Source of the DNA: Escherichia phage vB_Eco_BGP
Sequence record: OZ035849
Length of the DNA stretch: 64,000 bases
Reading direction: 5' to 3' (one strand)
In this document: one piece after another, positions 1-64,000 of the stretch
Layout of the letters: each line of letters starts with the position of its first letter
How positions within the stretch are numbered: position 1 is the stretch's first letter
Made by a program: the position numbers and the translations under genes
Notes under the pieces: model-generated
The model's input: only the letters and a program-made list of their open reading frames with translations
Databases searched by the model: none
Told to the model about the DNA's origin: nothing

Positions 1-77
1 GGTGCTGTAGTAAATAAAGGTCCTGAACAGATTCCTAAAAAGAAAAAAGAGGAATCTAAAGAAAAAGAAGAGTAAAA

Positions 78-1106
78 ATGTCATCAATACCTTGGATTGA
101 TAATGAGTTTGCATACCGTGCATTAGCTCATTTACCTAAATTCACACAAGTAAATAATAGTTCAACTTTTAAATTACGGTTTAGATGTCCTGTTTGCGGA
201 GATTCAAAAACCGACCAAAATAAAGCCCGTGGATGGTATTATGGTGATAATAATGAAGGAAATATTCATTGTTATAACTGTAACTATCATGCACCAATCG
301 GAATATATTTAAAGGAGTTTGAACCTGATTTATATCGTGAGTATATCTTTGAAATAAGAAAAGAAAAAGGTAAAAGTCGTCCAGTAGAAAAACCTAAAGA
401 ACTTCCTAAACAACCTGAGAAGAAAATAATTAAATCTCTTCCGTCATGTGTTAGATTAGATAAACTGGCGGAAGACCATCCAATTATAAAATATGTAAAA
501 GCTCGTTGTATTCCAAAGGATAAATGGAAATATCTTTGGTTTACAACCGAATGGCCTAAATTGGTTAATAGCATAGCACCGGGAACATATAAAAAGGAAA
601 TTTCTGAGCCTCGTCTTGTTATTCCAATTTATAATGCTAATGGAAAAGCTGAGTCGTTTCAAGGACGTGCATTAAAGAAAGATGCTCCTCAAAAATATAT
701 CACCATCAAAGCTTATCCTGAAGCAACAAAAATTTATGGAGTCGAACGAGTTAAAGATGGTGATGTATATGTTCTAGAAGGACCTATAGATTCACTTTTT
801 ATTGAAAATGGTATAGCTATTACGGGTGGTCAATTAGACCTAGAAGTTGTTCCATTTAAAGATAGACGAGTGTGGGTTTTAGATAATGAACCTCGTCACC
901 CTGACACTATCAAACGAATGACTAAATTAGTTGATGCAGGAGAAAGGGTTATGTTTTGGGATAAATCTCCCTGGAAATCAAAAGATGTCAATGATATGAT
1001 TAGAAAGGAAGGTGCAACCCCTGAACAAATTATGGAATATATGAAAAATAATATTGCCCAGGGGTTGATGGCTAAAATGCGGCTATCTAAATATGCCAAG
1101 ATTTAA
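78..1106 (+). CDS. 61: DNA primase gp61
   Basis: 342 aa; N-terminal Cys4 zinc ribbon (CPVCGDS...CYNC); matches T4 gp61 sequence and length from memory. Confidence 0.93.
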   Translation: MSSIPWIDNEFAYRALAHLPKFTQVNNSSTFKLRFRCPVCGDSKTDQNKARGWYYGDNNEGNIHCYNCNYHAPIGIYLKEFEPDLYREYIFEIRKEKGKSRPVEKPKELPKQPEKKIIKSLPSCVRLDKLAEDHPIIKYVKARCIPKDKWKYLWFTTEWPKLVNSIAPGTYKKEISEPRLVIPIYNANGKAESFQGRALKKDAPQKYITIKAYPEATKIYGVERVKDGDVYVLEGPIDSLFIENGIAITGGQLDLEVVPFKDRRVWVLDNEPRHPDTIKRMTKLVDAGERVMFWDKSPWKSKDVNDMIRKEGATPEQIMEYMKNNIAQGLMAKMRLSKYAKI

Positions 1107-1303
1107 ATTAACCCAACTAAAGCAAATGCTAAATCTACGAATGTATCAAGAGTAACTACTGGAATACTAACGCCATGAGCAATAGCAACTGGCGATAAAA
1201 CAAAATTCCAAAGTAAAATTCCTACCATAGCAGAAATAGTAAAAGCTATACGTTTTTTATTACCTTTTATGGCATTAACAAGTGCCATTAATTTTTGTAC
1301 CAT
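1103..1303 (-). CDS. hypothetical small membrane protein (66 aa)
   Basis: Minus-strand ORF, basic N-terminus then about 45 hydrophobic residues; strong SD AAGGAGG 4 nt before ATG; stop overlaps gene 61 stop; only ORF in a 296-bp gap. Confidence 0.45.
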   Translation of the reverse strand: MVQKLMALVNAIKGNKKRIAFTISAMVGILLWNFVLSPVAIAHGVSIPVVTLDTFVDLAFALVGLI

Positions 1304-1347
1304 ATGTCCTCCTTTAAATTAATATTTATCACAAATTTCATAAATTT

Positions 1348-1377
1348 GTTTACTTTCTCAGCTTGTTATGGTATTAT
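1348..1377 (+). promoter_or_regulatory. T4-type early promoter (GTTTAC -18 bp- TATTAT)
   Basis: GTTTAC at 1348-1353, TATTAT at 1372-1377, upstream of ORF 1403. Confidence 0.55.
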
Positions 1378-1402
1378 AAAATAAATTGCTGAGGATGATA
1401 TA

Positions 1403-2742
<1,340 letters not shown>

Positions 2743-2768
2743 TTGCTTACATACTCAAATGATATAAT
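2743..2768 (+). promoter_or_regulatory. putative promoter for gene 56 (MotA-box-like TTGCTTAC plus TATAAT)
   Basis: TGCTT at 2744-2748, TATAAT at 2763-2768; imperfect MotA box. Confidence 0.35.
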
Positions 2769-2802
2769 TATTTAACTTATTAATGAATTGAAAGGAAAAA
2801 TA

Positions 2803-3321
2803 ATGGCTCACTTTAATGAATGTGCTCATTTGATCGAAGGTGTTGATAAAGCAAATCGTGCATATGCTGAGTATATTATGCACAGTATTGACCCATTGCA
2901 GGTTATGCTTGACATGCAGCGGCATTTACAGATTCGTTTGGCTAATGATAAGCCAGAAACAAATCGTCATCCTGATTCACTTGAAACTGCAGGAGAAGTT
3001 CTTGCTTGGTTGCGAAACCAAGACGATTATATCGCAGATGAAACTCGCGAGCTATATACTTCTCTTGGTGGTATGAGTAATGGTGAAAAAGAAGCTTCTG
3101 CTGTATGGAAACCTTGGAAGAAACGTTATTCTGAAATGCAATCCAAGAAAATTCAAGATTTATCTCCTGAAGATCAGCTTGAAATTAAATTTGAACTGAT
3201 TGATCAATTTCACTTTTTCATGAATAAATTCATTGCTCTTGGAATGTCGGCTGAAGAAATCTTTAAACTTTATTATCTGAAAAATGCTGAAAACTTCGCT
3301 CGTCAAGACCGAGGTTATTAA
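2803..3321 (+). CDS. 56: dCTP pyrophosphatase gp56 (MazG-like)
   Basis: Starts MAHFNECAHLIEG, about 172 aa; matches T4 gp56 from memory. Confidence 0.9.
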   Translation: MAHFNECAHLIEGVDKANRAYAEYIMHSIDPLQVMLDMQRHLQIRLANDKPETNRHPDSLETAGEVLAWLRNQDDYIADETRELYTSLGGMSNGEKEASAVWKPWKKRYSEMQSKKIQDLSPEDQLEIKFELIDQFHFFMNKFIALGMSAEEIFKLYYLKNAENFARQDRGY

Positions 3322-3515
3322 TGGCTCGTTTAAATAAGCGTCAGCTTAAGAAAGCCCATAAGAAACGTATTGACCAGCTATTTAAAGATTATAACAAAGA
3401 GCTCGTGTGTGAGCTCTTAACTAATCAACTTCGTATGGTTGAAATTATAGAAGGTCCTGACGAAATTTTTGTCAGTGAAGAAGCTTTAAAATTAATTATA
3501 GAGCATTCAAAATGA
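3321..3515 (+). CDS. hypothetical protein (64 aa, basic)
   Basis: ATG overlaps gene 56 stop; occupies the position where T4 carries segF. Confidence 0.45.
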   Translation: MARLNKRQLKKAHKKRIDQLFKDYNKELVCELLTNQLRMVEIIEGPDEIFVSEEALKLIIEHSK

Positions 3516-3721
3516 AATTTGATTTTTATGCATGGCAAAAAGCCGGGAGACCGGCTACTCGAGCATTTGGTTCTGATGGATATAATATTAGAGCCCATTG
3601 GAAATTTAATGCTCCAGAAGATTATTCTCCGGTAATTATTAACGGTGATGTTGTTATATTAACTAAAATTGGGTATTTTAACGTTCCGCGAGAATTTATT
3701 ATAAATAGTCATGTAATTTAA
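3512..3721 (+). CDS. hypothetical protein (69 aa)
   Basis: Overlapping start/stop with the previous ORF; no recognisable motif. Confidence 0.45.
   Translation: MKFDFYAWQKAGRPATRAFGSDGYNIRAHWKFNAPEDYSPVIINGDVVILTKIGYFNVPREFIINSHVI
3700..3707 (+). promoter_or_regulatory. late promoter TATAAATA upstream of soc
   Basis: Exact TATAAATA about 30 nt before soc ATG. Confidence 0.6.
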
Positions 3722-3737
3722 ATAAAAGGAGAATTAC

Positions 3738-3983
3738 ATGGCTAGTACTCGCGGTTATGTTAATATCAAAACATTTGAGCAGAAATTAGATGGAAATAAG
3801 AAAATTGAAGGAAAGGAAATTTCCGTAGCTTTCCCTCTTTATTCTGACGTTCACAAAATTTCTGGCGCTCATTACCAGACATTCCCTTCAGAAAAAGCAG
3901 CATATTCTACAGTATATGAAGAAAATCAACGTACTGAATGGATTGCTGCAAATGAAGATTTGTGGAAAGTAACTGGTGAATAA
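3738..3983 (+). CDS. soc: small outer capsid protein Soc
   Basis: 81 aa, MASTRGYVNIKTFEQKLDGNKK...; matches T4 Soc from memory. Confidence 0.92.
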   Translation: MASTRGYVNIKTFEQKLDGNKKIEGKEISVAFPLYSDVHKISGAHYQTFPSEKAAYSTVYEENQRTEWIAANEDLWKVTGE

Positions 3984-3989
3984 ATTCAA

Positions 3990-4015
3990 GGACTCCTTCG
4001 GGAGTCCTTTTTTCA
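3990..4015 (+). terminator. rho-independent terminator (GGACTCC-UUCG-GGAGUCC, T-run)
   Basis: 7-bp GC stem, UUCG tetraloop, TTTTTT. Confidence 0.8.
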
Positions 4016-4023
4016 TTTAAATG

Positions 4024-4053
4024 GTTTACTTTCCAAAATGAGTATGGTATAAT
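4024..4053 (+). promoter_or_regulatory. T4-type early promoter
   Basis: GTTTAC 4024-4029, TATAAT 4048-4053. Confidence 0.65.
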
Positions 4054-4079
4054 AGAATTATCTTATAGAGGAGAGCACT

Positions 4080-4286
4080 ATGTTAAATCGCTGGATTAAA
4101 CCAAATGAAGATTTAGATATTATCATTTCACGACATGTAATGAAGAAATATGAATTGCAACCATGGTCTACAGAAGTTGTTGTTCATTCATTTATGATGT
4201 ACGCAGATGGTTCTGTCGAATTTAATGCAGAAATTCGATATGATTATGGCGAAAAGCAAGTCGAATTCAAGAGAGGCTTTTTGTAA
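4080..4286 (+). CDS. hypothetical protein (68 aa)
   Basis: ORF after early promoter, SD GGAGAG. Confidence 0.5.
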   Translation: MLNRWIKPNEDLDIIISRHVMKKYELQPWSTEVVVHSFMMYADGSVEFNAEIRYDYGEKQVEFKRGFL

Positions 4287-4627
4287 TGTTTATCTTTAAT
4301 TGGTTTAAAAGTTTCTTTACAGATTTTTTCTCTACAACTCCCGGAGAAGGTGTAGTTCCTATTTCAAATGACTACCTTCCTTTAACTGTAGTTGAGTATG
4401 TTTATATGGGAGATGGAACAGTAGAAGCAGTTACTATGACTTATGAAGAAGCCCAAGAATATTATAAAAATCCTTGGCGCTGGTCAACACCTACTATATC
4501 ATCTAATGCACAGAAAACACAATCTAGTTCTGATTCATATGACACTAATGTTCCTGTTCATGTATGGGCAGGTGATTCATGTGGAAGTTCTTGTGATTCT
4601 GGTTGTTCATCTACATCTTGTGATTGA
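4286..4627 (+). CDS. hypothetical protein with Cys/Ser-rich C-terminus (113 aa)
   Basis: C-terminus [18 protein letters not shown]; start overlaps previous stop. Confidence 0.5.
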
Positions 4628-4635
4628 GGAAAATT

Positions 4636-5121
4636 ATGGAAGCGATTTTGTTTGAAATATCTATCAATAGTATTAGTATGGCGTTTGTCAAGGATGTTCC
4701 AATTACCGTAGCAGTAATGATTGATAAAAGATATGACAATAACATGTATCTAGTAGAAGATTTTATTTCAATGCCAATTCCAGAAGATGTTGAAATAAAA
4801 CTTAAAAAGATCGGAATTATTGAAACTGTACAAAATTCTCCATTTATGGCAATTCAAGCATTTACTAAATCTAACTATATTGATGTTGCTGAAGCATATT
4901 ATAATAATAAACCGTTATCCTTCTATTCATATGATTCAATATATGATTGGAAAATAGATAAAGGAAATAAATTTATAATTACAGACGAAAGTGCGCTATC
5001 ATATTTTATTACCTCTTTATGGAATAATTTAAATCCAAATTTGCTAAAAATTCATAAATTTGACGATGCTCCTACTATTGTTTTAGGTAAAATAAATGAA
5101 AGTTCTGAAGAAGATGCTTGA
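4636..5121 (+). CDS. hypothetical protein (about 161 aa)
   Basis: Track ORF 4624-5121; ATG at 4636 with SD GAGGA. Confidence 0.5.
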
Positions 5122-5299
5122 ATGGTTCAATAGACCAAACTCAATGTACATTGATGATGGTTGGGTTGAACAAGCAAATAAAGAAATGCAGAATGAATCG
5201 GAAGAATGGATGAAATCAATGATTAGTGCTGAGAAAGAAAAGAAATTAGAACGCTCAGCGCTTAAATTGATGAGAGACATCTATGGTGATAAATCATGA
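5096..5299 (+). CDS. hypothetical protein (67 aa)
   Basis: ORF overlapping the 3' end of the previous ORF; charged, helical-looking. Confidence 0.4.
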
Positions 5300-5460
5300 A
5301 CAAAGATATGACATTAGAAGAGGCTAAAGCTAAAGCAAATGAAGCAATGGATTTGCTTCTTAAAATTGGTAGTAAAATGATGGAAGAAAATGAGAAGTAT
5401 ATCCAGGAAAACAAAATTCCTGATGGTCCATTAGTAGGCAAAAGGAAATCACATGATTGA
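5296..5460 (+). CDS. hypothetical protein (54 aa)
   Basis: ATG overlaps previous stop (ATGA); below the track's 60-aa cutoff. Confidence 0.4.
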
Positions 5461-5923
5461 AGTAGCAAAACATTATTCAATAGAATTTATGTCTAAAGAA
5501 GGTAAATCAGTAAATACACTTGATAAAAATTGCTCGTTAATTATTCCTTTAGCAGAAAATCCGGATATTTTAATTAAAGATATAAAAGAAAGAAAATATC
5601 CAGAAAATGTTATTCTAATTATAAAGCATACTGAAGATATTTTGCAAAATACAGATTCACCATTTTCTTCTTCTGAAGCTTTAACTATTAAAGGCTATAA
5701 AAGAGCTCATGAATATGGTCTTTTTGACCTGTTTGAAGATGATAAGGTTAAATTAGCGAGTCAACCTTCGAAAAGTAAAACATTCATTATTGAAGATATT
5801 AAAGATATAAATGCATTTGTTAAGATGGTCTGGGCTCATTTTGACGTTGGATTACGCTGGAGAATGTCCGAAGAAGAAAGAAAGATTGCTGAAGCTAATC
5901 GTCATTTTGGTTTTTATCGCTAG
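5453..5923 (+). CDS. hypothetical protein (156 aa)
   Basis: ORF with overlapping start/stop in the array. Confidence 0.5.
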
Positions 5924-5931
5924 GAATTAAT

Positions 5932-6114
5932 ATGGATTTATTTGAGATGTTAGAAGATAATCATTCTACGAATATCCAGAATGATTCTAGTGATTATAAG
6001 AAAGAGTACCGTATAGTATTACAGAATTATGGAATTGAAGCCCCAGATGCTCTTCTAGAAGAACTAGCTTCATACCATCTTGACCCTCCGCCCTGGGCTC
6101 CCTGGGCAAAATAA
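5932..6114 (+). CDS. hypothetical protein (60 aa)
   Basis: Short acidic ORF. Confidence 0.35.
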   Translation: MDLFEMLEDNHSTNIQNDSSDYKKEYRIVLQNYGIEAPDALLEELASYHLDPPPWAPWAK

Positions 6115-6125
6115 TTCAAAAAGTT

Positions 6126-6155
6126 GTTTACTTTCCTTTCTAACGATGATATGAT
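6126..6155 (+). promoter_or_regulatory. T4-type early promoter
   Basis: GTTTAC 6126-6131, TATGAT 6150-6155. Confidence 0.6.
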
Positions 6156-6181
6156 AGCTTCTGAAGTATACGGAGGCTATC

Positions 6182-6805
6182 ATGATTATTAATCTTGCAG
6201 ATGTTGAACAGTTATCTATAAAAGCTGAAAGCGTTGATTTTCAATATGATATGTATAAAAAGGTCTGTGAAAAATTTACTGACTTTGAGCAGTCAATTCT
6301 TTGGCAATGTATGGAAGCTAAAAAGAATGAAGCTCTTCATAGGCAGTTGAATAAAATCATTAAAAAGCATTTAACTAAATCGCCTTATCAGTTATATCGT
6401 GGTATATCAAAATCAACAGAAGAACTTATTAAAGATTTACAAGTTGGAGAAGTGTTTTCAACGAATAGAGTAGATTCATTTACTACTAGTTTGCTCACAG
6501 CGTGTTCTTTTTCTTATGCTGAATATTTTACTAAAATAATACTTCGTTTAAAAACTGATAAAGCTTTTAATTATTCTGACCATATCAGCGATATTATACT
6601 TTCTTCTCCTAATACTGAGTTTAAGTACACGTATGAAGATACTGATGGGCTAGATTCAGAGCGTACTGATAACTTAATGATGATTGTGCGTGAACAAGAA
6701 TGGATGATTCCAATTGGAAAGTATAGAATAACTTCTATTTCAAACGAAAAATTACACGATTCATTTGGAACATTTAAAGTTTATGATATTGAGGTAGTTG
6801 AATGA
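6182..6805 (+). CDS. modB: ADP-ribosyltransferase ModB-like
   Basis: 207 aa; R (LYRGIS), S-T-S-like (SFTTS) and EQEWMIP motifs; size and position match T4 ModB. Confidence 0.7.
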   Translation: MIINLADVEQLSIKAESVDFQYDMYKKVCEKFTDFEQSILWQCMEAKKNEALHRQLNKIIKKHLTKSPYQLYRGISKSTEELIKDLQVGEVFSTNRVDSFTTSLLTACSFSYAEYFTKIILRLKTDKAFNYSDHISDIILSSPNTEFKYTYEDTDGLDSERTDNLMMIVREQEWMIPIGKYRITSISNEKLHDSFGTFKVYDIEVVE

Positions 6806-7404
6806 AATACTCAGTAATGCAACTAAAAGATTTTAAAATAAAATCAATGGATGCATCGGTGCGTGCTTCTATTCGTGAAGAATTACTTTCTGAAGGGTTT
6901 AATTTATCTGAAATTGAACTTTTAATTCATTGTATTACCAACAAACCAGATGACCATACTTGGTTAAATGAAATAATCAAATCTCGTTTGGTTCCAAACG
7001 ATAAACCTCTTTGGAGAGGTGTTCCAGCTGAGACTAAGCAGGTGTTAAATCAAGGAATTGATATTATTACATTTGATAAAGTAGTATCAGCTTCATATGA
7101 TAAAAATATAGCTCTACATTTTGCTTCCGGTTTAGAGTATAACACACAAGTTATTTTTGAATTCAAAGCTCCTATGGTATTCAATTTCCAGGAGTATGCT
7201 ATAAAAGCTCTACGCTGTAAAGAATACAATCCAAACTTTAAGTTTCCGGATAGCCATCGTTATCGTAATATGGAATTAGTTTCAGATGAACAAGAAGTAA
7301 TGATACCAGCTGGAAGTGTATTTAGAATTGCAGATAGATACGAGTACAAAAAGTATTCAACATACACTATCTATACTCTTGAATTTGAAGGATTTAATCT
7401 ATAA
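6802..7404 (+). CDS. modA: ADP-ribosyltransferase ModA-like
   Basis: 200 aa; LWRGV, SASYD, EQEVMIP motifs; paralogue of the preceding ORF. Confidence 0.7.
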   Translation: MKYSVMQLKDFKIKSMDASVRASIREELLSEGFNLSEIELLIHCITNKPDDHTWLNEIIKSRLVPNDKPLWRGVPAETKQVLNQGIDIITFDKVVSASYDKNIALHFASGLEYNTQVIFEFKAPMVFNFQEYAIKALRCKEYNPNFKFPDSHRYRNMELVSDEQEVMIPAGSVFRIADRYEYKKYSTYTIYTLEFEGFNL

Positions 7405-7461
7405 TGGAAGGACTTAGATTCATTATACCATGAAAGTTTTAAAGCATTTTTACATAAAGTT

Positions 7462-7491
7462 GTTTACAAGTTAAGGTAAAAATGTTATAGT
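7462..7491 (+). promoter_or_regulatory. T4-type early promoter
   Basis: GTTTAC 7462-7467, TATAGT 7486-7491. Confidence 0.55.
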
Positions 7492-7527
7492 ATAAGTAGT
7501 TAACCGTCCGTAAGATGTGAGAAAAAT

Positions 7528-8274
7528 ATGAAGCTGTCTAATAATCAAATTCGTAAAATTAAACGTCGTCTAGAGCATACTCAGGCATCTGCAAAAAGAC
7601 GTTCTAAAGATTTTAACTTAGACTTCAATTACATTAAGAACATTTTAGATCAAAAAGTTTGTGCCTATTCAGGAGAACCTTTTGATAATCGTATTGAAGG
7701 AGAGAAATTATCATTAGAACGTTTTGATAATAACGTTGGATACATTAAAGGGAATGTTATTGCAGTAAAGAAAAAGTATAATACATTTCGTTCTGATTAT
7801 ACTTTAGAGGAGTTGATTGAAAAGCGTGATTTATTTGCTTTGCGAATTGGTCGTTCATCTGCGAAAAAAGTTCATAAACTAAATTTAGATGAAAAGAAAT
7901 GGGCTAAAATCAAAAAGACTTATAATCAAATTAAAGCTATACAGAAAAAACGTGAAAACCGAATTGAACACATTTCTCAGCTTTCTAAATCAAAACAGAC
8001 CTCTGACATTAAGCTAAGAATTATAGCGCTTAAAGCTCGTATTGATGGTTCTCGCATAGCAGAAGGCGCTGAAGTTGTTAAATTGAACGTTCTTCTTAAA
8101 GGCTCGGATTGGAAAATTGTGAAAAAGTTGTCAGAAGCAGAAATGCAATATGACATGTGTGATAAAATTATTCAAGGTGTAGAGCGGTTTCAAAACTTAT
8201 CATTTATTGATAAACTCAAATTAAAAAGAGGATACCCGCTAAATTGTTCAATTTTTAAACTTATCCGAGGATAA
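7528..8274 (+). CDS. srd: Srd-like protein (248 aa)
   Basis: Position between modA and dda as in T4; HNH-like segment SLERFDNNVGYIKGNV; name assigned by synteny and size. Confidence 0.55.
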   Translation: MKLSNNQIRKIKRRLEHTQASAKRRSKDFNLDFNYIKNILDQKVCAYSGEPFDNRIEGEKLSLERFDNNVGYIKGNVIAVKKKYNTFRSDYTLEELIEKRDLFALRIGRSSAKKVHKLNLDEKKWAKIKKTYNQIKAIQKKRENRIEHISQLSKSKQTSDIKLRIIALKARIDGSRIAEGAEVVKLNVLLKGSDWKIVKKLSEAEMQYDMCDKIIQGVERFQNLSFIDKLKLKRGYPLNCSIFKLIRG

Positions 8275-8275
8275 T

Positions 8276-8587
8276 ATGGTTTATGTATATACGATAGTTT
8301 ACCGAGACAAAGACGGATTTACGGCGCCAGTTCCACTTGATGAACATCGTCCTGCTGTGTTTTTTGAAAGAGAGATTGCTGATAGAGTTTTTACTACTCT
8401 CAAAGAGCAGTATCAACTAGCTTTAGGTAAGGGAATTCCAAGATTAGTTGAGACTCCACGTAAATTTTGGTTTAATAAAATAGAAGTTAAACATGTTAAG
8501 CCTGATGTAGATACACAAAGATTATATCAACGAATTCTAGATACTGGGCGTATTGTTAGTATACCAATTGCAGGGAATTTACGATGA
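8276..8587 (+). CDS. hypothetical protein (103 aa, dda.1 position)
   Basis: ORF immediately upstream of dda. Confidence 0.5.
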   Translation: MVYVYTIVYRDKDGFTAPVPLDEHRPAVFFEREIADRVFTTLKEQYQLALGKGIPRLVETPRKFWFNKIEVKHVKPDVDTQRLYQRILDTGRIVSIPIAGNLR

Positions 8588-9903
8588 CATTTGATGATTT
8601 GACCGAAGGCCAGAAAAATGCCTTTAACATCGTTATGAGGGCTATTAAAGAAAAGAAACATCATGTAACTATTAATGGACCTGCTGGTACTGGTAAGACT
8701 ACTCTTACTAAGTTCATCATTGAAGCCTTAATATCTACGGGCGAAACTGGCATTATTTTAGCAGCTCCTACTCATGCAGCTAAAAAGATTCTTTCAAAAC
8801 TGTCAGGGAAAGAAGCGAGTACTATTCACAGTATTCTCAAAATTAACCCGGTAACATATGAAGAAAACGTTCTTTTTGAACAGAAGGAAGTACCGGATTT
8901 AGCTAAATGCAGAGTATTAATCTGCGACGAAGTGTCAATGTATGATAGAAAGCTATTCAAAATTCTGCTTTCAACTATCCCGCCGTGGTGTACTATAATT
9001 GGAATAGGCGATAATAAGCAAATTAGACCTGTTGACCCAGGAGAAAACACCGCTTATATCAGTCCATTCTTTACGCATAAAGATTTTTATCAGTGTGAAC
9101 TCACTGAAGTTAAACGCAGTAATGCTCCTATTATTGATGTAGCTACTGATGTTCGCAACGGTAAGTGGATTTATGATAAAGTTGTTGACGGGCATGGAGT
9201 ACGTGGATTTACTGGTGATACCGCTTTACGCGATTTTATGGTAAATTATTTTTCAATCGTAAAATCACTAGACGATTTGTTTGAAAATCGCGTAATGGCA
9301 TTTACGAATAAATCTGTTGACAAGTTAAATAGCATTATTCGTAAAAAGATTTTTGAAACTGATAAAGATTTTATTGTCGGTGAAATTATTGTAATGCAGG
9401 AACCATTAATTAAAACATATAAAATTGATGGAAAGCCTGTGTCAGAAATTATTTTTAATAACGGACAATTAGTTCGTATTATAGAAGCAGAGTATACATC
9501 AACCTTTGTTAAAGCTCGTGGTGTTTCTGGAGAATACTTAATTCGTCATTGGGATTTAACAGTAGAAACTTACGGCGATGATGAATATTATCGTGAAAAG
9601 ATTAAAATAATTTCATCTGATGAAGAGCTATATAAGTTTAACCTATTTTTAGGTAAAACGGCAGAAACTTATAAAAATTGGAACAAAGGCGGAAAAGCTC
9701 CATGGAGTGATTTTTGGGATGCTAAATCACAGTTCAGTAAAGTGAAAGCACTTCCTGCATCAACATTCCATAAAGCTCAGGGTATGTCTGTAGACCGTGC
9801 TTTCATTTATACGCCTTGTATTCATTATGCAGATGCTGAATTGGCCCAACAACTTCTTTATGTTGGTGTTACCCGTGGTCGTTATGATGTATTTTATGTA
9901 TGA
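8584..9903 (+). CDS. dda: DNA helicase Dda (SF1B)
   Basis: 439 aa; Walker A GPAGTGKTT; matches T4 Dda from memory. Confidence 0.95.
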   Translation: MTFDDLTEGQKNAFNIVMRAIKEKKHHVTINGPAGTGKTTLTKFIIEALISTGETGIILAAPTHAAKKILSKLSGKEASTIHSILKINPVTYEENVLFEQKEVPDLAKCRVLICDEVSMYDRKLFKILLSTIPPWCTIIGIGDNKQIRPVDPGENTAYISPFFTHKDFYQCELTEVKRSNAPIIDVATDVRNGKWIYDKVVDGHGVRGFTGDTALRDFMVNYFSIVKSLDDLFENRVMAFTNKSVDKLNSIIRKKIFETDKDFIVGEIIVMQEPLIKTYKIDGKPVSEIIFNNGQLVRIIEAEYTSTFVKARGVSGEYLIRHWDLTVETYGDDEYYREKIKIISSDEELYKFNLFLGKTAETYKNWNKGGKAPWSDFWDAKSQFSKVKALPASTFHKAQGMSVDRAFIYTPCIHYADAELAQQLLYVGVTRGRYDVFYV

Positions 9904-9909
9904 TTAAAT

Positions 9910-10170
9910 TTGAGGAAGCTATTCGTGGAAATAACTAAAGATCAGTTTTATCTTCTTCAAGATAAAGTAAGCGAAATTTATGAAATAGCTTATAGCAAAA
10001 ATCGCAAAAATGTGAAAACTGAATCAGGCAAGTTAATGCTTCAATTGGAAGAAATTGAACGAGATTTGATTGCGTTAGAATTCTTTTGTGGTGAAGTAAA
10101 AACTGTTACAATCAGTGATTACATTTTAGGTGAAATTAGCCATCTTTATAAGGCGGTTATTAATGATTGA
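9910..10170 (+). CDS. hypothetical protein (about 81-86 aa)
   Basis: Track start is TTG; in-frame GTG at 9925 with SD GAGGAAG; paralogous to the next ORF. Confidence 0.45.
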   Translation: MRKLFVEITKDQFYLLQDKVSEIYEIAYSKNRKNVKTESGKLMLQLEEIERDLIALEFFCGEVKTVTISDYILGEISHLYKAVIND

Positions 10171-10405
10171 ATTAAGTTTGCAGCAGTTTAAATCTCTTAT
10201 GACAAATGTTAAAGCTGTCATTGAGAAAAATTCGGGTCCTGAAAATATTACTATTCGCGAAAAAGCTTTAAAGATAATACACAGTCTTGAAGAGATGCAA
10301 AAAGATATTGAATCTATGGCAAAATTTATTGATGAGCCTATTAATAAAGTTTATATTCAAGATTATACTGTAGGTCAAATTCGTGATTTAGCGAGGAAAA
10401 TTTAA
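10163..10405 (+). CDS. hypothetical protein (80 aa)
   Basis: ATG at 10163 overlaps previous stop; shares ...I.DY..G.I..L pattern with the preceding ORF. Confidence 0.45.
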   Translation: MIELSLQQFKSLMTNVKAVIEKNSGPENITIREKALKIIHSLEEMQKDIESMAKFIDEPINKVYIQDYTVGQIRDLARKI

Positions 10406-11088
10406 TGTTTGATTTTATTATAGATTTTGAAACAATGGGAAGCGGTGAAAAAGCAGCTGTTATTGATTTGGCTGTAATTGCTTTTGACCCTAATCCAGAA
10501 GTCGTTGAAACATTCGATGAATTAGTTTCACGTGGCATTAAAATCAAGTTTGATTTAAAAAGCCAAAAAGGACATCGTCTTTTTACTAAAAGCACTATCG
10601 AATGGTGGAAAAATCAGTCTCCCGAAGCTCGAAAAAATATTGCGCCATCAGATGAAGATGTAAGCACTATCGATGGTATTGCAAAATTTAATGATTACAT
10701 CAATGCACATAACATCGATCCTTGGAAATCTCAGGGCTGGTGCCGTGGAATGTCGTTTGATTTTCCAATTTTAGTCGATCTCATTCGCGATATTCAACGT
10801 CTTAATGGTGTTTCCGAGAATGAGCTTGATACATTTAAGTTAGAACCTTGTAAATTTTGGAATCAGCGTGATATTCGTACCAGAATTGAAGCACTTCTGC
10901 TTGTTCGTGATATGACCACGTGTCCTCTTCCAAAGGGAACTTTAGATGGATTCGTTGCGCATGATTCTATTCATGACTGTGCGAAAGACATCCTGATGAT
11001 GAAGTATGCTTTGCGATACGCTATGGGTCTAGAAGACGCTCCGTCAGAGGAAGAATGCGATCCTCTATCTCTTCCAACAAAACGATAA
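10405..11088 (+). CDS. dexA: exonuclease A DexA (DnaQ-like 3'-5' exonuclease)
   Basis: 227 aa, FIIDFETMG exo I motif; matches T4 DexA. Confidence 0.9.
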   Translation: MFDFIIDFETMGSGEKAAVIDLAVIAFDPNPEVVETFDELVSRGIKIKFDLKSQKGHRLFTKSTIEWWKNQSPEARKNIAPSDEDVSTIDGIAKFNDYINAHNIDPWKSQGWCRGMSFDFPILVDLIRDIQRLNGVSENELDTFKLEPCKFWNQRDIRTRIEALLLVRDMTTCPLPKGTLDGFVAHDSIHDCAKDILMMKYALRYAMGLEDAPSEEECDPLSLPTKR

Positions 11089-11094
11089 AAAGTT

Positions 11095-11124
11095 GTTTAC
11101 TTCCTCGGTTAGTTGTGGTATTAT
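11095..11124 (+). promoter_or_regulatory. T4-type early promoter
   Basis: GTTTAC 11095-11100, TATTAT 11119-11124. Confidence 0.6.
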
Positions 11125-11151
11125 AACACCATAGCTACTGAGGATAATAAA

Positions 11152-11655
11152 ATGAAAATTTATCGTGTTGAATCATCGTTTAGTATTCTTAATAATGAAG
11201 ATGCTATAACAATACGTCGAAATCTTTGTGTTCAAATAACGCCGTACAGGAGTATAATAGATTCATGGAGCGAAGAGTGGTTATTACACGTAGGTTATGA
11301 CAGACCTAATTTTATGCATCATAGTAATGATAACAAAAGAATTCCTCTTCCGCGCGAAGACAAATTATTAGTTAAAAATGCTAATATAGCAATTAATACT
11401 AACTTTGAGAAAGAAGAATATGTAGGCGTAGATCATTATATTCCTGGATGGTTTATAGCTCTTTATCATTTTGCTTTCGCTAGCGAATATGATATGATGA
11501 GATGGTTCACACGAGAAGAGCGGGAAGAATTATCTTCTAAAGGATTTTATCTCGCTGTATACGAAGTTCCTGAAGATGAAGTTATCATTGGTGGGCACCA
11601 AGTAATGTTCCGCAAATCGCATGCTGAACTCGTAGATTTTATTGAAATGAGATAA
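11152..11655 (+). CDS. motB: MotB-like protein
   Basis: About 167 aa from ATG 11152 (SD GAGGA); position after dexA as in T4; name by synteny. Confidence 0.5.
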   Translation: MKIYRVESSFSILNNEDAITIRRNLCVQITPYRSIIDSWSEEWLLHVGYDRPNFMHHSNDNKRIPLPREDKLLVKNANIAINTNFEKEEYVGVDHYIPGWFIALYHFAFASEYDMMRWFTREEREELSSKGFYLAVYEVPEDEVIIGGHQVMFRKSHAELVDFIEMR

Positions 11656-11657
11656 TT

Positions 11658-12200
11658 ATGAAATTTAATTATAATCCTGAATACATACCAAATCCGGTAG
11701 CTAAACCGTTTGATATGGATATAGCAAACATGTACGGCACTCTTGTTAAACCATTAGAAATTAAGGAAACATTTATGACTGCTCGGACCATCGAAATTGG
11801 CAAAACCTACAAACTGGTTGAAACTGAAATTAAAACTACTGAACTAAATTTGGGTTATAAAGCATTGACTAATGCTTTTGGTGAAGGCGAGTTTGTGGTT
11901 AAAAGTTTTTCAAAAAGTAACTGGTATGATAAGAATAAAGCTTACGTGATTCGAGTACACCGTTTAGATAATGATGAAGTAATTAAAACTATAGTCTTTG
12001 AAGCAGAGCTTATCCTCTTCAAAGAAGTTGATCCTACTGACCTTTTGACTCATGCGGTAGCTATTAAGACCCCATTTATTTCGGTCTGTGGTTGGGTAAC
12101 AGACCAATGGATTGAAGATGGTGTTGAACTTCTGAACGTTGTTCATGCGGGTGATTTTAGCGTAGTACCTCGTAGTGCAGTGGTAGCTATTTTGAATTAA
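11658..12200 (+). CDS. hypothetical protein (180 aa)
   Basis: C-terminal motif TDQWIEDGVELLNVVHAGDF shared with ORF 12277-12768. Confidence 0.55.
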   Translation: MKFNYNPEYIPNPVAKPFDMDIANMYGTLVKPLEIKETFMTARTIEIGKTYKLVETEIKTTELNLGYKALTNAFGEGEFVVKSFSKSNWYDKNKAYVIRVHRLDNDEVIKTIVFEAELILFKEVDPTDLLTHAVAIKTPFISVCGWVTDQWIEDGVELLNVVHAGDFSVVPRSAVVAILN

Positions 12201-12202
12201 TA

Positions 12203-12232
12203 GTTTACAAACTCTTGGGACCAGAGTATAAT
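12203..12232 (+). promoter_or_regulatory. T4-type early promoter
   Basis: GTTTAC 12203-12208, TATAAT 12227-12232. Confidence 0.65.
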
Positions 12233-12276
12233 GGTCCTGTGGAGTATAAAATCTTTTTAACAAGTGAGAGATAACT

Positions 12277-12768
12277 ATGATTATTAATATTGGTGAAATT
12301 GCTCGTGTGTCTGATAAATCCCGTTCTAAAGCAGCAGGAAAATTGGTCGAAATTGTAAGCATTCAGCTTAAACACGGCGTTAAAGATGAAGATTCTGAAG
12401 TAAAAGTGCGTATCATTCCTAAAGATGGAAAGTCTAAACCTCAGTTTGGTTATGTTCGCGCGAAATTTCTTGAATCTGCGTTTTTGAAAGATGTTCCCGC
12501 TAAAGGAATTGAAACGATTGATACTTCGCATGTAGGTGTAGACTTTAAGTGGAAACTCGGTCAAGCTATCAAGTTCGTTGCTCCTTATGAGTTTGAATTT
12601 ACTGAAGGTGAGGAAGGTGTTGTTAACCGTACTCGCGCTATGTGTGCATACATTACTGATCAATGGGTAGAAGATGGCGTTAAGTTATACAACGCAGTAT
12701 TTTTAGGAACATACAAAGTCATTCCTGAAAGTTGGATTAAACACTACAGCAAAGCTCGCTATGCATAA
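12277..12768 (+). CDS. hypothetical protein (163 aa), paralogue of 11658-12200
   Basis: Shares TDQWVEDGVKLYNAVFLGTY motif with the upstream ORF. Confidence 0.55.
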   Translation: MIINIGEIARVSDKSRSKAAGKLVEIVSIQLKHGVKDEDSEVKVRIIPKDGKSKPQFGYVRAKFLESAFLKDVPAKGIETIDTSHVGVDFKWKLGQAIKFVAPYEFEFTEGEEGVVNRTRAMCAYITDQWVEDGVKLYNAVFLGTYKVIPESWIKHYSKARYA

Positions 12769-12940
12769 AGTTTAAAATTTTTTTCATAAAACTATATACA
12801 TCAGTAGTTGATTATGGTACTATATCAATATCAACTACTGATACAGAAAACAACTTGGAGAATAAAATGGAAATTCGCTAAAGGTGCTGATACTCTTCTG
12901 AAACGCATCGCTCCAATGTTTAATTAATGAGGAAATTGTA

Positions 12941-13156
12941 ATGAAACGTAAAATTGTTCAGAATTGCACTAATGACGAATTTGAAGATGTATTATTTGAT
13001 CCAAATTTGGTAGTAGTTCAAAAGGAACATACTAGCAAGTTTACTCACTTGACTTCTGTTTATGTGTATGAGAAAGTCGGTGATAAACAGCCAATTTACG
13101 GTGTATTTCGTGAAATTACTGAAGACGGCACAACTTACTGGAAGGAAATTTATTAA
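12941..13156 (+). CDS. hypothetical protein (71 aa; possibly cef-like)
   Basis: Size and position resemble T4 cef; not confirmed by sequence. Confidence 0.45.
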
Positions 13157-13575
13157 TGGCTATTAAATTTGAAGTTAATAAATGGTATCAATTTAAAAAT
13201 AAACAAGCTCAAGAAAATTTTATTAAAGACCATACTGATAACGGAATCTATGCGCGGCGTTTAGGTATGGAACCTTTTAAAATTTTAGATGCTGATTATC
13301 TTGGGCGTCCTACTAAAATTATGACATCCATAGGTGTACTCAAACGTTGTGCCGGTGGTGATATCCTTGACGAAAACTTTATCTGGCTCTCTACTAACGA
13401 AGCTGGGTTCTTTGATGAAGTGGAAAATCCATATCAGGCAGCTGAAGAGCAAGAGCAGGAAGAGCAAGAACAAATAGAAGATTTCACAGAATTCCCGGTA
13501 ATGAAAGTTACTATTGAAAATAATGAACAGGCGTGGTCCTTGTATCAGATGTTGAAAGCTCACTTTAAGGAATAA
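13156..13575 (+). CDS. hypothetical protein (139 aa; possibly goF-like)
   Basis: Acidic [10 protein letters not shown] stretch; position as T4 goF; low confidence on the name. Confidence 0.45.
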
Positions 13576-13577
13576 TT

Positions 13578-13754
13578 ATGCCTCTTTATGATTATAAATG
13601 TCAATCCAAAGACTGCGCAAAAGAATACGAAAAAATCAAGAAAATTTCTGAAAGGGATACTGATGTATGTCCTGATTGTCATCGGATTGCTATTCGGTTA
13701 GTTTCCGCTCCTAAGCATGTGAATGGTGGATTTTACGACTTACTTAAAGGGTGA
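13578..13754 (+). CDS. zinc-ribbon protein (58 aa, CxxC...CxxC)
   Basis: MPLYDYKCQSKDC...CPDCH, FmdB-like ribbon; below the track's size cutoff. Confidence 0.5.
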   Translation: MPLYDYKCQSKDCAKEYEKIKKISERDTDVCPDCHRIAIRLVSAPKHVNGGFYDLLKG

Positions 13755-13756
13755 TT

Positions 13757-14128
13757 ATGTTTAAAATCGGTAAGAAGTATCGTATTCGCGAAGGCGAAGA
13801 AAAGAAATATCTAATGTCTGCTATTTATAGGAATGGTTCTATTAATGCTGTAATATCTACAAGCGAATTTATCGTTGAAGATATGAAAGGTCATAATGTT
13901 ACGATGATTAGTACAGCATCTGGAAATGACGGAAAAATTCTTCACAGTATGCAGAGTAATGTTCTAATTTATGCTGAAGAATTTGACTTCTTCGAAGAAG
14001 TTCCCGAAAATTTTGATTTTGGATGCACTATCACTATGAAATCTGGCGACCCCCTTTCCTTTACAGTTAAAGATGAAAGAAGCCGCTTGAGAGTTATTAG
14101 TCTCCTTCAAGCCATTAAATTTAAGTGA
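13757..14128 (+). CDS. hypothetical protein (about 123 aa)
   Basis: Track ORF 13751-14128 (GTG); ATG at 13757. Confidence 0.5.
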   Translation: MFKIGKKYRIREGEEKKYLMSAIYRNGSINAVISTSEFIVEDMKGHNVTMISTASGNDGKILHSMQSNVLIYAEEFDFFEEVPENFDFGCTITMKSGDPLSFTVKDERSRLRVISLLQAIKFK

Positions 14129-14133
14129 AAATT

Positions 14134-14394
14134 ATGAAATATGTTAATCGTTCTATCGCAGCATTAGTATTAGCAGTATCTTTAGTAGGATGTACTGATG
14201 CTGATAATGCAACCAAAGTTTTGTCTTCAAGTGGTTTTACTAATATTGAAATCACTGGATATAATTGGTTCGGTTGCTCTGAAAATGATTTCCAGCATAC
14301 TGGATTTCGTGCTATTGGACCTACTGGGCAGAAAGTAGAAGGAACAGTATGTTCTGGTCTATTCTTCAAGGATTCGACTATTCGTTTTAAATAA
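14134..14394 (+). CDS. putative lipoprotein (about 86 aa)
   Basis: Signal peptide ending in lipobox LVGC (Cys about position 20). Confidence 0.5.
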   Translation: MKYVNRSIAALVLAVSLVGCTDADNATKVLSSSGFTNIEITGYNWFGCSENDFQHTGFRAIGPTGQKVEGTVCSGLFFKDSTIRFK

Positions 14395-14410
14395 AAGGCC
14401 TTCGGGCCTT
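14395..14410 (+). terminator. hairpin AAGGCC-UUCG-GGCCUU (terminator-like, weak T-run)
   Basis: UUCG tetraloop hairpin right after the stop codon. Confidence 0.4.
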
Positions 14411-14463
14411 TAGCTTTATGATTATTGGAGTATAATATTCCCGAAACCAAACGAGGATAAGTG

Positions 14464-16281
14464 ATGATTAAGAATGAAATTAAAATTCTGAGCGATATTG
14501 AACATATCAAAAAGCGTAGCGGCATGTATATTGGCTCTTCTGCTAATGAAATGCATGAGCGCTTTCTGTTTGGTAAATGGGAAAGTGTTCAGTATGTACC
14601 TGGTCTTGTTAAGCTTATTGATGAAATTATCGATAACTCAGTAGATGAAGGTATTCGTACTAAGTTTAAATTCGCAAATAAAATTAATGTTACTATTAAA
14701 AACAATCAAGTAACAGTTGAAGATAACGGTCGTGGTATTCCACAGGCGATGGTTAAAACACCTACAGGTGAAGAAATTCCTGGTCCTGTTGCTGCGTGGA
14801 CTATTCCAAAAGCAGGTGGTAACTTCGGTGATGATAAAGAACGCGTCACCGGCGGTATGAATGGTGTTGGTTCTAGTTTGACAAACATTTTTTCTGTGAT
14901 GTTTGTCGGTGAAACTGGCGACGGTCAAAATAATATTGTAGTTCGTTGTTCAAATGGCATGGAAAATAAATCATGGGAAGATATTCCTGGAAAATGGAAA
15001 GGAACTCGTGTTACTTTCATTCCTGATTTTATGTCATTTGAAACTAATGAGCTGTCCCAAGTTTATCTTGACATTACACTAGATCGTCTCCAGACACTTG
15101 CAGTAGTTTATCCTGATATTCAATTTACCTTTAATGGTAAAAAGGTTCAGGGCAATTTTAAGAAATATGCACGACAGTATGATGAACATGCTATTGTTCA
15201 AGAACAAGAAAATTGTTCTATTGCGGTTGGTCGTTCACCGGATGGTTTTCGTCAATTAACATACGTCAATAACATTCATACTAAGAATGGTGGCCATCAC
15301 ATTGACTGCGTTATGGATGATATTTGTGAAGACCTTATTCCACAAATCAAACGTAAGTTCAAAATTGATGTAACTAAAGCGCGTGTTAAAGAATGTTTGA
15401 CTATCGTTATGTTTGTTCGTGATATGAAAAACATGCGATTTGATTCTCAAACTAAAGAGCGTTTGACTTCTCCATTTGGCGAAATTCGTAGTCATATTCA
15501 ACTTGACGCTAAAAAGATTTCACGCGCTATTCTAAATAATGAAGCAATTCTGATGCCAATTATTGAAGCTGCCTTGGCTCGTAAATTGGCGGCAGAAAAA
15601 GCAGCAGAAACTAAAGCAGCTAAAAAGGCTTCTAAAGCTAAGGTTCATAAACATATTAAAGCGAATCTTTGTGGTAAAGACGCTGACACTACTCTTTTCT
15701 TGACTGAGGGTGATTCTGCTATCGGATATCTTATTGATGTTCGTGATAAAGAACTTCATGGTGGTTATCCATTGCGTGGTAAAGTTCTCAACAGTTGGGG
15801 TATGTCATATGCCGATATGCTTAAAAACAAAGAACTGTTTGACATTTGCGCAATCACTGGATTAGTTCTTGGTGAAAAGGCTGAAAACTTGAATTATCAT
15901 AATATTGCTATTATGACCGATGCTGACCACGATGGTCTAGGAAGCATTTATCCTTCTCTGCTCGGATTTTTTAGTAATTGGCCAGAACTGTTTGAACAAG
16001 GAAGAATTCGCTTCGTCAAAACTCCTGTAATCATCGCTCAGGTCGGTAAAAAACAAGAATGGTTTTATACAGTCGCTGAATATGAGAGTGCCAAAGATGC
16101 TCTACCTAAACATAGCATCCGTTATATTAAAGGACTTGGCTCTTTGGAAAAATCTGAATATCGTGAAATGATTCAAAATCCAGTATATGATGTTGTTAAA
16201 CTTCCTGAGAACTGGAAAGAGCTTTTTGAAATGCTCATGGGAGATAATGCTGACCTTCGCAAAGAATGGATGAGTCAGTAG
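14464..16281 (+). CDS. 39: DNA topoisomerase II large subunit, uninterrupted (T4 39 plus 60 equivalent)
   Basis: 605 aa from ATG 14464; GyrB-like ATPase N-terminus and TOPRIM C-terminus in one frame. Confidence 0.9.
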   Translation: MIKNEIKILSDIEHIKKRSGMYIGSSANEMHERFLFGKWESVQYVPGLVKLIDEIIDNSVDEGIRTKFKFANKINVTIKNNQVTVEDNGRGIPQAMVKTPTGEEIPGPVAAWTIPKAGGNFGDDKERVTGGMNGVGSSLTNIFSVMFVGETGDGQNNIVVRCSNGMENKSWEDIPGKWKGTRVTFIPDFMSFETNELSQVYLDITLDRLQTLAVVYPDIQFTFNGKKVQGNFKKYARQYDEHAIVQEQENCSIAVGRSPDGFRQLTYVNNIHTKNGGHHIDCVMDDICEDLIPQIKRKFKIDVTKARVKECLTIVMFVRDMKNMRFDSQTKERLTSPFGEIRSHIQLDAKKISRAILNNEAILMPIIEAALARKLAAEKAAETKAAKKASKAKVHKHIKANLCGKDADTTLFLTEGDSAIGYLIDVRDKELHGGYPLRGKVLNSWGMSYADMLKNKELFDICAITGLVLGEKAENLNYHNIAIMTDADHDGLGSIYPSLLGFFSNWPELFEQGRIRFVKTPVIIAQVGKKQEWFYTVAEYESAKDALPKHSIRYIKGLGSLEKSEYREMIQNPVYDVVKLPENWKELFEMLMGDNADLRKEWMSQ

Positions 16282-16310
16282 TTTACTTTACCACAAGGAT
16301 GTGGTATAAT
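16281..16310 (+). promoter_or_regulatory. T4-type early promoter
   Basis: GTTTAC 16281-16286, TATAAT 16305-16310. Confidence 0.65.
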
Positions 16311-16335
16311 TAATTGGGCAAATGAGGATATTGAA

Positions 16336-16539
16336 ATGAAATCATATAAAGTAAATTTAGAACTTTTTGATAAAGCAGTTCATCGAGAATATAGAATCAT
16401 TCAACGCTTTTTCGATATGGGAGAAGCCGAAGAATTTAAAAACCGCTTTAAGGATATTAGAGATAAAATTCAATCCGACACTGCAACTAAAGATGAACTA
16501 CTAGAAGTTGCTGAAGTTATTAAGCGTAATATGAATTAA
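16336..16539 (+). CDS. hypothetical protein (67 aa, rIIA.1 position)
   Basis: ORF after early promoter, directly upstream of rIIA. Confidence 0.5.
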
Positions 16540-16549
16540 TGAGGAAATT

Positions 16550-18727
16550 ATGATTATCACCACTGAAAAAGAAACAATTCTTGGTAATGGTTCTAAATCA
16601 AAAGCATTTAGCATCGCAGCAAATCCTAAAGTATTTAAAATTCTGTCATCTGATTTGTATACAAACAAGATTCGCGCAGTAGTCCGTGAATTGATTACTA
16701 ACATGATTGATGCTCATGCACTTAATGGAAATCCTGAAAAATTTATCATACAAGTTCCTGGACGTTTAGACCCACGATTTATTTGTCGAGATTTTGGTCC
16801 GGGTATGAGTGATTTTGATATTCAAGGTGATGATAATTCTCCTGGTTTGTATAATTCATACTTCAGTTCATCTAAGGCTGAATCTAACGATTTCATTGGC
16901 GGATTTGGTTTAGGTTCTAAATCTCCGTTTAGTTATACTGATACATTTAGTATTACTTCGTATCATAAAGGTGAAATTCGTGGTTATGTAGCTTACATGG
17001 ATGGCGATGGTCCACAAATTAAACCTACATTCGTAAAAGAAATGGGTCCAGATGATAAAACTGGTATTGAAATCGTAGTTCCAGTTGAAGAAAAAGACTT
17101 TAGAAACTTTGCTTATGAAGTTTCTTATATCATGCGACCATTCAAAGATTTGGCTATCATTAATGGTCTTGACCGCGAAATTGATTATTTTCCGGATTTT
17201 GATGATTATTACGGTGTAAATCCAGAAAGATACTGGCCTGATCGCGGCGGATTATATGCTATCTATGGCGGTATTGTTTATCCTATCGATGGTGTTATTA
17301 GAGACCGTAACTGGCTAAGCATTCGCAATGAAGTGAATTACATTAAGTTTCCAATGGGTTCACTGGATATTGCTCCATCTCGCGAGGCTCTTTCATTAGA
17401 TGATCGCACTCGTAAAAATATCATTGAACGAGTTAAAGAACTCAGTGAGAAAGCATTTAATGAAGATGTAAAACGATTTAAAGAATCTACATCTCCTCGT
17501 CACACATATCGTGAATTGATGAAGATGGGATATTCTGCTCGAGATTATATGATTAGTAATTCAGTCAAATTCACGACTAAAAATCTGTCATATAAAAAGA
17601 TGCAGAGCATGTTTGAGCCTGACAGTAAGTTATGTAATGCAGGAGTTGTGTATGAAGTAAATCTTGACCCTCGACTGAAGCGAATTAAGCAAAGTCATGA
17701 AACTTCAGCCGTTGCATCAAGTTATCGTCTGTTTGGTATTAATACAACAAAAATTAATATCGTTATTGATAATATTAAAAATCGTGTTAATATTGTTCGT
17801 GGATTAGCACGTGCGTTAGATGATAGTGAATTTAATAACACTTTGAATATTCATCATAATGAGCGTCTTCTGTTTATTAATCCAGAAGTAGAATCGCAGA
17901 TTGATTTACTCCCTGATATTATGGCGATGTTTGAAAGTGATGAAGTTAACATTCATTATTTGTCAGAAATTGAAGCTTTAGTTAAAAGTTATATTCCAAA
18001 GGTAGTTAAAAGTAAAGCTCCTCGTCCTAAAGCTGCTACAGCATTTAAGTTTGAAATTAAAGACGGGCGCTGGGAAAAAGAGGAATTATTTACGCTAACA
18101 TCAGAAGCAGATGAAATTACTGGTTATGTAGCGTATATGCATCGTTCTGATATTTTCTCTATGGATGGTACTACATCTCTCTGTCATCCATCTATGAATA
18201 TTTTGATTCGTATGGCTAATCTTATTGGCATTAATGAATTTTATGTTATTCGTCCGCTTTTACAGAAAAAGGTAAAAGAACTCGGTCAGTGCCAATGTAT
18301 TTTTGAAGCTTTGCGTGATTTATATGTAGATGCTTTTGATGATGTAGATTATGATAAGTACGTAGGTTATTCAAGTTCAGCTCAACGATATATTGATAAA
18401 ATTATCAAGTATCCTGAACTAGATTTTATGATGAAGTACTTCAGTACAGATGAAGTTTCTGAAGAATATACACGACTCGCTAATATAGTTAGTTCATTGC
18501 GTGGTGTATATTTTAATGGTGGAAAAGATACCATCGGTCATGACATCTGGACAGTAACTAATCTTTTTGATGTATTATCAAATAATGCTTCAAAAAACAG
18601 TGATAAAATGGTTGCTGAGTTTACCAAGAAATTCCGTATTGTTTCCGACTTCATCGGATATCGCAACTCTTTAAGTGATGATGAAGTTTCCCAAATCGCC
18701 AAAACTATGAAGGCCCTTGCGGCCTAA
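16550..18727 (+). CDS. rIIA: rIIA protein
   Basis: 725 aa; matches T4 rIIA from memory. Confidence 0.95.
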
Positions 18728-18738
18728 TAAGGAAAATT

Positions 18739-19677
18739 ATGTACAATATTAAATGCCTGACCAAAAACGAACAAGCTGAAATTGTTAAACTGTATTCAAG
18801 TGGTAATTACACTCAGCAGGAATTAGCTTATTGGAAGGATGTATCGGTTGACACAATCCGTCGTGTTTTGAAAAATGCTGAAGAAGCTAAACACCCTAAA
18901 GTTACTATTAGCGGTGATATTACAGTTAAAGTTAATAGCGATGCAGTTATTGCTCCAGTTGCTAAATCTGACATTATTTGGAATGCATCTAAAAAATTCA
19001 TTTCAATTACTGTTGACGGTGTAACTTATAACGCAACTCCTAATACTCATTCAAACTTCCAGGAAATTCTTAATCTGCTTGTAGCAGATAAGCTGGAAGA
19101 AGCTGCACAAAAAATTAATGTTCGTCGCGCTGTTGAAAAATATATTTCCGGCGATGTTCGAATTGAAGGTGGAAGCTTGTTCTATCAAAATATTGAATTG
19201 CGGTCTGGTTTGGTTGATCGTATTCTTGACTCGATGGAAAAAGGCGAAAACTTTGAATTTTATTTTCCGTTCTTGGAAAATCTGCTGGAAAACCCAAGCC
19301 AAAAAGCGGTATCTCGACTCTTTGATTTCTTGGTAGCAAACGATATTGAAATTACAGAAGATGGCTACTTCTATGCTTGGAAAGTAGTTCGTGACAACTA
19401 CTTTGACTGTCACTCAAACACCTTTGATAACAGTCCGGGTAAAGTAGTTAAAATGCCACGTACTCGTGTGAATGACGATGATACACAAACTTGTTCTCGT
19501 GGTCTGCATGTGTGTTCTAAATCTTATATTCGTCATTTTGGCAGTTCAACCAGCCGAGTTGTAAAAGTTAAAGTTCATCCTCGCGATGTAGTATCAATTC
19601 CGATTGATTACAACGATGCTAAAATGCGTACCTGCCAATACGAAGTAGTTGAAGACGTTACTGAACAATTTAAATAA
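18739..19677 (+). CDS. rIIB: rIIB protein
   Basis: 312 aa, MYNIKCLTKNEQAEIVKLYSSGNY...; matches T4 rIIB. Confidence 0.95.
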   Translation: MYNIKCLTKNEQAEIVKLYSSGNYTQQELAYWKDVSVDTIRRVLKNAEEAKHPKVTISGDITVKVNSDAVIAPVAKSDIIWNASKKFISITVDGVTYNATPNTHSNFQEILNLLVADKLEEAAQKINVRRAVEKYISGDVRIEGGSLFYQNIELRSGLVDRILDSMEKGENFEFYFPFLENLLENPSQKAVSRLFDFLVANDIEITEDGYFYAWKVVRDNYFDCHSNTFDNSPGKVVKMPRTRVNDDDTQTCSRGLHVCSKSYIRHFGSSTSRVVKVKVHPRDVVSIPIDYNDAKMRTCQYEVVEDVTEQFK

Positions 19678-19709
19678 GGGCTTCGGCCCTTATCACATTA
19701 AGGAAAATT

Positions 19710-19904
19710 ATGTTAGGTTATCAAGCACGAGTAAAAGAAGAATACGATCAATTAATGCTCAAAATTAATGCACTGAGTAAATTTTTAGAAAGCGCAAAGT
19801 TTCTAACAGTTAACGCAGTTGAGCAAGAACTGCTACTTTCGCAGTTCATCTCAATGAAATCTTATGCTGAATGTCTAGAGAAAAGAATTGCACAATTCAA
19901 GTAA
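19710..19904 (+). CDS. hypothetical protein (64 aa)
   Basis: ORF between two UUCG hairpins. Confidence 0.45.
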   Translation: MLGYQARVKEEYDQLMLKINALSKFLESAKFLTVNAVEQELLLSQFISMKSYAECLEKRIAQFK

Positions 19905-19908
19905 AATA

Positions 19909-19931
19909 AAGGGCTTCGGCCCTTTTGTTTT
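19909..19931 (+). terminator. rho-independent terminator (AAGGGC-UUCG-GCCCUU, T-run)
   Basis: 6-bp stem, UUCG loop, TTGTTTT. Confidence 0.7.
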
Positions 19932-19942
19932 AAGGAAAAATT

Positions 19943-20272
19943 ATGATTTATTGTATGAATATCGGTGATTCCGACATAAAAGAGATTAAACTGCACGGAA
20001 ATCATCACGCTAATATTGTGTACTGTAATAAATTTGAGTTTGGTCACGAAAAACTTGGGTTTCTTTACTGTAATGATGTTATAGTCATGGATAAAAAGGA
20101 GCTTGATGAACTTGACCGCGAGTCTTTAGATGAAAATGACCGAATTTATTACGGCACTCTTAAAGTATATAACGCTTATCTCAGTGGTAAAAAGGAAAGT
20201 CTAAATGCAGAAAACGAATCCGGGTTTACAGAGACTATTTCAGATTCCGACATTTACCCTATCGAACGGTGA
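19943..20272 (+). CDS. hypothetical protein (109 aa)
   Basis: ORF with SD AAGGAAAAA; overlaps the denB start region. Confidence 0.45.
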   Translation: MIYCMNIGDSDIKEIKLHGNHHANIVYCNKFEFGHEKLGFLYCNDVIVMDKKELDELDRESLDENDRIYYGTLKVYNAYLSGKKESLNAENESGFTETISDSDIYPIER

Positions 20273-20762
20273 CTTGACTAGTGAAATGAAGGTCAAAATT
20301 GCTGATACAGCAAGATACTCTTTAAAACAAAATCCGAATCAGGATAAGGCAGAAGTTATCGAAAGATGCCGTATCGCTGTGTACGCAGAATTTTTTGTAG
20401 CAGATTGGCTGAGCGGGTATGTTAACAAAGGTCAAGAAGATGTCGATGATCCGTACACATATGCATGGGATGTATTGGCGCATCCAAAATACTGTGGGCT
20501 TCGTGTAGAAGTTAAGACACATCAAACTGACTCACGTTGGATTTCTGTAACAACAGGATGCAGCGGAGAGTATCCATACGGTTCTGGAATAAATCTAGGG
20601 CCCATTCTAAATCATCAAGTCGCTGACTGTATAATTATATTCAACACTAAAGAAATTCATCCAGGTGTCATCCAGTACACTCCGAAGTTCATCGGTGACA
20701 GAGAAGACCTTCGTAAGGTTGTAAGAAAAAGCAACTACAACGGATGGTATCTTTCCATTTAA
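20205..20762 (+). CDS. denB: endonuclease IV DenB
   Basis: 185 aa; size and position match T4 denB; sequence looks familiar. Confidence 0.75.
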   Translation: MQKTNPGLQRLFQIPTFTLSNGDLTSEMKVKIADTARYSLKQNPNQDKAEVIERCRIAVYAEFFVADWLSGYVNKGQEDVDDPYTYAWDVLAHPKYCGLRVEVKTHQTDSRWISVTTGCSGEYPYGSGINLGPILNHQVADCIIIFNTKEIHPGVIQYTPKFIGDREDLRKVVRKSNYNGWYLSI

Positions 20763-20782
20763 AAAAAAAATTTCACAAAATG

Positions 20783-20812
20783 GTTTACATACCACAAGGA
20801 CCGTGGTACTAT
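20783..20812 (+). promoter_or_regulatory. T4-type early promoter
   Basis: GTTTAC 20783-20788, TACTAT 20807-20812. Confidence 0.65.
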
Positions 20813-20839
20813 ACAACTATCAGCTACGGAGGAGTAAAA

Positions 20840-21103
20840 ATGAAATTTAAATTTTATTACGCTAAACATAAAATTACCGGTGAATTTATTGCATTTACGA
20901 CTTCAACTACAGGTGAAGGAGATATTTTTACTGCAGTATTTTTATCAAAATGGGAATCAGATCAACCTTACTTATCATCACGTGAAGATCTCCAACGATT
21001 AGTTAATGGAGAATATAATGATTCATGGTCATATTTAGTCCATGATTGTGTTAAAAAGGCAATAAAACAAAAACACTTGGAAATCGTTGAGATTGAACTA
21101 TGA
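20840..21103 (+). CDS. hypothetical protein (87 aa)
   Basis: ATG 20840 after SD GGAGGAG. Confidence 0.5.
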   Translation: MKFKFYYAKHKITGEFIAFTTSTTGEGDIFTAVFLSKWESDQPYLSSREDLQRLVNGEYNDSWSYLVHDCVKKAIKQKHLEIVEIEL

Positions 21104-21288
21104 GTTCATTATGGTGGTGTTTTGTTTGGTTAATTAGTATTCCAGTAATTTGTTTAACATTTACTTTTGTGATGAGGTTATTATGAAAATTTTGAATTCT
21201 GTACTTATTGCTTGTGCGTGGTGGGTTGTGCAAGTTTCAGCGGTAGTAGTTGGTATTCACATTTATTACGAATATTTTTAAAAAAGTT

Positions 21289-21318
21289 GTTTACAAGACT
21301 GTTCCTCTGTGGTACTAT
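21289..21318 (+). promoter_or_regulatory. T4-type early promoter
   Basis: GTTTAC 21289-21294, TACTAT 21313-21318. Confidence 0.65.
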
Positions 21319-21346
21319 ACAACTATCAACTACGGAGGAACAGAAA

Positions 21347-21460
21347 ATGAAAAAGATTGTTAAAGCTATATGGAATGTAGTTATAATACTAATAGTTTTG
21401 AGTATATTCCCAATCGTTTTAATGATTGATGTATTAAACGTTTACTTTGGATTTATGTGA
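21347..21460 (+). CDS. hypothetical small hydrophobic peptide (37 aa)
   Basis: ATG after SD GGAGGA; single predicted TM helix. Confidence 0.4.
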   Translation: MKKIVKAIWNVVIILIVLSIFPIVLMIDVLNVYFGFM

Positions 21461-21467
21461 GGAAAAT

Positions 21468-21665
21468 ATGAAGCGTAAACGCAGTGCTTTTACATCTATT
21501 GAATGGTTTTTCGATAATATTTTTCCGGCTTTATTCATTTTCATGCTGATTTTTGCCTTAGGTTCAGTTGTAGTTGGAATCTATTTGATGACAGTAGTCG
21601 GAATTGATATTCATCAAAATGGTTTAAAATCCGTAGTTGAAACAATTTGGAATGGTGTAAAATGA
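21468..21665 (+). CDS. hypothetical small membrane protein (65 aa)
   Basis: SD GAGGA; hydrophobic core. Confidence 0.4.
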   Translation: MKRKRSAFTSIEWFFDNIFPALFIFMLIFALGSVVVGIYLMTVVGIDIHQNGLKSVVETIWNGVK

Positions 21666-21772
21666 TGAATTTACTAAACATTTGGTTTTATATTCTTATG
21701 TTTTACATTGGTGCAAATTTCCCATATTGGATGGGATGGTCAACAACTGCATTTGGATTTTATACTCCTTGA
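21662..21772 (+). CDS. hypothetical small hydrophobic peptide (36 aa)
   Basis: ATG overlaps previous stop; aromatic-rich hydrophobic. Confidence 0.35.
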   Translation: MMNLLNIWFYILMFYIGANFPYWMGWSTTAFGFYTP

Positions 21773-21780
21773 GGTGAATT

Positions 21781-21996
21781 ATGAAAAGTTTTAAAGATGT
21801 AAAAGTTGGTGAAATTTTTTGTTTAGATAACGGTGATCAGTTAATTCGTATTTCACCTCTTAAGAGCACTAGCGAGAAACCGACAGTTAATGCTACTTTA
21901 GCAAATAATAGTAATGAACGTTTCTGTATTGAAAATGATACTGAAACTTATACCGTAGAAGAATTCTGGGAATTGAGCGTCGACTGCGACGATTAA
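21781..21996 (+). CDS. hypothetical protein (71 aa)
   Basis: SD GAGGTGAA before ATG. Confidence 0.45.
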   Translation: MKSFKDVKVGEIFCLDNGDQLIRISPLKSTSEKPTVNATLANNSNERFCIENDTETYTVEEFWELSVDCDD

Positions 21997-22056
21997 TTTA
22001 ATGGCCGTGTGTATTCATGCGGCCTTGGAGTAGAAAATAATTTAGAGGAAATTAAT

Positions 22057-22515
22057 ATGAAATATATGACTGTTACTGATCTGAACAACGCAGGCGCTAC
22101 CGTTATTGGTACAATCAAGAACGGTGAATGGTTTTTGGGAGTTCCACATAAAGATATTTTATCTAAACCTGGATTTTACTTTTTAGTGTGTAAATTAGAT
22201 GGTCGTCCATTTAGTAATCCGTGCGTGTCTGCACGATTTTATGTAGGTAATCAGCGTTCTAAGCAAGGATTCAGTGCGGTTCTAAGTCATATTCGTCAGC
22301 GTCGGTCTCAGCTTGCGCGTACTATTGCAAATAACAATGTTCCATACACAGTATTTTATCTGCCTGCTTCTAAGATGAAACCTCTGACGACGGGATTTGG
22401 TAAAGGTCAGTTAGCTTTGGCGTTTACTCGTAATCATCATTCTGAGTATCAAACACTTGAAGAAATGAACCGTATGTTGGCTGATAACTTTAAATTTGTT
22501 TTGCAGGCATATTAA
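22057..22515 (+). CDS. ndd: nucleoid disruption protein Ndd
   Basis: About 152 aa from ATG 22057; matches T4 Ndd size and position. Confidence 0.8.
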
Positions 22516-22595
22516 TGAGTAATTTCCATAACGAACACGTGATGCAGTTCTATCGTAACAATCTTAAAACCAAAGGCGTCTTCGGACGCCAGTGA
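22515..22595 (+). CDS. stp: Stp peptide (26 aa)
   Basis: [26 protein letters not shown] matches T4 Stp as I remember it; start overlaps ndd stop. Confidence 0.6.
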
Positions 22596-22602
22596 GGAAA
22601 AT

Positions 22603-22761
22603 ATGAATATTGCAAAATTATTAGGAGTTATTTCATTTATTTGTTGGATAGTAGCATGTGTTTTAACTATCTGTATTGATGCCAGCAGTGTGTTTTCGCA
22701 AGCTTTAGCTCAGGGTATGTGTGCATATTTAACATTTGTGTTGTTATCTACTAATGATTAA
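22603..22761 (+). CDS. ac: Ac-like small membrane protein (52 aa)
   Basis: Hydrophobic about 50-aa ORF in the ndd-ac-52 position. Confidence 0.6.
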   Translation: MNIAKLLGVISFICWIVACVLTICIDASSVFSQALAQGMCAYLTFVLLSTND

Positions 22762-22894
22762 GAAAATCTTGGGCTATTCATTAGCCCTTGCTATTTTATT
22801 AATAGCACTATATTATGGAGTAATGTTTGGATTAATTCAAGTCGTGCTTTTCATTTCTGATGTTATTATGGCACTACATTCACTAGTATGGTAA
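22754..22894 (+). CDS. hypothetical small membrane protein (46 aa)
   Basis: Overlapping start; hydrophobic. Confidence 0.35.
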   Translation: MIKKILGYSLALAILLIALYYGVMFGLIQVVLFISDVIMALHSLVW

Positions 22895-22898
22895 ATTT

Positions 22899-24227
22899 AT
22901 GCAACTGAATAATCGCGATTTAAAAAGTATCATTGATAATGAAGCATTGGCTTATGCTATGTACACGGTTGAAAATCGTGCCATTCCAAATATGATTGAT
23001 GGATTTAAGCCAGTTCAACGATTTGTTATTGCTCGAGCTCTTGATTTGGCACGAGGAAATAAAGATAAGTTTCACAAACTCGCTTCTATCGCAGGCGGTG
23101 TAGCTGACCTTGGATATCATCATGGTGAAAACTCTGCACAAGACGCAGGCGCTTTGATGGCTAACACTTGGAATAATAACTTTCCTTTGTTAGATGGTCA
23201 AGGAAACTTCGGTTCTCGTACCGTTCAAAAAGCAGCAGCAAGTCGTTATATTTTTGCTCGTGTAAGTAAAAATTTCTATAACGTATATAAAGATACTGAA
23301 TATGCTCCGGTACATCAAGATAAAGAACACATTCCGCCTGCTTTTTATTTGCCTATTATTCCTACTGTTCTTCTTAATGGCGTTTCCGGTATTGCAACTG
23401 GTTATGCAACTTACATTCTTCCTCATAGTGTTTCTTCTGTCAAGAAAGCTGTATTGCAAGCTCTTCAAGGAAAGAAAGTAACTAAACCGAAGGTAGAATT
23501 CCCAGAATTTCGTGGTGAAGTCGTTGAAATTGATGGGCAGTATGAAATTCGTGGAACATATAAGTTTACTTCACGAACTCAAATGCATATCACTGAGATT
23601 CCATATAAGTATGATCGTGAAACTTACGTGAGTAAAATCTTAGACCCACTTGAAGATAAAGGCTTCATTACATGGGATGATGCTTGCGGTGAGCACGGTT
23701 TTGGCTTCAAAGTTAAATTCCGCAAAGAATACTCTTTGAGCGATAACGAAGAAGAACGCCATGCAAAAATTATGAAAGACTTCGGGTTGATTGAGCGTCG
23801 TTCTCAGAATATTACGGTTATTAATGAGAAAGGAAAACTACAAGTTTACGATAACGTAGTTGATTTAATTAAAGACTTTGTTGAAGTTCGTAAAACTTAT
23901 GTCCAAAAACGAATTGATAACAAAATTAAAGAAACTGAGTCAGCTTTTCGTTTAGCCTTTGCCAAAGCACATTTCATTAAGAAAGTAATTTCAGGTGAAA
24001 TTGTTGTACAGGGTAAAACTCGTAAAGAACTGACCGAAGAACTTTCGAAAATCGATATGTATTCTTCTTATGTTGATAAACTAGTTGGAATGAATATTTT
24101 TCATATGACTTCCGATGAAGCGAAGAAACTTGCTGAAGAAGCTAAAGCTAAAAAAGAAGAAAACGAATATTGGAAAACTACTGATGTAGTTACCGAATAC
24201 ACCAAAGATTTAGAGGAAATCAAATGA
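22899..24227 (+). CDS. 52: DNA topoisomerase II medium subunit gp52
   Basis: 442 aa; GyrA-like; matches T4 gp52. Confidence 0.95.
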   Translation: MQLNNRDLKSIIDNEALAYAMYTVENRAIPNMIDGFKPVQRFVIARALDLARGNKDKFHKLASIAGGVADLGYHHGENSAQDAGALMANTWNNNFPLLDGQGNFGSRTVQKAAASRYIFARVSKNFYNVYKDTEYAPVHQDKEHIPPAFYLPIIPTVLLNGVSGIATGYATYILPHSVSSVKKAVLQALQGKKVTKPKVEFPEFRGEVVEIDGQYEIRGTYKFTSRTQMHITEIPYKYDRETYVSKILDPLEDKGFITWDDACGEHGFGFKVKFRKEYSLSDNEEERHAKIMKDFGLIERRSQNITVINEKGKLQVYDNVVDLIKDFVEVRKTYVQKRIDNKIKETESAFRLAFAKAHFIKKVISGEIVVQGKTRKELTEELSKIDMYSSYVDKLVGMNIFHMTSDEAKKLAEEAKAKKEENEYWKTTDVVTEYTKDLEEIK

Positions 24228-24373
24228 GTCCATTCATAGGTATTACAAGCGCTGCATTAGTATCTGGTAGCATTTTACTGACGGGTTTAGGCGTTGTTCC
24301 AGCCGTAGCAGGAGGTCTTCTTGCGTTCGGAATTCAACGTGTTATCATGACAGTTATCACAGTCATGCAGTAA
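24224..24373 (+). CDS. hypothetical small membrane protein (49 aa)
   Basis: ATGA overlap with gene 52 stop; Gly/Ala-rich hydrophobic. Confidence 0.4.
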   Translation: MSPFIGITSAALVSGSILLTGLGVVPAVAGGLLAFGIQRVIMTVITVMQ

Positions 24374-24378
24374 TTTTA

Positions 24379-24404
24379 GGGAGAGCCTCGGCTCTCCCTT
24401 TTTT
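24379..24404 (+). terminator. rho-independent terminator (GGGAGAGC-CUCG-GCUCUCCC, T-run)
   Basis: 8-bp stem followed by TTTTTT. Confidence 0.8.
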
Positions 24405-24430
24405 ATTTAAATTTTTTTTTTTACAAAACG

Positions 24431-24460
24431 GTTTACAACCAAAGCATTCCATGGTACTAT
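24431..24460 (+). promoter_or_regulatory. T4-type early promoter
   Basis: GTTTAC 24431-24436, TACTAT 24455-24460. Confidence 0.65.
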
Positions 24461-24502
24461 TACCCTATCAACACTGATACAGAAAAATAACTGGAGATTA
24501 AA

Positions 24503-24718
24503 ATGAATAAGATGAAAAATACTCAAAACGCTACCACCCGTTTCGGTAAAGTTAAACCCGGCATGAATGCTAAACGTAAAGAACTAGTTGAAAAACTAAA
24601 TTGGTTGGAAGTGGAGATAAATTCCTTAGTAGTTCGCGGCTCTAATGGTCGTAAACTGGAAAAACTTCGTGAAGGAAAAGCTGTTTTAATAGCTAAGATT
24701 AAAGACCTATCAATCTAA
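24503..24718 (+). CDS. hypothetical basic protein (71 aa)
   Basis: Lys/Arg-rich ORF with coiled-coil-like C-terminus. Confidence 0.5.
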   Translation: MNKMKNTQNATTRFGKVKPGMNAKRKELVEKLNWLEVEINSLVVRGSNGRKLEKLREGKAVLIAKIKDLSI

Positions 24719-24759
24719 GTAATTTTTACCAGAGCTCTTGAAAAAGAGCTCAAAATAAA

Positions 24760-24789
24760 GTTTACTTCTGCTTTAACTTATGGTATTAT
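24760..24789 (+). promoter_or_regulatory. T4-type early promoter upstream of motA
   Basis: GTTTAC 24760-24765, TATTAT 24784-24789. Confidence 0.65.
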
Positions 24790-24815
24790 AGTCTTATCAA
24801 CTACGGAGAAACAAA

Positions 24816-25451
24816 ATGTCTAAAGTAACTTACATCATCAAAGCTTCTAACGATGTTCTGAATGAAAAAACTGCTGCGATTTTAATTACTATTGCTAAGA
24901 AAGATTTCATTACAGCTGCAGAAGTTCGTGAGGTGCATCCAGATTTAGGTAACGCAGTAGTTAATAGTAATATTGGGGTATTGATTAAAAAAGGCCTGGT
25001 GGAGAAATCTGGTGATGGATTAATCATTACTGGTGAAGCTCAGGATATTATTTCAAATGCAGCAACTTTATATGCACAGGAAAATGCTCCGGAACTACTG
25101 AAAAAACGAGCAACTCGTAAAGCTCGCGAGATTACTTCCGATATGGAAGAAGATAAAGACCTCATGTTAAAACTTTTAGATGAAAATGGATTTGTTCTTA
25201 AAAAGGTTGAAACTTATCGTAGTAATTATCTTGCCATTTTAGAAAAACGCACTCACGGAATTCGTAATTTTGAAATTAACAACAATGGAAACATGCGAAT
25301 TTTTGGATACAAAATGATGGAACATCATATTCAGAAATTTACTGACATCGGAATGTCATGTAAAATCGCTAAAAACGGTAATGTGTATCTTGACATTAAA
25401 CGCTCGGTAGAAAACATTGAAGCAGTAATCACTGTAGCATCTGAACTGTGA
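24816..25451 (+). CDS. motA: middle-transcription activator MotA
   Basis: 211 aa; matches T4 MotA. Confidence 0.93.
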   Translation: MSKVTYIIKASNDVLNEKTAAILITIAKKDFITAAEVREVHPDLGNAVVNSNIGVLIKKGLVEKSGDGLIITGEAQDIISNAATLYAQENAPELLKKRATRKAREITSDMEEDKDLMLKLLDENGFVLKKVETYRSNYLAILEKRTHGIRNFEINNNGNMRIFGYKMMEHHIQKFTDIGMSCKIAKNGNVYLDIKRSVENIEAVITVASEL

Positions 25452-25461
25452 GGAATAAATA

Positions 25462-25791
25462 ATGAACAAGTTAGAAATTGTTAATGAACTTCGTCGTTGT
25501 GCAGAACCCACTCAAGAGGGTTGGGACATCTGGTATCATGGAGCTTATCTTGGAACTATCGTAAAGATTAAGACTGGTAAATACATGATTATTCGTGAAA
25601 GTAAAGATGCTCCAGTAGGTATTCGCAATAATTTCATGGCAGCGATAAGTTCCTTTACAGATGCAGCTTACGAAATTTACCTTGCCGATTATAAAGAATT
25701 CCAGGAATCTCAACCGGTTATTCGTTCAATTGGTGTTAACAAAGCTCAACAGAAAACTTTGTGGCAACGTATTAAAGGATGGTTTAAATGA
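25462..25791 (+). CDS. hypothetical protein (109 aa)
   Basis: ORF downstream of motA. Confidence 0.5.
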
Positions 25792-26249
25792 ACCCATTTA
25801 TCAATCGTTTAAAAATGCTGAATGTTCCTTTATCTCGTGAAACTCCAGAAAGTCTTGTTGAAAAATTTAAAGCGCATGGTTATAAATGCACAGAAGAAGA
25901 TATTCTGAAAGAAGTTCCTGAAATCTGTTGGCAGACTGCGTATTGGGATGAAAACCAAAAGTATCAACGACGAATTGTCTGTGCAGCCAACCGTTTTAAA
26001 TTAAAAGATGGACGAACTCTTATTATTCCAGGTGCTCGTCATTATTCTAAAGATATGGCAGAAGTTTTAGATGTAGTTAAACCTCAATTAGTTACTCAAC
26101 AAGTTTGTGATGATGACCAAGGGTTTATTGACCAATATAGTAATTATTGGACACGTGAAGAAGCAATGATTATTGCAACTTACGCTGGACAAGTACGTAT
26201 TGAACGTGGTGGTAGTGAAAAAGAACTTTACTCTGAGGACCTTTACTAA
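25788..26249 (+). CDS. hypothetical protein (153 aa)
   Basis: ORF with overlapping start. Confidence 0.5.
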
Positions 26250-26545
26250 TGAATATTAAAAAGTTTCAAATTGATGGAATTATGAATCAAATCCAGGCAC
26301 TAGAATATGCCAATAAAATGATGTCAACTAATTGGGGAATTTATACCAATGAGCCGGGATTTAAGTTCTGTGATATGGAATTCACCAAAAAGCTTGTAGG
26401 AAAAGATTATGTATGTCCATTTAGTTCTCCAGTAAATGGAATGCTAAAACCTGCTTTACGCGATCTTTATATTGCGATGAACGAAGAAATGATAAAAGAG
26501 TTAAAACGTCAACTGAAGGTGATTCAATTTGGCCAGGGAAATTAA
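26249..26545 (+). CDS. hypothetical protein (98 aa)
   Basis: ORF with overlapping start. Confidence 0.5.
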   Translation: MNIKKFQIDGIMNQIQALEYANKMMSTNWGIYTNEPGFKFCDMEFTKKLVGKDYVCPFSSPVNGMLKPALRDLYIAMNEEMIKELKRQLKVIQFGQGN

Positions 26546-26747
26546 TTCAAAATCCGATTATTTTAACTCTCTCAATGATAAAGATAAAAATCTAATACGG
26601 CATTTTATTGTTGAGATGGGATATACTGACACACGTGATTTAAGAGAACATATATTTGAATGTGGTGTAGCTAAAAAGTTTTCATTCACATGCAAATGTT
26701 TGAGAGAGGTAATTCAGCACTATGAACAATTTAGTCGCAAAACATAA
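26529..26747 (+). CDS. hypothetical protein (72 aa)
   Basis: ORF; Cys/His residues present. Confidence 0.4.
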   Translation: MAREINSKSDYFNSLNDKDKNLIRHFIVEMGYTDTRDLREHIFECGVAKKFSFTCKCLREVIQHYEQFSRKT

Positions 26748-26830
26748 TTTTAATAAAGCTTCTGTTCATAAGGATAAGAAGAAAGCGTTTAAAGAATCTA
26801 ATCGCAAACAGAAACATAAGGGGAAGGTCT

Positions 26831-27109
26831 ATGATTATTGATTCTCAATCCGTGGTTCAATACACAATCAAAATTGATATTCTAGAAAAGCTATATAAGT
26901 TTCTACCAAACCTATACCATTCAATTGTTAATGAATTAGTTGAAGAACTACATCTTGAGAATAATGATTTCTTGATTGGAACTTATAAAGACCTCTCAAA
27001 AGCAGGATATTTCTACGTAATTCCAGCTCCAGGAAAAAGTATTGATGATGTATTAAAAACTATAATGATTTATGTCCATGATTATGAAATTGAAGATTAT
27101 TTCGAATGA
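26831..27109 (+). CDS. arn: Arn-like acidic protein (92 aa)
   Basis: 92 aa, strongly acidic, adjacent to asiA as T4 arn; name by size, charge and synteny. Confidence 0.5.
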   Translation: MIIDSQSVVQYTIKIDILEKLYKFLPNLYHSIVNELVEELHLENNDFLIGTYKDLSKAGYFYVIPAPGKSIDDVLKTIMIYVHDYEIEDYFE

Positions 27110-27261
27110 GTCATAATCTTGAAAAGGTAATCGAGCATAATGTAGCTCAGGAACGTAAGTCGTTCAAGGAATTCGTAGAAAAATTTTTTTTTTTTGAAGA
27201 AAATAACACAGACCAGTTTACAAATCAAGCGTCTGATGATATTATAACAAAGTCAACTAAT
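27106..27261 (+). CDS. hypothetical protein (51 aa)
   Basis: ATGA overlap with previous stop; contains FFFF encoded by a T12 run; overlaps the asiA promoter. Confidence 0.3.
27216..27245 (+). promoter_or_regulatory. T4-type early promoter upstream of asiA
   Basis: GTTTAC 27216-27221, TATTAT 27240-27245. Confidence 0.6.
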
Positions 27262-27276
27262 TGAGTGGTATAGTTA

Positions 27277-27549
27277 ATGAATAAAAACATTGATACAGTT
27301 CGTGAAATTATTACTGTTGCGTCTATTTTGATTAAATTTTCCAGAGAAGATATTGTTGAGAATCGTGCTAATTTTATTGCATTTCTGAATGAGATTGGAG
27401 TAACGCATGAAGGTAGAAAATTAAATCAGAATTCATTCCGTAAAATTGTTTCTGAATTAACTCAAGAAGATAAGAAAACCCTCATCGACGAATTCAACGA
27501 GGGTTTTGAGGGTGTATATCGATATCTAGAGATGTATACGAACAAATAA
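27277..27549 (+). CDS. asiA: anti-sigma70 protein AsiA
   Basis: 90 aa, MNKNIDTVREIITVASILIKFSRED...; matches T4 AsiA. Confidence 0.93.
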   Translation: MNKNIDTVREIITVASILIKFSREDIVENRANFIAFLNEIGVTHEGRKLNQNSFRKIVSELTQEDKKTLIDEFNEGFEGVYRYLEMYTNK

Positions 27550-28206
27550 TTATTTAGCCCTTCCTAATATTCTGGCCGCCTGAGCACATATTGATTCAAG
27601 GCGGTCATTACTTATATGATCATTTCTATACCAGTACATGGTTATCGTTCCAGCATAGATATTATCCAAATTAAAATATGGACAACTGTACATGTAGTTT
27701 ATTTCGGGAGTAGGCTTTTTAGTTGGTAAAAAAGCAAATTTTGAGTTGGAATAATAATGACGTCCATTTAAATGAACTGCATATTCATCCATAGTTTTAT
27801 CAACAGGATATCCTCCAAGTGATTTTTCAGTTATTGTTGAAGGTAATCTTCCTTCGTATGCTATAATATCAACAAAATAGTTTAAGTTTTTAGGGCGGAA
27901 AGAATACACCGCACTAAAGTCTGCCTCAGATGATATATGAACTATCTGGAGTTGTTCCAGGGCGACAGATTCAAAGCGTGCATTTCTTTCCTTTTCAATA
28001 ATTTCACTGTATGTTTCATACTTTGATTGCTTATAGTACTCAAAGAAACTATCTCCCCTATACCAAACAATCGCCATCATAAATAAAAGAATTACGACAG
28101 CTACCCGGGAAGCAAGAACTTTCCCGGTAGCGTTATCTTTGAACAAGCGATCTAGAACACCAAATAGAATATCAGAGGGCGAAAATGATATTCTAGGTGC
28201 TGCCAT
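27550..28206 (-). CDS. t: holin T
   Basis: 218 aa; N-terminal TM then large periplasmic domain; matches T4 holin; SD AAGGAGG. Confidence 0.92.
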   Translation of the reverse strand: MAAPRISFSPSDILFGVLDRLFKDNATGKVLASRVAVVILLFMMAIVWYRGDSFFEYYKQSKYETYSEIIEKERNARFESVALEQLQIVHISSEADFSAVYSFRPKNLNYFVDIIAYEGRLPSTITEKSLGGYPVDKTMDEYAVHLNGRHYYSNSKFAFLPTKKPTPEINYMYSCPYFNLDNIYAGTITMYWYRNDHISNDRLESICAQAARILGRAK

Positions 28207-28237
28207 AGACCCTCCTTTTAAGGATATTTATTCAAAA

Positions 28238-29023
28238 TTATACTCTTGAACCATATATTGTACCAACCTTAGTCCAAGTTGGAGCATTACCAGTAACAGC
28301 TTTACCGGCCGCACCGCCGTTATATTCTGATCCTTGCCCACGAATATTACATTTACCACCTGCGGCACCAGCATCACCGCCATTCCCGCCATTATAGATA
28401 CCATTGACAGACCCTTTACCAGGTGCAGAAATAGTACCAGCAGTAGCGCCCTGTTCCATATTAGCAGACCCGCCAGCAGCACCAAATGGACGACCGCCGC
28501 CACCGCCAAAAGTCAATTTCATTTGTGAAAAAGGAGAATAATATCCGCCTCCACCGCCGCCACCGCCTCCTGCGATAACACCATTGTTGTTAATACGCAA
28601 TCTAGTTCCAATTCCATTATTTATTGCAGTTCCTCCTGCTCCACCGGCAGAGTTATTTCCGCCATTCCCGCCACGGCCCCAAACATGCACGCCTGAATTG
28701 ATATTAAGTGTCACGTATGCATTAGTTAATGAGCTAGGAAAATCTAAGCATGGAACACCAGTAGATTGAGAAACAATATTTCCTGTAATAGTAATAACAA
28801 CAGGCGTGGACCCTTGTGCTTTTATCCAGTTTATTAATGTATCTTTATTATAAGAATTACTAGCACCAATGCTGTAATATACTTCTTTAGATTGCCCAGC
28901 CATTGAGCTCATCCATCCGGGAACTGAAACACGGACTGCTCTCATTGCAGCATCCATCCAACGTTGTCCAGTTTCATTCACGGCAGATTCGCCAATCCAG
29001 CCAGGAACACCTACAATTGCCAT
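28238..29023 (-). CDS. 38: tail fibre adhesin gp38 (T2/T6-type, glycine-rich)
   Basis: 261 aa with poly-Gly blocks (GGGGGGGGGYY, GGNGGNN) separating variable segments; position after gene 37. Confidence 0.8.
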   Translation of the reverse strand: MAIVGVPGWIGESAVNETGQRWMDAAMRAVRVSVPGWMSSMAGQSKEVYYSIGASNSYNKDTLINWIKAQGSTPVVITITGNIVSQSTGVPCLDFPSSLTNAYVTLNINSGVHVWGRGGNGGNNSAGGAGGTAINNGIGTRLRINNNGVIAGGGGGGGGGYYSPFSQMKLTFGGGGGRPFGAAGGSANMEQGATAGTISAPGKGSVNGIYNGGNGGDAGAAGGKCNIRGQGSEYNGGAAGKAVTGNAPTWTKVGTIYGSRV

Positions 29024-29053
29024 TAAAAATCCTTAGAGGGCCGAAGCCCTCTT

Positions 29054-32000
29054 TTACATAAGTTTAGATTCAAGTTCTTTTACACGAGAAGAAAGCGTTT
29101 TCACAGCTTCAACCAGAAGAGCGATCTGGGCTTGAGAAGAAACAGTGAGTATTTTATTACCCCTGCTGTCTTCTGTTTCACGGACAGCTTCTGGTAAAAC
29201 GTCTTGTAACGTTTGAGCCACAATACCCGCTTCAGTTTCAATTGCCTCTCCACCGATGTATTCAGCTTTATCATAAATGACACCATTAAGTTTTTCAACT
29301 TTATCAAGTGCATTTTCGATAGGTTTGAAGTTAGATTTTAAACGAATATCAGAACGAATATAAACGTTTGGAGCATTTATATTTTTATATGAGTACAAAT
29401 CACCGTTTTGGAAACGGAACACTTGCACGTTGTTCGCATATATGTCTAATAATCCATCGCCATTTTGCTTAATACCAGTATCGCTATCACCAAATGCTAT
29501 ACTATTTCCACCAAGTGCGTTATTGATATTAATACCAAATGAATTCATTTGATTAACACCAGCTACAGTAGCATTATTTACTACAAAGCGGTTAGCTCCA
29601 CCTGGAGCTTTTTCAAAGTAAGCAATATAGTTAGTTTCATCGGCAATTTCAATACGGTTACCGCGAGAAGCATCGCCAGCATGAAATATTCTCATATTTC
29701 TCGGGTTAGCACCAGACTTATCAAAGTTAATGCTTCCATTATTTTTGATGTTAAGGCCATTATAAAACTCTGATACCCCAGAAACGCTCATAGAGTTTGA
29801 AATAGTTACTTTACCTGAAGCGATATTGATAGAAAAAGGTCTCAAGCTATTATAAGAACCCGAGGCTTTAGTTTTATCAGTATCGGTATTTTTATCTGTT
29901 AATAATATGTGGAACGTAGTACCATCATTATAAAACAGAGCAGCTGCAGAGCCACTTTCGTCGCCGTTAGATTTGTGACGGTATCCTATAGTAGTATTTG
30001 CCACAAAAGTTGCATTTGTAGAAATATTAGAACTACCCGCGTCAAAAACGCCTGAGCTATTATTAAGAAGTTTAAAAACACGACCTTTAACAATATCTAC
30101 AGGAAGCTCTTCTACCGGTGATTGCGTAGGCCCATATAATCCATGAACTACCACAGAAGCATTTTCTGAAGTGCTATATTCTATGGTAAGTCTATTTAAA
30201 TAAGTGCCACAACTAATATAAACATCATACTCATCGCCTGAGGTATTAATATACGCAATATCTTTAATAGCATCTGTTTCACGTTGCCACAAAACACCGT
30301 TAATTCCTTTAGGTGTATTATTACCAGAACGTAATACAATTTCATTAATTGTTGCTTGTTCGAAAATACCAACGTTAAAACCGGAACCGCCTGTTATTTT
30401 AAATTGGACCGTAGCTACACCTTGAGGCATAGTTACTGTTGCCAATTTATACCAACCGCTTACAGAAGAATAGTTAATCCAGCCGGTAGTTACTTTACGG
30501 TTTAAAGTCGTATTTAGGTTAGCAAAGTTACCAGAACCACCGGTAATATTACCGTCTGTTCCGATACGAATATTTCCAGCACCTAATTTACCAGGAGAGT
30601 AAAAATCACCATTTTTGTTAAATTCCCAGCCTAAATCCTTTATAATCGCACCAGTTGAACCGCCATCACCACCTTCATGATAATGAACTCTAAAATTACC
30701 GCCATTAATTAAAGTACCAATAGAATAGCAACTATTATTTTGTACGTATCTCTGTTTAACAATTGGAACGTAAGTACTTGTATCTGTGCGATTAATATTC
30801 ATATAGAACGGAGCACGGACGTTTTCATTATTTTGCGAAGCAAATGAACCTGCACCGGCTGGACGAACGGCATCAGTGCATTCTGCATCAATATATGTCG
30901 ACTGCCCCAATTGCATTCTAAAGTTGGCATTAATGCGAGAGTTACTGTTTATAGTAGTTAAAGCATTATTTTGATCTACTATAAAAGAATCTCTTCCTAA
31001 CCCAACCATGCCATCGCTTAATCCTATTCTAACAGGTCTTAAAGAGCTGTGAATGTCTCCACTTTCGCCTTCATTTTGATTGGTTGGAATAATATAAAAG
31101 TTACTTTCTGAACGACGGAAAATAGCGCCATATTCGGCGTTCCAAATTCTCAATGCGTTTGCTGTTCCGCCAAATTTAGCCTGACCATTTACTGACATGC
31201 CATTATTGGCAACTAAACTTGATTCAGTAACAATAGAACCAGATGATGTAATACCCCCACCAGTTAATAATGCTCCAGCAATTCTGAATTGAACTACTCC
31301 AGTTGTTGAACCTGCCGCAGGAGCTACACGCTGCGCATAAAAATAATAACCTTGTCCATCAGCTACTTCAAAAACTGATTCACGAGCGCGATCGCCAGAT
31401 GTGTTAAAGGCGTTACCCCATGCTTTGATAGATAGATAACTTTTATTCTGACCTGGGCGAGTACCGCCGGCCCACAATATAGTTTTAGTGCCATCTGTTG
31501 TTGTAGGAGCGTCAAGTTGAATACCGTCGGGTCTAGCACCAGTAAGAACTAATCCGTTATCAAATTTAATTCTTTGTATTGAAGATACTGTTCCGTCAGC
31601 ATAAAACTGTACGTTATTAGAGCCAGTTACCAATTTCAAAATACCCGGATTAACTTCCATGCCTTCTTGAGTATTAATATTAGTTTTTCCTTTACCACGG
31701 AAATAGTGGTTCATTTTACCGCCAGAGTTATATCCAATATGGGTTTGACCGTCTCCAGCAGTGTTTTCATCAGCCTGTGTTTGAACCGATAAAAACGCGG
31801 CGTTCGTTCCAGGCATATTCCATGTTCCGCCTTGGTCTTCTGAACGTCCAAATAATGCTTTACGAGTACTACGGAAACTGTCAGGAGTAATAGACGCGAT
31901 AGAAAGACCATTAGCAACTAAATCATATACACCAGATCTTTTATATGATACACCAGTTGCGGCATCTCCAATGACTATATAGCATTCACCCATTGCTCCA

Positions 32001-32923
32001 GTGGAGCCGTAATTATTAATGTTTTCATCTGTTGTAATTGTACCAATTGCGAGTGAGCGTCGCAACACTAAAGACCCATCATTGCGAAGGCCCATTTGTT
32101 TATTAACGGCTGTATTACCGGTCCACCAAGACAGTTCATCACTTTTTCCGGTTTGTGCAGAAGCTAATTCATGATAAATCGTACCACCAGATTTTGCACG
32201 GAATTTACGAAGGTAATTAATTCCGTTTGTTTCACCAGTTCCAGGATAAACATATTGAACTAATGACTGCGAATCGTATTGTCCAAACGCTTTCGTATCA
32301 AATGAAATATTTTTAGTTACAACAGATGGACCAATCAAAGAACCTGTTCTTGTTTCAATATTACTCTGAGCGACTAAATACCCACCAGATACTAATAAAT
32401 TACCAGAATCAACTTGAAAATTACCTGAGCGCGCAAATGTCCAATATTTAGATTGACCAGTTTCATCAATATAATGAATCTTCAACGAACCTTCAGAAAC
32501 TAAAGTACCTAATGAAAAAGTTCCATCTTTAAAGCGCTGTTTAATTATAGGATTATATTCAGATGTGGAAGTAGCTGAGCTTAAATCTACAAAAATTGGA
32601 GCTTTCGCAGTATGTTGACCGGACCAAGCCCCACTTCCAGTAGTACGATAATTAAACTCAATATATCCACCACTTGCTATAATCTGTGGGCCAATTAAAT
32701 TAAATTTTCCAGTCTGTGTATAATCACCAGTTTGAGTGATATTACCACTGATATTACCGCCAGCGGAAATGCTTAAGTCAATGATATTTCCTGAATCGTC
32801 TTTAGTAAAAATTGTTCTATCTTTTAAATTTATAGCCAATTCACCTTCGGCTAATACTGAAGCAGCAGGACGTGCACCTGCGGTTTTGCTTCTTTTAAAT
32901 TGTATTTGTTTTAAAGTAGCCAT
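29054..32923 (-). CDS. 37: long tail fibre distal subunit gp37
   Basis: 1289 aa; N-terminus [13 protein letters not shown] as T4 gp37; C-terminus differs from T4 and resembles an intramolecular chaperone domain. Confidence 0.9.
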
Positions 32924-32931
32924 AAGTCCTC

Positions 32932-33594
32932 TTAATAATAGCCGAAATCTTGAACAGAATCCTTAATTACGATTTGGTCAAATCGTGGAACATGTGAAGG
33001 TTGAGATGCGGGATTCTGCGAGAAAAAGTTTGGTGCGGTTAAGTTACCCGTCATAGTGTCGCCAGATCGTAACACTCTAGAGTTTGCATTTGCTGTAACA
33101 GTATTTATTGCTCCATCAACATAGTCCTTTCTAGTAAGGTCATTCGCTGCTATAGGAGCAACTGCATTACTTCTTATTTGACCTACTGCTGTCACAACGC
33201 CTTTTGTACTAATATCACCATTACGTGCATTAATTACAACAGTTCGGTCTGCTGAACCTTGTGATGATTTAAAACCAATACCATTCCACGAAACGATGTC
33301 AATATTTGCCATAGCAAAAGTAGCTGCATCACCGTTACCTGGATAAACACCGCACTGTTGACTACTACCTATAGTAGGAACATGTACTCCTCCATTAAAT
33401 CGAACAGTCGCGGCGTAAGTACCACCATTAGCTTTAGAAACGAAATCGTTATCAGCAGCTTGTGGTTTATTATATTCTGAATATAGTTTAAATGATTTAT
33501 AGAGTACATCGTCACCGGCTGGATTCAATGGAAAATTTCCTTGATGCCAAATGACAGAGCCTCCGGTTGTTGAACCTACTTTTAAATCAGCCAT
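32932..33594 (-). CDS. 36: long tail fibre subunit gp36
   Basis: 220 aa; size and synteny; late promoter upstream. Confidence 0.85.
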
Positions 33595-33617
33595 TGTATG
33601 CCCCTTTATTTTAATAG

Positions 33618-33625
33618 TATTTATA
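33618..33625 (-). promoter_or_regulatory. late promoter TATAAATA for gene 36
   Basis: Reverse complement of 33618-33625 is TATAAATA, about 24 nt before the gene 36 ATG. Confidence 0.6.
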
Positions 33626-33651
33626 AAGAAAAAGGGAACCCGAAGGCTCCC
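33626..33651 (-). terminator. terminator-like hairpin after gene 35 (GGGAGCC-UUCG-GGUUCCC, U-run)
   Basis: Minus-strand hairpin with G-U pair, followed by U-rich run. Confidence 0.5.
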
Positions 33652-33656
33652 TCAGT

Positions 33657-34772
33657 TTAAACTTCTCTAAATTCTTGCCCAAACACTTTACCAGTTTTAG
33701 ACGATGCTTGTGTAGGAAGTACCATTATATCCGGAGGTGAAGCAGATTCGCAGATATAATTAACACGAATACCATTGACGCCAAATTCAGCAGGTTTTGA
33801 AATACCGCCGTTTCTTGATACTTCAGAAAAGCTTAAATTTCTCATGCCACCTTGTCCAGCTTGTGCAGTTCTTTGTGCATATATCGTAAATCCAACTGCA
33901 TTTTCTGGAACAACTACATAATCTTCCTTTAATTCCCAAGACCCAGCTTGTCCAGTAAACTCAGCTTGTGTCGAGGAAATATATCCGTTAGATGCATTAT
34001 AAAAACGGATAGATATATTTGTTGTTCCAAGAGCAAGTAAATCGTCATCAGCATATAACTGGGCTTTAAGATAAAGAACGTCACCAGGAATTAAATTATA
34101 ATCAGATAATTTACTTATAGCAGCTGAAGTTGGCAATCTCGCAATTTCGTTATTAGTTCCGCCAACTGCCGACATAAATTGCTCAACGCTTTCATATGTT
34201 CTTCTTGGAAACCCGGTAGCTCCAACGTCTTCTAAACTGTCAAATACAACATCTAAAATAGTTTGATAGTCATCTGTGCTTTTTCTATTACTTAGTTTAA
34301 CATGCTCCAATGCAATAGCTCTTTTAGAAGAAGTGTAAAAAGCAGCATATGATACGTCAAATCTTGACAATATAGAATCAGATGGAAAAGCAGACGTTCC
34401 TGCAGCTCTTAACCAAGATACTACTTCAGGAGGAAAATTAACCTTTCCGCTAGTTAATATAGCAACAAGTCTGTTATTCGTCAAAGAATTCATGAAACTA
34501 ACAAAAGCAGCTGATGTAGTATCGTTTGAAGTCGAAAAGGCGTATGACTTACTATCAACTAATGCTCCGGTGGAAGGGTCAAAAACTCTTAGATGAAGAC
34601 CTGCGCTAAATGTTTGACTTCCAACAGGATTATCCTGAAATTTAACGTATGGTCCTGCCGTAGAAAGCGGGCAAGAACCCGCTATACTTATTTTATATCT
34701 TACTGAATTACTTTCCGATAAAAATGGCGTTTGGACATATCCTTGTCCAAACTCTGCCATAAATTTTTCCAT
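33657..34772 (-). CDS. 35: tail fibre hinge protein gp35
   Basis: 371 aa, MEKFMAE...; matches T4 gp35. Confidence 0.88.
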   Translation of the reverse strand: MEKFMAEFGQGYVQTPFLSESNSVRYKISIAGSCPLSTAGPYVKFQDNPVGSQTFSAGLHLRVFDPSTGALVDSKSYAFSTSNDTTSAAFVSFMNSLTNNRLVAILTSGKVNFPPEVVSWLRAAGTSAFPSDSILSRFDVSYAAFYTSSKRAIALEHVKLSNRKSTDDYQTILDVVFDSLEDVGATGFPRRTYESVEQFMSAVGGTNNEIARLPTSAAISKLSDYNLIPGDVLYLKAQLYADDDLLALGTTNISIRFYNASNGYISSTQAEFTGQAGSWELKEDYVVVPENAVGFTIYAQRTAQAGQGGMRNLSFSEVSRNGGISKPAEFGVNGIRVNYICESASPPDIMVLPTQASSKTGKVFGQEFREV

Positions 34773-34780
34773 AATACCTC

Positions 34781-37700
34781 TTATTCAACCCATTCAAATT
34801 TAACCGTTTTATTCACTGGGTCAGGAATAATGCGAACATTACCAATTCGTAAGAAATCACGAATAGTAAGATTCCCCATTGTAGCATTATCAGATGGTAA
34901 AGCACCGATATCAGACGGCTGAGGAGGGTTACCTCCATCAAATACCTGAACAAAACTTGACCAAGAGTTTTTGGTTTTCTGCCATGTACGTGTCCAGCGA
35001 GTGGTACGTGCTTCTGGAGTCGTTGGATAAGTAATCCAATCTTGGTAAAGCGAATCAAGTGTGTTACCAAACTGAGTCAATGTACCAGGAGATTTAACTT
35101 CTTCGCCACGTTCTAAGTATGGAAGCCCAGTCACTTCATTAGTTTTTTCAACCATTTTAAAATAACCTGGGAACTGGTTATAAGTAGCTGAATCATTAAT
35201 ATCGATTGACCAGAATCCTACAGTATCAGACGTTGGCGCACGGGTATATAAGTCAGATGTTTTAGTGCCCTGAGAACGAATTCTCGAGTTAACAGTTAAA
35301 CCACCTGAATTTATAGTAGCACCTTTGGCAATGATTAAGCTTTCACCAATCGTTACTTGACCAGATGCATTATTAATAGCTAAAGGACGTAATCCATTAA
35401 ATCCGCCAGTCTGATCACCCGATGCAGTAAGCATAAAATAGGTGTTAGCAGCATCATTGCGAATAAAGAATCCATAGTCGCCATTTATTGCTCTGAAAGC
35501 ATTTGCAGACTTGCTGATGAATTCACCATTAGCAGTAACTGAACTACCAAATGTTGCAACGCCGTTCGCATTCAAAGAACCCGAAGCATTAACATTTATT
35601 GGCATTACAGTACCATTGATACTAAACGTTATATTCCCAGCTTTATTGCGTTGAGAATAAAAGTGATTAGACGTTTCATCACCAACTTCAAATACAGTAG
35701 AACGCATTGTATCTGAACCGCCACCAAACTGATTTCCCCAAACTCTGATAGTCATCGTCTGCGCTGGGTTAGTTCCAGTTTGAGGTCCTTTCTCAAAAAT
35801 CAGACGAGTTGCCGTTCCAGTATTAGAAATAGTTAATGTGCTGTTTGCCGAAACTGATCCGCCAAACGTAGCAGTACTAGATGATACAAGAGGGGCACTC
35901 AGATTCGTTTGTTGAGTTAAGGTTAGTGAACCATTAACTGTCTGTGCAATATCCCTACGAATGAACTGAGATGAATCTAGACCATCCAATAAATTTGTAT
36001 CAGCAGCTTTTGCTTTTAATGGCAAATAATTTGCTAATACACGGTTTAATTCATATGGTGATACTGCATAGCTGTTTTTCTCGTATAGCTCTAAGTCCTG
36101 CGTAGAACCAGCTGTATCATTACCAACGAATGTAATTGAACCAGATGAAGTTTTAACAAAGCCTCTTATCGCAGTAGTAGCTGCCCAAGTAGGTTCACTC
36201 TGCACAATCCATTTTAAATTTTTTGGAGATACAGCAGTATTTGCTGATGTTCCAGTCACAGTTTCAGACTGAGTTGCAACTTTAATAACACCTTCTTGCG
36301 ATTCGGTAGATTTAGTACCTAAAAGCTTTTTAGGAGTTATTAAAACATTATCTAATGTTCCTGCAGCAGCTTCAACCTGTGTAGCTACACGAAGTGTACC
36401 ACGCTGTGTCTCATTTGCTTCAAGAATATTAAGGGTATAATGGTCCCAGAGAGTTCCTGATTCAACTAATCCAGATAGAGCAACAACAGAAGTACGATCA
36501 GTACTATTAAATCTAGTTTTAATTTTTAATGGTGTAGAGATACGAGTATCGTCGACGCCTGCGTCGAATTCAACTTGTGTAGCAATTTCAGCTATACCAC
36601 TTAAACTTTCAGTTGCTCTACGGTCATTTAAAGTTTTAGGAGTGACTGCACGAGTATAATCAGTTCCTGTATTAACTTCACTTTGTGTAGCAATTTCAAT
36701 TAAACCAATTCTTCCATCAGTTGATGTCTTTTTATGTAACGTTTCTGGCGTTACAACAGCATTTGCCCATCCTTCCTGACTTTGTCCAGCAATTACTTCA
36801 CTTTCAACTGCTAAAATTACTGCACCTTGCTGTGTTGGAGTAGCTTTATACTGATCCAAAGCTTTAGGTGAAACAACTAAATTATTAGTGTTTTTATTAT
36901 AAACATTCGTACCATTTAATTCACGACTAGAAGCTGGAGTAGCACCTGCAGTAGATACAAAAGTTACAATACCAGATAATGATTCAGAACCTTGGCGAGC
37001 TTGAAGCTTTTTAGGAGTGATGATTGTAGTATCATCAGTACCTGTATTAGTTTCCTGCTGCGTAGCAATTTCAGCAACACCTCTACGAGTTTCTGTAGCA
37101 GTTCTTTCATTCAGCTTTTTAGGAGTAATGATAAGGTCATCTGCAAAAGAGAATGTGGTGTTCTGATTCACTTGAGCAGTAGTTGCTATTCTTGCGATAC
37201 CTCTACGAGTTTCAGTAGCAGTACGATTAGCTAATGTTTCTGGAGTAATTGCTAATTCTTTTTGTGGAGAATTTTCTAAATCGACATTAGCTTGAGCTTG
37301 TGTAGCTAAAGCAATTACGCCTAATCTTGCTCTAGTAGAATCATTTAAAGAGTCTACTCTTTCTACAGTTGGAACGTTTTGCTGTACAACCCAGTATTTT
37401 CCATCAGAATCTTCTATATAAGCAAGCTGTAAAACTGGAACATAATTAGTTTCACCGTTAAAAACTAATTCTTGAACAGTTACCCATTTAGTTTCAGGCG
37501 GATATTCTGAACGTTTTGGGAATTGCAGCAATTGAACTGAAGAAGCAATTTTATCTTCGCCCGCAGCTTTGATTTTAACTGTTTGTCCTTTTCTCATGTA
37601 ATTCATGGAAATTTTAACAGTATCACCAACAGAAATATTAGTTGGAAGCTGAAGCTCAATTGTTTGAGTTGTTCCGTTATTCGCACCAAATACCATGACT

Positions 37701-38650
37701 TCTTCGTTTGGACGAATATTAGAATTAGTCGTTATAATGCGTAAACGTGCTTTACTATCCCCGTCAAACAATCTCCACAATTTCTCATTATCATCAAACA
37801 TCAAGAAACCGTCAATCGATGTACGGCCTTCAATGGAATGAGTTCCAACTTCTTGTACTGAAGTCGTTTCATCGTATGTAGTAACAATTGTATGATAAAG
37901 TGGATTCAGTTTATCTAAATCAACGAAATTAATAATATCGCCATGATTAGCAAATCTTGGAAGTTTAACATTAATTGGTGCAGCAGAAGTAAATCTACGT
38001 ACGATAAAATCATTTGATTGCGCTTGATAAGTATTCGCTGGTGTTACAACTACAGCTTCTCTACTATAATCAGCAACATACATTTGCCACAGACGATTAC
38101 TAAAAATTAAAACTAGCTGTGACTTTGGATGAGTCATTAGTACTGAACGTACTTGCTCGCCTCTGAAGTTTACAATACTTTGCACCGGAGCTACAATTAA
38201 AACTTGGTTAACTCCAGGTTTTCCTCCAATATCTTGGAGAACGATAGTATCACCATCAATTGGGGTAGATGGTAAAGTAAATGTAATATCATTACCAGCT
38301 GCGGTGTTAACCGAAATAGCTTCACCAGATTTTAATTGATATGAACCAGATGAAACCGTAATCCAGTTAGCATCGGTACGTAATGCTCTCCAGCGTCCGC
38401 TATTAAAAGCTCCTGCCGGTTTTGGAATATCATTTATAGCAGCCCAAAAGCGGTTATCATAAATGATTACAAAATCTTTTAAATATCCACGAGTTGGATC
38501 GTATTGTTGAACTGTGTTTTCTTGAATTAAGTAATCAACGTTAACACCGTCAGTTCCTACGGTACGATCAGCTAAAGCTACGTTGATTATTTTATCACCA
38601 CCTGCGTCCAGACCGTCTTCTGCTCTGAACTTTCTTTTAATCTCGGCCAT
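34781..38650 (-). CDS. 34: long tail fibre proximal subunit gp34
   Basis: 1289 aa; matches T4 gp34; internal repeats of about 35 aa (ITPKKL...ATQ). Confidence 0.95.
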   Translation of the reverse strand: MAEIKRKFRAEDGLDAGGDKIINVALADRTVGTDGVNVDYLIQENTVQQYDPTRGYLKDFVIIYDNRFWAAINDIPKPAGAFNSGRWRALRTDANWITVSSGSYQLKSGEAISVNTAAGNDITFTLPSTPIDGDTIVLQDIGGKPGVNQVLIVAPVQSIVNFRGEQVRSVLMTHPKSQLVLIFSNRLWQMYVADYSREAVVVTPANTYQAQSNDFIVRRFTSAAPINVKLPRFANHGDIINFVDLDKLNPLYHTIVTTYDETTSVQEVGTHSIEGRTSIDGFLMFDDNEKLWRLFDGDSKARLRIITTNSNIRPNEEVMVFGANNGTTQTIELQLPTNISVGDTVKISMNYMRKGQTVKIKAAGEDKIASSVQLLQFPKRSEYPPETKWVTVQELVFNGETNYVPVLQLAYIEDSDGKYWVVQQNVPTVERVDSLNDSTRARLGVIALATQAQANVDLENSPQKELAITPETLANRTATETRRGIARIATTAQVNQNTTFSFADDLIITPKKLNERTATETRRGVAEIATQQETNTGTDDTTIITPKKLQARQGSESLSGIVTFVSTAGATPASSRELNGTNVYNKNTNNLVVSPKALDQYKATPTQQGAVILAVESEVIAGQSQEGWANAVVTPETLHKKTSTDGRIGLIEIATQSEVNTGTDYTRAVTPKTLNDRRATESLSGIAEIATQVEFDAGVDDTRISTPLKIKTRFNSTDRTSVVALSGLVESGTLWDHYTLNILEANETQRGTLRVATQVEAAAGTLDNVLITPKKLLGTKSTESQEGVIKVATQSETVTGTSANTAVSPKNLKWIVQSEPTWAATTAIRGFVKTSSGSITFVGNDTAGSTQDLELYEKNSYAVSPYELNRVLANYLPLKAKAADTNLLDGLDSSQFIRRDIAQTVNGSLTLTQQTNLSAPLVSSSTATFGGSVSANSTLTISNTGTATRLIFEKGPQTGTNPAQTMTIRVWGNQFGGGSDTMRSTVFEVGDETSNHFYSQRNKAGNITFSINGTVMPINVNASGSLNANGVATFGSSVTANGEFISKSANAFRAINGDYGFFIRNDAANTYFMLTASGDQTGGFNGLRPLAINNASGQVTIGESLIIAKGATINSGGLTVNSRIRSQGTKTSDLYTRAPTSDTVGFWSIDINDSATYNQFPGYFKMVEKTNEVTGLPYLERGEEVKSPGTLTQFGNTLDSLYQDWITYPTTPEARTTRWTRTWQKTKNSWSSFVQVFDGGNPPQPSDIGALPSDNATMGNLTIRDFLRIGNVRIIPDPVNKTVKFEWVE

Positions 38651-38684
38651 TCTCCCGGGCTCCTATTGTGTTTTCAATAATAAG

Positions 38685-38692
38685 TATTTATA
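38685..38692 (-). promoter_or_regulatory. late promoter TATAAATA for gene 34
   Basis: Reverse complement is TATAAATA, about 35 nt before the gene 34 ATG. Confidence 0.6.
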
Positions 38693-38695
38693 CTT

Positions 38696-38724
38696 GTTTA
38701 CTTTAAGATTTGGATGGTATATAA
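38696..38724 (+). promoter_or_regulatory. T4-type early promoter for rnh
   Basis: GTTTAC 38696-38701, TATAAT 38719-38724. Confidence 0.6.
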
Positions 38725-38754
38725 TAGAAATCTCACTAATTGAACGAGGTTCAT

Positions 38755-39672
38755 ATGGATTTAGAAATGATGCTGGATGAAGATTACAAAGAAGGAATTT
38801 GCTTTATTGACTTTAGTCAAATTGCTCTTTCAACTGCTCTGGTAAACTTCCCAGATAAAGAAAAAATTAATTTATCAATGGTTCGTCATTTGATATTGAA
38901 CTCAATTAAGTTTAATGTCAAAAAAGCAAAAACGCTTGGATACACTAAAATTGTACTGTGTATTGATAACGCGAAATCTGGATACTGGCGTCGTGATTTC
39001 GCTTATTATTATAAGAAAAACCGTGGAAAAGCGCGAGAAGAATCTACTTGGGACTGGGAAGGTTATTTTGAATCCAGCCATAAAGTTATAGATGAATTGA
39101 AAGCTTATATGCCATACATTGTTATGGATATTGATAAGTATGAAGCAGATGACCACATTGCTGTTCTTGTTAAAAAGTTCTCTTTAGAAGGACACAAGAT
39201 TTTAATCATTTCATCTGATGGTGACTTTACTCAACTTCACAAATATCCAAATGTTAAGCAATGGTCACCGATGCATAAGAAATGGGTTAAAATTAAAAGC
39301 GGTTCTGCTGAAATTGACTGTATGACTAAAATCCTTAAAGGCGATAAAAAGGATAACGTTGCTTCAGTTAAAGTACGATCTGACTTTTGGTTTACCAAAG
39401 TTGAAGGTGAACGAACTCCTTCAATGAAAACTTCAATCGTTGAAGCTATTGCTAATGACCGTGAGCAAGCTAAGGTGCTTCTCACAGAATCTGAATATAA
39501 TCGTTATAAAGAAAATCTAGTTCTAATTGATTTTGATTATATTCCTGATAATATTGCTTCAAACATTGTGAATTACTATAATTCATATAAATTACCACCG
39601 CGTGGCAAAATTTATTCATATTTTGTAAAAGCGGGTCTTTCTAAATTAACTAATAGCATTAATGAATTTTGA
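38755..39672 (+). CDS. rnh: RNase H (5'-3' exonuclease, FEN family)
   Basis: 305 aa from ATG 38755 (MDLEMMLDEDYKEG...); matches T4 RNase H. Confidence 0.92.
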   Translation: MDLEMMLDEDYKEGICFIDFSQIALSTALVNFPDKEKINLSMVRHLILNSIKFNVKKAKTLGYTKIVLCIDNAKSGYWRRDFAYYYKKNRGKAREESTWDWEGYFESSHKVIDELKAYMPYIVMDIDKYEADDHIAVLVKKFSLEGHKILIISSDGDFTQLHKYPNVKQWSPMHKKWVKIKSGSAEIDCMTKILKGDKKDNVASVKVRSDFWFTKVEGERTPSMKTSIVEAIANDREQAKVLLTESEYNRYKENLVLIDFDYIPDNIASNIVNYYNSYKLPPRGKIYSYFVKAGLSKLTNSINEF

Positions 39673-39680
39673 GGTGAATA

Positions 39681-39950
39681 ATGGCTAAAAAAGAAATGGT
39701 TGAATTTGATGAAGCTATCCACGGCGAAGACTTGGCTAAATTTATTAAAGAAGCATCTGATCATAAACTGAAAATTTCTGGTTATAATGAATTGATTAAA
39801 GATATTCGAATTCGTGCCAAAGATGAACTTGGCGTTGATGGTAAGATGTTTAATCGTCTATTAGCTTTGTATCATAAAGATAACCGTGATGTGTTTGAAG
39901 CTGAAACTGAAGAGGTAGTTGAACTTTATGACACAGTTTTCTCTAAATGA
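39681..39950 (+). CDS. dsbA: dsDNA-binding protein DsbA
   Basis: 89 aa; matches T4 DsbA in size and position. Confidence 0.8.
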   Translation: MAKKEMVEFDEAIHGEDLAKFIKEASDHKLKISGYNELIKDIRIRAKDELGVDGKMFNRLLALYHKDNRDVFEAETEEVVELYDTVFSK

Positions 39951-40266
39951 TATTCGTCCGGTCGATGAGACCGGTCTTTCAGAAAAAGAACTCTCAATTA
40001 AGAAAGAAAAGGATGAAATTGCAAAGCTTCTTGACCGCCAAGAAAATGGATTTATTATTGAAAAAATGGTAGAAGAGTTTGGAATGAGTTATCTTGAAGC
40101 TACAACAGCATTCTTGGAAGAAAATTCTATTCCTGAAACTCAATTTGCTAAATTTATTCCTTCGGGTATAATTGAAAAAATTCAGTCAGAAGCTATTGAC
40201 GAAAATCTTTTACGTCCTTCTGTTGTTCGTTGTGAAAAAACTAATACATTAGATTTTCTATTATGA
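39928..40266 (+). CDS. 33: late transcription co-activator gp33
   Basis: 112 aa from ATG 39928 (track ORF begins at TTG 39919). Confidence 0.8.
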   Translation: MTQFSLNDIRPVDETGLSEKELSIKKEKDEIAKLLDRQENGFIIEKMVEEFGMSYLEATTAFLEENSIPETQFAKFIPSGIIEKIQSEAIDENLLRPSVVRCEKTNTLDFLL

Positions 40267-40916
40267 TTAAACTCCGCATGCCTGCTGGTGGTGAAAGATA
40301 TATTGATGGTAAATCAGTTTATAAATTATACTTAATGATAAAACAACATATGAATGGAAAGTATGATGTAATTAAGTATAATTGGTGCATGCGGGTGTCT
40401 GATGCCGCTTATCAAAAGCGAAGGGATAAGTATTTTTTCCAGAAGTTATCAGAAAAATATAAATTAAAGGAACTTGCTTTAATCTTTATAAGCAATCTTG
40501 TTGCTAACCAAGATGCTTGGATTGGTGACATCTCTGACGCTGATGCACTTGTGTTTTATCGTGAATATATCGGACGCTTAAAGCAAATTAAATTTAAGTT
40601 TGAAGAAGATATTCGCAACATTTATTATTTTAGTAAAAAAGTTGAAGTTTCTGCTTTTAAAGAAATCTTTGAATATAATCCAAAGGTTCAATCAAGTTAT
40701 ATTTTTAAACTGCTTCAGTCGAATATAATTTCGTTTGAAACGTTTATCTTGCTTGATTCGTTTTTAAATATAATTGATAAACATGATGAACAGACTGATA
40801 ATTTAGTCTGGAATAATTATTCTATAAAGTTAAAGGCTTATAGAAAAATTTTAAATATTGATTCACAGAAAGCTAAAAATGTTTTTATTGAAACTGTGAA
40901 ATCTTGCAAGTATTAA
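40263..40916 (+). CDS. 59: helicase loader gp59
   Basis: 217 aa; matches T4 gp59. Confidence 0.9.
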   Translation: MIKLRMPAGGERYIDGKSVYKLYLMIKQHMNGKYDVIKYNWCMRVSDAAYQKRRDKYFFQKLSEKYKLKELALIFISNLVANQDAWIGDISDADALVFYREYIGRLKQIKFKFEEDIRNIYYFSKKVEVSAFKEIFEYNPKVQSSYIFKLLQSNIISFETFILLDSFLNIIDKHDEQTDNLVWNNYSIKLKAYRKILNIDSQKAKNVFIETVKSCKY

Positions 40917-40924
40917 TTGCTTAT

Positions 40925-40932
40925 TATAAATA
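40925..40932 (+). promoter_or_regulatory. late-type promoter TATAAATA upstream of gene 32
   Basis: Exact TATAAATA; TTGCTT motif just upstream (40917-40922). Confidence 0.45.
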
Positions 40933-41015
40933 GATTATAATTATCTCACTGACCAGCTATGAGGTCATACATCGTCATAGCACCAACTGTTAATTAAATT
41001 AAAAAGGAAATAAAA

Positions 41016-41924
41016 ATGTTTAAACGTAAATCTACTGCTGAACTCGCTGCACAAATGGCTAAACTGGCTGGAAATAAAGGTGGTTTTTCTTCTGAAGATA
41101 AAGGCGAGTGGAAACTGAAACTCGACAATGCGGGTAACGGTCAAGCAGTAATTCGTTTTCTTCCGTCTAAAAATGATGAACAAGCACCGTTCGCAATTCT
41201 TGTAAATCACGGTTTCAAGAAAAACGGTAAATGGTATATCGAAAATTGTTCATCTACCCACGGTGATTACGATTCTTGTCCAGTATGTCAGTACATCAGT
41301 AAAAATGATTTGTACAACACTGACAATAAAGAGTACAGTCTTGTTAAACGCAAAACTTCTTACTGGGCTAACATTCTTGTTGTAAAAGACCCAGCTGCCC
41401 CAGAAAACGAAGGTAAAGTATTTAAATATCGTTTCGGTAAGAAAATCTGGGATAAAATCAATGCAATGATTGCAGTTGATGTTGAAATGGGTGAAACTCC
41501 AGTTGATGTAACTTGTCCGTGGGAAGGTGCTAACTTTGTACTGAAAGTTAAACAAGTTTCTGGTTTTAGTAACTACGACGAATCTAAATTCCTGAATCAA
41601 TCTGCGATTCCAAACATTGATGATGAATCTTTCCAGAAAGAACTGTTCGAACAAATGGTTGACCTTTCTGAAATGACTTCTAAAGATAAATTCAAATCGT
41701 TTGAAGAACTGAGCACTAAGTTCAGTCAAGTTATGGGAACTGCTGCTATGGGTGGTGCCGCAGCAACTGCTGCTAAGAAAGCTGATAAAGTTGCTGATGA
41801 TTTGGATGCATTCAATGTTGATGACTTCAATACAAAAACTGAAGATGATTTTATGAGCTCAAGCTCTGGCAGTTCATCTAGTGCTGATGACACGGACCTG
41901 GATGACCTTTTGAATGACCTTTAA
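41016..41924 (+). CDS. 32: ssDNA-binding protein gp32
   Basis: 302 aa, [24 protein letters not shown]...; acidic Ser/Asp C-tail; matches T4 gp32. Confidence 0.96.
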
Positions 41925-41946
41925 TAGATTATATTACTAATTAATT

Positions 41947-41971
41947 GGGGACCCTAGAGGTCCCCTTTTTT
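41947..41971 (+). terminator. rho-independent terminator (GGGGACC-loop-GGUCCCC, T-run)
   Basis: 7-bp stem followed by TTTTTT. Confidence 0.8.
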
Positions 41972-41996
41972 ATTTCAAAAATTTTTTCACAAAACG

Positions 41997-42026
41997 GTTT
42001 ACAAGCATAAAGCTTTATGGTACTAT
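41997..42026 (+). promoter_or_regulatory. T4-type early promoter
   Basis: GTTTAC 41997-42002, TACTAT 42021-42026. Confidence 0.65.
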
Positions 42027-42069
42027 ACAACTATCGGCAATACTGCTGATGATTAAAGAGGAAAACAAT

Positions 42070-42300
42070 ATGGCTAAAGTTGATATTGACATCGTTGATT
42101 TTGAATATATTGAAGAAATTATTCGTAATCGTTATCCTGAACTTAGTATCACAAGTATTCATGATGATCCCAATTATTGCAATTTTTCTATTGTTATTGA
42201 AGGTCCTTTAGAAGTTCTTGAACGATTTATGGCTAATGAATACTGTGATGGTATGGATGCTGAAGATGCAGAATTTTACATGGGATTGATTGAACAGTAA
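42070..42300 (+). CDS. hypothetical acidic protein (76 aa)
   Basis: ATG 42070 with SD AGAGGA (track ORF starts at 42049). Confidence 0.5.
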
Positions 42301-42344
42301 TTATCGAGGGGCTATCAAGCCCCTATTAAAATGAGGAAAACATA

Positions 42345-42710
42345 ATGTATATTGATAAAAAGTACGAACTTGTTCCAAGACTTATTGATACATTTATTAA
42401 TTATCGCCCGCGTTCTAATTCATTAATAGTTAAAGCTATTCAAGAAAATGGCGGATGGTTTGAAGTTAAAGAAGTTTTCTTTGCTGATGGATTTAAAGTA
42501 GTAAAACACGTAGAATGCGCCAATAGAAAGCATTTTTACTTCAACGTCTGCGAAGATGAATTTCATTGTTTTCGTGAGTATAAAGAACCGACTTCTGAAG
42601 AAGATGAAGTCAAAGACAAGGTTTCTGGCGTAACAAAAATTCACTGCATTGTTGACGAAAACAATGTAGATGAAATCATTGAACTTTTGCGAAAAACTTT
42701 CAAAAAGTAG
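42345..42710 (+). CDS. hypothetical protein (121 aa)
   Basis: SD GAGGAAAA; ORF. Confidence 0.5.
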   Translation: MYIDKKYELVPRLIDTFINYRPRSNSLIVKAIQENGGWFEVKEVFFADGFKVVKHVECANRKHFYFNVCEDEFHCFREYKEPTSEEDEVKDKVSGVTKIHCIVDENNVDEIIELLRKTFKK

Positions 42711-42739
42711 TTTACAGAAGGGTAGTAGTGTGATACTAT
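42710..42739 (+). promoter_or_regulatory. T4-type early promoter
   Basis: GTTTAC 42710-42715, TACTAT 42734-42739. Confidence 0.65.
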
Positions 42740-42848
42740 TACCCTATCAAAACTAATGGAGAAAAGAAAATGTTCGCACCTTATATTATGGCAGCAGTTA
42801 TGTTGGTCTGTTTATATCTTTTGATTAAAGCTTGCTAAGGAGAATAAA

Positions 42849-43091
42849 ATGAGATTACAACGCCAGAGCATCAAAGATTCAGAAGTTAGAGGTAAATGGT
42901 ATTTTAATATCATCGGTAAAGATTCTGAACTTGTTGAAAAAGCTGAACACCTTTTACGTGGCATGGGATGGGAAGATGAATGTGATGGGTGTCCGCTTTA
43001 TGAAGACGGTGAAAGCGCAGGATTTTGGATTTATCACTCTGACGTCGAGCAGTTTAAAGCTGATTGGAAAATTGTGAAAAAGTCTATTTGA
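42849..43091 (+). CDS. hypothetical protein (80 aa)
   Basis: SD AAGGAG; contains CDGCP. Confidence 0.5.
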   Translation: MRLQRQSIKDSEVRGKWYFNIIGKDSELVEKAEHLLRGMGWEDECDGCPLYEDGESAGFWIYHSDVEQFKADWKIVKKSI

Positions 43092-43101
43092 GGAAAATAT
43101 T

Positions 43102-43434
43102 ATGTCTGACATTCATGTAACTGGAATTTCACAAGTAAACATCCGCTGCCAATTTAAAACTGTACCTGGGGTGACTCATATTACTTTATCACACGACCCA
43201 TATTCTCGTGGAAGACAGTTAACTGGTATAATTAAGTTTTTCGGTGGAATTGGCGGAAACGAATTTACTATAGGCGATGACGAAATTGTTGGCTGTAAAT
43301 TAAAAGTTCAGAAGGGCGTGTTAGAACTTTTTAGTGATGAAGTTTTTGATGAAATCTCACGAGCAGTTAACAAAGGAATGTTAACGTTAATTAAAATGAT
43401 TAAAGCTAGCGGATATGTTCCTGATCCTTTTTAA
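43102..43434 (+). CDS. hypothetical protein (110 aa)
   Basis: SD GAGGAAAA; ORF. Confidence 0.5.
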   Translation: MSDIHVTGISQVNIRCQFKTVPGVTHITLSHDPYSRGRQLTGIIKFFGGIGGNEFTIGDDEIVGCKLKVQKGVLELFSDEVFDEISRAVNKGMLTLIKMIKASGYVPDPF

Positions 43435-43445
43435 TAGGAGATAAT

Positions 43446-44642
<1,197 letters not shown>

Positions 44643-44687
44643 TTATTTAGCTTCATAAAATGTATTATAATTTATATAAGGTACTAA

Positions 44688-45548
44688 ATGAAACAATACC
44701 AAGATTTAATTAAAGACATTTTTGAAAATGGCTATGAAACCGATGACCGAACAGGCACAGGAACAATTGCTTTGTTCGGTACTAAATTGCGTTGGGATTT
44801 AACAAAAGGTTTTCCTGCAGTAACAACTAAAAAGCTCGCCTGGAATGCATGCATTGCTGAGCTTCTATGGTTTATTTCCGGTTCTACCAATGTTAATGAT
44901 TTACGTCTTCGCACTCATGGCAGTCTTATTCAAGGTAAAACTATTTGGGACGATAACTATGAAAACCAAGCTAAAGACCTAGGATATCATAGTGGTGAAC
45001 TTGGTCCTATATACGGTAAACAATGGCGTGATTTCGGTGGTGTGGATCAATTAGTTGAAACTATTGATCGTATTAAAAAATTACCAACTGATCGACGTCA
45101 AATCGTTTCAGCATGGAATCCAGCTGAAATCAATCAAATGGCATTACCGCCCTGTCATATGTTCTATCAGTTTAATGTGCGTAATGGTTATCTTGATTTA
45201 CAATGGTACCAAAGAAGTGTAGATGTTTTCTTGGGATTGCCATTCAACATTGCCTCGTACGCTGCCTTGACGCATATTGTGGCTAAGATGTGTAATCTTA
45301 TCCCAGGAGATTTGATATTTTCTGGTGGTAATACTCACATCTATATGAATCATACTGAGCAATGTAAAGAAATTTTACGTCGTGAGCCTAAAGAACTGTG
45401 TGAACTTAAAATTGATTGGCCTATAGAGTTTGGAAATTGTGACACCGAAACACAGCTTTACTGGTTAACTGAATACATGAAACCGAAAGATTTTATCCTT
45501 GAAAATTATGAATCGCATCCAGCAATTAAAGGGAAAATGGCAATATGA
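44688..45548 (+). CDS. td: thymidylate synthase Td (no intron)
   Basis: 286 aa contiguous ORF; matches T4 Td spliced product. Confidence 0.95.
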
Positions 45549-45808
45549 TTTTACGATTTAAAGATACTTCTGGCGTTGTTCTTTTTACACTTCCTAACCC
45601 AAGCGAGTTAGAAGTTCCAGGACCAGAACAGCCTATTACCATTTATGGTAAAAAATACTATACTCATAAAATGACTCGTGAGTATTTTGATAATAAAATT
45701 TCCACAGTTAAAACTTCTTCTGACTGTTACTACGATATTACTGTTTTAACGGAAAAACAATATGACGAATTATTCCAGCGTGGGCCGTCTATGCCGGGTA
45801 GTGAATAA
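45545..45808 (+). CDS. hypothetical protein (87 aa)
   Basis: ATGA overlap with td stop. Confidence 0.5.
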
Positions 45809-46088
45809 ATACAAATCCGACTTTGATGTTAATATTCACCGCGGTACATTTTGGGGAAATTACGTCGGTAAAGATGCTGGCAGCCGGGAGGCTGCCATTG
45901 AATTATTCAAAAAAGATTTTATACGTCGAATTAAATCCGGAGAAATAACTAAAGCACATTTAGAGCCTTTACGTGGAATGAGGCTAGGATGCACATGTAA
46001 ACCAAAGCCGTGTCATGGTGATATAATAGCTCATATAGTTAACCGATTGTTTAAAGACGATTTTCAAGTTGAGGACTTATGCAATTAA
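45762..46088 (+). CDS. hypothetical protein with DUF4326-like motifs (108 aa)
   Basis: GTFWGNY...[11 protein letters not shown] resembles the WGNP / C-x-C...CH pattern of DUF4326 as I recall it. Confidence 0.45.
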
Positions 46089-48343
46089 TTAATGTTATCA
46101 AAAGTAGTGGTGTTTCTCAGAGCTTTGACCCACAAAAAATTATTAAAGTTTTATCTTGGGCAGCTGAAGGAACATCAGTAGATCCTTATGAATTATATGA
46201 AAATATTAAATCTTATCTCCGTGATGGAATGACAACTGATGATATTCAGACTATTGTCATTAAGGCCGCTGCGAATTCTATTTCGGTTGAAGAGCCTGAT
46301 TATCAATATGTAGCTGCACGCTGTTTAATGTTTGCTCTTCGTAAGCATGTTTATGGACAGTATGAACCACGTTCATTTATTGACCATATTTCTTATTGTG
46401 TAAATGAAGGTAAATACGACCCTGAATTATTGTCAAAATATTCAGCAGAAGAAATTACATTTTTAGAATCAAAAATTAAGCACGAACGGGATATGGAATT
46501 TACTTATTCCGGGGCGATGCAATTAAAAGAAAAATATCTAGTTAAAGATAAAACCACTGGTCAAATTTATGAAACTCCACAGTTTGCATTTATGGCTATT
46601 GGAATGGCATTGCATCAAGATGAACCTGTTGATAGATTAAAACATGTTATCCGTTTTTATGAAGCAGTATCAACCCGACAGATTTCATTGCCAACTCCTA
46701 TTATGGCTGGTTGTCGTACTCCGACTCGACAGTTCAGTTCATGTGTTGTTATTGAGGCAGGTGATTCATTAAAGTCTATCAATAAGGCTTCCGCTTCAAT
46801 TGTTGAATATATCTCTAAACGCGCTGGAATTGGTATTAACGTTGGTATGATTCGTGCTGAAGGTTCTAAGATTGGCATGGGTGAAGTACGCCATACTGGT
46901 GTTATTCCTTTTTGGAAACATTTTCAGACTGCTGTTAAATCATGCTCACAGGGTGGAATTCGTGGCGGCGCTGCTACTGCTTATTATCCTATTTGGCATT
47001 TGGAAGTTGAAAATCTTCTCGTTTTGAAAAATAACAAAGGCGTAGAAGAAAACCGCATTCGTCATATGGATTATGGTGTTCAACTGAATGATCTAATGAT
47101 GGAACGTTTTGGAAAGAACGACTACATTACTTTGTTCAGTCCGCATGAAATGGGTGGCGAGCTTTATTATTCTTATTTTAAAGACCAAGACCGTTTCCGT
47201 GAATTATACGAAGCAGCAGAAAAAGACCCTAATATTCGTAAAAAGCGCATTAAAGCCCGTGAACTATTTGAATTGCTCATGACTGAACGCTCAGGAACAG
47301 CAAGGATTTATGTGCAGTTCATTGATAATACGAATAACTATACTCCATTTATTCGTGAAAAGGCACCTATTCGTCAGAGTAACTTGTGCTGTGAAATTGC
47401 TATTCCAACAAATGATGTGAATAGTCCTGATGCTGAAATTGGATTGTGTACTCTCTCTGCATTCGTACTGGATAATTTTGACTGGCAAGACCAAGATAAA
47501 ATTAATGAATTAGCAGAAGTTCAAGTTCGCGCTCTTGATAATCTGTTGGATTACCAAGGATATCCAGTTCCTGAAGCAGAAAAAGCTAAAAAGCGTCGTA
47601 ACCTTGGTGTAGGTGTTACTAACTATGCAGCTTGGCTGGCAAGTAACTTTGCTTCTTATGAAGATGCTAACGATTTAACACATGAACTATTTGAGAGATT
47701 ACAGTATGGACTCATTAAAGCATCCATTAAGCTCGCCAAAGAAAAAGGACCTTGCGAATATTATTCAGACACTCGTTGGTCTCGAGGCGAATTACCTATC
47801 GACTGGTACAATAAAAAGATTGACCAAATCGCAGCTCCAAAATACGTTTGTGACTGGTCGTCGCTGCGGGAAGACCTTAAGCTCTTTGGCATCCGTAATA
47901 GCACATTATCAGCACTTATGCCATGTGAGTCATCTTCCCAAGTTTCTAACAGTACAAATGGTATCGAGCCTCCACGTGGACCAGTCTCTGTTAAAGAATC
48001 AAAAGAGGGTTCCTTTAATCAAGTCGTGCCCAATATTGAGCATAACATAGACCTCTATGATTATACGTGGAAATTAGCTAAGAAAGGTAATAAACCTTAT
48101 CTTACGCAAGTAGCTATTATGCTTAAATGGGTATGTCAATCAGCTTCAGCGAATACATACTATGACCCGCAGATTTTTCCAAAAGGAAAGGTTCCAATGT
48201 CAATAATGATTGATGATATGCTATACGGATGGTATTATGGCATTAAAAATTTCTATTATCATAATACCCGTGATGGTTCTGGTACTGATGATTATGAAAT
48301 AGAAACTCCAAAAGCTGAAGATTGTTCATCCTGTAAATTATGA
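46079..48343 (+). CDS. nrdA: ribonucleotide reductase large subunit NrdA
   Basis: 754 aa; class Ia RNR alpha; matches T4 NrdA. Confidence 0.95.
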   Translation: MQLINVIKSSGVSQSFDPQKIIKVLSWAAEGTSVDPYELYENIKSYLRDGMTTDDIQTIVIKAAANSISVEEPDYQYVAARCLMFALRKHVYGQYEPRSFIDHISYCVNEGKYDPELLSKYSAEEITFLESKIKHERDMEFTYSGAMQLKEKYLVKDKTTGQIYETPQFAFMAIGMALHQDEPVDRLKHVIRFYEAVSTRQISLPTPIMAGCRTPTRQFSSCVVIEAGDSLKSINKASASIVEYISKRAGIGINVGMIRAEGSKIGMGEVRHTGVIPFWKHFQTAVKSCSQGGIRGGAATAYYPIWHLEVENLLVLKNNKGVEENRIRHMDYGVQLNDLMMERFGKNDYITLFSPHEMGGELYYSYFKDQDRFRELYEAAEKDPNIRKKRIKARELFELLMTERSGTARIYVQFIDNTNNYTPFIREKAPIRQSNLCCEIAIPTNDVNSPDAEIGLCTLSAFVLDNFDWQDQDKINELAEVQVRALDNLLDYQGYPVPEAEKAKKRRNLGVGVTNYAAWLASNFASYEDANDLTHELFERLQYGLIKASIKLAKEKGPCEYYSDTRWSRGELPIDWYNKKIDQIAAPKYVCDWSSLREDLKLFGIRNSTLSALMPCESSSQVSNSTNGIEPPRGPVSVKESKEGSFNQVVPNIEHNIDLYDYTWKLAKKGNKPYLTQVAIMLKWVCQSASANTYYDPQIFPKGKVPMSIMIDDMLYGWYYGIKNFYYHNTRDGSGTDDYEIETPKAEDCSSCKL

Positions 48344-48387
48344 TATAATGTGACTCATGGACGAGTCACTAACAAATGAGAAATAAT

Positions 48388-49179
48388 ATGAAATACTGTT
48401 CGGCAATAACCTACCCAGGTTCAAAACACAAATACATGGATTTTATTAATAGATTCGTATTGGGCTTTGATGATAATATAGTTTTAGATGCCTTTTGTGG
48501 CGGCCTCGGATTTTCTATGAATTGTGGTCGCCGTGTTGAGTGTAATGATATTAATTTTCATCTTATTAATATGTATAACAAGATGAAAGAGTCTTCATTT
48601 AATGATATACTCCAAATCATTGATGATTTTGGTTTAAATGACGTGGACCCTAAACCATTTTATTCTCTAGCAAAAGAATATGATAAAACCAAAAACGGGC
48701 TATATTTATATGTTCTGCATTTATTTGCATTCAGTTCGATGTTAAAATTTTCTAAAGATGATAAGTATATAGCTTCTTTTGCAAATAGAGCCAAATATTC
48801 TAGAACTTCTTTTAATAAATCACAACAAGATAAATTCGCAGCTTTTAAAAATCGTCAACATTTGTTAAGTTTTTCAAATAAATCATTCAGAGATTTAGAT
48901 TTTGAAAACAAGAACTTATTTATCGACCCACCATATCTTTCTACTAAATTTAAATATTCAGGGTGGGAAGAAAAGGATGAATTAGAATTATTAGATAAAA
49001 TTAAACGATCAAAGTCTAAATTTATTATTACTAATAATCTATCAGATGATATTGATAATAACATTCTAAAAGATTGGGCCCTTTCTAATAATTTCAAAAT
49101 TGAATATTTTAAAACCAGATACCAAAAAATATCAAAAGGCGTATCATTTCAGACTGAAGTGCTTATACATAATATGTGA
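48388..49179 (+). CDS. second Dam-family N6-adenine DNA methyltransferase (divergent paralogue)
   Basis: YPGSK, AFCGGLGFS (motif I) and DPPY (motif IV) in the same order as the Dam at 1963; rough by-eye identity about a third; alternative ATG at 48376. Confidence 0.8.
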   Translation: MKYCSAITYPGSKHKYMDFINRFVLGFDDNIVLDAFCGGLGFSMNCGRRVECNDINFHLINMYNKMKESSFNDILQIIDDFGLNDVDPKPFYSLAKEYDKTKNGLYLYVLHLFAFSSMLKFSKDDKYIASFANRAKYSRTSFNKSQQDKFAAFKNRQHLLSFSNKSFRDLDFENKNLFIDPPYLSTKFKYSGWEEKDELELLDKIKRSKSKFIITNNLSDDIDNNILKDWALSNNFKIEYFKTRYQKISKGVSFQTEVLIHNM

Positions 49180-49213
49180 TTAAATATTTAAACCTATAAT
49201 AAGAGAGAATAAT

Positions 49214-49889
49214 ATGTCTACAGTTTTTAATACAAATCCAGTTGATGTTTTAAAAGAACCTATGTTTTTTGGTTCAGGTCTTGGTATTGCACGTTATGAT
49301 ATTCAACGGCATCGAGTATTTGAAGAACTTACTGAGAAGTCCTTATCATTTTTCTGGCGTCCTGAAGAAGTAAACTTAATGATGGATGCTGCACAATTTA
49401 ATAAGCTTCCTCAGTATCAGCAAAATATTTTTACTAATAACCTGAAGTATCAATCACTTTTGGATAGCATTCAGGGTCGTGCGCCATCTGCTGTACTTAT
49501 GTCATTAATTTCAGACCCAAGCCTTGATACATGGGTTGCTACATGGACTTTTAGTGAAACTATTCACAGTCGTTCATATACTCATATCATGCGAAATCTT
49601 TATACTGATCCGTCAAAGGTATTTGATGAGATTGTATTAGATGAAGCTATCATGAAACGTGCTGAATCCATTGGGCGTTATTATGATGATGTTCTGATTA
49701 AAACCCGTGAATGGGAAAATGCTAAAGAATTTGTAGAACTAGCTAAAGAATCTCCTGATGCTGTCTTTCGTTTAAACCGAGCTATTAAACAAGAAGCCGA
49801 AGCTAAACGTGCTTTAATGAAATCTCTTTACCTCTGTTTGCACGTTATTAATGCCTTAGAAGCTATTCGTTTTTATGTATCTTTTGCGT
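49214..49889 (+). CDS. nrdB: ribonucleotide reductase small subunit NrdB, exon 1
   Basis: Class Ia R2 N-terminal part; frame ends ...FYVSFA then stops 1 nt into the intron. Confidence 0.85.
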
Positions 49890-49999
49890 AAAATGCGCCT
49901 TTAAACGGTAACGTTTATCGAAAACTCCTTTAATTGCTGGAAAGTCCTTTATAGGAAAACTAGCAGCCAAGGTTTTGCTTGCACCTTTAATTAGTATAA

Positions 50000-50007
50000 T
50001 ATAAATA
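50000..50007 (+). promoter_or_regulatory. late promoter TATAAATA inside the intron, upstream of the endonuclease ORF
   Basis: Exact TATAAATA 28 nt before the ORF start, followed by SD AAGAGGA. Confidence 0.45.
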
Positions 50008-50034
50008 TGATTATACTTTTAAGAGGATGCACAA

Positions 50035-50844
50035 TTGAACTATAGAAAAATTTGGATAGATGCTAACGGACCTATACCTAAAGATTCCGATGGAAGAACA
50101 TACGAAATCCATCATAAAGACGGTAACCGTGAAAATAATGATTTAGATAATTTGATGTGCCTTTCTATACAGGAACATTATGATATACATTTAGCTCAAA
50201 AAGATTACCAGGCTTGTCATGCTATAAAGCTTAGAATGAAATATTCTCCTGAAGAAATTTCTGAATTAGCTTCTAAAGCCGCAAAATCTAGAGAAATCCA
50301 GATTTTTAATATCCCTGAAGTACGAGCTAAAAATATTGCCTCTATTAAATCTAAGATAGAAAATGGTACATTTCATCTTTTAGACGGTGAAATACAGCGT
50401 AAATCTAATTTAAATAGAGTTGCATTAGGTATACATAATTTTCAACAAGCTGAGCATATTGCAAAAGTTAAAGAACGCAATATTGCAGCTATAAAAGAAG
50501 GTACTCATGTATTTTGCGGTGGTAAAATGCAGTCAGAAACTCAATCAAAACGGGTAAATGACGGTTCACATCATTTCTTGTCAGAAGACCATAAGAAAAG
50601 AACATCAGCAAAAACATTAGAAATGGTTAAGAATGGGACCCATCCTGCACAAAAAGAAATCACATGTGATTTCTGCGGTCACATTGGTAAAGGTCCTGGA
50701 TTTTATCTAAAACATAATGACAGATGTAAATTAAATCCAAATAGAATTCAATTGAATTGTCCATATTGTGATAAGAAAGATTTATCACCATCAACATATA
50801 AACGATGGCACGGCGACAATTGCAAAGCAAGGTTCAACGACTAG
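50035..50844 (+). CDS. I-TevIII: intron-encoded HNH homing endonuclease (I-TevIII-like, full length)
   Basis: 269 aa; HNH motif EIHHKDGNRENNDLDNL; zinc-finger Cys pairs; probable TTG start with SD. Confidence 0.75.
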   Translation: MNYRKIWIDANGPIPKDSDGRTYEIHHKDGNRENNDLDNLMCLSIQEHYDIHLAQKDYQACHAIKLRMKYSPEEISELASKAAKSREIQIFNIPEVRAKNIASIKSKIENGTFHLLDGEIQRKSNLNRVALGIHNFQQAEHIAKVKERNIAAIKEGTHVFCGGKMQSETQSKRVNDGSHHFLSEDHKKRTSAKTLEMVKNGTHPAQKEITCDFCGHIGKGPGFYLKHNDRCKLNPNRIQLNCPYCDKKDLSPSTYKRWHGDNCKARFND

Positions 50845-50980
50845 TCTTCGGACGTAGGGTCAAGCGACTCGAAATGGGGAGAATCCCTCTGGGATTGTGA
50901 TATAGTCTGGTCTGCATAGTAATATGTAGCAGTTCATAAGAGAACGGGTTGAGAATTAGCGAGCTCAATCGAACATAACG

Positions 50981-51483
50981 GTACCTTTAACTTCCACAAG
51001 AATATGGAAATCATGGAAGGTAATGCCAAGATTATGAAGTTCATTGCACGTGATGAGCAGCTTCACCTTAAAGGCACTCAATATATTATTCGTCAACTTC
51101 AACTTGGCACTGATGGCGATGAATGGGTTAAAATTGCTCAAGAGTGTGAACAAGAAGCAGTTGATATTTTCATGGAAGTTAACCGCCAAGAAAAAGATTG
51201 GGCAGTTCATTTATTTAAAGATGGCGATGTTCCTGGATTAAATACAAATAGCATGTGGAGCTTTATTGATTACTTAACTGTATCTCGTATGAAACAGTGT
51301 GGTCTTCCATGCCCGATTACCGATGCTCCGGTTAAACATCCATATCCTTGGATTCGTGAATATCTTAATTCTGATAATGTTCAATCCGCGCCACAAGAAG
51401 TAGAACTGTCATCTTACCTTGTTGCACAGATTGATAATGATGTTGATGATAAAGTTATGATGAGTTTTAAAAAATACTTTTAA
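50981..51483 (+). CDS. nrdB: ribonucleotide reductase small subunit NrdB, exon 2
   Basis: Continues ...C-TFNFHKNMEIMEGNAK...; R2 C-terminal region. Confidence 0.85.
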
Positions 51484-51487
51484 GGAG

Positions 51488-51509
51488 TGGGCCGCAAGGC
51501 CCATTTTAT
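51488..51509 (+). terminator. hairpin UGGGCC-GCAA-GGCCCA plus U-run after nrdB
   Basis: 6-bp GC stem, GNRA loop, TTTTATT; lies between an SD and the denA ATG. Confidence 0.6.
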
Positions 51510-51510
51510 T

Positions 51511-53098
<1,588 letters not shown>

Positions 53099-53101
53099 GC
53101 T

Positions 53102-53131
53102 GTTTACAAGTCCCTCGTGTTGTGTTATAGT
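53102..53131 (+). promoter_or_regulatory. T4-type early promoter
   Basis: GTTTAC 53102-53107, TATAGT 53126-53131. Confidence 0.6.
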
Positions 53132-53159
53132 AGTCTTACTGACATAACATGAGGACTTT

Positions 53160-53666
53160 ATGATGGATTTACAACTTATTACTACTGAAATGGTCGTTGA
53201 AGCATACGGTGATACTACAGATGGGATTTCTGTATTCAAAGGAAATCGTCGAGTTGGATATATCACCGATCTTAAGAAAGATTTAGCTAAGCAAGTCAAG
53301 CGGAAAACGACCATTAAAGAATATCGAAATCGTCGTCTTGAGCAAGCCCGTGATATGCTTCCTGATGCGGTTGAAGAGATGAAAGTCTTTTTAGAAAATC
53401 AACTCGCTAAGTATGATTGTGAAGTGTTCATTAATCAGACTCAACCTAATGTTCATATCAATAGCTGTAAATGCTATATCATCGTTAATCCTTTAACGGG
53501 AAAACATCGTCTTGGAATTAGTAATCCAAATCGTAGCGCATCGGATATGGCAGAAGATGTTGAGGCATGCTTTAAAATTTCTAAATCTCCGGCTGAACAT
53601 CATATTTTAATTAACGGTCTTTCTCAAGACGATATTATAGAGGTTATTAAAACTTTATGCAATTAA
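53160..53666 (+). CDS. alc: Alc-like protein
   Basis: About 167 aa, MDLQLITTEMVVEAYGDTTDG...; size and position match T4 alc. Confidence 0.7.
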   Translation: MMDLQLITTEMVVEAYGDTTDGISVFKGNRRVGYITDLKKDLAKQVKRKTTIKEYRNRRLEQARDMLPDAVEEMKVFLENQLAKYDCEVFINQTQPNVHINSCKCYIIVNPLTGKHRLGISNPNRSASDMAEDVEACFKISKSPAEHHILINGLSQDDIIEVIKTLCN

Positions 53667-54010
53667 GTAATACGACAGCAGGCTTGCTATTAATTGTAAT
53701 TGCATTGGGCGGAACTTCTTTAATTTTAAAAAATAAAATTGAAAGATTAGAAACGTCTGTTGTAGAAATTACAAAAACGGCCAATGAAAACGCTTTAGCA
53801 TTAAATAATTTGCGAATTCAGTATAATTATATTGATGCGATGAATAATAAAAATCGTGAGGCAATTGCTGCTATTGAGCGTGAAAATGAAAAACTGCGCA
53901 AAGACGCAAAGAAGGCGGATGTGGTGGCTCATAAGCCAGGATTGGTTGAAAAACAAATCAACAACTCCTTCAACAAGTTCGCAGAAGACATCCAGGACCT
54001 TTCTAAATGA
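53657..54010 (+). CDS. pseT.3: inner-membrane spanin (i-spanin)
   Basis: 117 aa; N-terminal TM helix then coiled-coil periplasmic domain. Confidence 0.7.
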   Translation: MQLSNTTAGLLLIVIALGGTSLILKNKIERLETSVVEITKTANENALALNNLRIQYNYIDAMNNKNREAIAAIERENEKLRKDAKKADVVAHKPGLVEKQINNSFNKFAEDIQDLSK

Positions 54011-54306
54011 TTAGACTATCAGCAGTAATATTATCTATTGGTCTTCTAGTTGGTTGTTCGACAAAGCCTCTAGAAGTAAAGAAAGAAACAGTTCATCCTA
54101 ATTGGCCAGTACAAATAAAGTCATACGATGAAGCTAAACTATCCTGGCAAGTTAAAGTTATTGATGGTAAAGCTTGGGTCGGTATGCCATTCGAAGATTC
54201 CCAGGAATTTCGTATTTGGCTTAATGATGTAAAACGATATGTACATGATCAGAAAACTATGATATGTTATTATCGCCAAGAGTTAAAAGAGGATAAATGC
54301 AAATGA
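54007..54306 (+). CDS. pseT.2: outer-membrane lipoprotein spanin (o-spanin)
   Basis: 99 aa; signal peptide with lipobox LLVGC; ATGA overlap with the i-spanin stop. Confidence 0.7.
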   Translation: MIRLSAVILSIGLLVGCSTKPLEVKKETVHPNWPVQIKSYDEAKLSWQVKVIDGKAWVGMPFEDSQEFRIWLNDVKRYVHDQKTMICYYRQELKEDKCK

Positions 54307-54527
54307 TTTCATGGCATCAATTTGAACATCTCAAAGGATTGATTTATGAATCCGAGATGGCTGCAATGATTTACGGACGCCAGATTCAGCGGTTAGAATC
54401 TTTACCTCCAACTAATGATGTTTTATTAGCTCAATCTCGTGCTAATCTTAAAAATGAATACCAAAATAAGTGGGGTAAAGCATCTAAAGACCTGCATGAT
54501 TATATTCAATCATTGGTTGAGAAATAA
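54297..54527 (+). CDS. hypothetical protein (76 aa)
   Basis: ORF. Confidence 0.45.
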   Translation: MQMISWHQFEHLKGLIYESEMAAMIYGRQIQRLESLPPTNDVLLAQSRANLKNEYQNKWGKASKDLHDYIQSLVEK

Positions 54528-54530
54528 TAA

Positions 54531-55755
<1,225 letters not shown>

Positions 55756-55756
<1 letters not shown>

Positions 55757-55953
55757 TGGCGTGGCATCATGAAACTTGGTCTATTGTTATTGTAAATAGT
55801 GGTTTAGTTGGTACTAGTAATGGGCAATTTTGTGTATTCACTAGTGAAATCAGAGCTTGGGAGGAATGCCTTAAATTAAGAGAAAAGAATCCTGATATTG
55901 AACTAACAGTAAAGAAAACTAAACTGCCTTTACCATGGAAAACTTATGAATAA
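55756..55953 (+). CDS. hypothetical protein (65 aa)
   Basis: ORF, ATGA-type overlap. Confidence 0.45.
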
Positions 55954-56146
55954 TATAGAAAAGATTTATCGTCTTTGTGATAAAATTGAAAAAGAAAAGA
56001 AATATCTATTTTGTTTATGGCCTATTGTTGACGGAAGAGTAGGCCTAGATGTTCTTGATTATGAAACAGAAGACAAAGTAGATGGTTCAACTTTTGATAA
56101 CGCTTTGGATGTTATTGATTGGCTCGAAGAAAATTATGTGAGGTAA
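55946..56146 (+). CDS. hypothetical protein (66 aa)
   Basis: ORF. Confidence 0.45.
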   Translation: MNNIEKIYRLCDKIEKEKKYLFCLWPIVDGRVGLDVLDYETEDKVDGSTFDNALDVIDWLEENYVR

Positions 56147-56148
56147 AT

Positions 56149-56424
56149 ATGTTTCCGACTTACTCTAAAATCGTAGAAGTAGTGTTTAGCCAAATTATCG
56201 CTAATAACATGTTTGAAAAGCTTGATAATGCAGCTGAACTTCGAATCCACGCTCAAGTGACTCATGTATTGAATACTTTGCTTCCAGACCAGGTGGATTC
56301 TGTTGCCATCACGTTGTATCCAGGTTCCGCGCATATCATTGTTGTATTCGGTCTTGATGCTGAGCTAGTCATCAAAGGCGATATTCGCTTTGAATCACAG
56401 ACATCAGAATTCAAAGCAATTTAA
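56149..56424 (+). CDS. hypothetical protein (91 aa)
   Basis: ATG 56149 with SD GAGGTAA (track ORF 56119-56424). Confidence 0.45.
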   Translation: MFPTYSKIVEVVFSQIIANNMFEKLDNAAELRIHAQVTHVLNTLLPDQVDSVAITLYPGSAHIIVVFGLDAELVIKGDIRFESQTSEFKAI

Positions 56425-56426
56425 TA

Positions 56427-56456
56427 GTTTACTTTACGGTAGAGTTGTGATATTAT
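56427..56456 (+). promoter_or_regulatory. T4-type early promoter with inverted repeat flanking the -10
   Basis: GTTTAC 56427-56432, TATTAT 56451-56456; GGTAGAG (56438-44) / CTCTACC (56459-65). Confidence 0.6.
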
Positions 56457-56486
56457 AGCTCTACCAAAACAAATGAGGAAATTGAA

Positions 56487-57014
56487 ATGAGCGAATGGTT
56501 TGAAGAAGATAAGGTTTATCGCTTTAAAGCTGGATATAAAGATATTTTTAATGAAACTTGCGGGGCTAATAAACGAATTGCCCAGTTTATTGGGGAAAAT
56601 TCATTTAAAGTAAAAATAGATCCTGCGAAAAATGTTATTAGCATTAAACGCGAAATTGATGATTGTTGGTATAAAGCTGTTGATGTAATGGGCGAATCTT
56701 ATAAAGTTAGCCCGTTATTTTCAATTGCTTATATGTTAGAATATTCTTTTTTCGAAGAAGTTCAAAAAGATGATTCTGTCAGTAAATTTGAAATTAAAAC
56801 TGATAAAGAAATTAAGTGGAAAGTAGTAGGTATTACTGGTTGTATGTTTTATATCTATGCTCAAACTGATACGAAGGAAGAAGCTAAAAAGAAAGCTCTA
56901 GAATATCTTGAAGAGTATGAAGAAGGCCCGGTAATGATTACTCAAGATGCTGAATTAGTTTCTGTCAAATTAGTTAAAAACGTTGAAAGTAAGGAGCTGG
57001 GATCAACATGCTAA
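56487..57014 (+). CDS. hypothetical protein (175 aa)
   Basis: ORF with SD GAGGAAA. Confidence 0.5.
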   Translation: MSEWFEEDKVYRFKAGYKDIFNETCGANKRIAQFIGENSFKVKIDPAKNVISIKREIDDCWYKAVDVMGESYKVSPLFSIAYMLEYSFFEEVQKDDSVSKFEIKTDKEIKWKVVGITGCMFYIYAQTDTKEEAKKKALEYLEEYEEGPVMITQDAELVSVKLVKNVESKELGSTC

Positions 57015-57244
57015 GTGAAAAACCAATTACTGTTAAAGAATTCCAAGAAAAAGTTAAACTATTTGCACAGGAATTAGTAAATAAGGTTTCTGAACGATTT
57101 CCTGAAACATCGGTTCGTGTTATTACCGAAACTCCTCGTTCAGTATTAGTAATTGTGAATCCAGGTGATGGCGATCAAATATCGCATCTTAAACTGGATT
57201 TTGATGGATTAGTTGAAGCACAAAGGGTGTATGGCGTACTATGA
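57008..57244 (+). CDS. hypothetical protein (78 aa)
   Basis: ORF. Confidence 0.45.
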   Translation: MLSEKPITVKEFQEKVKLFAQELVNKVSERFPETSVRVITETPRSVLVIVNPGDGDQISHLKLDFDGLVEAQRVYGVL

Positions 57245-57579
57245 TGAATTTAACTGATATAATTGATAATTGTCTTGAAAATGATACTGGCGATCATAGA
57301 GCGCTTGACTCTGAAACAGCAAAGTTCATTAGAATAACTTTAATGAATGATACTCTAGTGAATAGTATTCATCCTTCTGTGTATGATGCTATTATTGTGA
57401 CGAAGTATCCGGTTGAGCTTCACAAAAAGATGGTTGGTGCAATTTTTATTGATAAGAAAAACCGCTTTAAAGATGGGCAGAATATAATTAGTTCTGTTAT
57501 TAAAAGTATAACTAAACTTCGTCACGAAATTTATCGTGTTGAAACTGCTAAATCTGCTTATCTGGTGATTATGAAATGA
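57241..57579 (+). CDS. hypothetical protein (112 aa)
   Basis: ORF. Confidence 0.45.
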   Translation: MMNLTDIIDNCLENDTGDHRALDSETAKFIRITLMNDTLVNSIHPSVYDAIIVTKYPVELHKKMVGAIFIDKKNRFKDGQNIISSVIKSITKLRHEIYRVETAKSAYLVIMK

Positions 57580-58157
57580 AAGCGAGTACAGTACTTCAAA
57601 TTGCATATTTAGTATCACAAGAATCAAAATGTTGCTCCTGGAAGGTAGGAGCGGTAATTGAAAAGAATGGACGTATTATTTCTACCGGATATAATGGTTC
57701 ACCTGCCGGGGGTGTGAATTGCTGCGATTATGCTGCTGAGCAAGGTTGGTTGCTGAATAAGCCTAAACATACTATCATTCAAGGTCATAAGCCTGAATGC
57801 GTATCATTTGGTTCAACTGATCGTTTTGTTTTGGCGAAAGAACATCGTAGTGCTCACTCGGAATGGTCATCTAAAAATGAAATTCATGCTGAACTAAATG
57901 CAATTTTGTTTGCTGCACGAAATGGTTCTTCTATTGAAGGTGCTACTATGTATGTAACACTTTCTCCTTGCCCAGATTGCGCAAAAGCGATAGCTCAATC
58001 TGGTATTAAAAAGCTGGTTTATTGTGAAACATACGACAAAAATAAACCTGGTTGGGATGATATTCTGCGAAATGCAGGTATTGAAGTGTTTAATGTTCCT
58101 AAGAAAAACTTGAATAAGTTAAACTGGGAAAATATCAACGAATTCTGCGGTGAATAA
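57576..58157 (+). CDS. cd: dCMP deaminase
   Basis: 193 aa; zinc-binding HAELNA...PCPDC deaminase motifs; matches T4 Cd. Confidence 0.92.
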   Translation: MKASTVLQIAYLVSQESKCCSWKVGAVIEKNGRIISTGYNGSPAGGVNCCDYAAEQGWLLNKPKHTIIQGHKPECVSFGSTDRFVLAKEHRSAHSEWSSKNEIHAELNAILFAARNGSSIEGATMYVTLSPCPDCAKAIAQSGIKKLVYCETYDKNKPGWDDILRNAGIEVFNVPKKNLNKLNWENINEFCGE

Positions 58158-58393
58158 TGAAATTTCGTTTGGTAAAGCTCACAGCAATTAGTTCTTATTC
58201 TAACGAGAACATCTCATTTGCTGTAGAGTATAAGAAATATTTTTTCTCTAAATGGAAACAGTATTATAAAACTGATTGGACTAGTATTGATAGACCATAT
58301 AGTTGGAAATCTGATTTAGAAAAATGCCAAAAATTACTTTCCACCCTTAAAGAACGTGGAACAACTCATATTAAAACTGTGATAGGTAAATAA
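58157..58393 (+). CDS. hypothetical protein (78 aa)
   Basis: ORF. Confidence 0.45.
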   Translation: MKFRLVKLTAISSYSNENISFAVEYKKYFFSKWKQYYKTDWTSIDRPYSWKSDLEKCQKLLSTLKERGTTHIKTVIGK

Positions 58394-58702
58394 ATGAAAC
58401 TAACAACTGAGCAGAAAGTAGCAATTCGTGAAATTTTGAAAACTAAATTGTCCATGGGTGTTTCAAACGTAGTTTTTGAAAAGTCTGATGGTACTATTCG
58501 TACTATGAAAGGTACTCGTGATGCAGACTTTATGCCAACCATGCAAACCGGTAAATTGACTGAATCTACTCGGAAAGAATCTACGGATATGATTCCAGTA
58601 TTTGATGTTGAGCTCGGTGCATGGCGAGGTTTTTCTATTGACAAATTGATTTCTGTTAATGGTATGAAAGTTGAGCATTTGCTTCAATTTATTGGTAAAT
58701 AA
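58394..58702 (+). CDS. hypothetical protein (102 aa)
   Basis: ORF. Confidence 0.45.
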   Translation: MKLTTEQKVAIREILKTKLSMGVSNVVFEKSDGTIRTMKGTRDADFMPTMQTGKLTESTRKESTDMIPVFDVELGAWRGFSIDKLISVNGMKVEHLLQFIGK

Positions 58703-58758
58703 ATGCTTTAAGAATTATTTGTTATTATTAACTCATCTGTTAACAAAAAGGAAAAACG

Positions 58759-59094
58759 ATGTCTGAAGTACAACAGCTACCAATTCGTGCTGTCGGTGAA
58801 TATGTTATTTTAGTTTCTGAACCTGCACAAGCCGGTGATGAAGAAGTTACAGAATCAGGACTTATTATCGGTAAACGTGTTCAAGGTGAAGTTCCTGAAC
58901 TGTGTGTAATTCACTCTGTCGGTCCTGATGTTCCTGAAGGTTTCTGCGAAGTTGGTGATTTGACTTCTCTCCCAGTTGGTCAAATTCGAAATGTTCCGCA
59001 TCCTTTTGTAGCTCTGGGTCTTAAGCAGCCAAAAGAAATTAAACAAAAATTTGTTACCTGTCACTATAAAGCTATTCCGTGTCTTTATAAGTGA
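58759..59094 (+). CDS. 31: co-chaperonin gp31 (GroES-like)
   Basis: 111 aa, [21 protein letters not shown]...; matches T4 gp31. Confidence 0.92.
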
Positions 59095-59102
59095 TATAAA
59101 TA
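59095..59102 (+). promoter_or_regulatory. late-type promoter TATAAATA
   Basis: Exact TATAAATA right after the gene 31 stop, 140 nt upstream of rIII. Confidence 0.4.
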
Positions 59103-59241
59103 ATAATATGAATTGGGTGTCGGAATAATAAGTTAACCGAACAATTCTATGTGGTAGTCTACAACTGAGAGATCTGTCGAAAGAAGATGAAATTCAGAAG
59201 AACGTGACTACCGAGTTTTAATCTCTAACGAGAATTTTTAA

Positions 59242-59490
59242 ATGATTAAACAATTACAACACGCTCTTGAACTGCAACGAAACGCATGGAATAATGGTCA
59301 CGAAAACTATGGCGCATCTATTGATGTTGAAGCCGAAGCTCTTGAAATCCTGCGTTATTTCAAACATCTGAATCCTGCTCAAACTGCATTAGCTGCTGAG
59401 CTTCAGGAAAAAGATGAACTTAAATATGCTAAGCCTTTGGCTTCTGCTGCACGAAAAGCAGTTCGTCACTTTGTGGTAACACTGAAGTAA
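59242..59490 (+). CDS. rIII: rIII lysis-inhibition accessory protein
   Basis: 82 aa, MIKQLQHALELQRNAWNNGHENYG...; matches T4 rIII. Confidence 0.88.
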   Translation: MIKQLQHALELQRNAWNNGHENYGASIDVEAEALEILRYFKHLNPAQTALAAELQEKDELKYAKPLASAARKAVRHFVVTLK

Positions 59491-59888
59491 TTTACTGGAG
59501 ATTCACTGCCTTAGTGTGAGCTAAAATCGAGGAGCCGTCGAACTGTCTGATTAATGATTTGCGAATCATTATAGTTTTAAGACCCCGGCAGTTTTACGGT
59601 GTACCTCTTGAATGTTATTCTTATAGCGGCAAGTGCATGCTACCCCGAGGTGATGGCCAATCGGGAGTACGCCTCAAGGCCTATATATCCATCAGTATAT
59701 ATCTTATCCTCGAGAAATCGAACCCGGAACCTTTAAGCTAACGGTGTGCAACAGATAAGAGCTATAAGGTATGATGACGGGTTTATGGTTATCCTGGTCG
59801 TTAAATATCCAAAAACCTATGTTCCCCTTGAGGGCTTGCGCAGGCAATGCCAATAAGTCCTGCATTTTCATTTAAAAGAGAATTTATA

Positions 59889-60065
59889 ATGGCAAAACAA
59901 GCTAAAGCAAAGAAAGCAGTTGAAAAGAAAGTTGGTGATTCTAAACGCGCTGGCTACAAGCGTGGGTCGAACTCTCGTATCAATCAAACTGTTGAGAAGA
60001 TCATGCGCCGAGCACGTGCGGTTCTTCGAGATGATGCTTCTCGTTTTGGTAAGCAGAAAGCATAA
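59889..60065 (+). CDS. hypothetical basic protein (58 aa)
   Basis: ATG 59889; Lys/Arg-rich (track ORF begins at 59847). Confidence 0.45.
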   Translation: MAKQAKAKKAVEKKVGDSKRAGYKRGSNSRINQTVEKIMRRARAVLRDDASRFGKQKA

Positions 60066-60070
60066 GTTGA

Positions 60071-60095
60071 GGACTCCTTCGGGAGTCCTTTTTTT
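60071..60095 (+). terminator. rho-independent terminator (GGACTCC-UUCG-GGAGUCC, T7)
   Basis: Hairpin identical to the one at 3990-4007. Confidence 0.8.
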
Positions 60096-60119
60096 ATTTT
60101 CCAAAGATTGCATAAAGTT

Positions 60120-60149
60120 GTTTACAGTATGGTTCCTTTGTGATAGTAT
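60120..60149 (+). promoter_or_regulatory. T4-type early promoter
   Basis: GTTTAC 60120-60125, TAGTAT 60144-60149. Confidence 0.6.
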
Positions 60150-60176
60150 TATCTTACACAAACAAAGGAGAATAAA

Positions 60177-60509
60177 ATGAAAACGATTAATCTGAACGCT
60201 ACAGTTAAAACTAAATGCTTCAATGGTAAATATGATGAAACTATGTGGTTCTTAATGGCAGTTGAAGGTGATATCATTGAAGTAGAAACAACAGAAGGTA
60301 TGGGAACAGATTTCACCTTTACAATTCAAGTTCATAATTTCTTTACTGGTTGGATTTATGAATTGAATACAGTAATCGTTGGAAAAATTGAACAAAATGA
60401 ATTAGGTGAATGGTATTATGTTACAGCTCGCCAACGTGCCGAACGCTTAATTGAGAAGATGAAAAAAGTTGGTAAACTTGACATGCAGCATTGGAAAGTA
60501 GTAAAATAA
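60177..60509 (+). CDS. hypothetical protein (110 aa)
   Basis: SD AAGGAG; ORF. Confidence 0.5.
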   Translation: MKTINLNATVKTKCFNGKYDETMWFLMAVEGDIIEVETTEGMGTDFTFTIQVHNFFTGWIYELNTVIVGKIEQNELGEWYYVTARQRAERLIEKMKKVGKLDMQHWKVVK

Positions 60510-60511
60510 TT

Positions 60512-60540
60512 GTTTACTTTGGTACAGGACATGATATTAT
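60512..60540 (+). promoter_or_regulatory. T4-type early promoter with inverted repeat flanking the -10
   Basis: GTTTAC 60512-60517, TATTAT 60535-60540; GGTACAGG (60521-28) / CCTGTACC (60544-51). Confidence 0.6.
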
Positions 60541-60576
60541 ATACCTGTACCGCAATTAAACATCTTGGAGAATAAA

Positions 60577-60942
60577 ATGAACTACATTAACTTTGAACGT
60601 AAATATGTTTCTAATGGTATTGCAGGTTCTATTGATACCATCTGCCTTTGGAAACATCAAAATGGATCAGTATGCGAAATCGAACAGTATATGACTCCTA
60701 ACTACGTTTATATGCGATTTGAAAACGGTATCACGGTTTCAATCACGATGGAAGGTTCCAACTTTAAAATCGCTCTGGATGATGATTTCCGTCAACGTGA
60801 TTTAGGGACTCATCCTTGCTGGAATGGTGCTAATCGTAAACTCTTAGTTAAAACTTGGATTCGTCATATTCTGAGTAACAAAGCTAAACCTGAGCACTTG
60901 GAAGCAATCTTTGATGTAGTTCTTAACGAATTTGATATTTAA
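60577..60942 (+). CDS. hypothetical protein (121 aa)
   Basis: ATG 60577 after SD GGAGAA. Confidence 0.5.
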   Translation: MNYINFERKYVSNGIAGSIDTICLWKHQNGSVCEIEQYMTPNYVYMRFENGITVSITMEGSNFKIALDDDFRQRDLGTHPCWNGANRKLLVKTWIRHILSNKAKPEHLEAIFDVVLNEFDI

Positions 60943-60981
60943 AATAAATGAGGGGCTTCGGCCCCTATTGAGGAAAATATT

Positions 60982-61269
60982 ATGTTTATGACTACTTATT
61001 TTGATACCCGCAAAAATTTCTGTGAAGTTGTTTTCTCAAAGGCACCTAAAGACCTTCCTGCACATTTGCAACCTACTAGCGAATCGATTAAAAACTACGT
61101 TGATGTGGTTTGTCCTTTAGAGTTCCGTACTGTAAATGGGCGTGATACTTTAGCTATCACTAAACTCAATCGCGAAATTGACATTGACCCTTCAATTGCG
61201 CGCGAAATTAATATCTCTGATATTGGCGGCGGTAATGTTAAATCGCACGGTTTTCAGATGAGGTTCTAA
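60982..61269 (+). CDS. hypothetical protein (95 aa)
   Basis: ORF after a UUCG hairpin (60949-60965). Confidence 0.45.
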   Translation: MFMTTYFDTRKNFCEVVFSKAPKDLPAHLQPTSESIKNYVDVVCPLEFRTVNGRDTLAITKLNREIDIDPSIAREINISDIGGGNVKSHGFQMRF

Positions 61270-61466
61270 TGAAATTCTTTTTAGGTCAAACTGTTGAATT
61301 AAAGGGAGTTGGTATACCTGGATTAATTTCTAAGGTTCTACCTCCATTTAAATGGAGTGGTATTCAAATAAAAGAGGCTTATATTGTTTCCTGGGTAGAT
61401 GGAAATGAAGACCTTCGTATGGGTGATGAATTATCTCCTATCTACGGATTAAAGGAATTAGTATGA
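61269..61466 (+). CDS. hypothetical protein (65 aa)
   Basis: ORF. Confidence 0.45.
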   Translation: MKFFLGQTVELKGVGIPGLISKVLPPFKWSGIQIKEAYIVSWVDGNEDLRMGDELSPIYGLKELV

Positions 61467-61669
61467 ATATAATTAATAAGATTTTTGGAATTCAGTACAT
61501 TAAGGTCACATATAAAGTAACAGATAAAAATCCATATACTGATGAACGTGAAGAACCACGAGTTGAGTCTATTATATTAGAAAAGGACCCTAACTGGCCA
61601 GTTGAATTTCGTCTTCCTTGCTATGGTCATTGGGCTGATGTTGAAATTATAAGCATTGAAAATGTCTGA
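61463..61669 (+). CDS. hypothetical protein (68 aa)
   Basis: ORF. Confidence 0.45.
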   Translation: MNIINKIFGIQYIKVTYKVTDKNPYTDEREEPRVESIILEKDPNWPVEFRLPCYGHWADVEIISIENV

Positions 61670-62120
61670 GTTAGAGATTAGAAGCAATTTTAGGTGGCCA
61701 TCATGTGCATTAAGTAATTTCGCCCAATGGCCTTTCGTTATGGATGGTATTCAATTTGGAGGTCTTGAAGGATTCCTCCAAGGATGCAAGGTGAAAAACG
61801 TTGAACAACAACGTCGTATATTTGGGTTATCCGGGCTTGCCGCTCAACAAGCTGGAAGGTCTTATGCTAGAGCTCAGGACCGTGGGACCCTCTTCTGGCT
61901 TGGAGTTCCATTTTCAAGATACTCCCCGGCGTGGAAAGAATTATACACAAATGCATATTTTGAAGCAGCGATCCAAAACAAGGGCTTTCGTGATGCATTA
62001 CAAGCCTCGAAAGGAAAAGTTTTGAAGCACAGCATGGCTAGTGGTCTAACAAAAGATGATACAATACTAACCGAAGCTGAATTTATTGATGTGTTAAACC
62101 TATTAAGAGACTCTCTATGA
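61656..62120 (+). CDS. NADAR-family (YbiA-like) protein
   Basis: LSNFAQWPFVMDGIQFGGLEGFLQGCK aligns with the E. coli YbiA core FSNFAAWPIKVDGKTWPTSEHYFQAQK as I recall it. Confidence 0.55.
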   Translation: MKMSELEIRSNFRWPSCALSNFAQWPFVMDGIQFGGLEGFLQGCKVKNVEQQRRIFGLSGLAAQQAGRSYARAQDRGTLFWLGVPFSRYSPAWKELYTNAYFEAAIQNKGFRDALQASKGKVLKHSMASGLTKDDTILTEAEFIDVLNLLRDSL

Positions 62121-62956
62121 AGCCTACTATTTTAACTGATATTGATGGAGTGTGTTTAAGCTGGCAATCAGGCCTTCCTTATTTTGCTCAGAAATATAAT
62201 CTTCCGTTGGAACATATTTTAAAAATGATCCAAGATGAAAAATTTATTTCTCCTGGTAAACTTTTTAATTGTGATGAAGAACTTGGTGTCAAGTTAATTG
62301 AAAAATACAATCGTTCAGATTTTATTCGTTACTTGTCTCCATATAAAGATGCTCTGTGTGTAATTAACAAATTAAAAGAAGATTATAATTTTGTAGCTGT
62401 TACAGCGCTGGGTGATTCTATTGACGCTCTGCTGAATCGTCAATTTAATTTGAATGCTCTTTTTCCTGGTGCCTTCTCAGAAGTACTGATGTGTGGTCAT
62501 GATTCTTCAAAAGAAGAGTTGTTCAAAAAGGCAAAAGAGAAATATAACGTAATTTGTTATATTGACGATCTCGCTCACCACTGCGATCACGCGAGTGAAA
62601 TATTAAGTGTTCCTGTTTATTGGATGGCTCGAGGGGAACGTGACAGTATTCCAAAAACTGCTCAGCGAGTTTATACATGGAACGATGTAGAGAATAAGCT
62701 TTTTTCACCAAAGGAAAATAAAGAAAGTTTTGATAGTGAAAAAGCTATAAAAGATGTAATTGAAAAGATGATTAAAAACGATTCTTTTCGTTGGAACACT
62801 ACCTGGAGAACTCCTGGATTTAATCCTTATAATCATCTATATCATCCATATCAGACACATCCGTTTCAGACATGGAACTATATTAAACCCGGCGGTATAG
62901 AGTATTTGTATAATAGACCTACTTGTGGTGATAATATTTTCCAAGGAGCATTCTAA
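62117..62956 (+). CDS. HAD-superfamily phosphatase-like protein (279 aa)
   Basis: N-terminal motif ILTDIDGV (DxDG, HAD motif I). Confidence 0.55.
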   Translation: MKPTILTDIDGVCLSWQSGLPYFAQKYNLPLEHILKMIQDEKFISPGKLFNCDEELGVKLIEKYNRSDFIRYLSPYKDALCVINKLKEDYNFVAVTALGDSIDALLNRQFNLNALFPGAFSEVLMCGHDSSKEELFKKAKEKYNVICYIDDLAHHCDHASEILSVPVYWMARGERDSIPKTAQRVYTWNDVENKLFSPKENKESFDSEKAIKDVIEKMIKNDSFRWNTTWRTPGFNPYNHLYHPYQTHPFQTWNYIKPGGIEYLYNRPTCGDNIFQGAF

Positions 62957-63225
62957 TGTTTGTTGTTCACACTATTTATGAAAATGAAGGTAATACTACA
63001 CGTGATTACGGTCACGTAAATCAATTTTTTAGATGCAATCCAGAATTCCGAGCTCAAAAAGACGAACGAATTTTTAAAAAATGTGTAGAGCAAGGTTTCA
63101 TTTATATCAAGCACTGGATGCAAGGAAATAAAGTTAGAACTACATATCATAGGTCTTTAACTGAGCTTAATGATGAATTGATTTATAATAGAGCTGTAAA
63201 TCAAACTCTGAAGGATGAACAATGA
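62956..63225 (+). CDS. hypothetical protein (89 aa)
   Basis: ORF; stop overlaps gene 30 ATG. Confidence 0.45.
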   Translation: MFVVHTIYENEGNTTRDYGHVNQFFRCNPEFRAQKDERIFKKCVEQGFIYIKHWMQGNKVRTTYHRSLTELNDELIYNRAVNQTLKDEQ

Positions 63226-64000
63226 TTCTTAAAATTCTGAACGAAATAGCATCTATTGGTTCAACTAAGCAGAAGCAAGCAATTCTTGAAAAGAATAAAG
63301 ATAATGAATTGCTTAAACGAGTATATCGTCTGACTTATTCTCGTGGGTTGCAGTATTATATCAAGAAATGGCCTAAACCTGGTATTGCTACCCAGAGTTT
63401 TGGAATGTTGACTCTTACCGATATGCTTGACTTCATTGAATTCACATTAGCTACTCGGAAATTGACTGGAAATGCAGCAATTGAGGAATTAACTGGATAT
63501 ATCACCGATGGTAAAAAAGATGATGTTGAAGTTTTGCGTCGAGTGATGATGCGAGACCTTGAATGTGGTGCTTCAGTATCTATTGCAAACAAAGTTTGGC
63601 CAGGTTTAATTCCTGAACAACCTCAAATGCTGGCAAGTTCTTATGATGAAAAAGGCATTAATAAGAATATCAAATTTCCAGCCTTTGCCCAGTTAAAAGC
63701 TGATGGGGCTCGGTGCTTTGCCGAAGTCAGAGGTGATGAATTAGATGATGTTCGTCTTTTATCACGAGCCGGTAATGAATATCTAGGATTAGATCTTCTT
63801 AAGGAAGAATTAATCAAAATGACCGCTGAAGCCCGCCAGATTCATCCAGAAGGCGTGTTAATTGATGGCGAATTGGTATACCATGAGCAAGTTAAAAAGG
63901 AGCCAGAAGGCCTAGATTTTCTTTTTGATGCTTATCCTGAAATTAGTAAAGCCAAAGAATTCGCCGAAGTAGCTGAATCACGTACTACTTCTAATGGAAT
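63222..64000 (+). CDS. 30: ATP-dependent DNA ligase gp30 (5' partial, runs off the window)
   Basis: MILKILNEIASIGSTKQKQAILEKN...; adenylation lysine context KADGAR; matches T4 DNA ligase N-terminus. Confidence 0.9.
   Translation, partial: MILKILNEIASIGSTKQKQAILEKNKDNELLKRVYRLTYSRGLQYYIKKWPKPGIATQSFGMLTLTDMLDFIEFTLATRKLTGNAAIEELTGYITDGKKDDVEVLRRVMMRDLECGASVSIANKVWPGLIPEQPQMLASSYDEKGINKNIKFPAFAQLKADGARCFAEVRGDELDDVRLLSRAGNEYLGLDLLKEELIKMTAEARQIHPEGVLIDGELVYHEQVKKEPEGLDFLFDAYPEISKAKEFAEVAESRTTSNG

Follow-up and report, generated by a model that had tools for sequence, protein, structure and literature searches.

A rare Dam-family adenine methyltransferase gene inserted between nrdA and nrdB of T4-like phages

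The spacer between nrdA and nrdB of Escherichia phage vB_Eco_BGP holds a one-gene insert whose product, judged from its sequence and predicted structure, is a complete D12/alpha-class N6-adenine DNA methyltransferase of Pfam family PF02086. The insert lies within a 64,000-nucleotide stretch of sequence record OZ035849, referred to here as the window, and the features of the locus are collected in Table 1. The cassette methylase is a real and fairly ordinary accessory gene encoding a rare, uncharacterised enzyme of the Dam type. It is under purifying selection, occupies a fixed location and has been exchanged laterally among phages. It probably represents an active orphan Dam-family methylase cassette, and there is a roughly even chance that it targets GATC or a closely similar sequence.

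Table 1. Positions of the cassette methylase, its motifs and its neighbours, numbered from the first letter of the window
Feature	Position	Strand	Remark
Canonical dam	1963–2742	+	Pfam E=6.5e-51; protein 100% identical to T2 Dam
nrdA (left flank)	46079–48343	+	96–98% identical to Tequatrovirus nrdA
TGATATAAT, nrdA stop codon and TATAAT	48341–48349	+	Fits an extended −10 element
Inverted repeat GTGACTC-ATGGAC-GAGTCAC	48350–48369	+	Feature of the nrdA–nrdB spacer
Single-gene insert, ~820 bp	about 48374–49193	+	Relative to the empty nrdA–nrdB junction of RB32
Four in-frame codons (MRNN) from the upstream ATG	48376–48387	+	Probably untranslated
CDS of the predicted D12/alpha-class N6-adenine DNA methyltransferase	48388–49179	+	263 aa from the conserved start; stop included
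N-terminal motif YPGSK	48412–48426	+	YTGNK in T4 Dam; Lys13 aligns with T4 Dam K11
Motif I, DAFCGGLGF (FxGxG AdoMet-binding loop)	48487–48513	+	Invariant in the family
Target-recognition β-hairpin with family-specific insert, FSSMLKFSKDDKYIASFANRAKYSRTSFN	48730–48816	+	Aligns with T4 Dam 111–133 and EcoDam 119–143
Lys120 codon AAA	48745–48747		Within the hairpin region
Catalytic motif IV, DPPY	48925–48936	+	Read in the sequence; invariant in the family
Spacer from methylase stop to nrdB start	49180–49213	+	Holds the nrdB ribosome-binding site
nrdB (right flank)	49214–51483	+	Interrupted by a group I intron
Full-length I-TevIII	50035–50844		Within the nrdB group I intron; HNH_3 domain, E=6e-13

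A preliminary description of this DNA, made from its letters and open reading frames, had proposed a divergent Dam-family methylase about one third identical to the canonical Dam, and homology searches bear this out. Pfam PF02086 matched residues 13–249 against profile positions 1–251 of 253 (E=1.1e-19; 71.6 bits, with the gathering threshold at 22), PHROG 56 ‘DNA methyltransferase’ was matched with E=9e-26, and BLASTP aligned the product to the window’s canonical Dam across 239 aa, of which 31% were identical (E=1e-31). T4 Dam was the sole PDB relative found by a single-sequence search (E=1e-29), and a profile of the methylase family matched T4 Dam structures with E=2.7e-49. The AlphaFold model was confident overall (pLDDT 89.3, pTM 0.88), with low confidence in the hairpin and insert region (pLDDT 64) and in the loop after DPPY. 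Its top Foldseek match was T4 Dam (E=1e-20, TM 0.83–0.88), with further matches to E. coli Dam (EcoDam; TM 0.73–0.80) and DpnM (TM 0.71), all of which are GATC enzymes. The motifs read beforehand, YPGSK, DAFCGGLGFS and DPPY, were recovered in the order expected of the alpha class, with DAFCGGLGF at residues 34–42, the hairpin at 115–143 and DPPY at 180–183. Residues K13, D34, F36, G38, N53, D54 and those of DPPY are all conserved; among 130 distant relatives, the Lys of YPGSK is present in 125, D34, F36 and G38 are kept in 116–128, and DPPY in 121–129. The NCBIfam Dam model TIGR00571 scored the cassette methylase at 70.1 bits, below its cut-off of 114.85, and the canonical Dam of the window at 234.8 bits, above it, while the E. 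coli Dam equivalog NF008152 gave the cassette methylase 17.6 bits where 441 are required. Literature searches found no publication on this enzyme.

T4/T2 Dam (M.EcoT4Dam, GATC; PDB 1yfj, 1yfl, 1yf3 and 1q0s) has the same fold and motif order as the cassette methylase, a similar length (259 against 263 aa) and a β-hairpin of the same type, with F-S-x-M and a basic residue, and both are orphan enzymes of T-even-type phages. Besides their 31% identity, the two differ in location, Dam lying between genes 61 and 56 and the cassette methylase in the nrdA–nrdB slot, and in tree lineage. They also differ in the hairpin, where R116 is replaced by Lys in the window allele, P126 by Ser/Ala and G128 by Ala in the family, and where 6 residues are inserted after R130. 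EcoDam and DpnM (PDB 2g1p, 4rtj and 2dpm) share the D12 fold and the conserved catalytic residues, and Y137 of the methylase insert aligns with EcoDam Y138 in an HMM alignment, although identity in structural alignment is 15–18% and the profile E-value only 1e-6. The nearest relative outside T4-like phages is the ‘DNA adenine methylase Dam’ of Alcaligenes phage Afa-NA1 (XUE01680.1; 37% identity), which is likewise uncharacterised and has the insert with its conserved R, K and R residues. Afa-NA1 is, however, another type of phage with a 78-kb genome, and its gene sits beside topoisomerase genes rather than nrd genes.

The open reading frame noted between nrdA and nrdB (48376 or 48388 to 49179, plus strand) is present as described, but of its two proposed lengths, 267 and 263 aa, the longer was not upheld. 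Conservation points to the second ATG as the start: the first ATG is absent from the allele-B records 236Ecol005PP, EP02SG, T4_ev240, ECO07P2 and NR1 and from Klebsiella phage PhiKpNIH-6, and in CF-SP2 and L015, both allele-A loci, the two ATGs are separated by a GAGGAG ribosome-binding site immediately 5′ of the second. Every complete copy of the gene is an intact reading frame of 263–264 aa. Set against the empty junction of RB32, the left flank of the insert extends as far as GAGTCACYAAC, and its right flank, CTATAATAAG..., corresponds to CTATTAACTAAG... in RB32. Nucleotide identity changes abruptly at about 48350. Codon 2 of nrdB is TCT at all occupied sites and AGC at the empty site and in T4. 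The same slot in T4 holds mobE and nrdB.1, in agreement with the preliminary description as regards mobE. That description had also seen no partner nuclease, and indeed the neighbours of the methylase were nrdA and nrdB at every locus examined, without the adjoining cognate endonuclease gene of a type II restriction–modification system. No HNH or GIY-YIG nuclease was found in the insert, the methyltransferase being its sole domain.

The TATAAT (48344–48349) and 7-bp inverted repeat that had been noted upstream of the gene are present, but they are not a signal specific to the methylase. Both are found at the empty junction of RB32 as well as in all carriers, and are therefore features of the spacer. 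The repeat folds as RNA with −10.7 kcal/mol (z=−2.1), and in PhiKpNIH-6 it reads AGGCTC/GAGCCT, with two pairs changed on both sides. No T-run follows the hairpin, no terminator-like site precedes the methylase gene and no Rfam family matched the spacer hairpin. A search for a sigma-70 −35/−10 pair preceding the gene gave nothing convincing, a weak 9/12 match at 48358–48387 abutting the start codon. As far as can be read from its letters, the insert is promoterless and consists of one gene. For mobE at this site, co-transcription with nrdA and the lack of a promoter of its own have been reported, and phages lacking mobE have a middle promoter for nrdB at the 3′ end of nrdA or in the spacer (PMC2790892). 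In mobE-less phages TGATATAAT is probably the −10 of this nrdB promoter; the assignment is our own and is tentative because no convincing MotA box was seen by eye upstream of TATAAT at the right spacing. Further downstream, the intron in nrdB matched Rfam Intron_gpI with E=4.6e-6, under the gathering score.

Of ~616 T4-like records, 8 carry the methylase, in each case between nrdA and nrdB, where it was also located in all metagenomic contigs examined. The family amounts to 4 clusters among 5.8 billion proteins. In an exhaustive HMMER search of 1.84 billion cluster representatives its own cluster was the only one above 50% identity, the next match standing at 32%, and for this reason there is no closer enzyme of checkable specificity or restriction-enzyme neighbour to draw upon. 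Protein-guided scans found no relatives in IMG/VR. A degenerate 39-nt DNA pattern shared by every family member was matched nowhere in GTDB genomes, JGI metagenome contigs or IMG/VR. Complete E. coli genomes likewise gave no match, and a plasmid search only Clostridium enzymes about 30% identical; an origin of the methylase in a host or prophage was therefore rejected.

The relationships among the methylases conflict with those of their flanks. In the window, the flanks of the cassette are 96–98% identical to those of methylase-bearing Tequatroviruses, yet the methylases of these phages reach only 80% identity. Closer methylases, at 90–91.5% identity, are found in CF-SP2 and fDHCT2, in which the flanks are 78–82% identical. 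Likewise, EP02SG and 236Ecol005PP have methylases that are 97.7% identical and nrdA genes that are 78.6% identical. The gene has therefore been laterally exchanged. As an intergenic insert that is present or absent among close relatives and discordant with its flanks, and also in its slot and its promoterless position within the nrd transcription unit, it resembles T4 mobE. The methylase insert differs from mobE in lacking a nuclease domain, and so would have no self-mobilising activity and would spread through general recombination or neighbouring homing endonucleases. In a neighbour-joining tree the family forms a separate lineage that is not nested in the T4 Dam clade and stands at least as far from T4 Dam as from many other D12 enzymes, with the Alcaligenes phage enzyme as its sister (130 of 200 bootstraps). 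A recent duplication of dam was rejected on this basis. Where an old paralogue or a horizontally acquired gene had been envisaged, acquisition is thus supported by the conflict with the flanks, and the tree speaks against a paralogue of recent origin or specific to T4 Dam. Across the family dN/dS is 0.03–0.18, with dS up to 1.7.

The cassette methylase had been introduced as a second adenine methyltransferase, which is correct for vB_Eco_BGP, where canonical dam is also present, but apparently not for the other carriers. A genome-wide protein search gave a single Dam-type match in each of the 8 carriers, and dam is absent between genes 61 and 56 in the three checked at that locus, NR1, 236Ecol005PP and CF-SP2. 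Carriers with one Dam-type gene argue for a substitute of Dam as much as for a second specificity. Canonical dam occurs in ~30% of T4-like phages (about 181 of about 616 records), so that its occurrence in 0 of 8 carriers has a chance probability of about 0.06; the apparent mutual exclusion is not significant, and the 8 genomes are related.

Inspection of the target-recognition region in the D12 alignment, using the residue roles described for EcoDam (PMC4417163), revealed differences from GATC enzymes in the DNA-reading hairpin that are suggestive of a difference in target site. In EcoDam, R124 recognises the guanine at the fourth base pair, a discrimination that the R124A substitution abolishes (PMC4417163). 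Lys120 of the window methylase stands where EcoDam R124 and T4 R116 lie, in a column that is Arg in 109 and Lys in 5 of 130 relatives; the Lys is shared with CF-SP2, fDHCT2 and P0001, the other alleles having Arg. Of the residues contacting the inner A:T pair in EcoDam (L122 and P134), the first is kept as Met/Leu and the second is Ser or Ala in the methylase family, Pro occurring there in only 55 of 130 relatives, the specificities of which are not known. The nearly universal Gly136 is replaced by Ala, while the counterparts of the intercalating aromatic (F115), S116 and M/L118 have been preserved. The 6-residue insert AKYSRT, without counterpart in T4 Dam, lies beside the hairpin and is basic/aromatic and conserved, with R134, K136 and R139 invariant even in the Alcaligenes phage relative; the single insert column tallied is a gap in 124 of 130 relatives. 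The hairpin is also the most divergent part of the two alleles, with dN/dS of 0.32 against 0.11–0.22 elsewhere. Positive selection on the hairpin was rejected, the value being the highest of the gene but far under 1.

It is conceivable, if doubtful, that Lys120 and the insert give the enzyme a relaxed or non-GATC specificity, such as GATN or a longer sequence. We likewise regard as possible, with less than even likelihood, that the target differs from GATC and that a second, independent methylation pattern shields the phage from a restriction or other defence system against which glucosyl-hmC and GATC methylation fail. The substitutions at the R124, Pro134 and Gly136 positions, the invariant basic residues of the insert, the divergence of the hairpin between alleles, the score under the Dam subfamily cut-off and the distinct lineage outside the T4 Dam clade are all consistent with such a target, as is the retention of both enzymes in vB_Eco_BGP, where they would be redundant if both methylated GATC. 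However, all structurally closest enzymes are GATC-specific, the Arg is kept in most alleles, a Lys could still contact the guanine, and the Pro at position 134 is already variable among relatives. The apparent lack of dam in other carriers is what would be expected if both genes did the same job, and the dN/dS of the hairpin is well under 1. Were the target indeed non-GATC or relaxed, two adenine-methylation patterns would be laid on top of glucosyl-hmC, and the exchanged hairpin alleles would amount to alternative specificities deployed in the arms race with host defence.

Two further readings are each very improbable. The methylase could be inactive or decaying, either a passenger of the recombination hot-spot or a protein that binds DNA and does not methylate it; its family is rare and patchy, the slot is populated by selfish elements (PMC2790892) and the model is weakest in the insert and after DPPY. 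Yet the reading frame is intact in every complete copy, the low dN/dS is maintained at dS up to 1.7, the AdoMet-binding and catalytic motifs are all invariant and the fold is confidently predicted. Alternatively, methylation in or near nrdA/nrdB, or at GATC genome-wide, could block the nucleases of co-infecting phages, candidates being MobE, which nicks nrdB at nt 122–126, and a DpnII-like protein beside dam in some T-even phages. The cassette occupies the exact allelic slot of mobE, and codon 42 of nrdB in the window is AAG, as in T2 and all mobE-less phages (PMC2790892). [quoted passage not shown] This evidence is nevertheless entirely circumstantial: it presupposes that MobE or I-TevIII is sensitive to adenine methylation, the DpnII match is below threshold in a frame belonging to a PHROG of unknown function, and no nuclease gene consistently accompanies the methylase.

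Under the preferred reading of an active, laterally exchanged orphan cassette, the promoterless insert in the nrdA–nrdB intergenic hot-spot would supply an AdoMet-dependent N6-adenine methyltransferase. The gene would probably be transcribed together with the nrd genes, by transcripts continuing out of nrdA, by initiation at the −10 element TGATATAAT or by both, and translation would begin at the ATG at 48388 behind a ribosome-binding site belonging to the gene. The enzyme would flip out and methylate the adenine of a short site on replicating phage DNA, GATC or a similar sequence being the likeliest, leaving a protective or identity mark as with Dam. With no mobility gene of its own, the cassette would rely on the conserved nrd flanks, where homologous recombination would spread it among T4-like phages. 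In vB_Eco_BGP it could also hitch-hike when the nearby I-TevIII intron homes.

Textbooks illustrate DNA hypermodification with the T-even phages, and the Dam enzymes of T4 and T2 are model methyltransferases. The presence of a rare mobile gene of the Dam type in this slot means that a hot-spot of homing endonucleases also trades cargo other than nucleases, and the natural Arg/Lys variants of the hairpin offer a convenient natural experiment on the evolution of specificity in the Dam family. If the target is GATC, a distantly related enzyme encoded elsewhere in the genome would have taken the place of Dam, a result useful for annotation and unsurprising. If it is not GATC, the cassette would provide a new counter-defence mark of phages and possibly a new enzyme specificity.

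The ORF under study lies in the nrd cluster of a phage of T4-like (Tequatrovirus) type. Between nrdA and nrdB, the preliminary description had placed a Dam-family methyltransferase ORF on the strength of its motifs, and these motifs are present, with Pfam and T4 Dam structure matches far beyond chance. Aligned to D12-class N6-adenine DNA methyltransferases, the ORF matched PF02086 over the whole domain (E=1.1e-19), and it also matched PHROG 56, 'DNA methyltransferase'. Single-sequence searching of solved structures matched only T4 Dam (E about 1e-29), and a profile of the methylase family matched T4 Dam at 2.7e-49 and both E. coli Dam (EcoDam) and DpnM at about 1e-6. An AlphaFold model built from a 40-sequence alignment was confident (pLDDT 89.3, pTM 0.88), its best structural matches being T4 Dam (TM 0.83–0.88), EcoDam (0.73–0.80) and DpnM (0.71). 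The methylase shares 31% identity with the window's canonical Dam, itself 100% identical to T2 Dam, and scores below the cut-off of the curated Dam subfamily TIGR00571 (70.1 versus 114.85). The AdoMet-binding and catalytic residues are all kept in the family, and dN/dS values of 0.03–0.18, with dS up to 1.7, denote purifying selection. The gene is a real, intact Dam-family methyltransferase under selection; the single-gene insert that carries it is rare and laterally exchanged. Databases label the gene 'DNA adenine methylase'; a literature search found no study of the nrd-slot enzyme.

Coordinates of features in the window
Feature	Position	Remark
primase (gene 61)	78-1106	
186-aa ORF	1403-1963 (+)	overlaps dam start at 1963
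canonical dam	1963-2742 (+)	
nrdA.1	45762-46088 (+)	overlaps nrdA from upstream
nrdA	46079-48343	5' of methylase ORF
TATAAT	48344-48349	
inverted repeat	48350-48369	
methylase ORF	48376/48388-49179	two possible starts
nrdB	49214-51483	split by group I intron
I-TevIII-type HNH endonuclease, full-length	50035-50844	encoded by nrdB group I intron
denA		3' of nrdB

Comparison with RB32, whose nrdA-nrdB junction is empty, gave an insert of about 820 bp (roughly 48374-49193) whose only content is a single gene, which brings its own ribosome-binding site. The left junction lies directly after GAGTCACYAAC and the right directly before CTATAATAAG (RB32 counterpart, CTATTAACTAAG), and nrdB codon 2 is TCT at all occupied sites versus AGC in RB32 and T4. 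T4 does have mobE in this slot, as the preliminary description states, together with nrdB.1. Two in-frame ATGs open the methylase ORF. Because the first is missing from the allele-B genome records (236Ecol005PP, EP02SG, T4_ev240, ECO07P2 and NR1) and from Klebsiella phage PhiKpNIH-6, and CF-SP2 and a metagenomic contig (L015) have a strong GAGGAG in the interval separating them, the conserved start is 48388 (263 aa).

The TATAAT and inverted repeat (the repeat folding at −10.7 kcal/mol, z=−2.1) reported just upstream of the methylase are both real, but the unoccupied RB32 junction has them nearly unaltered, so they are part of the nrdA-nrdB spacer and not of the methylase gene. The 6–7-bp repeat is conserved directly after the TATAAT at the nrdA stop in the window and in compared loci L001-L003, L006-L011 and L015, the pair occurring at occupied and empty junctions alike. 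Both arms contain GANTC, and the repeat was rejected as a terminator since it has no T-run. In PhiKpNIH-6 the stem reads AGGCTC/GAGCCT, with two pairs altered on both sides and pairing kept, so either the pairing or the palindromy of the repeat seems to be selected. The nrdA stop codon and TATAAT read TGATATAAT, a match to an extended -10. According to Wilson and Edgell (PMC2790892), T4 mobE has no promoter of its own and is co-transcribed with nrdA, and mobE-less phages have their nrdB middle promoter at the nrdA 3' end or in the spacer, which holds no terminator. No terminator-like site was found upstream of the window methylase. A convincing MotA box was sought at the TATAAT and none was identified, so we can only infer that the methylase would be expressed together with the nrd genes, via read-through and/or the nrdB spacer promoter.

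Surveying the nrdA-nrdB junction of T4-like genomes, as had been proposed, located the insert in 7 of about 616 matching phage records, and a protein search added PhiKpNIH-6 (eight carriers in total). Every methylase copy lies between nrdA and nrdB, in phages of Tequatrovirus, 'Gelderlandvirus' and Marfavirus and in all metagenomic contigs examined. Two independent searches placed the family in only four clusters among 5.8 billion clustered proteins; exhaustive HMMER searching of 1.84 billion representatives returned its own cluster alone above 50% identity, the next match being at 32%. Searches of IMG/VR, JGI metagenome contigs, GTDB genomes, complete E. coli genomes and plasmids all came back without a family member.

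The preliminary description had proposed an old paralogue or a horizontal acquisition. A neighbour-joining tree built from 138 D12 enzymes recovered the methylase family as monophyletic (200/200 bootstraps), with an Alcaligenes phage enzyme as sister (130/200) and the T4 Dam clade separate. This position, and a distance to T4 Dam of 1.52 that equals its distance to many other relatives, identify a separately acquired lineage and rule out a recent duplication of dam. Methylase relationships also conflict with those of the flanks. With certain Tequatroviruses the window phage shares 96–98% identity in nrdA, nrdB exon 2 and denA but only about 80% in the methylase; with CF-SP2 and fDHCT2 it shares 90–91.5% in the methylase and 78–82% in the flanks. 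Similarly, the methylases of EP02SG and 236Ecol005PP are 97.7% identical and their nrdA genes only 78.6%, and a sliding comparison showed identity changing abruptly near 48350 and near 48900. These patterns indicate lateral exchange of the cassette, and even of portions of it, through recombination.

The cassette has no nuclease and lies 0.7 kb upstream of the I-TevIII intron. MobE moves neighbouring DNA of the nrd region by co-conversion (PMC2790892), and with this precedent it is plausible that in the window phage the cassette would hitch-hike on I-TevIII homing. The intron is absent from every other methylase carrier. The nrdB 5' part is the most polymorphic flank (78–92% identity to carriers, versus 96–98% to close Tequatrovirus relatives for the other parts), consistent with repeated conversion events there. 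Compared with three intron-less carrier alleles, the final ~250 nt of exon 1 showed identities of only 46–86% (100-nt windows). The intron is common to ~84 phage records at at least 80% coverage; its endonuclease has 269 aa, and the T4 copy is truncated. Elsewhere in the cluster, nrdA.1 encodes a DUF4326-domain protein (E=5.5e-22), and 236Ecol005PP (locus L003, 798-3966) has nrdA annotated as two pieces with a 'putative mobile endonuclease' gene between them, a further mobile insert within the nrd gene cluster.

In both the window phage and T4, dam lies in the interval from primase (gene 61) to dCTPase (gene 56). NR1, 236Ecol005PP and CF-SP2 have no dam there, and NR1 and related Tequatroviruses are described as having no T4-type Dam-like gene (PMC13390438). 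The methylase is thus a 'second' one in the window phage but not in the other carriers, since a genome-wide search gave a single Dam-family match in each of 8/8 carriers, where the nrd-slot enzyme appears to be the sole Dam-type enzyme. Canonical Dam (at least 90% identity) is present in about 181 of roughly 616 records, so that finding it in 0/8 carriers by chance is only mildly unlikely (about 0.06), and these genomes are interrelated. Possession of both enzymes, seen in the window phage alone, is consistent with its mosaic make-up. Adjoining the canonical dam, the 186-aa ORF (PHROG 8706, unknown function) gave a weak, sub-threshold Pfam match to the DpnII (GATC) restriction endonuclease (E=0.0045). 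[quoted passage not shown] Both are missing at the dam locus of NR1, 236Ecol005PP and CF-SP2.

GATC is depleted about three-fold over the window as a whole, which has 70 sites versus about 214 expected from 100 dinucleotide-preserving shuffles, every one of which held at least the observed count. For the target-recognition region, hairpin residue roles were borrowed from EcoDam, in which R124 recognises the fourth-pair guanine (discrimination being lost in R124A), Y119 is the intercalating residue, the inner A:T pair is contacted by L122 and P134, and K9 and Y138 address the first pair through a contact not conserved in the family (PMC4417163). In the methylase family, F115 aligns with Y119 and M/L118 with L122. 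Residue 120 is Arg in most alleles and Lys in the window, CF-SP2, fDHCT2 and P0001; among relatives this column is Arg in 109/130 and Lys in 5/130. The P134 position is Ser or Ala (Pro in only 55/130 relatives) and the G136 position Ala (Gly in 122/130). A conserved insert, AKYSRT, modelled with low confidence, has no T4 Dam counterpart, the one column tallied being a gap in 124/130 relatives.

These hairpin differences, with the sub-cut-off TIGR00571 score, allow an altered or relaxed site without proving one. Against this, each of the three closest enzymes of solved structure is GATC-specific, and in other carriers the gene appears to stand in for dam. A target clearly different from GATC is judged rather unlikely. 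That the methylase targets GATC or a near variant is judged about evenly balanced, and the small remaining probability is given to an undecided site or an inactive enzyme. The methylase would gain interest only if its specificity proved to be other than GATC.

Follow-up and report, generated by a model that had tools for sequence, protein, structure and literature searches.

A very probable RB3-type group I intron with an intact I-TevIII gene in nrdB of Escherichia phage vB_Eco_BGP

The nrdB gene of Escherichia phage vB_Eco_BGP (record OZ035849) is interrupted by an insert of 1091 nt. This insert is almost certainly the nrdB group I intron known from T-even phages, in its RB3 form and with the I-TevIII gene intact. 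The window (the whole stretch of 64,000 nt that was analysed) holds nothing that contradicts this reading; splicing, late transcription and endonuclease activity are transferred from T4 and RB3 and thus should be read as predictions. The element itself is already known: the RB3 nrdB intron with I-TevIII was described in 1991 (Eddy & Gold 1991, Genes Dev 5:1032, as cited in PMC2790892), and I-TevIII was characterised biochemically in 2007 (Robbins et al. 2007, PMC1865063). The parts of the interrupted gene are as follows.

49214..49889, + strand: nrdB exon 1, codons 1-225 and the first base of Cys226; from the ORF list; Pfam Ribonuc_red_sm positions 9-141
49890..50980, + strand: almost certain group I intron, IA2-type, RB3 type, 1091 nt; boundaries from the intron-less allele
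50981..51483, + strand: nrdB exon 2, in-frame continuation after the join; Pfam Ribonuc_red_sm positions 177-271

The exon 1 ORF (49214..49891) covers residues 1-225 of the ribonucleotide reductase small subunit and ends with ...RFYVSFA, followed by the stop codon TAA across 49889-49891. The second R2-like ORF is found downstream (51004..51483 in the ORF list). Joining of 49889 (T) to 50981 (G) produces an in-frame CDS of 1179 nt encoding an R2 protein of 392 aa, which reads ...RFYVSFACTFNFHKNMEIMEGNAK... across the junction (the fuller stretch is ...FYVSFACTFNFHKNMEIMEGNAK...). The joined nrdB RNA at this point, as predicted from the exon sequence, is ...UUUGCGU^GUACCUUU..., where ^ marks the junction. 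Residues 3-388 of the spliced protein align with E. coli NrdB (1piy, E = 1.8e-125), and the alignment covers the junction (FYVSFACTFNF vs FYVSFACSFAF).

The boundaries can be set exactly by comparison with intron-less alleles. A query of 400 nt made of the exon ends matches the intron-less nrdB of phage vB-Eco-KMB22 in one piece (400/400 nt, 98.8% identity), and many other T-even-like phages match the spliced-junction query likewise. In the multiple alignment the insert is exactly 49890-50980, and the insertion point lies between the first and the second base of the conserved cysteine codon in ...FYVSFAC.... The base before the intron is U (49889), and the last base of the intron is G (50980). 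The first-pass annotation had placed the exon 1 stop one nucleotide after ...FYVSFA, had claimed that the 49889/50981 join restores R2, and had estimated an intron of about 1091 nt with a 3'-terminal G; all three statements agree with these data. Junctions shifted by one base would read GCG^GGT (Ala-Gly) or GCGTA^TACC. Both conflict with the intron-less alleles (GC(G/A)TGTACC) and with the conserved FAC motif, and were rejected. In the intron-less allele of vB-Eco-KMB22 the alanine codon before the insertion site is GCA and not GCG (window 49888), which is a silent change; the same position is paired in P1 of the intron-plus phages.

The insert contains a complete group I core in two halves.

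49886..49997, + strand: 5' half of the ribozyme core with P1, P2 (GUAA loop), P3 5' strand, P4, P5, P6 5' strand and a P6a-like hairpin; hand-assigned
50831..50980, + strand: 3' half of the ribozyme core with P6', P7, P7.1, P7.2, P3', P8, P7', P9, P9.1, P9.2 and terminal G50980; cmscan alignment and helix check

The helices were assigned by hand and are complementary throughout. P1 has 4 bp (GCGU/GCGC, 49886-49889/49895-49898) and includes the U49889·G49895 wobble at the 5' splice site. P2 is AAACG-GUAA-CGUUU. It is followed by P3 (49925-30/50876-81), P4 (49935-40/49960-65), P5 (49945-48/49953-56), P6 (49966-68/50831-33), the P6a-like hairpin (49969-73/49983-87) and P7 (50839-43/50903-07). Two more hairpins, again assigned by hand, lie between P7 and P3': P7.1, GUC-UUCG-GAC (50844-50853), and P7.2, GGGUC-AAGC-GACUC (50857-50870). 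Extra helices P7.1/P7.2 at this place define subgroup IA2. The R element GUUCAACGACUA and the S element GAUAUAGUCU are seen in the cmscan alignment. The loop that separates the P6a-like hairpin from P6' contains the endonuclease ORF, whose last codons and stop overlap P6'/P7.

The Rfam scan of the whole window at gathering thresholds produced no match; the ORF insert makes this a false negative. A focused scan gave a partial match to RF00028 (33.9 bits, E = 1.5e-6), below the gathering score of 50, because the insert of about 830 nt breaks the model alignment. In this match the 3' half is aligned correctly (R, P7.1/P7.2, P3', P8, S, P9). The 5' half is forced into the ORF sequence, since the real one lies about 830 nt upstream. 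An ORF-less variant of the same intron exists in Shigella phage SP21535 (PQ615101), and it matches RF00028 over model positions 1-253/253 with 69.1 bits (E = 1.2e-16; gathering score 50). The window segments 49890-49997 (108 nt) and 50816-50980 (165 nt) are 100% identical to this mini-intron. The covariance-model check that the first-pass annotation had proposed is thus answered by the ORF-less variant, where the identical core scores above the gathering threshold. Few natural variants of the intron exist, and none of them disrupts a helix. Two helices carry compensatory changes: in P2 of Salmonella phage S16 an A-U pair is replaced by G-C and a C-G pair by U·G, and in P9 of T4 an A-U pair is replaced by G-C and a G·U pair by G-C.

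Guanosine-dependent self-splicing is established for the T4 nrdB intron (mentioned in PMC2790892 and PMC1865063), and splicing is known for the nrdB introns of both T4 and RB3. By analogy with these near-identical elements, the intron would use guanosine as the cofactor to splice itself out of the nrdB pre-mRNA and restore the R2 mRNA.

The closest described relative is the intron of RB3. The identity to the RB3 records X59078.1, AY262130.2 (the nrdA-mobE-nrdB fragment) and KM606994.1 is 99.6-99.7% over 1091 nt, and in these records the annotated nrdB CDS is a join of two segments that enclose I-TevIII. The elements share the gene, the insertion site, the 269-aa ORF and the promoter, Shine-Dalgarno and hairpin region; the length is 1090-1091 nt in RB3 and 1091 nt here. 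They differ in residue 23 of the endonuclease, which is aspartate in RB3 and tyrosine here, and in a few silent positions. The surroundings are different as well: RB3 has mobE between nrdA and nrdB and the I-TevI intron in td, whereas vB_Eco_BGP has a Dam-like methyltransferase gene in the former place and no td intron.

The same data bear on a reading in which there is no splicing at all. The insert would then be a free-standing HNH gene that split nrdB, and the two resulting polypeptides would reassemble, as in the split nrd genes of some T4-like phages. Exon 2 does contain an in-frame ATG at 51004 (ORF 51004..51483), and in several database records the gene is entered as two separate 'beta subunit' CDSs. 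However, the latter are automatic gene calls, there is no Shine-Dalgarno box before 51004, and a start at this codon would cost the protein CTFNFHKN, a conserved segment that is matched in the alignment with E. coli R2. Moreover, the insert has the complete group I core, the U·G 5' splice site and the terminal G, and is 99.7% identical to the intron that is annotated in RB3 within a joined nrdB CDS. We rejected the split-gene reading on account of the core, the RB3 annotation and the missing Shine-Dalgarno box, and leave it practically no probability.

The RB3-type intron is widespread. Among the matches listed, at least 51 phage records are 99.6-99.8% identical to the full 1091 nt. The intron in some form is found in 128 phage records, of which at least 84 retain at least 80% of its length; the nrdB exon junction region is matched by 639 phage records. 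Many intron-bearing genomes list nrdB as two 'beta subunit' genes plus a 'hypothetical protein'. Correct annotation is thus the main value of the present analysis, as the exact junction GCGU^GUACC allows for a single spliced nrdB.

The protein encoded within the intron is I-TevIII.

50035..50844, + strand: I-TevIII gene, 269 aa from a TTG start; HNH domain at the N-terminus, two CX2CX12-13HX3C zinc fingers at the C-terminus

The claim of a full-length HNH ORF inside the intron is confirmed by the Pfam match to HNH_3 (residues 4-48, E = 6e-13) and by the intact catalytic residues. The HNH residues H26, H27, N39 and H48 are present. Both zinc fingers, CDFCGHIGKGPGFYLKHNDRC and CPYCDKKDLSPSTYKRWHGDNC, are found, with C211, C214, C242, C245 and all eight Cys/His intact. 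The ORF has the same position within the intron as in RB3 and the same TTG start as in the RB3 annotation. The search of PDB sequences with I-TevIII gave no meaningful match. RB3 I-TevIII is the only version whose cleavage activity has been assayed, and the enzyme is weak and labile; alanine substitution of H26, H27, N39 or H48 abolishes cleavage, and the zinc fingers, which also serve dimerisation, are needed for DNA binding (PMC1865063).

The window ORF and RB3 I-TevIII are identical in 268 of 269 residues. The sole difference, Tyr here and Asp in RB3, is in residue 23 (codon at window 50101-50103), three positions before the catalytic H26. Tyr23 is also present in phage AV119 and in the divergent, 90%-identical copy of phage S16; thus Asp23 is a change specific to the RB3 lineage. 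According to tblastn, the identical protein is encoded by many phages, which argues for its maintenance by selection or for recent homing.

One may suppose that the intron is as described and the endonuclease is inactive in this phage, being a stagnant passenger like the T4 copy. The only substitution relative to the assayed enzyme, D23Y, is indeed located beside the HNH histidines, and weakness and lability are already seen in the RB3 enzyme. However, the ORF is of full length with the catalytic and zinc-finger residues preserved, the distribution of Tyr23 makes aspartate the RB3-specific state, and the same protein recurs in many phages. Loss of activity is therefore very unlikely, and a functional I-TevIII is the preferred reading. 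It could even be that the common natural Y23 enzyme is substantially more active than the published RB3 enzyme, a suggestion to which we give little credit.

The region between the 5' half of the core and the endonuclease ORF contains several candidate expression signals.

50000..50007, + strand: T4-type late promoter motif TATAAATA; flanks identical to T4
50021..50027, + strand: Shine-Dalgarno box AAGAGGA, 7 nt before the TTG start; read directly from the sequence
49980..50031, + strand: hairpin pairing with the Shine-Dalgarno box, late promoter motif in the apical part; MFE -14.9 kcal/mol, z = -3.46
49981..49995, + strand: putative I-TevIII operator, similar to the beginning of exon 2 and immediately upstream of the late promoter motif

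The first-pass annotation had claimed that the ORF has its own late promoter and Shine-Dalgarno box. Both the motif and the box are present. However, the motif TATAAATA is not enriched in the AT-rich window (9 found vs 10.2 expected from shuffles). Since this is not above chance, the motif alone was rejected as promoter evidence, and its significance derives from the identity with the experimentally mapped T4/RB3 site. In T4 late promoters such a motif precedes the start of a late transcript by about 6-8 nt. For the three intron ORFs, promoter mapping by primer extension is reported in a review (PMC2988022). The scan for sigma-70 promoters and terminators around the intron gave background level results, which are irrelevant to T4 late promoters.

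The genes of I-TevI, of I-TevII and of I-TevIII share a hairpin that sequesters the ribosome-binding site and is formed only in read-through transcripts (PMC2988022). In the predicted RNA beginning just 3' of the promoter, the Shine-Dalgarno box is unpaired (-1.4 kcal/mol). The segment GCACCTTTAATTAGT (49981-49995) is identical to the first 15 nt of exon 2, GTACCTTTAACTTCC, in 10 of 15 positions, as counted by eye. This resemblance fits an I-TevIII operator that has been suggested as putative (PMC2988022).

By similarity to T4 and RB3, the following life cycle can be proposed. Early and middle read-through transcripts would fold into the hairpin masking the ribosome-binding site of I-TevIII. 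Late initiation at the internal promoter TATAAATA would produce a short mRNA with the free Shine-Dalgarno box, so that I-TevIII would be made late. In mixed infection, the I-TevIII dimer would bind the intron-less nrdB via the zinc-finger domain, and repair of the double-strand break by recombination with the intron-plus genome would copy the intron into the cut allele, which constitutes homing. Mobility, cleavage and dimerisation of I-TevIII are covered in PMC1865063, where homing is 4.3% for the RB3 intron vs <0.1% for the T4 intron.

The nrdB intron of T4 has the same insertion site, ribozyme core and promoter/Shine-Dalgarno region. However, it is 598 nt long (computed from MT984581) and has no equivalent of window 50099-50589 (491 nt). 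With this deletion nearly the whole HNH domain is gone and the reading frame is shifted; a remnant of 97 codons is left. In addition, the P8 loop and P9 carry a few substitutions, which are compensatory. The T4 record carries the annotation 'defective DNA endonuclease... active I-TevIII homolog in RB3'. The deleted, inactive T4 ORF mentioned in the first-pass annotation is thus found in the record.

The mini-intron of SP21535 occupies the same insertion site. It differs in being only 300 nt long, having lost the ORF entirely together with 6 nt of the late-promoter motif. It is located at 501-800 of the examined sequence and is annotated merely as two hypothetical proteins.

The td gene of vB_Eco_BGP is continuous.

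44688..45548, + strand: td, thymidylate synthase, uninterrupted; 286-aa ORF; Thymidylat_synt 1-266/266, E = 7e-96

Since the ORF is contiguous and the Pfam profile is covered completely, td is intron-less, as had been claimed. The td gene of RB3 is joined from two pieces around I-TevI, and in blastn with default settings only the exon 1 part of the window td (1-548) is aligned with it. The T4 td gene has an intron with I-TevI (PMC2988022, Table 1). Thus the reported reversal relative to T4, full-length nrdB ORF and no td intron, is real, the T4 td intron being taken from that source. In the proposed scheme, td of this phage would simply be without its optional intron. The combination is not new: phage AV119, whose genome is public, has an uninterrupted td of 861 nt and nrdB split by a full endonuclease gene of 810 nt. 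A 123-aa ORF with no Pfam match lies between frd and td (44271-44642, + strand), and RB3 and AV119 likewise have a hypothetical ORF between these genes.

The T4 introns td/I-TevI and nrdD/I-TevII are of the same general type: IA2 group I introns in genes of nucleotide metabolism, in which a peripheral loop houses the endonuclease ORF and which have an internal late or middle promoter and a hairpin sequestering the ribosome-binding site (PMC2988022). The enzymes are different: I-TevIII is a dimer of the HNH type, and I-TevI and I-TevII are monomers of the GIY-YIG type. In the window neither of these two introns was found; td is intron-less and nrdD is absent from the ORF list.

The slot between nrdA and nrdB (48376-49179, + strand) is occupied by a 267-aa ORF encoding a Dam-like D12-class adenine methyltransferase with the DPPY motif (Pfam, 1.1e-19), whereas in T4 and RB3 the free-standing HNH gene mobE sits there. 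Similar inserts were found in only 8 phage records, the best being 91% identical (Salmonella phage CF-SP2). The canonical dam of T4 type (1963-2742; Pfam, 6.5e-51) shares only 31% identity with the slot gene, which is the second methyltransferase of this phage. A second, purely speculative and likewise improbable idea is that the methyltransferase in the mobE slot is tied to the traffic of endonucleases at the nrd hotspot, as cargo or as an immunity gene. In phages that are otherwise similar, the td, nrdB and mobE elements occur sporadically, in agreement with the nrd/td region being a known hotspot of selfish-element turnover.

Two other regions of the window may be mentioned. The ORF at 14461-16281 (+ strand) encodes a 606-aa GyrB-like topoisomerase subunit (HATPase_c, DNA_gyraseB, TOPRIM_C) and has the appearance of a gene 39 that is not split. 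In that case the phage would have neither the gene 39/mobA/gene 60 split of T4 nor the translational bypass of gene 60. Two ORFs of 1289 aa, at 29054-32923 and 34781-38650 (both on the - strand), by their position look like genes 37 and 34 of the long tail fibres. With about 32% identity over roughly 200 aa only, the two are not duplicates, and their equal lengths appear to be a coincidence.

Follow-up and report, generated by a model that had tools for sequence, protein, structure and literature searches.

The closest described counterparts of the locus studied here are the promoter-early stem-loops (PeSLs), which were defined in RB49 and phi1 by Arbiol et al. 2010 (PMC2839356). Each begins at the stop codon of the preceding gene, in AT-rich DNA, and continues with a sigma-70-like early promoter, a stem-loop, and the SD and start codon of the next gene; the stem-loop takes one of five possible positions, most commonly between the -35 and -10 elements or over the -10, and its stem may include G-T pairs (PMC2839356). 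Arbiol et al. proposed that the stem-loop attenuates transcription arriving from upstream. When the RB49 PeSL211/210 stem-loop was placed between a promoter and lacZ, expression was lowered about as much as by rrnB T1, a result interpreted as termination or attenuation in what is the only functional test published for any PeSL stem-loop (PMC2839356). Neighbouring PeSLs recombine with each other, one such crossover (in a mini-circle) was mapped to the loop, and the same authors speculated that a recombination protein binds the stem (PMC2839356). Comeau et al. 2014 (PMC4122927) described PeSLs also for the phage pairs PST/T4 and nt-1/KVP40 and gave the PST/T4 promoter consensus as TTTACW-N17-TAYWAT. 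A second related arrangement is known from e, soc, 49 and I-TevI of T4, each with a late promoter embedded in the 5' half of an RNA hairpin, so that only the RNAs started there escape the structure (PMC3014915).

We analysed a 64-kb stretch of phage DNA (the window) containing an inverted repeat around an early promoter, hereafter site 1. The 1.4 kb around site 1 is 100% identical to Escherichia phage vB_Eco_Geo (Tequatrovirus), and 498 records match the same segment, most of them with at least 95% identity and largely from phages of E. coli and Shigella. Judged by sequence identity, the window is a T4-like (Tequatrovirus) genome, whose + strand corresponds to the minus strand of T4. In the T4 RefSeq record, a note to the orthologous gap between cd.3 and cd.2 refers to the early promoter Pe133295, and a promoter is also annotated at the orthologous site in the records of Lutter, fPS-2 and fPS-90, in agreement with the preliminary description, which had assigned the locus to an early promoter from its letters.

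All elements of site 1 lie on the + strand. The upstream ORF (56119..56424), whose orthologous CDS is annotated cd.3 in T4, Aplg8 and SA21RB, ends with the stop codon TAA (56422..56424) in an AT-rich stretch, 2 nt before the -35 element GTTTAC (56427..56432) of the T4-type promoter Pe133295, which is located 18 nt upstream of the -10. The 5' arm GGTAGAG (56438..56444) falls within the -35/-10 spacer, at about -25 to -19, and pairs with 56459-65 in both the RNA fold and the DNA fold. It is followed by the 14-nt loop TTGTGATATTATAG (56445..56458), which holds an extended -10 (TG at 56448-49 and TATTAT at 56451-56), and by the 3' arm CTCTACC (56459..56465), which spans about -4 to +3 and includes the start site A 56463. 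The preliminary description had placed both arms around TATTAT exactly to the base. The leader ACAAATGAGGAAATTGAAATG (56469..56489) contains the SD GAGGA (56475-79), which begins 9 nt after the end of the 3' arm and has no GGAG, and the ATG (56487-89) of a 175-aa ORF. The promoter reads TTTACT-N17-TATTAT.

The same architecture had been said to recur at 60521-60551, and there we found the arms GGTACAGG and CCTGTACC around TATTAT, again exact. This second site, P30.7, lies on the + strand between genes 30.8 and 30.7. The 30.8 stop codon TAA (60507-09), also in AT-rich DNA, precedes the -35 element GTTTAC (60512..60517) by 2 nt. The 5' arm GGTACAGG (60521..60528), which is conserved in Tequatro-, Mosig- and Dhakavirus, the 15-nt loop (60529..60543) containing the -10 TATTAT (60535-60540) and the 3' arm CCTGTACC (60544..60551) follow in order, and the promoter reads TTTACT-N16-TATTAT. 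The 3' arm ends 15 nt before the SD of gene 30.7, which is a GGAG (60567-70) in the translation start region 60567..60579, with the ATG at 60577-79. RegB endoribonuclease is reported to cleave the GGAG in the SD region of the T4 30.7 early transcript (PMC9409239).

Both sites contain the parts of a PeSL in the same order: an intergenic region that starts with a stop codon in AT-rich DNA, an early promoter, a stem-loop over the -10 that puts them in the corresponding PeSL subclass, and an SD with a start codon. They also share with PeSLs the G-T pairs, the insertions and deletions of adjoining genes, a crossover within the stem-loop and the repetition within the genome tied to gene insertion, deletion or replacement, as seen here in the leader repeats, the 175-aa ORF, Mosigvirus AV116 and several hybrid promoters (described below). 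The stems differ, however, since those of RB49 are a G-tract paired with a C-tract, one of them behaving like a strong terminator, whereas those at sites 1 and 2 are of mixed sequence and lack a T-run. In addition, a legend of the 2014 paper (PMC4122927) places the PST/T4 stem-loops just upstream of the promoter, whereas here they surround the -10.

Perfect inverted repeats with an arm of exactly 7 bp and a loop of 3-30 nt occur 165 times in the window, so that such a repeat is not unusual by itself; its placement is. The pattern GTTTAC-N15-19-TAWWAT gave 11 matches against 0.65 expected. We collected 19 T4-type early promoters on the + strand of the window (GTTTAC-N17/18-TAnnnT), determined for each the longest perfect stem that the spacer can form with the 45 nt that follow the -10, and swapped the spacers among promoters as a control. 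The results showed a mean stem of 5.58 bp in the 19 real promoters compared to 4.54 bp after swapping, and none of 20,000 permutations reached the real mean (p<5e-5). Stems of at least 6 bp were present in 8 of the 19 real pairs (p 0.005), and stems of at least 7 bp in 4 of 19, compared to 4.1% of the swapped ones. Neither a parallel-complement control (p 0.49) nor a direct-repeat control (p 0.89) gave any excess at the same 19 promoters. Folds spanning the spacer to the downstream ATG had a mean z of -2.4 over the early promoters of the window. The placement of a stem around the -10 is non-random. The outer pattern GGTA-N17-25-TACC, which we considered as a shared operator, matched the window 9 times against 3.1 expected, and among promoters it marked just sites 1 and 2.

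The promoter-embedded stems fall into two sub-types. In the first, the 3' arm lies over the SD, as at promoters 1348, 6126, 11095, 21289, 53102 and 60120. In the second, to which sites 1 (promoter 56427) and 2 (promoter 60512) belong, the 3' arm directly follows the -10, as also at 12203 and 42710, with 38696 as a weak case. At 42719..42745 on the + strand, AGGGTA and TACCCT bracket the -10 of an early promoter (RNA fold -15.9 kcal/mol, z -4.2), and at 12211..12245, also on the + strand, GGGACC and GGTCC do so with an additional outer CTC/GAG helix (-17.4 kcal/mol, z -4.2). Sites 1 and 2 resemble the T4 hairpins of e, soc, 49 and I-TevI in that transcription starts downstream of the 5' arm, and read-through RNA can fold whereas the promoter's own RNA cannot. 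They differ in that those promoters are late and their hairpins sequester the SD or AUG, whereas sites 1 and 2 are early and keep the SD outside the 3' arm; an SD in the 3' arm is a property of the first sub-type.

Then we compared site 1 across relatives, in an alignment of 12 distinct versions from Tequatro-, Mosig-, Dhaka- and Gelderlandvirus-type sequences. The results showed that 84.3% of the cells were paired, compared to 34-50% when the 3' partner was slid by 1-3 columns. Three pairs had changed on both sides (GC/AU twice and UA/CG once), and in this sample of about four lineages, one of which supplied the structure, 11 cells were changed on both sides compared to 4.0 +/- 1.6 in shuffles. 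For example, the T4-type GGTAGAG(T)...(G)CTCTACC is replaced by GGTAGGAC...GTCCTACC in WG01 and by AGGGTTAT...ATAACCCT in S16. These alignments indicate that the site 1 stem is under selection for pairing, which has been kept by compensatory changes in four genera.

At site 2, 87% of the cells were paired compared to 27-47% in slid alignments, and no double-sided (compensatory) change was present among the 9 aligned sequences; the arm columns were almost invariant in 8 of these 9, whereas the 3' flank and the loop positions other than the -10 were variable. The family of the 12203 promoter covaries, with GGGACC/GGTCC in the window and GGGAGC/GCTCC in WG01, SHSML-52-1, SA35RD and AV116, which is a compensatory change from C-G to G-C. 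At the 53102 promoter, the stem that pairs with the SD has changed with compensation in WG01. Among one-sided changes, about 5 gave G.U on the sense strand (examples are the Mosigvirus GGTGGAG, teqsoen, and AV116 and SA35RD at site 2) versus 1 A.C, the terminal pair in BCH953P4, a bias that is not significant alone (one-sided p about 0.11). Some relatives dispense with the hairpin, namely IME08, LQ5 and TH15 at site 1 and AV116 at site 2.

The predicted folds of site 1 were strongest in sense RNA (-16.3 kcal/mol, z -6.4), followed by antisense RNA (-9.1 kcal/mol, z -3.3), sense DNA (-5.0 kcal/mol, z -2.9) and antisense DNA (-4.9 kcal/mol, z -3.6). In the sense RNA, the stem is predicted to be extendable by U.G, U-A, G.U, U-A and G.U to 12 pairs with a 4-nt loop. 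At site 2, the sense RNA folded with -12.3 kcal/mol (z -3.5), and the antisense RNA of this phage slightly better, with -15.0 kcal/mol. We considered the advantage of sense over antisense folding as proof of an RNA role and rejected it, as it holds for site 1 and fails for site 2. The DNA hairpins reached -5 to -6.8 kcal/mol per strand with arms of 7-8 bp and loops of 12-15 nt, and the long arms and short spacer of a cruciform-forming repeat are found at neither site.

The position of the start site decides which RNA can contain the hairpin. When the number in Pe133295 is taken as the start coordinate, an assumption that agrees with the rule of -10 plus 7 nt, position 133295 of T4 corresponds to A 56463, which is base 5 of the 3' arm. 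The preliminary description had put the left arm upstream of the transcription start, which this position supports. A transcript beginning at A 56463 has just 3 nt of the 3' arm, so the promoter's own RNA cannot make the hairpin, and only read-through RNA has both arms. The early genes of T4 are read as long polycistronic RNAs. A scan of 54000-62000 gave no terminator-like + strand site ahead of either hairpin. Given this result and polycistronic reading, both arms are expected in the RNA from the 53102 and 60120 promoters.

We also compared the predicted accessibility of the SD in the two kinds of RNA. Its mean was 0.40 in read-through RNA and 0.58 in the promoter's own RNA (Wilcoxon p 1e-4, without a length-matched control), a contrast on which we do not rely because longer RNAs pair more anyway. 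At site 2, the two values were equal (0.64 and 0.64). Searching Rfam gave no family at or above its gathering score in the whole window.

With moderate confidence, we read site 1 as a PeSL-type composite cassette, whose stem has been selected for pairing within a single strand, most likely that of the sense read-through RNA, and serves as a boundary structure. The cassette spans about 65 bp, from the stop codon through a strong early promoter of the T4 sigma-70 type, stem-loop and SD to the start codon. With an intergenic space this short, the arms occupy the stretches left free by the core promoter elements and by the signals for translation, namely the -35/-10 spacer and -4 to +3, so that the loop comes to hold the -10. 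Arm sequences are not the same from promoter to promoter, and those of site 1 change while pairing is kept, which points to a folded strand and not to a site for a sequence-specific protein. We infer the RNA-level role from these patterns. On read-through RNA, the hairpin would form a structural barrier where the two cistrons meet. It may shield the 3' end of the upstream message from 3' exonucleases after an endonucleolytic cut in the downstream leader, such as that of RegB at the 30.7 GGAG, and may also keep the downstream leader free of base pairing with the RNA that precedes it. The promoter's own transcripts would be free of the structure. The SD of site 1 has no GGAG, so that the RegB part would fit directly only at site 2.

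Hairpins that stabilise messages between cistrons are familiar from bacterial polycistronic mRNAs, where REP elements (as in malE-malF) have this role and are not known to be nested in promoters. Sites 1 and 2 resemble them as stable hairpins between cistrons without a U-run, and could likewise block 3' exonucleases after downstream cleavage. They differ from REP in being promoter-nested.

It is possible, although we hold this only tentatively, that a hairpin with its 5' arm in the promoter spacer is a general design of T-even early promoters, which marks read-through RNA and serves as a class-wide temporal gate. If so, about half of the cases would hide the ribosome binding site, and the rest, including sites 1 and 2, would be barriers at cistron boundaries. 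Each early gene would in that case be expressed in step with the short activity window of its own promoter, despite pervasive read-through from early, middle and late promoters upstream, which would explain how tightly packed early genes of T4-like phages are individually timed amid long overlapping transcripts. Such a role would go beyond the PeSL 'terminator' and beyond the small number of late promoters with such a hairpin (e, soc, 49 and I-TevI), and would correct the annotation of such stems as terminators. The element itself is of the documented PeSL type, so the finding changes little. Site 1 is a clean comparative case, with a stem kept across four genera, a hairpin that only read-through RNA can form, and cassettes that serve as breakpoints when genes are gained or lost, as with 30.8 in AV116 and the ORF of 175 aa beside site 1.

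The proposal made for PeSLs in RB49 would have the hairpin act as an attenuator or terminator, stopping or reducing polymerase that arrives from upstream, so that the downstream gene needs its own promoter. The lacZ assay, in which the RB49 stem-loop cut expression about as rrnB T1 does (PMC2839356), favours it, as do the WebGeSTer 'terminators' that overlap the orthologous promoters in the SA21RB and SA35RD records. However, the RB49 stems consist of G and C tracts, unlike those of sites 1 and 2, and neither hairpin is followed by a T-run: site 1 continues with AAAACAAATGAGG and site 2 with GCAATTAAACATC. The tails scored for termination were AAAACAAATG and GCAATTAAAC, and the terminator scan, which did find a clear terminator at 60069-60090 with the tail TTTTTATTTT, called neither hairpin. 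Lacking a T-run, sites 1 and 2 are not intrinsic (Rho-independent) terminators. A search of the available literature for transcript-end maps of T4 found none. We consider attenuation unlikely at these sites.

The cassettes carry traces of exchange. Many relatives align with the window only as far as 56489, the end of the start codon. In T4, cd.2 directly follows the leader, whereas this phage has the additional 175-aa ORF (56487-57014) ahead of cd.2; among relatives this ORF is present or absent, immediately 3' of the site 1 leader. The 5' half of the site 1 promoter is a different one in IME08, LQ5 and TH15, where the bracketing stem has been lost. The site 1 leader is also found at 16318-38 and 12923-43, giving 3 copies in the window compared to 0.02 expected, and two IMG/VR contigs carry it at four loci each. 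Mosigvirus AV116 is without gene 30.8 and retains a single hybrid promoter, which matches the P30.8 cassette of SHSML-52-1 up to ..GACTTGTACCA and then continues as the P30.7 leader. This join places the crossover in the 3' arm, within the ..TGTACCA shared by two tandem cassettes and orthologous to the 3' arm of site 2. The alignments indicate that relatives gain and lose genes by recombination within these cassettes, and homologous recombination that adds or removes adjacent genes would use the conserved cassette sequence as its substrate.

From the same traces, the stem could be taken as a recombination element, a hairpin of single-stranded DNA that targets or stimulates cassette exchange, or as a by-product of gene conversion between paralogous promoter cassettes that does nothing for expression. 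The loss of 30.8 from AV116 by a crossover in the 3' arm, the hybrid promoters of IME08, LQ5 and TH15, the ORF present or absent beside site 1 and the leaders repeated within genomes are all consistent with it, and Arbiol et al. mapped the mini-circle crossover to the loop and speculated on a stem-binding protein (PMC2839356). Homologous exchange, however, requires homology and not self-complementarity; gene conversion alone does not explain compensatory changes at one orthologous site, and the G.U bias suggests RNA. Either reading, recombination element or by-product, appears improbable to us.

The preliminary description had preferred a DNA-level operator or cruciform over an RNA hairpin. 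Such an element would be a dyad bound by a phage or host protein, for example in early-promoter shut-off, or a cruciform that alters promoter melting. In favour of it, the half-sites flank the -10 about two helical turns apart, the outer GGTA...TACC is common to sites 1 and 2, the arms of site 2 are conserved in sequence and do not covary, and reviews describe early-promoter shut-off as incompletely understood. An operator would be expected to show a half-site shared among promoters and conserved in relatives. Here, the arms are unlike among promoters (GGTAGAG, GGTACAGG, AGGGTA and GGGACC), those of site 1 change while complementarity is kept, and GGTA-N17-25-TACC occurs at just two promoters. 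G.T wobbles are tolerated, which are A.C mismatches on the other strand, and folds of -5 to -6.8 kcal/mol with loops of 12-15 nt are unfavourable for extrusion. In about half of the promoter-embedded stems the partner is an SD 30-45 nt away, which is sensible only in RNA. With arms that covary, tolerance of G.U, weak DNA folds and the expected read-through RNA, the preference for DNA is reversed, and we regard a DNA-level element as very unlikely.

A further DNA-based comparison is offered by phage N4, whose early promoters are DNA hairpins with 5-7 bp stems and 3-nt loops, used by the virion RNA polymerase with SSB. The likeness is an inverted repeat at a phage early promoter; the difference is that N4 has a dedicated polymerase, whereas sites 1 and 2 are standard sigma-70 -35/-10 promoters with loops of 14-15 nt.

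Chance, by which a 7-bp inverted repeat would have arisen in AT-rich DNA without selection, is hardly credible as the origin of the stem: the 165 perfect 7-bp repeats with 3-30 nt loops in the window make single occurrences ordinary, but the class-wide enrichment with flat controls, the conservation and covariation across genera and the fold z of -6.4 speak against it.

Two further observations concern the loop and the distribution of the locus. The T4 RefSeq misc_feature 133300-133313 (14 bp) is identical to the site 1 loop TTGTGATATTATAG and bears the text 'inverted complement of previously reported sequence'. This raised the idea of a natural inversion of the loop, which we rejected: a query with the flipped loop retrieved nothing better than genomes in the normal orientation, at 95% identity or less, giving no evidence for an invertible switch. 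The inverted T4 loop sequence reported earlier is probably an artefact. In IMG/VR, anchoring on the cd.3 and 30.8 proteins yielded 5 and 9 loci, mostly near-identical. A metagenome scan with GCRATTTAANNGTTTAC gave mostly chance hits among the matches listed, with one locus (L069) as the only ortholog among them, and the six GCRATTTAANNGTTTAC matches of another (L057) represent a coding 72-nt tandem repeat.

The promoter-stem-leader cassette is found in more than one gene context. The leader that follows the stem of site 1, the early promoter after cd.3, reads ACAAATGAGGAAATTGAAATG (56469-56489), and near-copies of it precede other genes at window positions 16318-16338 and 12923-12943, with 2 and 3 mismatches, which gives a copy number of 3 against an expected 0.02. 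The leaders of P30.8 and P30.7 likewise have GGAGAATAAAATGAA in common. In Salmonella phage S16, a Gelderlandvirus, the same cassette (L021 6001-6075, arms AGGGTTAT/ATAACCCT) is located in a different region, close to tRNA genes, and in each of two IMG/VR contigs (159,878 and 158,099 bp; L024-L047) the site 1 leader occurs at 4 places. These results suggest that the cassette moves between gene contexts.

Tandem cassettes also account for a gene loss. Through comparison of AV116 (L177, about 8931-9040) with SHSML-52-1 (L020 9443-9553 and 9889-9999), we found that gene 30.8 is missing from AV116, where one hybrid promoter consists of the P30.8 cassette through ..GACTTGTACCA followed by the P30.7 leader. 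The gene was deleted when these two promoter cassettes, which lie in tandem, recombined at a crossover within the 3' arm. Directly 3' of the site 1 cassette, a 175-aa ORF of unknown function (56487-57014) lies between the leader and cd.2. T4 and many relatives do not have it, and their alignments end at the ATG; in Dhakavirus, an ORF of similar size occupies the same position (WG01 ORF220, IME08 orf207). The difference represents a gene gained or lost right at the 3' side of the promoter cassette.

The 14-nt loop between the site 1 arms (56445-56458) corresponds exactly to the span of a misc_feature in the T4 RefSeq record (T4 133300-133313). According to the text of this feature, the stretch was present as its inverted complement in the earlier published T4 sequence, and its correction restored the early promoter. 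When flipped, the loop would place TATAAT just 13 nt from the -35 element; this form was seen in no genome of the phage collection.

At 6 other early promoters of the window, the spacer between -35 and -10 is complementary to the downstream gene's Shine-Dalgarno region: 1357-1393, 11101-11144, 21299-21343 (CTGTTCCTC/GAGGAACAG at 21299/21335, fold of -23.2 kcal/mol), 53108-53158, 60134-60169, and 6126-6184 (a fold). The ribosome binding site would thereby be hidden in read-through RNA and exposed in the promoter's own RNA. The hairpin logic is the same as in T4 e, soc, and 49, except that early promoters are involved here.

A further recurrent form was also observed, namely a small hairpin entirely within the spacer, whose 3' arm is GTGG/GGTG immediately 5' of the -10 element. 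It is located at 16289-16306, L020:2490 (SHSML-52-1), L177:1980 (AV116), and L173:346 (IME08), with examples including TACCACA-AGGA-TGTGGTA, CACCAAGGATGGTG, and CACCAAGGACGGTG. The 6 pattern matches in metagenome contig Ga0255755_1000362 fall within a coding-like 72-nt tandem repeat, in DNA with 24% G+C, and were set aside as unrelated to the site 1 element. A clear intrinsic terminator, GAGGACTCC-TTCG-GGAGTCCTT then TTTTTATTTT, was found at 60069-60100, past an ORF ending at 60065 and shortly 5' of the P30.8 promoter at 60120, and exemplifies the genuine terminator form in this phage genome.

Follow-up and report, generated by a model that had tools for sequence, protein, structure and literature searches.

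The only precedent for small RNAs of orphan function in the T-even group is the pair rnaC and rnaD of phage T4 (species 1 and 2), which are 119–139 nt long, T-even-encoded and co-transcribed. The non-coding repertoire assumed for T4-type phages consists of tRNAs, rnaC/rnaD and introns. A further kind of non-coding module is the PeSL (promoter-early stem-loop), which Arbiol and co-workers are said to have described in 2010 and which reportedly combines an early promoter with a simple stem-loop, many such repeats being found per T4-type genome. RNAs built on a four-way junction, such as the hairpin and twister-sister ribozymes and the SAM-I, NiCo and Mn2+ riboswitch aptamers, possess docking loops and variable tips. 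Comparative genomics has also yielded a catalogue of 10,006 candidate viral structured RNAs, among them cis-regulatory candidates of the T4 type near gp20 and gp32 (Fremin, Bhatt and Kyrpides 2023, PMC10690425). No large lytic phages have been studied better than those of the T4 type, which are common in the therapy collections for Klebsiella, E. coli, Shigella and Enterobacter. Here, we report that a covarying RNA of about 400 phages adds to this repertoire. It occupies the middle of the spacer between rIII and gene 30.9 in a Tequatrovirus (T4-like) segment. In the following, "the window" refers to the whole 64-kb stretch of DNA that was analyzed, "the island" to the spacer and "the core" to this RNA.

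The spacer between rIII and gene 30.9

The island (59491–59888) is non-coding, and its boundaries had been correctly placed in the earlier note: rIII ends at 59490, and gene 30.9 begins at 59889 with a conserved start, ATGGCnAAACAAGC, that is found across all genera. An alternative start at 59847 appears in some records. The gene order on the + strand is cd, 31.2, 31.1, 31, rIII, the island, 30.9, a terminator, an early-promoter-like site and 30.8 (Table 1). The segment 59100–60200 shares 99.9% identity with Escherichia phages slur03, VEc20 and vB_EcoM_Lutter and with Yersinia phage fPS-2. The product of gene 30.9 belongs to no Pfam family. Upstream of rIII lies the box TATAAATA, which matches the T4 late-promoter consensus and from which late transcripts would probably extend across rIII, the island and gene 30.9. 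The predicted terminator downstream of 30.9 closes this putative rIII-island-30.9 transcription unit. Inside the island there is no promoter-like site or terminator, and the search for second copies of island segments in the 64-kb window returned only chance 12–15-mers.

Mechanical ORFs of 60, 55 and 45 aa can be drawn in the island. As the earlier note had stated, none is credible: each of the six frames is interrupted by stops in most of the 32 homologous copies, where indels measure 1, 2, 3 or 8 nt. A protein-coding gene or pseudogene was rejected, since no frame is conserved and the indels are not confined to multiples of three. The intact protein in related phages that the same note held would speak against its reading was not found, no frame being conserved in the 32 copies. 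The note was also right about the absence of a tRNA cloverleaf, as ARAGORN predicts no tRNA or tmRNA genes in the whole window, nor in five related loci. The GC richness it had judged by eye is real and modest, with 42.5% for the island vs 35.3% for the window, which places the island among the highest 2.4% of all 398-bp windows; for the central 144 nt the value is 47.2% (top 1%). Single-sequence folding z-scores are ordinary (-0.9 for the core, -1.1 for the island and 0.05 for the minus strand), and the evidence for structure is therefore comparative and not thermodynamic.

Table 1. Features of the rIII-30.9 region, in positions of the window.
Feature	Position	Strand	Description
TATAAATA box	59095..59102	+	5' of rIII; match to the T4 late-promoter consensus
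rIII	59242..59490	+	Lysis-inhibition accessory protein, 82 aa; upstream anchor gene; ORF, with annotation in T4 and near-identical phages
M1	59497..59530	+	Candidate hairpin; stem 59502-59506/59516-59520, conserved loop UGCCUUAGU
M2	59528..59611	+	Domain closed by UCGAGGAG/CCUCUUGA; holds hairpin 59552-59571
Core	59620..59768	+	Structured RNA; covariance-model match 59624-59767, 178 bits in the window
P1	59624-27/59761-64	+	8 bp in the window phage (59620-27/59761-68)
P2	59628-30/59679-81	+	Invariant, 3 bp
Internal loop	59631-38 opposite 59673-78	+	Invariant; AAGUGCAU opposite CUCAAG
P3	59639-51/59656-72	+	Three single-nucleotide bulges
P4	59682-88/59695-701	+	
P5	59702-08/59754-60	+	
P6	59710-13/59718-21	+	GAAA cap; elsewhere GUAA, UAAA or longer loops
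P7	59722-26/59742-47	+	Invariant 15-nt loop 59727-41, GAACCUUUAAGCUAA
J7/5	59748-53	+	Invariant GCAACA
Module B	59769..59817	+	AUGAUG ... GGUUAUC ... CGUUAAAUAUCCAAAAACC; conserved element, also in T4
Module C	59821..59840	+	Hairpin GU(A/U)CCC-loop-GGG(G)CUUG, written GUnCCC-loop-GGGGCUUG; seen, not quantified
Module D	59840..59863	+	Hairpin GCAGG/CCUGC; conserved loop CAAUGCCAAUAAGU containing GGCAATGCC
Gene 30.9 homolog	59889..60065	+	58 aa, very basic; downstream anchor gene
Terminator	60069..60090	+	Predicted strong intrinsic terminator; 9-bp stem, UUCG loop, T-run; terminator-like Rfam alignments

Covariation and fold of the core RNA

Among the candidates listed in the earlier note, a structured non-coding RNA is strongly supported by covariation, the main RNA being the core and not the part of the island that had been singled out. 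RNAalifold, applied to a plain MAFFT alignment of 17 distinct copies, predicted 43 pairs, 13 of them with two-sided changes, and this alignment was used to build the covariance model R1. The set was enlarged to 32 distinct copies, including divergent ones from Serratia phages, an Aeromonas-labelled Karamvirus, EcS1-like phages and Slopekvirus-type phages. Here, 99.3% of the 1375 pair cells are canonical and two-sided compensatory changes affect 28 of the 43 pairs, vs 2–6 in six slid controls; none of 500 shuffles matched any of the observed measures. Because two of the alignments (A4 and A6) had been fitted to the model, they favor the structure; the MAFFT-only alignment (A2) gave the same fold. 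Every helix is supported by covariation except the invariant 3-bp P2, as illustrated by the series UAUAUA/UAUAUA, UAUACA/UGUAUA, UAUGCA/UGCAUA and UCGA-GAAA-UCGA, CCGA-GAAA-UCGG, CUGA-GUAA-UCAG. Canonical pairing falls from 99.3% on the + strand to 94.3% on the opposite one, where 69 G-U cells turn into A-C mismatches; the RNA is therefore encoded on the + strand, like the genes. Compensatory helices on one strand, which are the generic signature of a structured RNA, are thus present, and we regard the core as very probably a genuine structured RNA under selection.

The core is a self-contained RNA of about 145 nt and comprises seven helices. P1, P2, P4 and P5 join without linker nucleotides to form a four-way junction, whose arms are P1, the P2-P3 arm with its 8x6-nt internal loop, the P4 hairpin, and P5, which splits into P6 and P7. 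The tips of P3, P4 and P6 are free to vary; the junction, J7/5 and the internal and P7 loops are constant. The strings fixed in all copies are GGCAAGnGCAUG, CCUnAnGGCCUAU and ACCyGGAnCC...GCUAACrGUGUGCAAC, and about 55 nt of the core are still invariant after the Slopekvirus-type copies are added. Much of the sequence invariance among the rIII-type copies may stem from recent horizontal spread rather than from functional constraint. As modeled, a scaffold carrying two invariant loop regions on adjacent arms is what one expects of an RNA with a specific tertiary pocket or binding face. Scanning all column pairs of the alignment for a pseudoknot gave phylogenetic noise only, with no covariation support. 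Inspection of the internal loop by eye revealed no 11-nt GAAA receptor, kink-turn or sarcin-ricin motif, and a search of the 64-kb window for antisense targets of the invariant loops returned none, with about 0–1 expected by chance. Inside the P7 loop, columns 123 and 127 show a possible change from a U-A to a C-G pair, too near in sequence for a helix.

The core RNA family is absent from Rfam, and no description of it was found. The earlier note had proposed an Rfam search and a comparative alignment of related phages: the latter reveals covariation and no ORF remnants, and the former (Rfam 15, 4227 models) gives no match inside the island or on the isolated core even at E<=10. The whole window gives no match at the gathering threshold, the divergent copy of Yersinia phage JC221 only a 13-bit chance match to a miRNA, and permissive searches that included the JC221 non-coding locus only terminator look-alikes. 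Searches of the literature for the sequence, for rIII or 30.9 and for structured RNAs of Tevenvirinae, some of them poorly targeted, found no description, and the text of the 2023 catalogue article does not mention rIII, T4-like phages or Straboviridae (PMC10690425).

Distribution, flanking modules and a second locus

When 50,697 phage records were searched with the island by blastn, 179 of them contained the full 398 bp. In T4 and many relatives, only the two ends of the island match (61%, in two pieces), and in Klebsiella, Raoultella, Kosakonia, Enterobacter and Erwinia phages only the middle is common (80–96% identity). The middle is therefore a unit of its own. In all blastn groups the match lies directly after rIII. 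In Klebsiella phages, the core is the only shared part, with about 95% identity, and the rIII proteins are just 70–77% identical, approximately, to that of the window. A census of the same records identified the core in 406 of them, near full length in 395 that span several Tevenvirinae genera and have it directly after rIII, with Klebsiella (161), Escherichia (129), Shigella (27), Enterobacter (27) and Yersinia (18) as the main hosts, along with Salmonella, Citrobacter, Serratia, Raoultella and Erwinia. None of these records annotates the core as an RNA, and it is often overlaid by a spurious "hypothetical protein".

Beyond the census, the core is found in 20 Slopekvirus-type records, 18 IMG/VR contigs and 14 metagenome contigs, all of them T4-like. 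R1 detected the core once in the 64-kb window and also in 15 of the 40 rIII-encoding IMG/VR loci, where the core is always on the gene strand and starts no more than about 140 nt after the rIII stop; a looser gapped-pattern scan of IMG/VR added no members. Of the metagenome matches to the invariant 18-base block, 14 pass the model and the other 10 occur by chance, and the contigs that pass are mostly large and T4-like (55–174 kb), with a few short fragments. Among 185,579 bacterial and archaeal species genomes, the exact 18-base block has a single match, which occurs by chance and does not pass the model. Host mimicry was rejected, as 5,426 complete E. coli genomes contain no blastn match to the core.

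At the rIII locus, T4 has an empty site: the sequence ending in CTCTTGAATGT is directly joined to GAATGATGACGGG, and about 155 bp of the window are missing. Scanning 65 kb of T4 with the model (positions 1–50,000 plus the rIII, uvsY-uvsW and tRNA regions) detected no copy of the core. In Tequatrovirus, at least three alleles exist for the site between M2 and module B, namely empty (T4), core (the window) and module X, a different cassette consisting of a covarying hairpin of about 45 nt that is found in five loci (L024, L026, L029, L030 and L039). Truncated copies are rare; the one of Shigella phage CT01 lacks the 5' half. The core is dispensable for growth of T4-type phages. T4 is also the phage with transcriptomes, and the core has probably escaped attention because this reference phage has the empty site.

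Divergent copies of the core, with scores of 74–83 bits, occupy another locus in about 20 Slopekvirus- and Pseudotevenvirus-type phages (K41P2, mtp5, KPN-12i, CPRSA and JC221 among them). There, uvsY, uvsY.-1 and a small ORF precede the core, which is convergent with uvsW and is not followed by any same-strand gene. In T4, the uvsY neighborhood corresponds to oriF. The 5' end of P1 is located 5–8 nt after CATAAATA or AGTAAATA, boxes of the type xxTAAATA that resemble the T4 late promoter TATAAATA, with 6–7 of 8 positions matching the consensus. A strong terminator, AAAGCCCCUUCCUUUCGGUUGGGGCUUU, stands about 150–350 nt downstream of the core, and several of the flanking modules travel with it to this locus.

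These modules surround the core in the island as well, and several are also present in T4. The perfect hairpin TAATGATT-TGCG-AATCATTA, which had been said to begin the island, is found at the position given for it (59552–59571) but 61 nt into the island. It belongs to M2, has a loop of the UNCG type (UGCG/UACG), and in six distinct copies its 8 pairs are 100% paired, with 2 two-sided changes. M2 is present in T4 and shortened in Salmonella phage STML-198. The string GGCAATGCC, also pointed out in the earlier note, does occur at 59843–59851, but the inverted repeat is not conserved; the string lies in the loop of the covarying hairpin GCAGG...CCTGC of module D, whose stem reads GAACUGG/CCAGUUC in Gelderlandvirus-type phages. 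Both the perfect hairpin and GGCAATGCC belong to separate flanking modules that lie outside the main RNA. Module B is 98% paired in 26 distinct copies (8 pairs, 2 of them two-sided) and is placed 3' of the core in the window and in Erwinia phage Cronus, and 5' of it in Klebsiella, Serratia and related phages. Module C lies directly upstream of the core in two loci (L040 and L049) and downstream, adjacent or distant, in Slopekvirus-type phages. M1 may be a conserved hairpin, as hinted by one compensatory pair and 92% pairing in 5 distinct copies; it is present in T4, and a related copy follows the core in JC221. M1 shares TTCACTGCC and AGCTAA with type I-F CRISPR repeats. Its assignment as such a repeat or as an RNA anti-CRISPR was rejected, the Rfam CRISPR-DR models having no match at M1 and the covarying stem being different. 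The order of the modules relative to the core varies between genera, and the rIII neighborhood is a hotspot of shuffled RNA modules.

The core itself is portable between loci and genomes, is kept by selection and is confined to phages of Enterobacterales. A decayed mobile element, another of the candidates of the earlier note, agrees with these data in that the core behaves as a presence/absence cassette with another locus in Slopekvirus-type phages, but it is under strong purifying selection and is not decayed.

Possible functions and comparison with known RNAs

Regarding the function of the core, we lean towards a free-standing non-coding RNA in its own right. The island would then be the transcribed spacer of the rIII-30.9 operon, made of a string of autonomous RNA-structure modules. 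In rIII-type phages, the core would be transcribed together with rIII and 30.9 from the TATAAATA box and further upstream promoters, up to the terminator, and would be either excised from this transcript or retained as a stable domain of it. In Slopekvirus-type phages, it would instead make up the 5' portion of a dedicated late transcript that is non-coding and has its own late promoter. The variable helices may serve as a scaffold that joins the invariant internal loop and the P7 loop/J7-5 into one surface, which would bind or act on a partner, be it a protein, an RNA or a small molecule. The role is most likely the modulation of the infected cell (host takeover or counter-defense) and not a core phage function, because the core is an accessory element that is shuffled horizontally and occurs only in phages of Enterobacterales.

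Since the core at the rIII locus has no promoter or terminator of its own, it could simply be a part of the mRNA. It might work there as a cis-acting 3'- or 5'-UTR device of the rIII-30.9 transcript with no function as a separate RNA, for instance as a barrier to RNase E or exonucleases, as a spacer uncoupling the cistrons or as a translational operator for the basic gp30.9. The core is always co-oriented with the flanking genes, the small conserved hairpins around it are typical of T4 mRNA architecture, and rIII is tied to mRNA metabolism via S1 and RegB (PMC9409239). However, rIII and 30.9 are expressed without the core in T4 and many relatives, the order of core and modules differs among genera, and the Slopekvirus-type locus has neither rIII nor 30.9 nor a same-strand ORF downstream. 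Moreover, a nuclease barrier would need far less than a four-way junction in which about 55 unpaired or junction nucleotides are invariant. We consider a purely cis-acting element unlikely.

Still less probable, in our opinion, is a self-cleaving ribozyme of a new class, in which the P2-P3 internal loop would dock with the P7 loop/J7-5 to cut the polycistronic transcript. The modeled fold, with two conserved loops on adjacent arms and variable tips, does look like a four-way-junction ribozyme, and self-cleaving ribozymes are classically found between the genes of phages. Nevertheless, the isolated core matches no Rfam ribozyme model at E<=10, it is single-copy per genome where known classes are usually multi-copy and found in multiple contexts, and no cleavage-site signature can be named. 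A ligand-sensing aptamer, acting as a riboswitch or as a sponge for a metabolite or nucleotide second messenger, would be a very improbable reading of the same model. A multi-helix junction closed by P1 with highly conserved unpaired nucleotides is indeed the typical look of an aptamer, but no riboswitch family matches and neither an expression platform nor a terminator is present in the island. In addition, the ribosome-binding site of 30.9 is about 120 nt from the core, with different modules placed in between in other genera, and the Slopekvirus-type copies have no downstream gene. The riboswitch proper was rejected on this basis, an expression platform next to a regulated gene being absent both in the window and in the Slopekvirus-type loci. 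Finally, a DNA-level element (replication origin, recombination or packaging site) or a protein-gene remnant is scarcely credible: the presence/absence polymorphism, the small hypothetical proteins annotated over the core in some GenBank records and the adjacency of the Slopekvirus-type locus to uvsY would fit it, but the G-U wobbles make the pairing strand-specific, compensatory changes keep the RNA helices, including the GNRA-capped hairpin, no frame is conserved and the cumulative GC skew has no inflection; the replication or packaging site suggested in the earlier note is likewise unsupported.

To return to a free-standing RNA, a bolder version is conceivable, if doubtful: the core would found a new class of functional RNA traveling as a mobile cassette, with a ribozyme or aptamer fold or as an RNA that neutralizes a host factor, and E, X, B, C, D and M1 would constitute an "RNA accessory locus" around rIII. 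Such a factor might be an Enterobacterales protein of defense or RNA metabolism. In any case, with invariant loops borne by a simple scaffold, the core is a good candidate for a new RNA-protein or RNA-ligand interaction or a new ribozyme. The naturally occurring, near-isogenic alleles (empty, core and alternative cassette) make the function of the core accessible to allele swaps.

The 2023 viral catalogue likewise deals with covarying RNAs of phage intergenic regions, and the core is not individually described in its text (PMC10690425). The likeness of the core to functional RNAs with a four-way junction is architectural only and lies in a compact scaffold bearing conserved loops; unlike the hairpin and twister-sister ribozymes and the SAM-I, NiCo and Mn2+ aptamers, it obtains no Rfam score at E<=10, and neither a cleavage site nor an expression platform was identified for it. 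In contrast with the PeSLs, the core has no promoter consensus, is single-copy in the 64-kb window and adopts a seven-helix fold; a PeSL-type cassette was rejected, given that the island has no promoter-like site and no segment of it has a second copy in the window. Like the PeSLs, it is a short non-coding module that shuffles among T4-type intergenic sites, and the modules shuffled near rIII inform on how T4-type genomes trade non-coding cassettes. As for rnaC and rnaD, they sit at another locus, and T4 has them without having the core. Kinship was rejected: an unfiltered R1 search of the 69.5–74.5 kb region of T4 gave a best score of 9 bits (E 0.17), off rnaC/rnaD. The resemblance to rnaC and rnaD is that of small, T-even-encoded, co-transcribed RNAs of orphan function, and the putative RNA accessory locus at rIII may be likened to the T4 cluster of tRNAs, rnaC and rnaD.

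Alternative occupants of the core RNA site

The position taken in the window by the core RNA, a structured RNA of about 145 nt in the spacer between rIII and gene 30.9, holds in some related phages a different cassette, module X, which lies exactly at the core RNA site (window 59612-59768), empty in T4. Since this site, bounded by ...CCTCTTGAATGT and GTATGATGACG, contains module X, the core RNA or nothing, it has at least three alleles. A 5'-truncated core RNA copy was also found in Shigella phage CT01, where a deletion fuses M1 (…CACTGCCTTAGT), a small flanking module, straight onto the 3' strand of P4, one of the core RNA helices; this copy is evidence for decay of the core RNA in some lineages.

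Coordinates of the modules and of the ORF-poor stretches (window, positions in the window; L, related phage loci)
Feature	Position	Phage or context	Size or score	Sequence
Module E	window 59154-59213	gene 31-rIII spacer	~60 nt	GGUAGUCUACAACUGAGAGAUCUGUCGAAAGAAGAUGAAAUUCAGAAGAACGUGACUACC
Module X	L026:1877-1925; L029:1753-1800; L030/L039	core RNA site	~45 nt	CUAUCAUGCGUCAG...CUGUGUAAGUCUUGGUGG
Truncated core RNA	L092:1126-1274	Shigella phage CT01	69.8 bits	
ORF-poor stretch	L090:1552-1937	JC221		
ORF-poor stretch	L096:1548-1790	K41P2		
M1, part compared	window 59500-59526	rIII-30.9 spacer		ATTCACTGCCTTAGTGTGAGCTAAAATC

A second structured module and the Slopekvirus-type locus

Module E, a second structured RNA module without a match in Rfam, is located upstream of rIII in the window and in JS98-like phages, and between the core RNA (5') and gene 30.9 (3') in Klebsiella, Kosakonia, Enterobacter and related phages. 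All of its 16 pairs are canonical among nine distinct copies, and eight of them show two-sided changes.

At the Slopekvirus-type locus, where divergent core RNA copies follow uvsY, the 200-380 nt downstream of the core RNA are devoid of credible ORFs in JC221 and K41P2. The two phages share further conserved blocks there (e.g. CUUUUGCGnCGUCCGAUnGAnUUUACnUUCGGCG..GGUGAUUGAUAA), as well as M1-, B- and C-like modules followed by a bidirectional-looking terminator. This locus may correspond to a longer multi-domain non-coding RNA.

Gene 30.9 start and other stretches of the window

Public records place the start of gene 30.9 either at 59847 (72 aa) or at 59889 (58 aa). The 72-aa form is probably wrong, because only the start at 59889 (ATGGCnAAACAAGC) is conserved across genera. 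The 58-aa product is very basic and belongs to no Pfam family.

The longest stretch of the window without an ORF of at least 50 aa on either strand is 24228-24502 (275 nt). Region 61700-61999, where ORFs are present, has a GC content of 0.47, equal to that of the core RNA.

Module M1 and CRISPR repeats

M1 resembles a type I-F CRISPR repeat (GTTCACTGCCGTATAGGCAGCTAAGAAA), but lacks the hairpin of this repeat and matched none of the Rfam CRISPR-DR models. The agreement between M1 and the type I-F repeat, at about 19 of 28 positions, is probably due to chance.

Follow-up and report, generated by a model that had tools for sequence, protein, structure and literature searches.

A perfect inverted repeat around the -10 element of the early promoter of gene 30.7 in a T4-like phage probably encodes a stem-loop of read-through RNA

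The perfect 8-bp inverted repeat that surrounds the -10 element upstream of gene 30.7 probably encodes an RNA helix of the promoter-early stem-loop (PeSL) type, one that is selected and specific to read-through RNA. The promoter in which it lies, P30.7, is itself ordinary and already known. Our overall reading, which we consider somewhat better than an even chance, takes the repeat to belong to the sigma-70-type early promoter of 30.7 and to encode a plus-strand hairpin that is confined to read-through RNA and plays a boundary role there. Taken by itself, a specific intercistronic boundary or stability role is a tentative proposal that we place below an even chance. We infer that the helix forms in vivo.

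The window, which is the whole stretch of 64,000 nucleotides analysed here, belongs to a Tequatrovirus and is 99.7% identical to phage vB_EcoM_Lutter. Early transcription runs along its plus strand, in the order pseT - cd.x - cd - 31 - rIII - 30.9 ... 30. The features of the locus are as follows.

60177..60509, plus strand: gene 30.8, the upstream cistron (Pfam Phage_30_8, E 5.7e-60), with its stop codon TAA at 60507-09
60490..60511, plus strand: A/T-rich, UP-element-like stretch, with the sequence aaagtagtaaaataatt at 60492-60508; the UP role is predicted
60512..60517, plus strand: -35 element GTTTAC of the early promoter P30.7, by sequence match; identical in T4
60521..60528, plus strand: left arm GGTACAGG, within the -35/-10 spacer, beginning 3 nt past GTTTAC
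60529..60543, plus strand: 15-nt loop, by sequence, with TGn (TG at 60532-33, making an extended -10) and the -10 element TATTAT (60535-40)
60544..60551, plus strand: right arm CCTGTACC, with the predicted transcription start at about 60545-60549 inside the arm
60511..60562, plus strand: extended imperfect hairpin of the read-through RNA, composed of an outer helix TGTTTA/TAAACA and the core stem
60567..60577, plus strand: Shine-Dalgarno and RegB/S1 site GGAGAATAAAA, 4 nt past the hairpin base
60567-70 and 60577, plus strand: Shine-Dalgarno GGAG and ATG of gene 30.7, by sequence
60577..60942, plus strand: gene 30.7, the cistron downstream of the promoter (Pfam Phage_T4_Gp30_7, E 4.9e-53; T4 annotation)

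A preliminary description of this DNA had reported a promoter whose TATTAT hexamer is flanked by two 8-nt arms, and we found the site as it had been described. The arms at 60521-60528 and 60544-60551 are 100% complementary and lie 15 nt apart, they bracket TATTAT at 60535-60540, and the repeat sits inside a full T4-type early promoter with GTTTAC, TGn and a -10 element. T4 early promoters have been described as being of the UP/-35/TGn/-10 type (PMC2988021). P30.7 has GTTTAC, a 16-18-nt spacer, TGn and TAnnAT, it fits the reported early motif TGTG(A/G)TA(C/T)(A/T)AT, and it was the sole exact match in a pattern search for GTTTAC-N17-TAnnAT; it also has an UP-like A-rich stretch and is oriented directly 5' of the Shine-Dalgarno-bearing early gene 30.7. 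In the Lutter record, promoters are marked at the positions that correspond to 60512-60540 and 56428-56457. The repeat is also present in T4, where a single difference falls in the loop, and early 30.7 mRNA has been seen 2 min post infection (PMC9409239).

The RNA that would be read across this promoter is predicted to fold stably. The extended hairpin has a folding energy of -16.3 kcal/mol (z -3.4), which none of 200 dinucleotide shuffles equalled, while the core stem alone reaches -12.3 kcal/mol (z -4.0). Judged from the position of the -10 element, the transcription start of P30.7 is predicted 5-9 nt further on, at about 60545-60549, which falls within the right arm. Because the start is expected there, RNA made from P30.7 itself would lack the left arm and stay unfolded, and it is predicted to be unusually open (z +1.7). 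The left arm thus lies upstream of the predicted internal start, which is the arrangement of a promoter-in-hairpin gate. Both arms would be present only in RNA that reads through from upstream, so that only read-through RNA would fold; transcripts from P30.8 (60120), the nearest such source, and from promoters further up, where the mapped middle promoters P31 and Pcd lie, would carry both arms and form the stem-loop. Two further early promoters of the window, P30.8 and the companion named in the preliminary description, bear on the argument.

60120..60170, plus strand: early promoter P30.8, with GTTTAC at 60120-25 and the -10 element TAGTAT at 60144-49
56427..56465, plus strand: companion early promoter (T4 Pe133295, between cd.3 and cd.2), with GTTTAC at 56427-32 and TATTAT at 56451-56

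The hairpin of P30.8 has the arms TCCTTTGT (60134-41) and ACAAAGGA (60162-69), and its right arm includes the Shine-Dalgarno of 30.8, the computed cost of opening the Shine-Dalgarno-AUG region being 10.7 kcal/mol higher in read-through RNA. A terminator scan places a canonical terminator at 60069-90, upstream of P30.8. The companion has the arms GGTAGAG (56438-44) and CTCTACC (56459-65) and folds as RNA at -16.3 kcal/mol (z -4.0) into a 12-bp stem that includes three G.U pairs, the minus strand reaching only -9.2 kcal/mol. The companion site was as the preliminary description had it; its claim of the same geometry at both promoters holds as a similarity, the two layouts being not identical. 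The T4 record carries a remark that the 14-nt loop between the Pe133295 arms was once reported inverted. Since a perfect palindrome is its own match on the opposite strand, the query for an inverted loop included the asymmetric -35 flank; no IMG/VR contig had an inverted loop at either promoter, and an invertible promoter was rejected. The remark most likely goes back to an old read error.

Because about 1% of arbitrary genome positions have a perfect stem of at least 8 bp bracketing a hexamer in such geometry, a lone 8-bp repeat is weak evidence. It might have no function at all and be due to chance, or to recombination or slippage between paralogous cassettes: 8-bp repeats are common in an AT-rich genome of 64 kb, and the cassettes are paralogous and do recombine. 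Against this, stems are enriched at promoters. Stems of at least 8 bp are found at two of the 18 GTTTAC-type promoters of the window, where 0.08-0.17 are expected (P 0.003-0.013), and stems of at least 6 bp at six of the 18, where 1.2-1.4 are expected (P ~0.002 or less); when the bracketed hexamer was slid off the -10 element, the 8-bp cases vanished. The layout also extends beyond the two promoters named in the preliminary description, as the -10 element is enclosed by a helix of at least five pairs in 14 of the 18 early promoters. Segments from the -35 element to the ATG have z below -2 at 11 of the 18 early promoters, compared with 7% of random 60-mers and with 11% of those gene starts that have no early promoter, an excess of folding with p ~2e-5 and 5e-5, respectively. 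Several early-promoter copies in the window have 5'UTR boxes in common.

We gathered 47 regions upstream of 30.7, 35 of them distinct, from a phage collection and IMG/VR. As the generic anchor GGAGAAYAAAATGAAC returned mostly unrelated contigs in IMG/VR, a protein-guided locus search was used instead. Tequatro-, Mosig-, Dhaka- and Gaprivervirus share one pair of arm sequences but differ in the 5'UTR, in the 30.8 allele (37% amino acid identity) and in the part of the loop that is neither TGn nor -10 element. In more distant genera, we found five other, unrelated arm sequences at the same place, which still pair and still enclose the -10 element.

Winklervirus, 30.7 promoter arms: GGTGAGAGTC/GACTCTCACC
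Klebsiella phage group, 30.7 promoter arms: GGTGTAAGAGTA/TACTCTTACACC
Jiaodavirus, 30.7 promoter arms: TTGGGTGGT.../...ACCACCCAA
Karam-/Gelderlandvirus group, 30.7 promoter arms: CTCCGTTGTAT/ATACAACGGAG
A further group, 30.7 promoter arms: GCTGATTGAGTGT/ACACTCAATCAGC

One region (L164) has the arms CTCCGAGGTTT/AAACCTCGGAG, which amount to three compensatory double changes relative to Karamvirus. The left arm starts exactly 3 nt past GTTTAC in all six arm classes, and the fold has z values of -3.4 to -6.4 in all genera. In the anchored alignment 96.4% of cells are paired, versus 30-45% with a slid partner, and all eight basal pairs change on both sides. Covariation was 1.07, versus 0.11-0.23 for slid partners and 0.25 for shuffled ones, and none of 500 shuffles scored as high, in an 8-pair alignment that leans towards structure through the placing of its right arm by the fold. 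The outer helix TGTTTA/TAAACA is poorly conserved outside Tequatrovirus. A search of Rfam over 60500-60600 gave no match at E values up to 1, and the orthologues of P30.8, tried as a second family for covariation, have invariant arms and were uninformative.

Judging from the sequences compared, chance does not explain why, in each of six independent lineages, a fixed 8-mer has its perfect partner no more than about 60 nt away; conservation and covariation in relatives rule chance out and mark the repeat as being under selection. A lack of conservation of the repeats in relatives was among the grounds on which the preliminary description would have given up its claim, and they are conserved, as structure. 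Its suggestion of a structural role is borne out in that pairing is kept across six unrelated arm classes. The same observations weigh against a functionless repeat, since the arms stay constant against a varying loop and varying flanks, pairing is retained in six independent arm solutions and, of two near-identical cassettes in phage JD18 that have the right arm in common, only the P30.7 copy has a spacer complementary to it. We therefore disfavour that explanation and regard it as hardly credible.

The preliminary description had also proposed that a common regulator might act on the two promoters. A palindromic operator, at which a dimeric protein of the phage or the host regulates both together, would be in keeping with a perfect palindrome that overlaps the -10 element, with arms that are invariant across four genera, with the outer GGTA...TACC common to both promoters, and with an unidentified early-promoter shut-off factor that has been postulated in the literature. 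The arms differ, however, between the two promoters and between these and other structured promoters, the octamer CCTGTACC has no exact occurrence in the 64 kb other than its own two arms, and the distances from the arms to the -10 element vary between promoters. Among the orthologues, moreover, there are six arm sequences unrelated to one another, with changes that compensate, and the variation is asymmetric between the strands, with G.U on one of them. Together these points leave the common regulator without support, and we consider an operator very improbable. Reading the repeat as RNA structure kept by selection, and no longer as the target of a regulator, removes a tempting wrong lead on the shut-off of T4 early promoters.

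The asymmetry between the strands was examined in two ways. There are five clean single-base arm variants, each from a different class (L138, L153, L157-9, L160 and L162), and every one of them gives G.U on the plus strand, with no A.C and no transversion; L155 was left out of this count, as a rearrangement of its right arm re-pairs the changed left-arm base in a new register. In addition, the plus-strand fold was the more stable one in 14 of 16 independent promoter hairpins, against a genome background of 57-61% (p 0.01), with a mean difference between plus and minus strand of -4.5 kcal/mol against a background of -0.9 kcal/mol (p 0.007); in the Karamvirus-type class it is the minus strand that has the slightly more stable fold. 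The evidence for strand bias is modest, coming from five variants and standing over a genome-wide plus-strand background. Since six arm classes keep pairing and the G.U bias is on one strand, the data point to a helix of single-stranded nucleic acid and not to a palindromic protein site. A sense-strand RNA helix would fit these data, which argue against both a cruciform and a protein-binding palindrome.

A structure in the DNA itself, either a cruciform or a hairpin of the non-template strand, could also tune melting, sensitivity to supercoiling or the shut-off of early promoters. Here the -10 element lies in the loop and would be single-stranded, reviews call the mechanism of early-promoter shut-off unknown, G.T is partly tolerated in DNA hairpins, and a non-template (plus-strand) hairpin is compatible with the strand bias. 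A cruciform, however, requires both strands to be paired, yet the variants are all G.T on the plus strand and hence A.C on the other, and the minus strand folds 4.5 kcal/mol worse on average. An open complex melts only from about -11 to +2, which does not include the arms. Many of the sister hairpins reach a Shine-Dalgarno 30-45 nt downstream of the -10 element, which suits RNA and not melting. A role at the level of DNA structure is thus improbable.

A hairpin of the read-through RNA could act on translation, on transcription or on the stability of the messages on either side of it. The extended hairpin starts 2 nt after the stop codon of 30.8 and ends 4 nt before GGAGAAUAAAA, the T4 RegB/S1 consensus, a site that needs to be single-stranded (PMC1702504). 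The 11-mer at 60567-77 matches this consensus exactly, and RegB is reported to cut the 30.7 mRNA at the GGAG of 60567-70 (PMC9409239). Positions 60567-60577 are predicted to be single-stranded in both RNA forms; the computed cost of opening the Shine-Dalgarno-AUG region is 0.9 kcal/mol in the read-through RNA versus 1.5 kcal/mol in the RNA from P30.7 itself (ddG -0.6). Shuffling either arm in silico raised the opening cost by only 0.5-0.9 kcal/mol, and the idea that the stem might keep the Shine-Dalgarno site open, which comes from this modelling, is a weak part of our proposal.

Translational control by a promoter inside a hairpin is known for T4 e, soc, 49, I-TevI/II/III, segB and mobE (PMC3014915, PMC2988022), where, as at P30.7, the promoter lies in the DNA encoding the 5' arm, long RNAs fold and RNAs from the internal promoter lack that arm. 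By analogy, the read-through hairpin could block the ribosome, 30.7 being translated only from the RNA of its own promoter. This geometry is proven for other T4 genes, and occlusion is predicted at P30.8, at four other promoters of the window and at the 30.7 promoters of Winklervirus, the Karam-/Gelderlandvirus class and class F, in which the read-through form costs +3.6 to +10.2 kcal/mol more to open. P30.8 and the 30.7 promoters of Karam-, Gelderland- and Winklervirus thus fit the occluding type. Those T4 genes, however, have late or middle promoters and carry the Shine-Dalgarno or the AUG in the 3' arm, whereas P30.7 is early and its Shine-Dalgarno is free. The Shine-Dalgarno-AUG region at P30.7 is not occluded in the window, Mosig-, Dhaka- or Jiaodavirus, where it is equally or more open in the read-through RNA (ddG -0.2 to -1.0), the stem stops 4 nt short of GGAG, and a hairpin that adjoins a ribosome binding site without covering it has no established effect, as in the case of seg43. 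Gating of 30.7 translation is therefore quite improbable.

A stem-loop that halts or cuts polymerase arriving from upstream, and so insulates each gene, is the function that the PeSL authors proposed. When one phi1 stem-loop, PeSL211/210, was inserted upstream of lacZ and downstream of a promoter, expression fell to the same extent as with rrnB T1 (Arbiol 2010). At P30.7 the hairpin begins directly after the stop codon of 30.8, as an intrinsic terminator would directly downstream of a gene, and is confined to read-through RNA, which is a terminator's substrate; the six strongest hairpins of the window have no canonical terminator upstream. Set against this, an intrinsic terminator would have a GC-rich stem, a short loop and a U-tract, while here the loop is 15 nt long, only five of the eight pairs are G-C, the stem is followed by GCAATTAAAC, and none of the six classes shows a U-run at that point (GCAAUUAAAC, AACAAGGAG, AAACAG, among others). 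The terminator scan calls a real one at 60069-90 and not the P30.7 hairpin, P30.8 has both the upstream canonical terminator and a hairpin, and among the promoters of the window hairpin strength was not significantly related to whether a terminator was lacking upstream (p ~0.09). In the accessible text of the PeSL work, moreover, a single GC-rich phi1 stem is the only one ever tested. We consider an attenuator or terminator at P30.7 unlikely.

Because the hairpin at P30.7 leaves the Shine-Dalgarno free, we regard a boundary role as the most likely one. The stem-loop would form a boundary between 30.8 and 30.7 in long RNAs and would give the 30.8 message a stable 3'-proximal structure, above all after a RegB cut at the adjacent GGAG. 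The fold would also keep the initiation and RegB site of 30.7 exposed, whatever lies upstream. Stabilising hairpins of intercistronic regions include the REP-type 3' barriers of E. coli operons and the C(UUCG)G hairpins of T4. Structured UUCG stem-loops are mentioned in T4 intergenic RNA (PMC1702504). The P30.7 element resembles these in being a stable stem-loop without a U-run directly after a stop codon in polycistronic RNA; they differ from it in overlapping no promoter, and stabilisation by the P30.7 stem is putative. A true UUCG hairpin is found 3' of 30.7, at 60952-65.

Strong occlusion of the Shine-Dalgarno-AUG region in the read-through RNA only was predicted at five promoters of the window (1348, 6126, 11095, 21289 and P30.8 at 60120), by +6.8 to +14.5 kcal/mol. 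At four of these the helix encloses both the -10 element and the Shine-Dalgarno, and at 6126 the occlusion comes from a separate hairpin downstream of the -10 element. T4-type early promoters may, as a class, be embedded in RNA helices that have their 5' arm in the -35/-10 spacer. Each early gene would then give rise to two kinds of RNA, one open, begun at the gene's own promoter, and one folded, produced by read-through; the folded form would either hide the ribosome and RegB site, at about one third of the promoters here, or cap the upstream message, as at P30.7. This generalisation is possible but somewhat doubtful. If true, it would amount to a genome-wide mark on each RNA of "which promoter made me", and it would account for the conserved spacer sequences of early promoters. 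It could also account for the halt of immediate-early protein synthesis within minutes despite continuing read-through and middle-mode transcripts. A genome-wide pattern would link promoter architecture to post-transcriptional control, through access of the ribosome and RegB and through message boundaries, in the best-studied lytic phage. In the engineering of T4-like therapeutic phages, cargo placed beside such cassettes would alter which RNA form expresses a gene.

The hairpin at P30.7 is most likely a well-supported element of PeSL kind, and as such a feature of T4-like phages that has been partly described before. PeSL cassettes of T4-type phages were described by Arbiol et al. 2010 (PMC2839356) and Comeau et al. 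2014 (PMC4122927), with stems that in phi1 and RB49 lie mostly between the -35 and -10 elements or overlap the -10 element. As in those accounts, an intergenic early promoter is combined here with a stem-loop between the stop codon of a small gene and the next Shine-Dalgarno and ATG, G-T pairs are noted in the published stems, and many paralogous copies per genome lie at junctions of insertion, deletion or replacement. P30.7 likewise joins promoter and stem-loop in one element, which is present in multiple copies beside small genes and is associated with recombination junctions. It differs from them in that the T4 and PST stems were published as lying "just upstream" of the promoter with AGNA...TCNT, while the P30.7 stem brackets the -10 element, and in that stems of the P30.7 type are AT-richer and have neither polyG/polyC nor a U-run. 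The published label of an effective terminator rests, in the accessible text, on one GC-rich phi1 stem; the P30.7 sequence does not support it, and it does not fit the T-even versions of PeSL. Covariation, strand bias and the division into stems that occlude the Shine-Dalgarno and stems that do not are not reported in the accessible parts of the two papers, and no later PeSL work was found in the literature that was searched. The PeSL idea gains evolutionary evidence from the covariation in six arm classes and from a strand bias that points to RNA.

The cassettes also serve as joints for recombination. In one of the gathered regions (L161), the P30.8 cassette of JD18 is fused to the ATG of 30.7, with the two intervening genes lost; we had taken this region for a decayed stem behind a terminator, which was wrong. 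Phage SH-2 is a mosaic at the promoter, combining a 30.8 allele of Mosigvirus type with a promoter and 30.7 of T4 type. Homology that starts at the -35 element was rejected as proof of a foreign upstream gene, as the upstream gene is a diverged 30.8 allele, and SH-2 is the only clear mosaic. At the companion cassette, the window has, relative to T4, a 175-aa ORF inserted exactly between the Shine-Dalgarno and cd.2.

Gene 30.8 is preceded by its own T4-type early promoter, P30.8, which carries a helix as well:

60120-60179, P30.8 early promoter region, with an 8-9 bp helix (arms 60134-41 and 60162-69).

The Shine-Dalgarno sequence of 30.8 lies inside the right arm of this helix and doubles as a consensus RegB site (GGAGAATAAAA, 60167-77). 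Opening the region from Shine-Dalgarno to start codon was computed to cost 10.7 kcal/mol more in read-through RNA arriving from upstream than in the promoter's own RNA. Strong occlusion of the same region, in read-through RNA only, was also found at four further early promoters (-35 elements at 1348, 6126, 11095 and 21289), where the computed opening cost rises by 6.8 to 14.5 kcal/mol. The -35/-10 spacer is predicted to pair with the downstream Shine-Dalgarno region at 1348, 11095 and 21289, and at 6126 the predicted occluding structure is a separate hairpin 3' of the -10. The fold z at 11095 and 21289 was approximately -6.3 to -6.4.

Several early promoters (20783, 21289, 24760 and 41997; also 24431 and 42710) have near-identical sequence 3' of the -10, TACTATACAACTATCA(A/G)CTACGGAG or the alternative form TACTATTACCCTATCAA. 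As these sequences are so alike, they point to paralogous cassettes comprising promoter and 5'UTR. Rearrangements were found at such cassettes in related phages. When positions 483-603 of a Jiaodavirus-like IMG/VR contig (L161) were set against 525-640 and 1560-1625 of the JD18 sequence (L184), the contig was found to lack the two genes that separate the P30.8 and P30.7 cassettes in JD18, and its 30.7 ATG is joined directly to the P30.8 spacer and 5'UTR. This arrangement is an apparent deletion through recombination of tandem promoter cassettes. In the Tequatrovirus Shigella phage SH-2 (PQ642267; L008 380-490), a Mosigvirus-type 30.8 allele is fused to a T4-type P30.7 and 30.7, and the switch in similarity is located at the promoter.

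At the companion promoter, T4 Pe133295, the T4 record (NC_000866) describes 133300-133313 (L002 11301-11314) as the 'inverted complement of previously reported sequence; corrects the early promoter Pe133295'. This 14-nt segment, window 56445-56458, coincides exactly with the loop that the arms GGTAGAG and CTCTACC enclose. Since no truly inverted loop was found among IMG/VR contigs at either Pe133295 or P30.7, we rejected loop inversion at Pe133295 as a switch, and the remark in the record probably reflects an old read error at the palindrome. Between this cassette and cd.2 lies an additional reading frame:

56487-57014, 175-aa ORF.

It had no Pfam match. T4 lacks this ORF, its cassette and Shine-Dalgarno sequence leading directly to cd.2, and the 3' junction of the insertion falls at the cd.2 start codon.

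A further hairpin lies between 30.7 and 30.6, immediately 5' of the 30.6 Shine-Dalgarno sequence:

60951-60966, GGGGC-UUCG-GCCCC tetraloop hairpin.

It is terminator-like on the minus strand and without a T-run on the plus strand, and the motif is also intergenic in JD18 (L184, ~1150-1170, minus strand). The sole regional Rfam match, to the Rhizobiales sRNA Atu_C8 (60021-60104), was sub-threshold (27 bits; gathering score 50) and spans the 30.9 terminator; it almost certainly reflects nothing beyond terminator-like structure. Surprisingly for a Tequatrovirus gene, a gp30.7 100% identical to that of the window is found in PV654520.1, a 142-kb record titled 'Pseudomonas phage vB_PSGBLB0006' (host P. 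aeruginosa); mislabelling or contamination may account for this.
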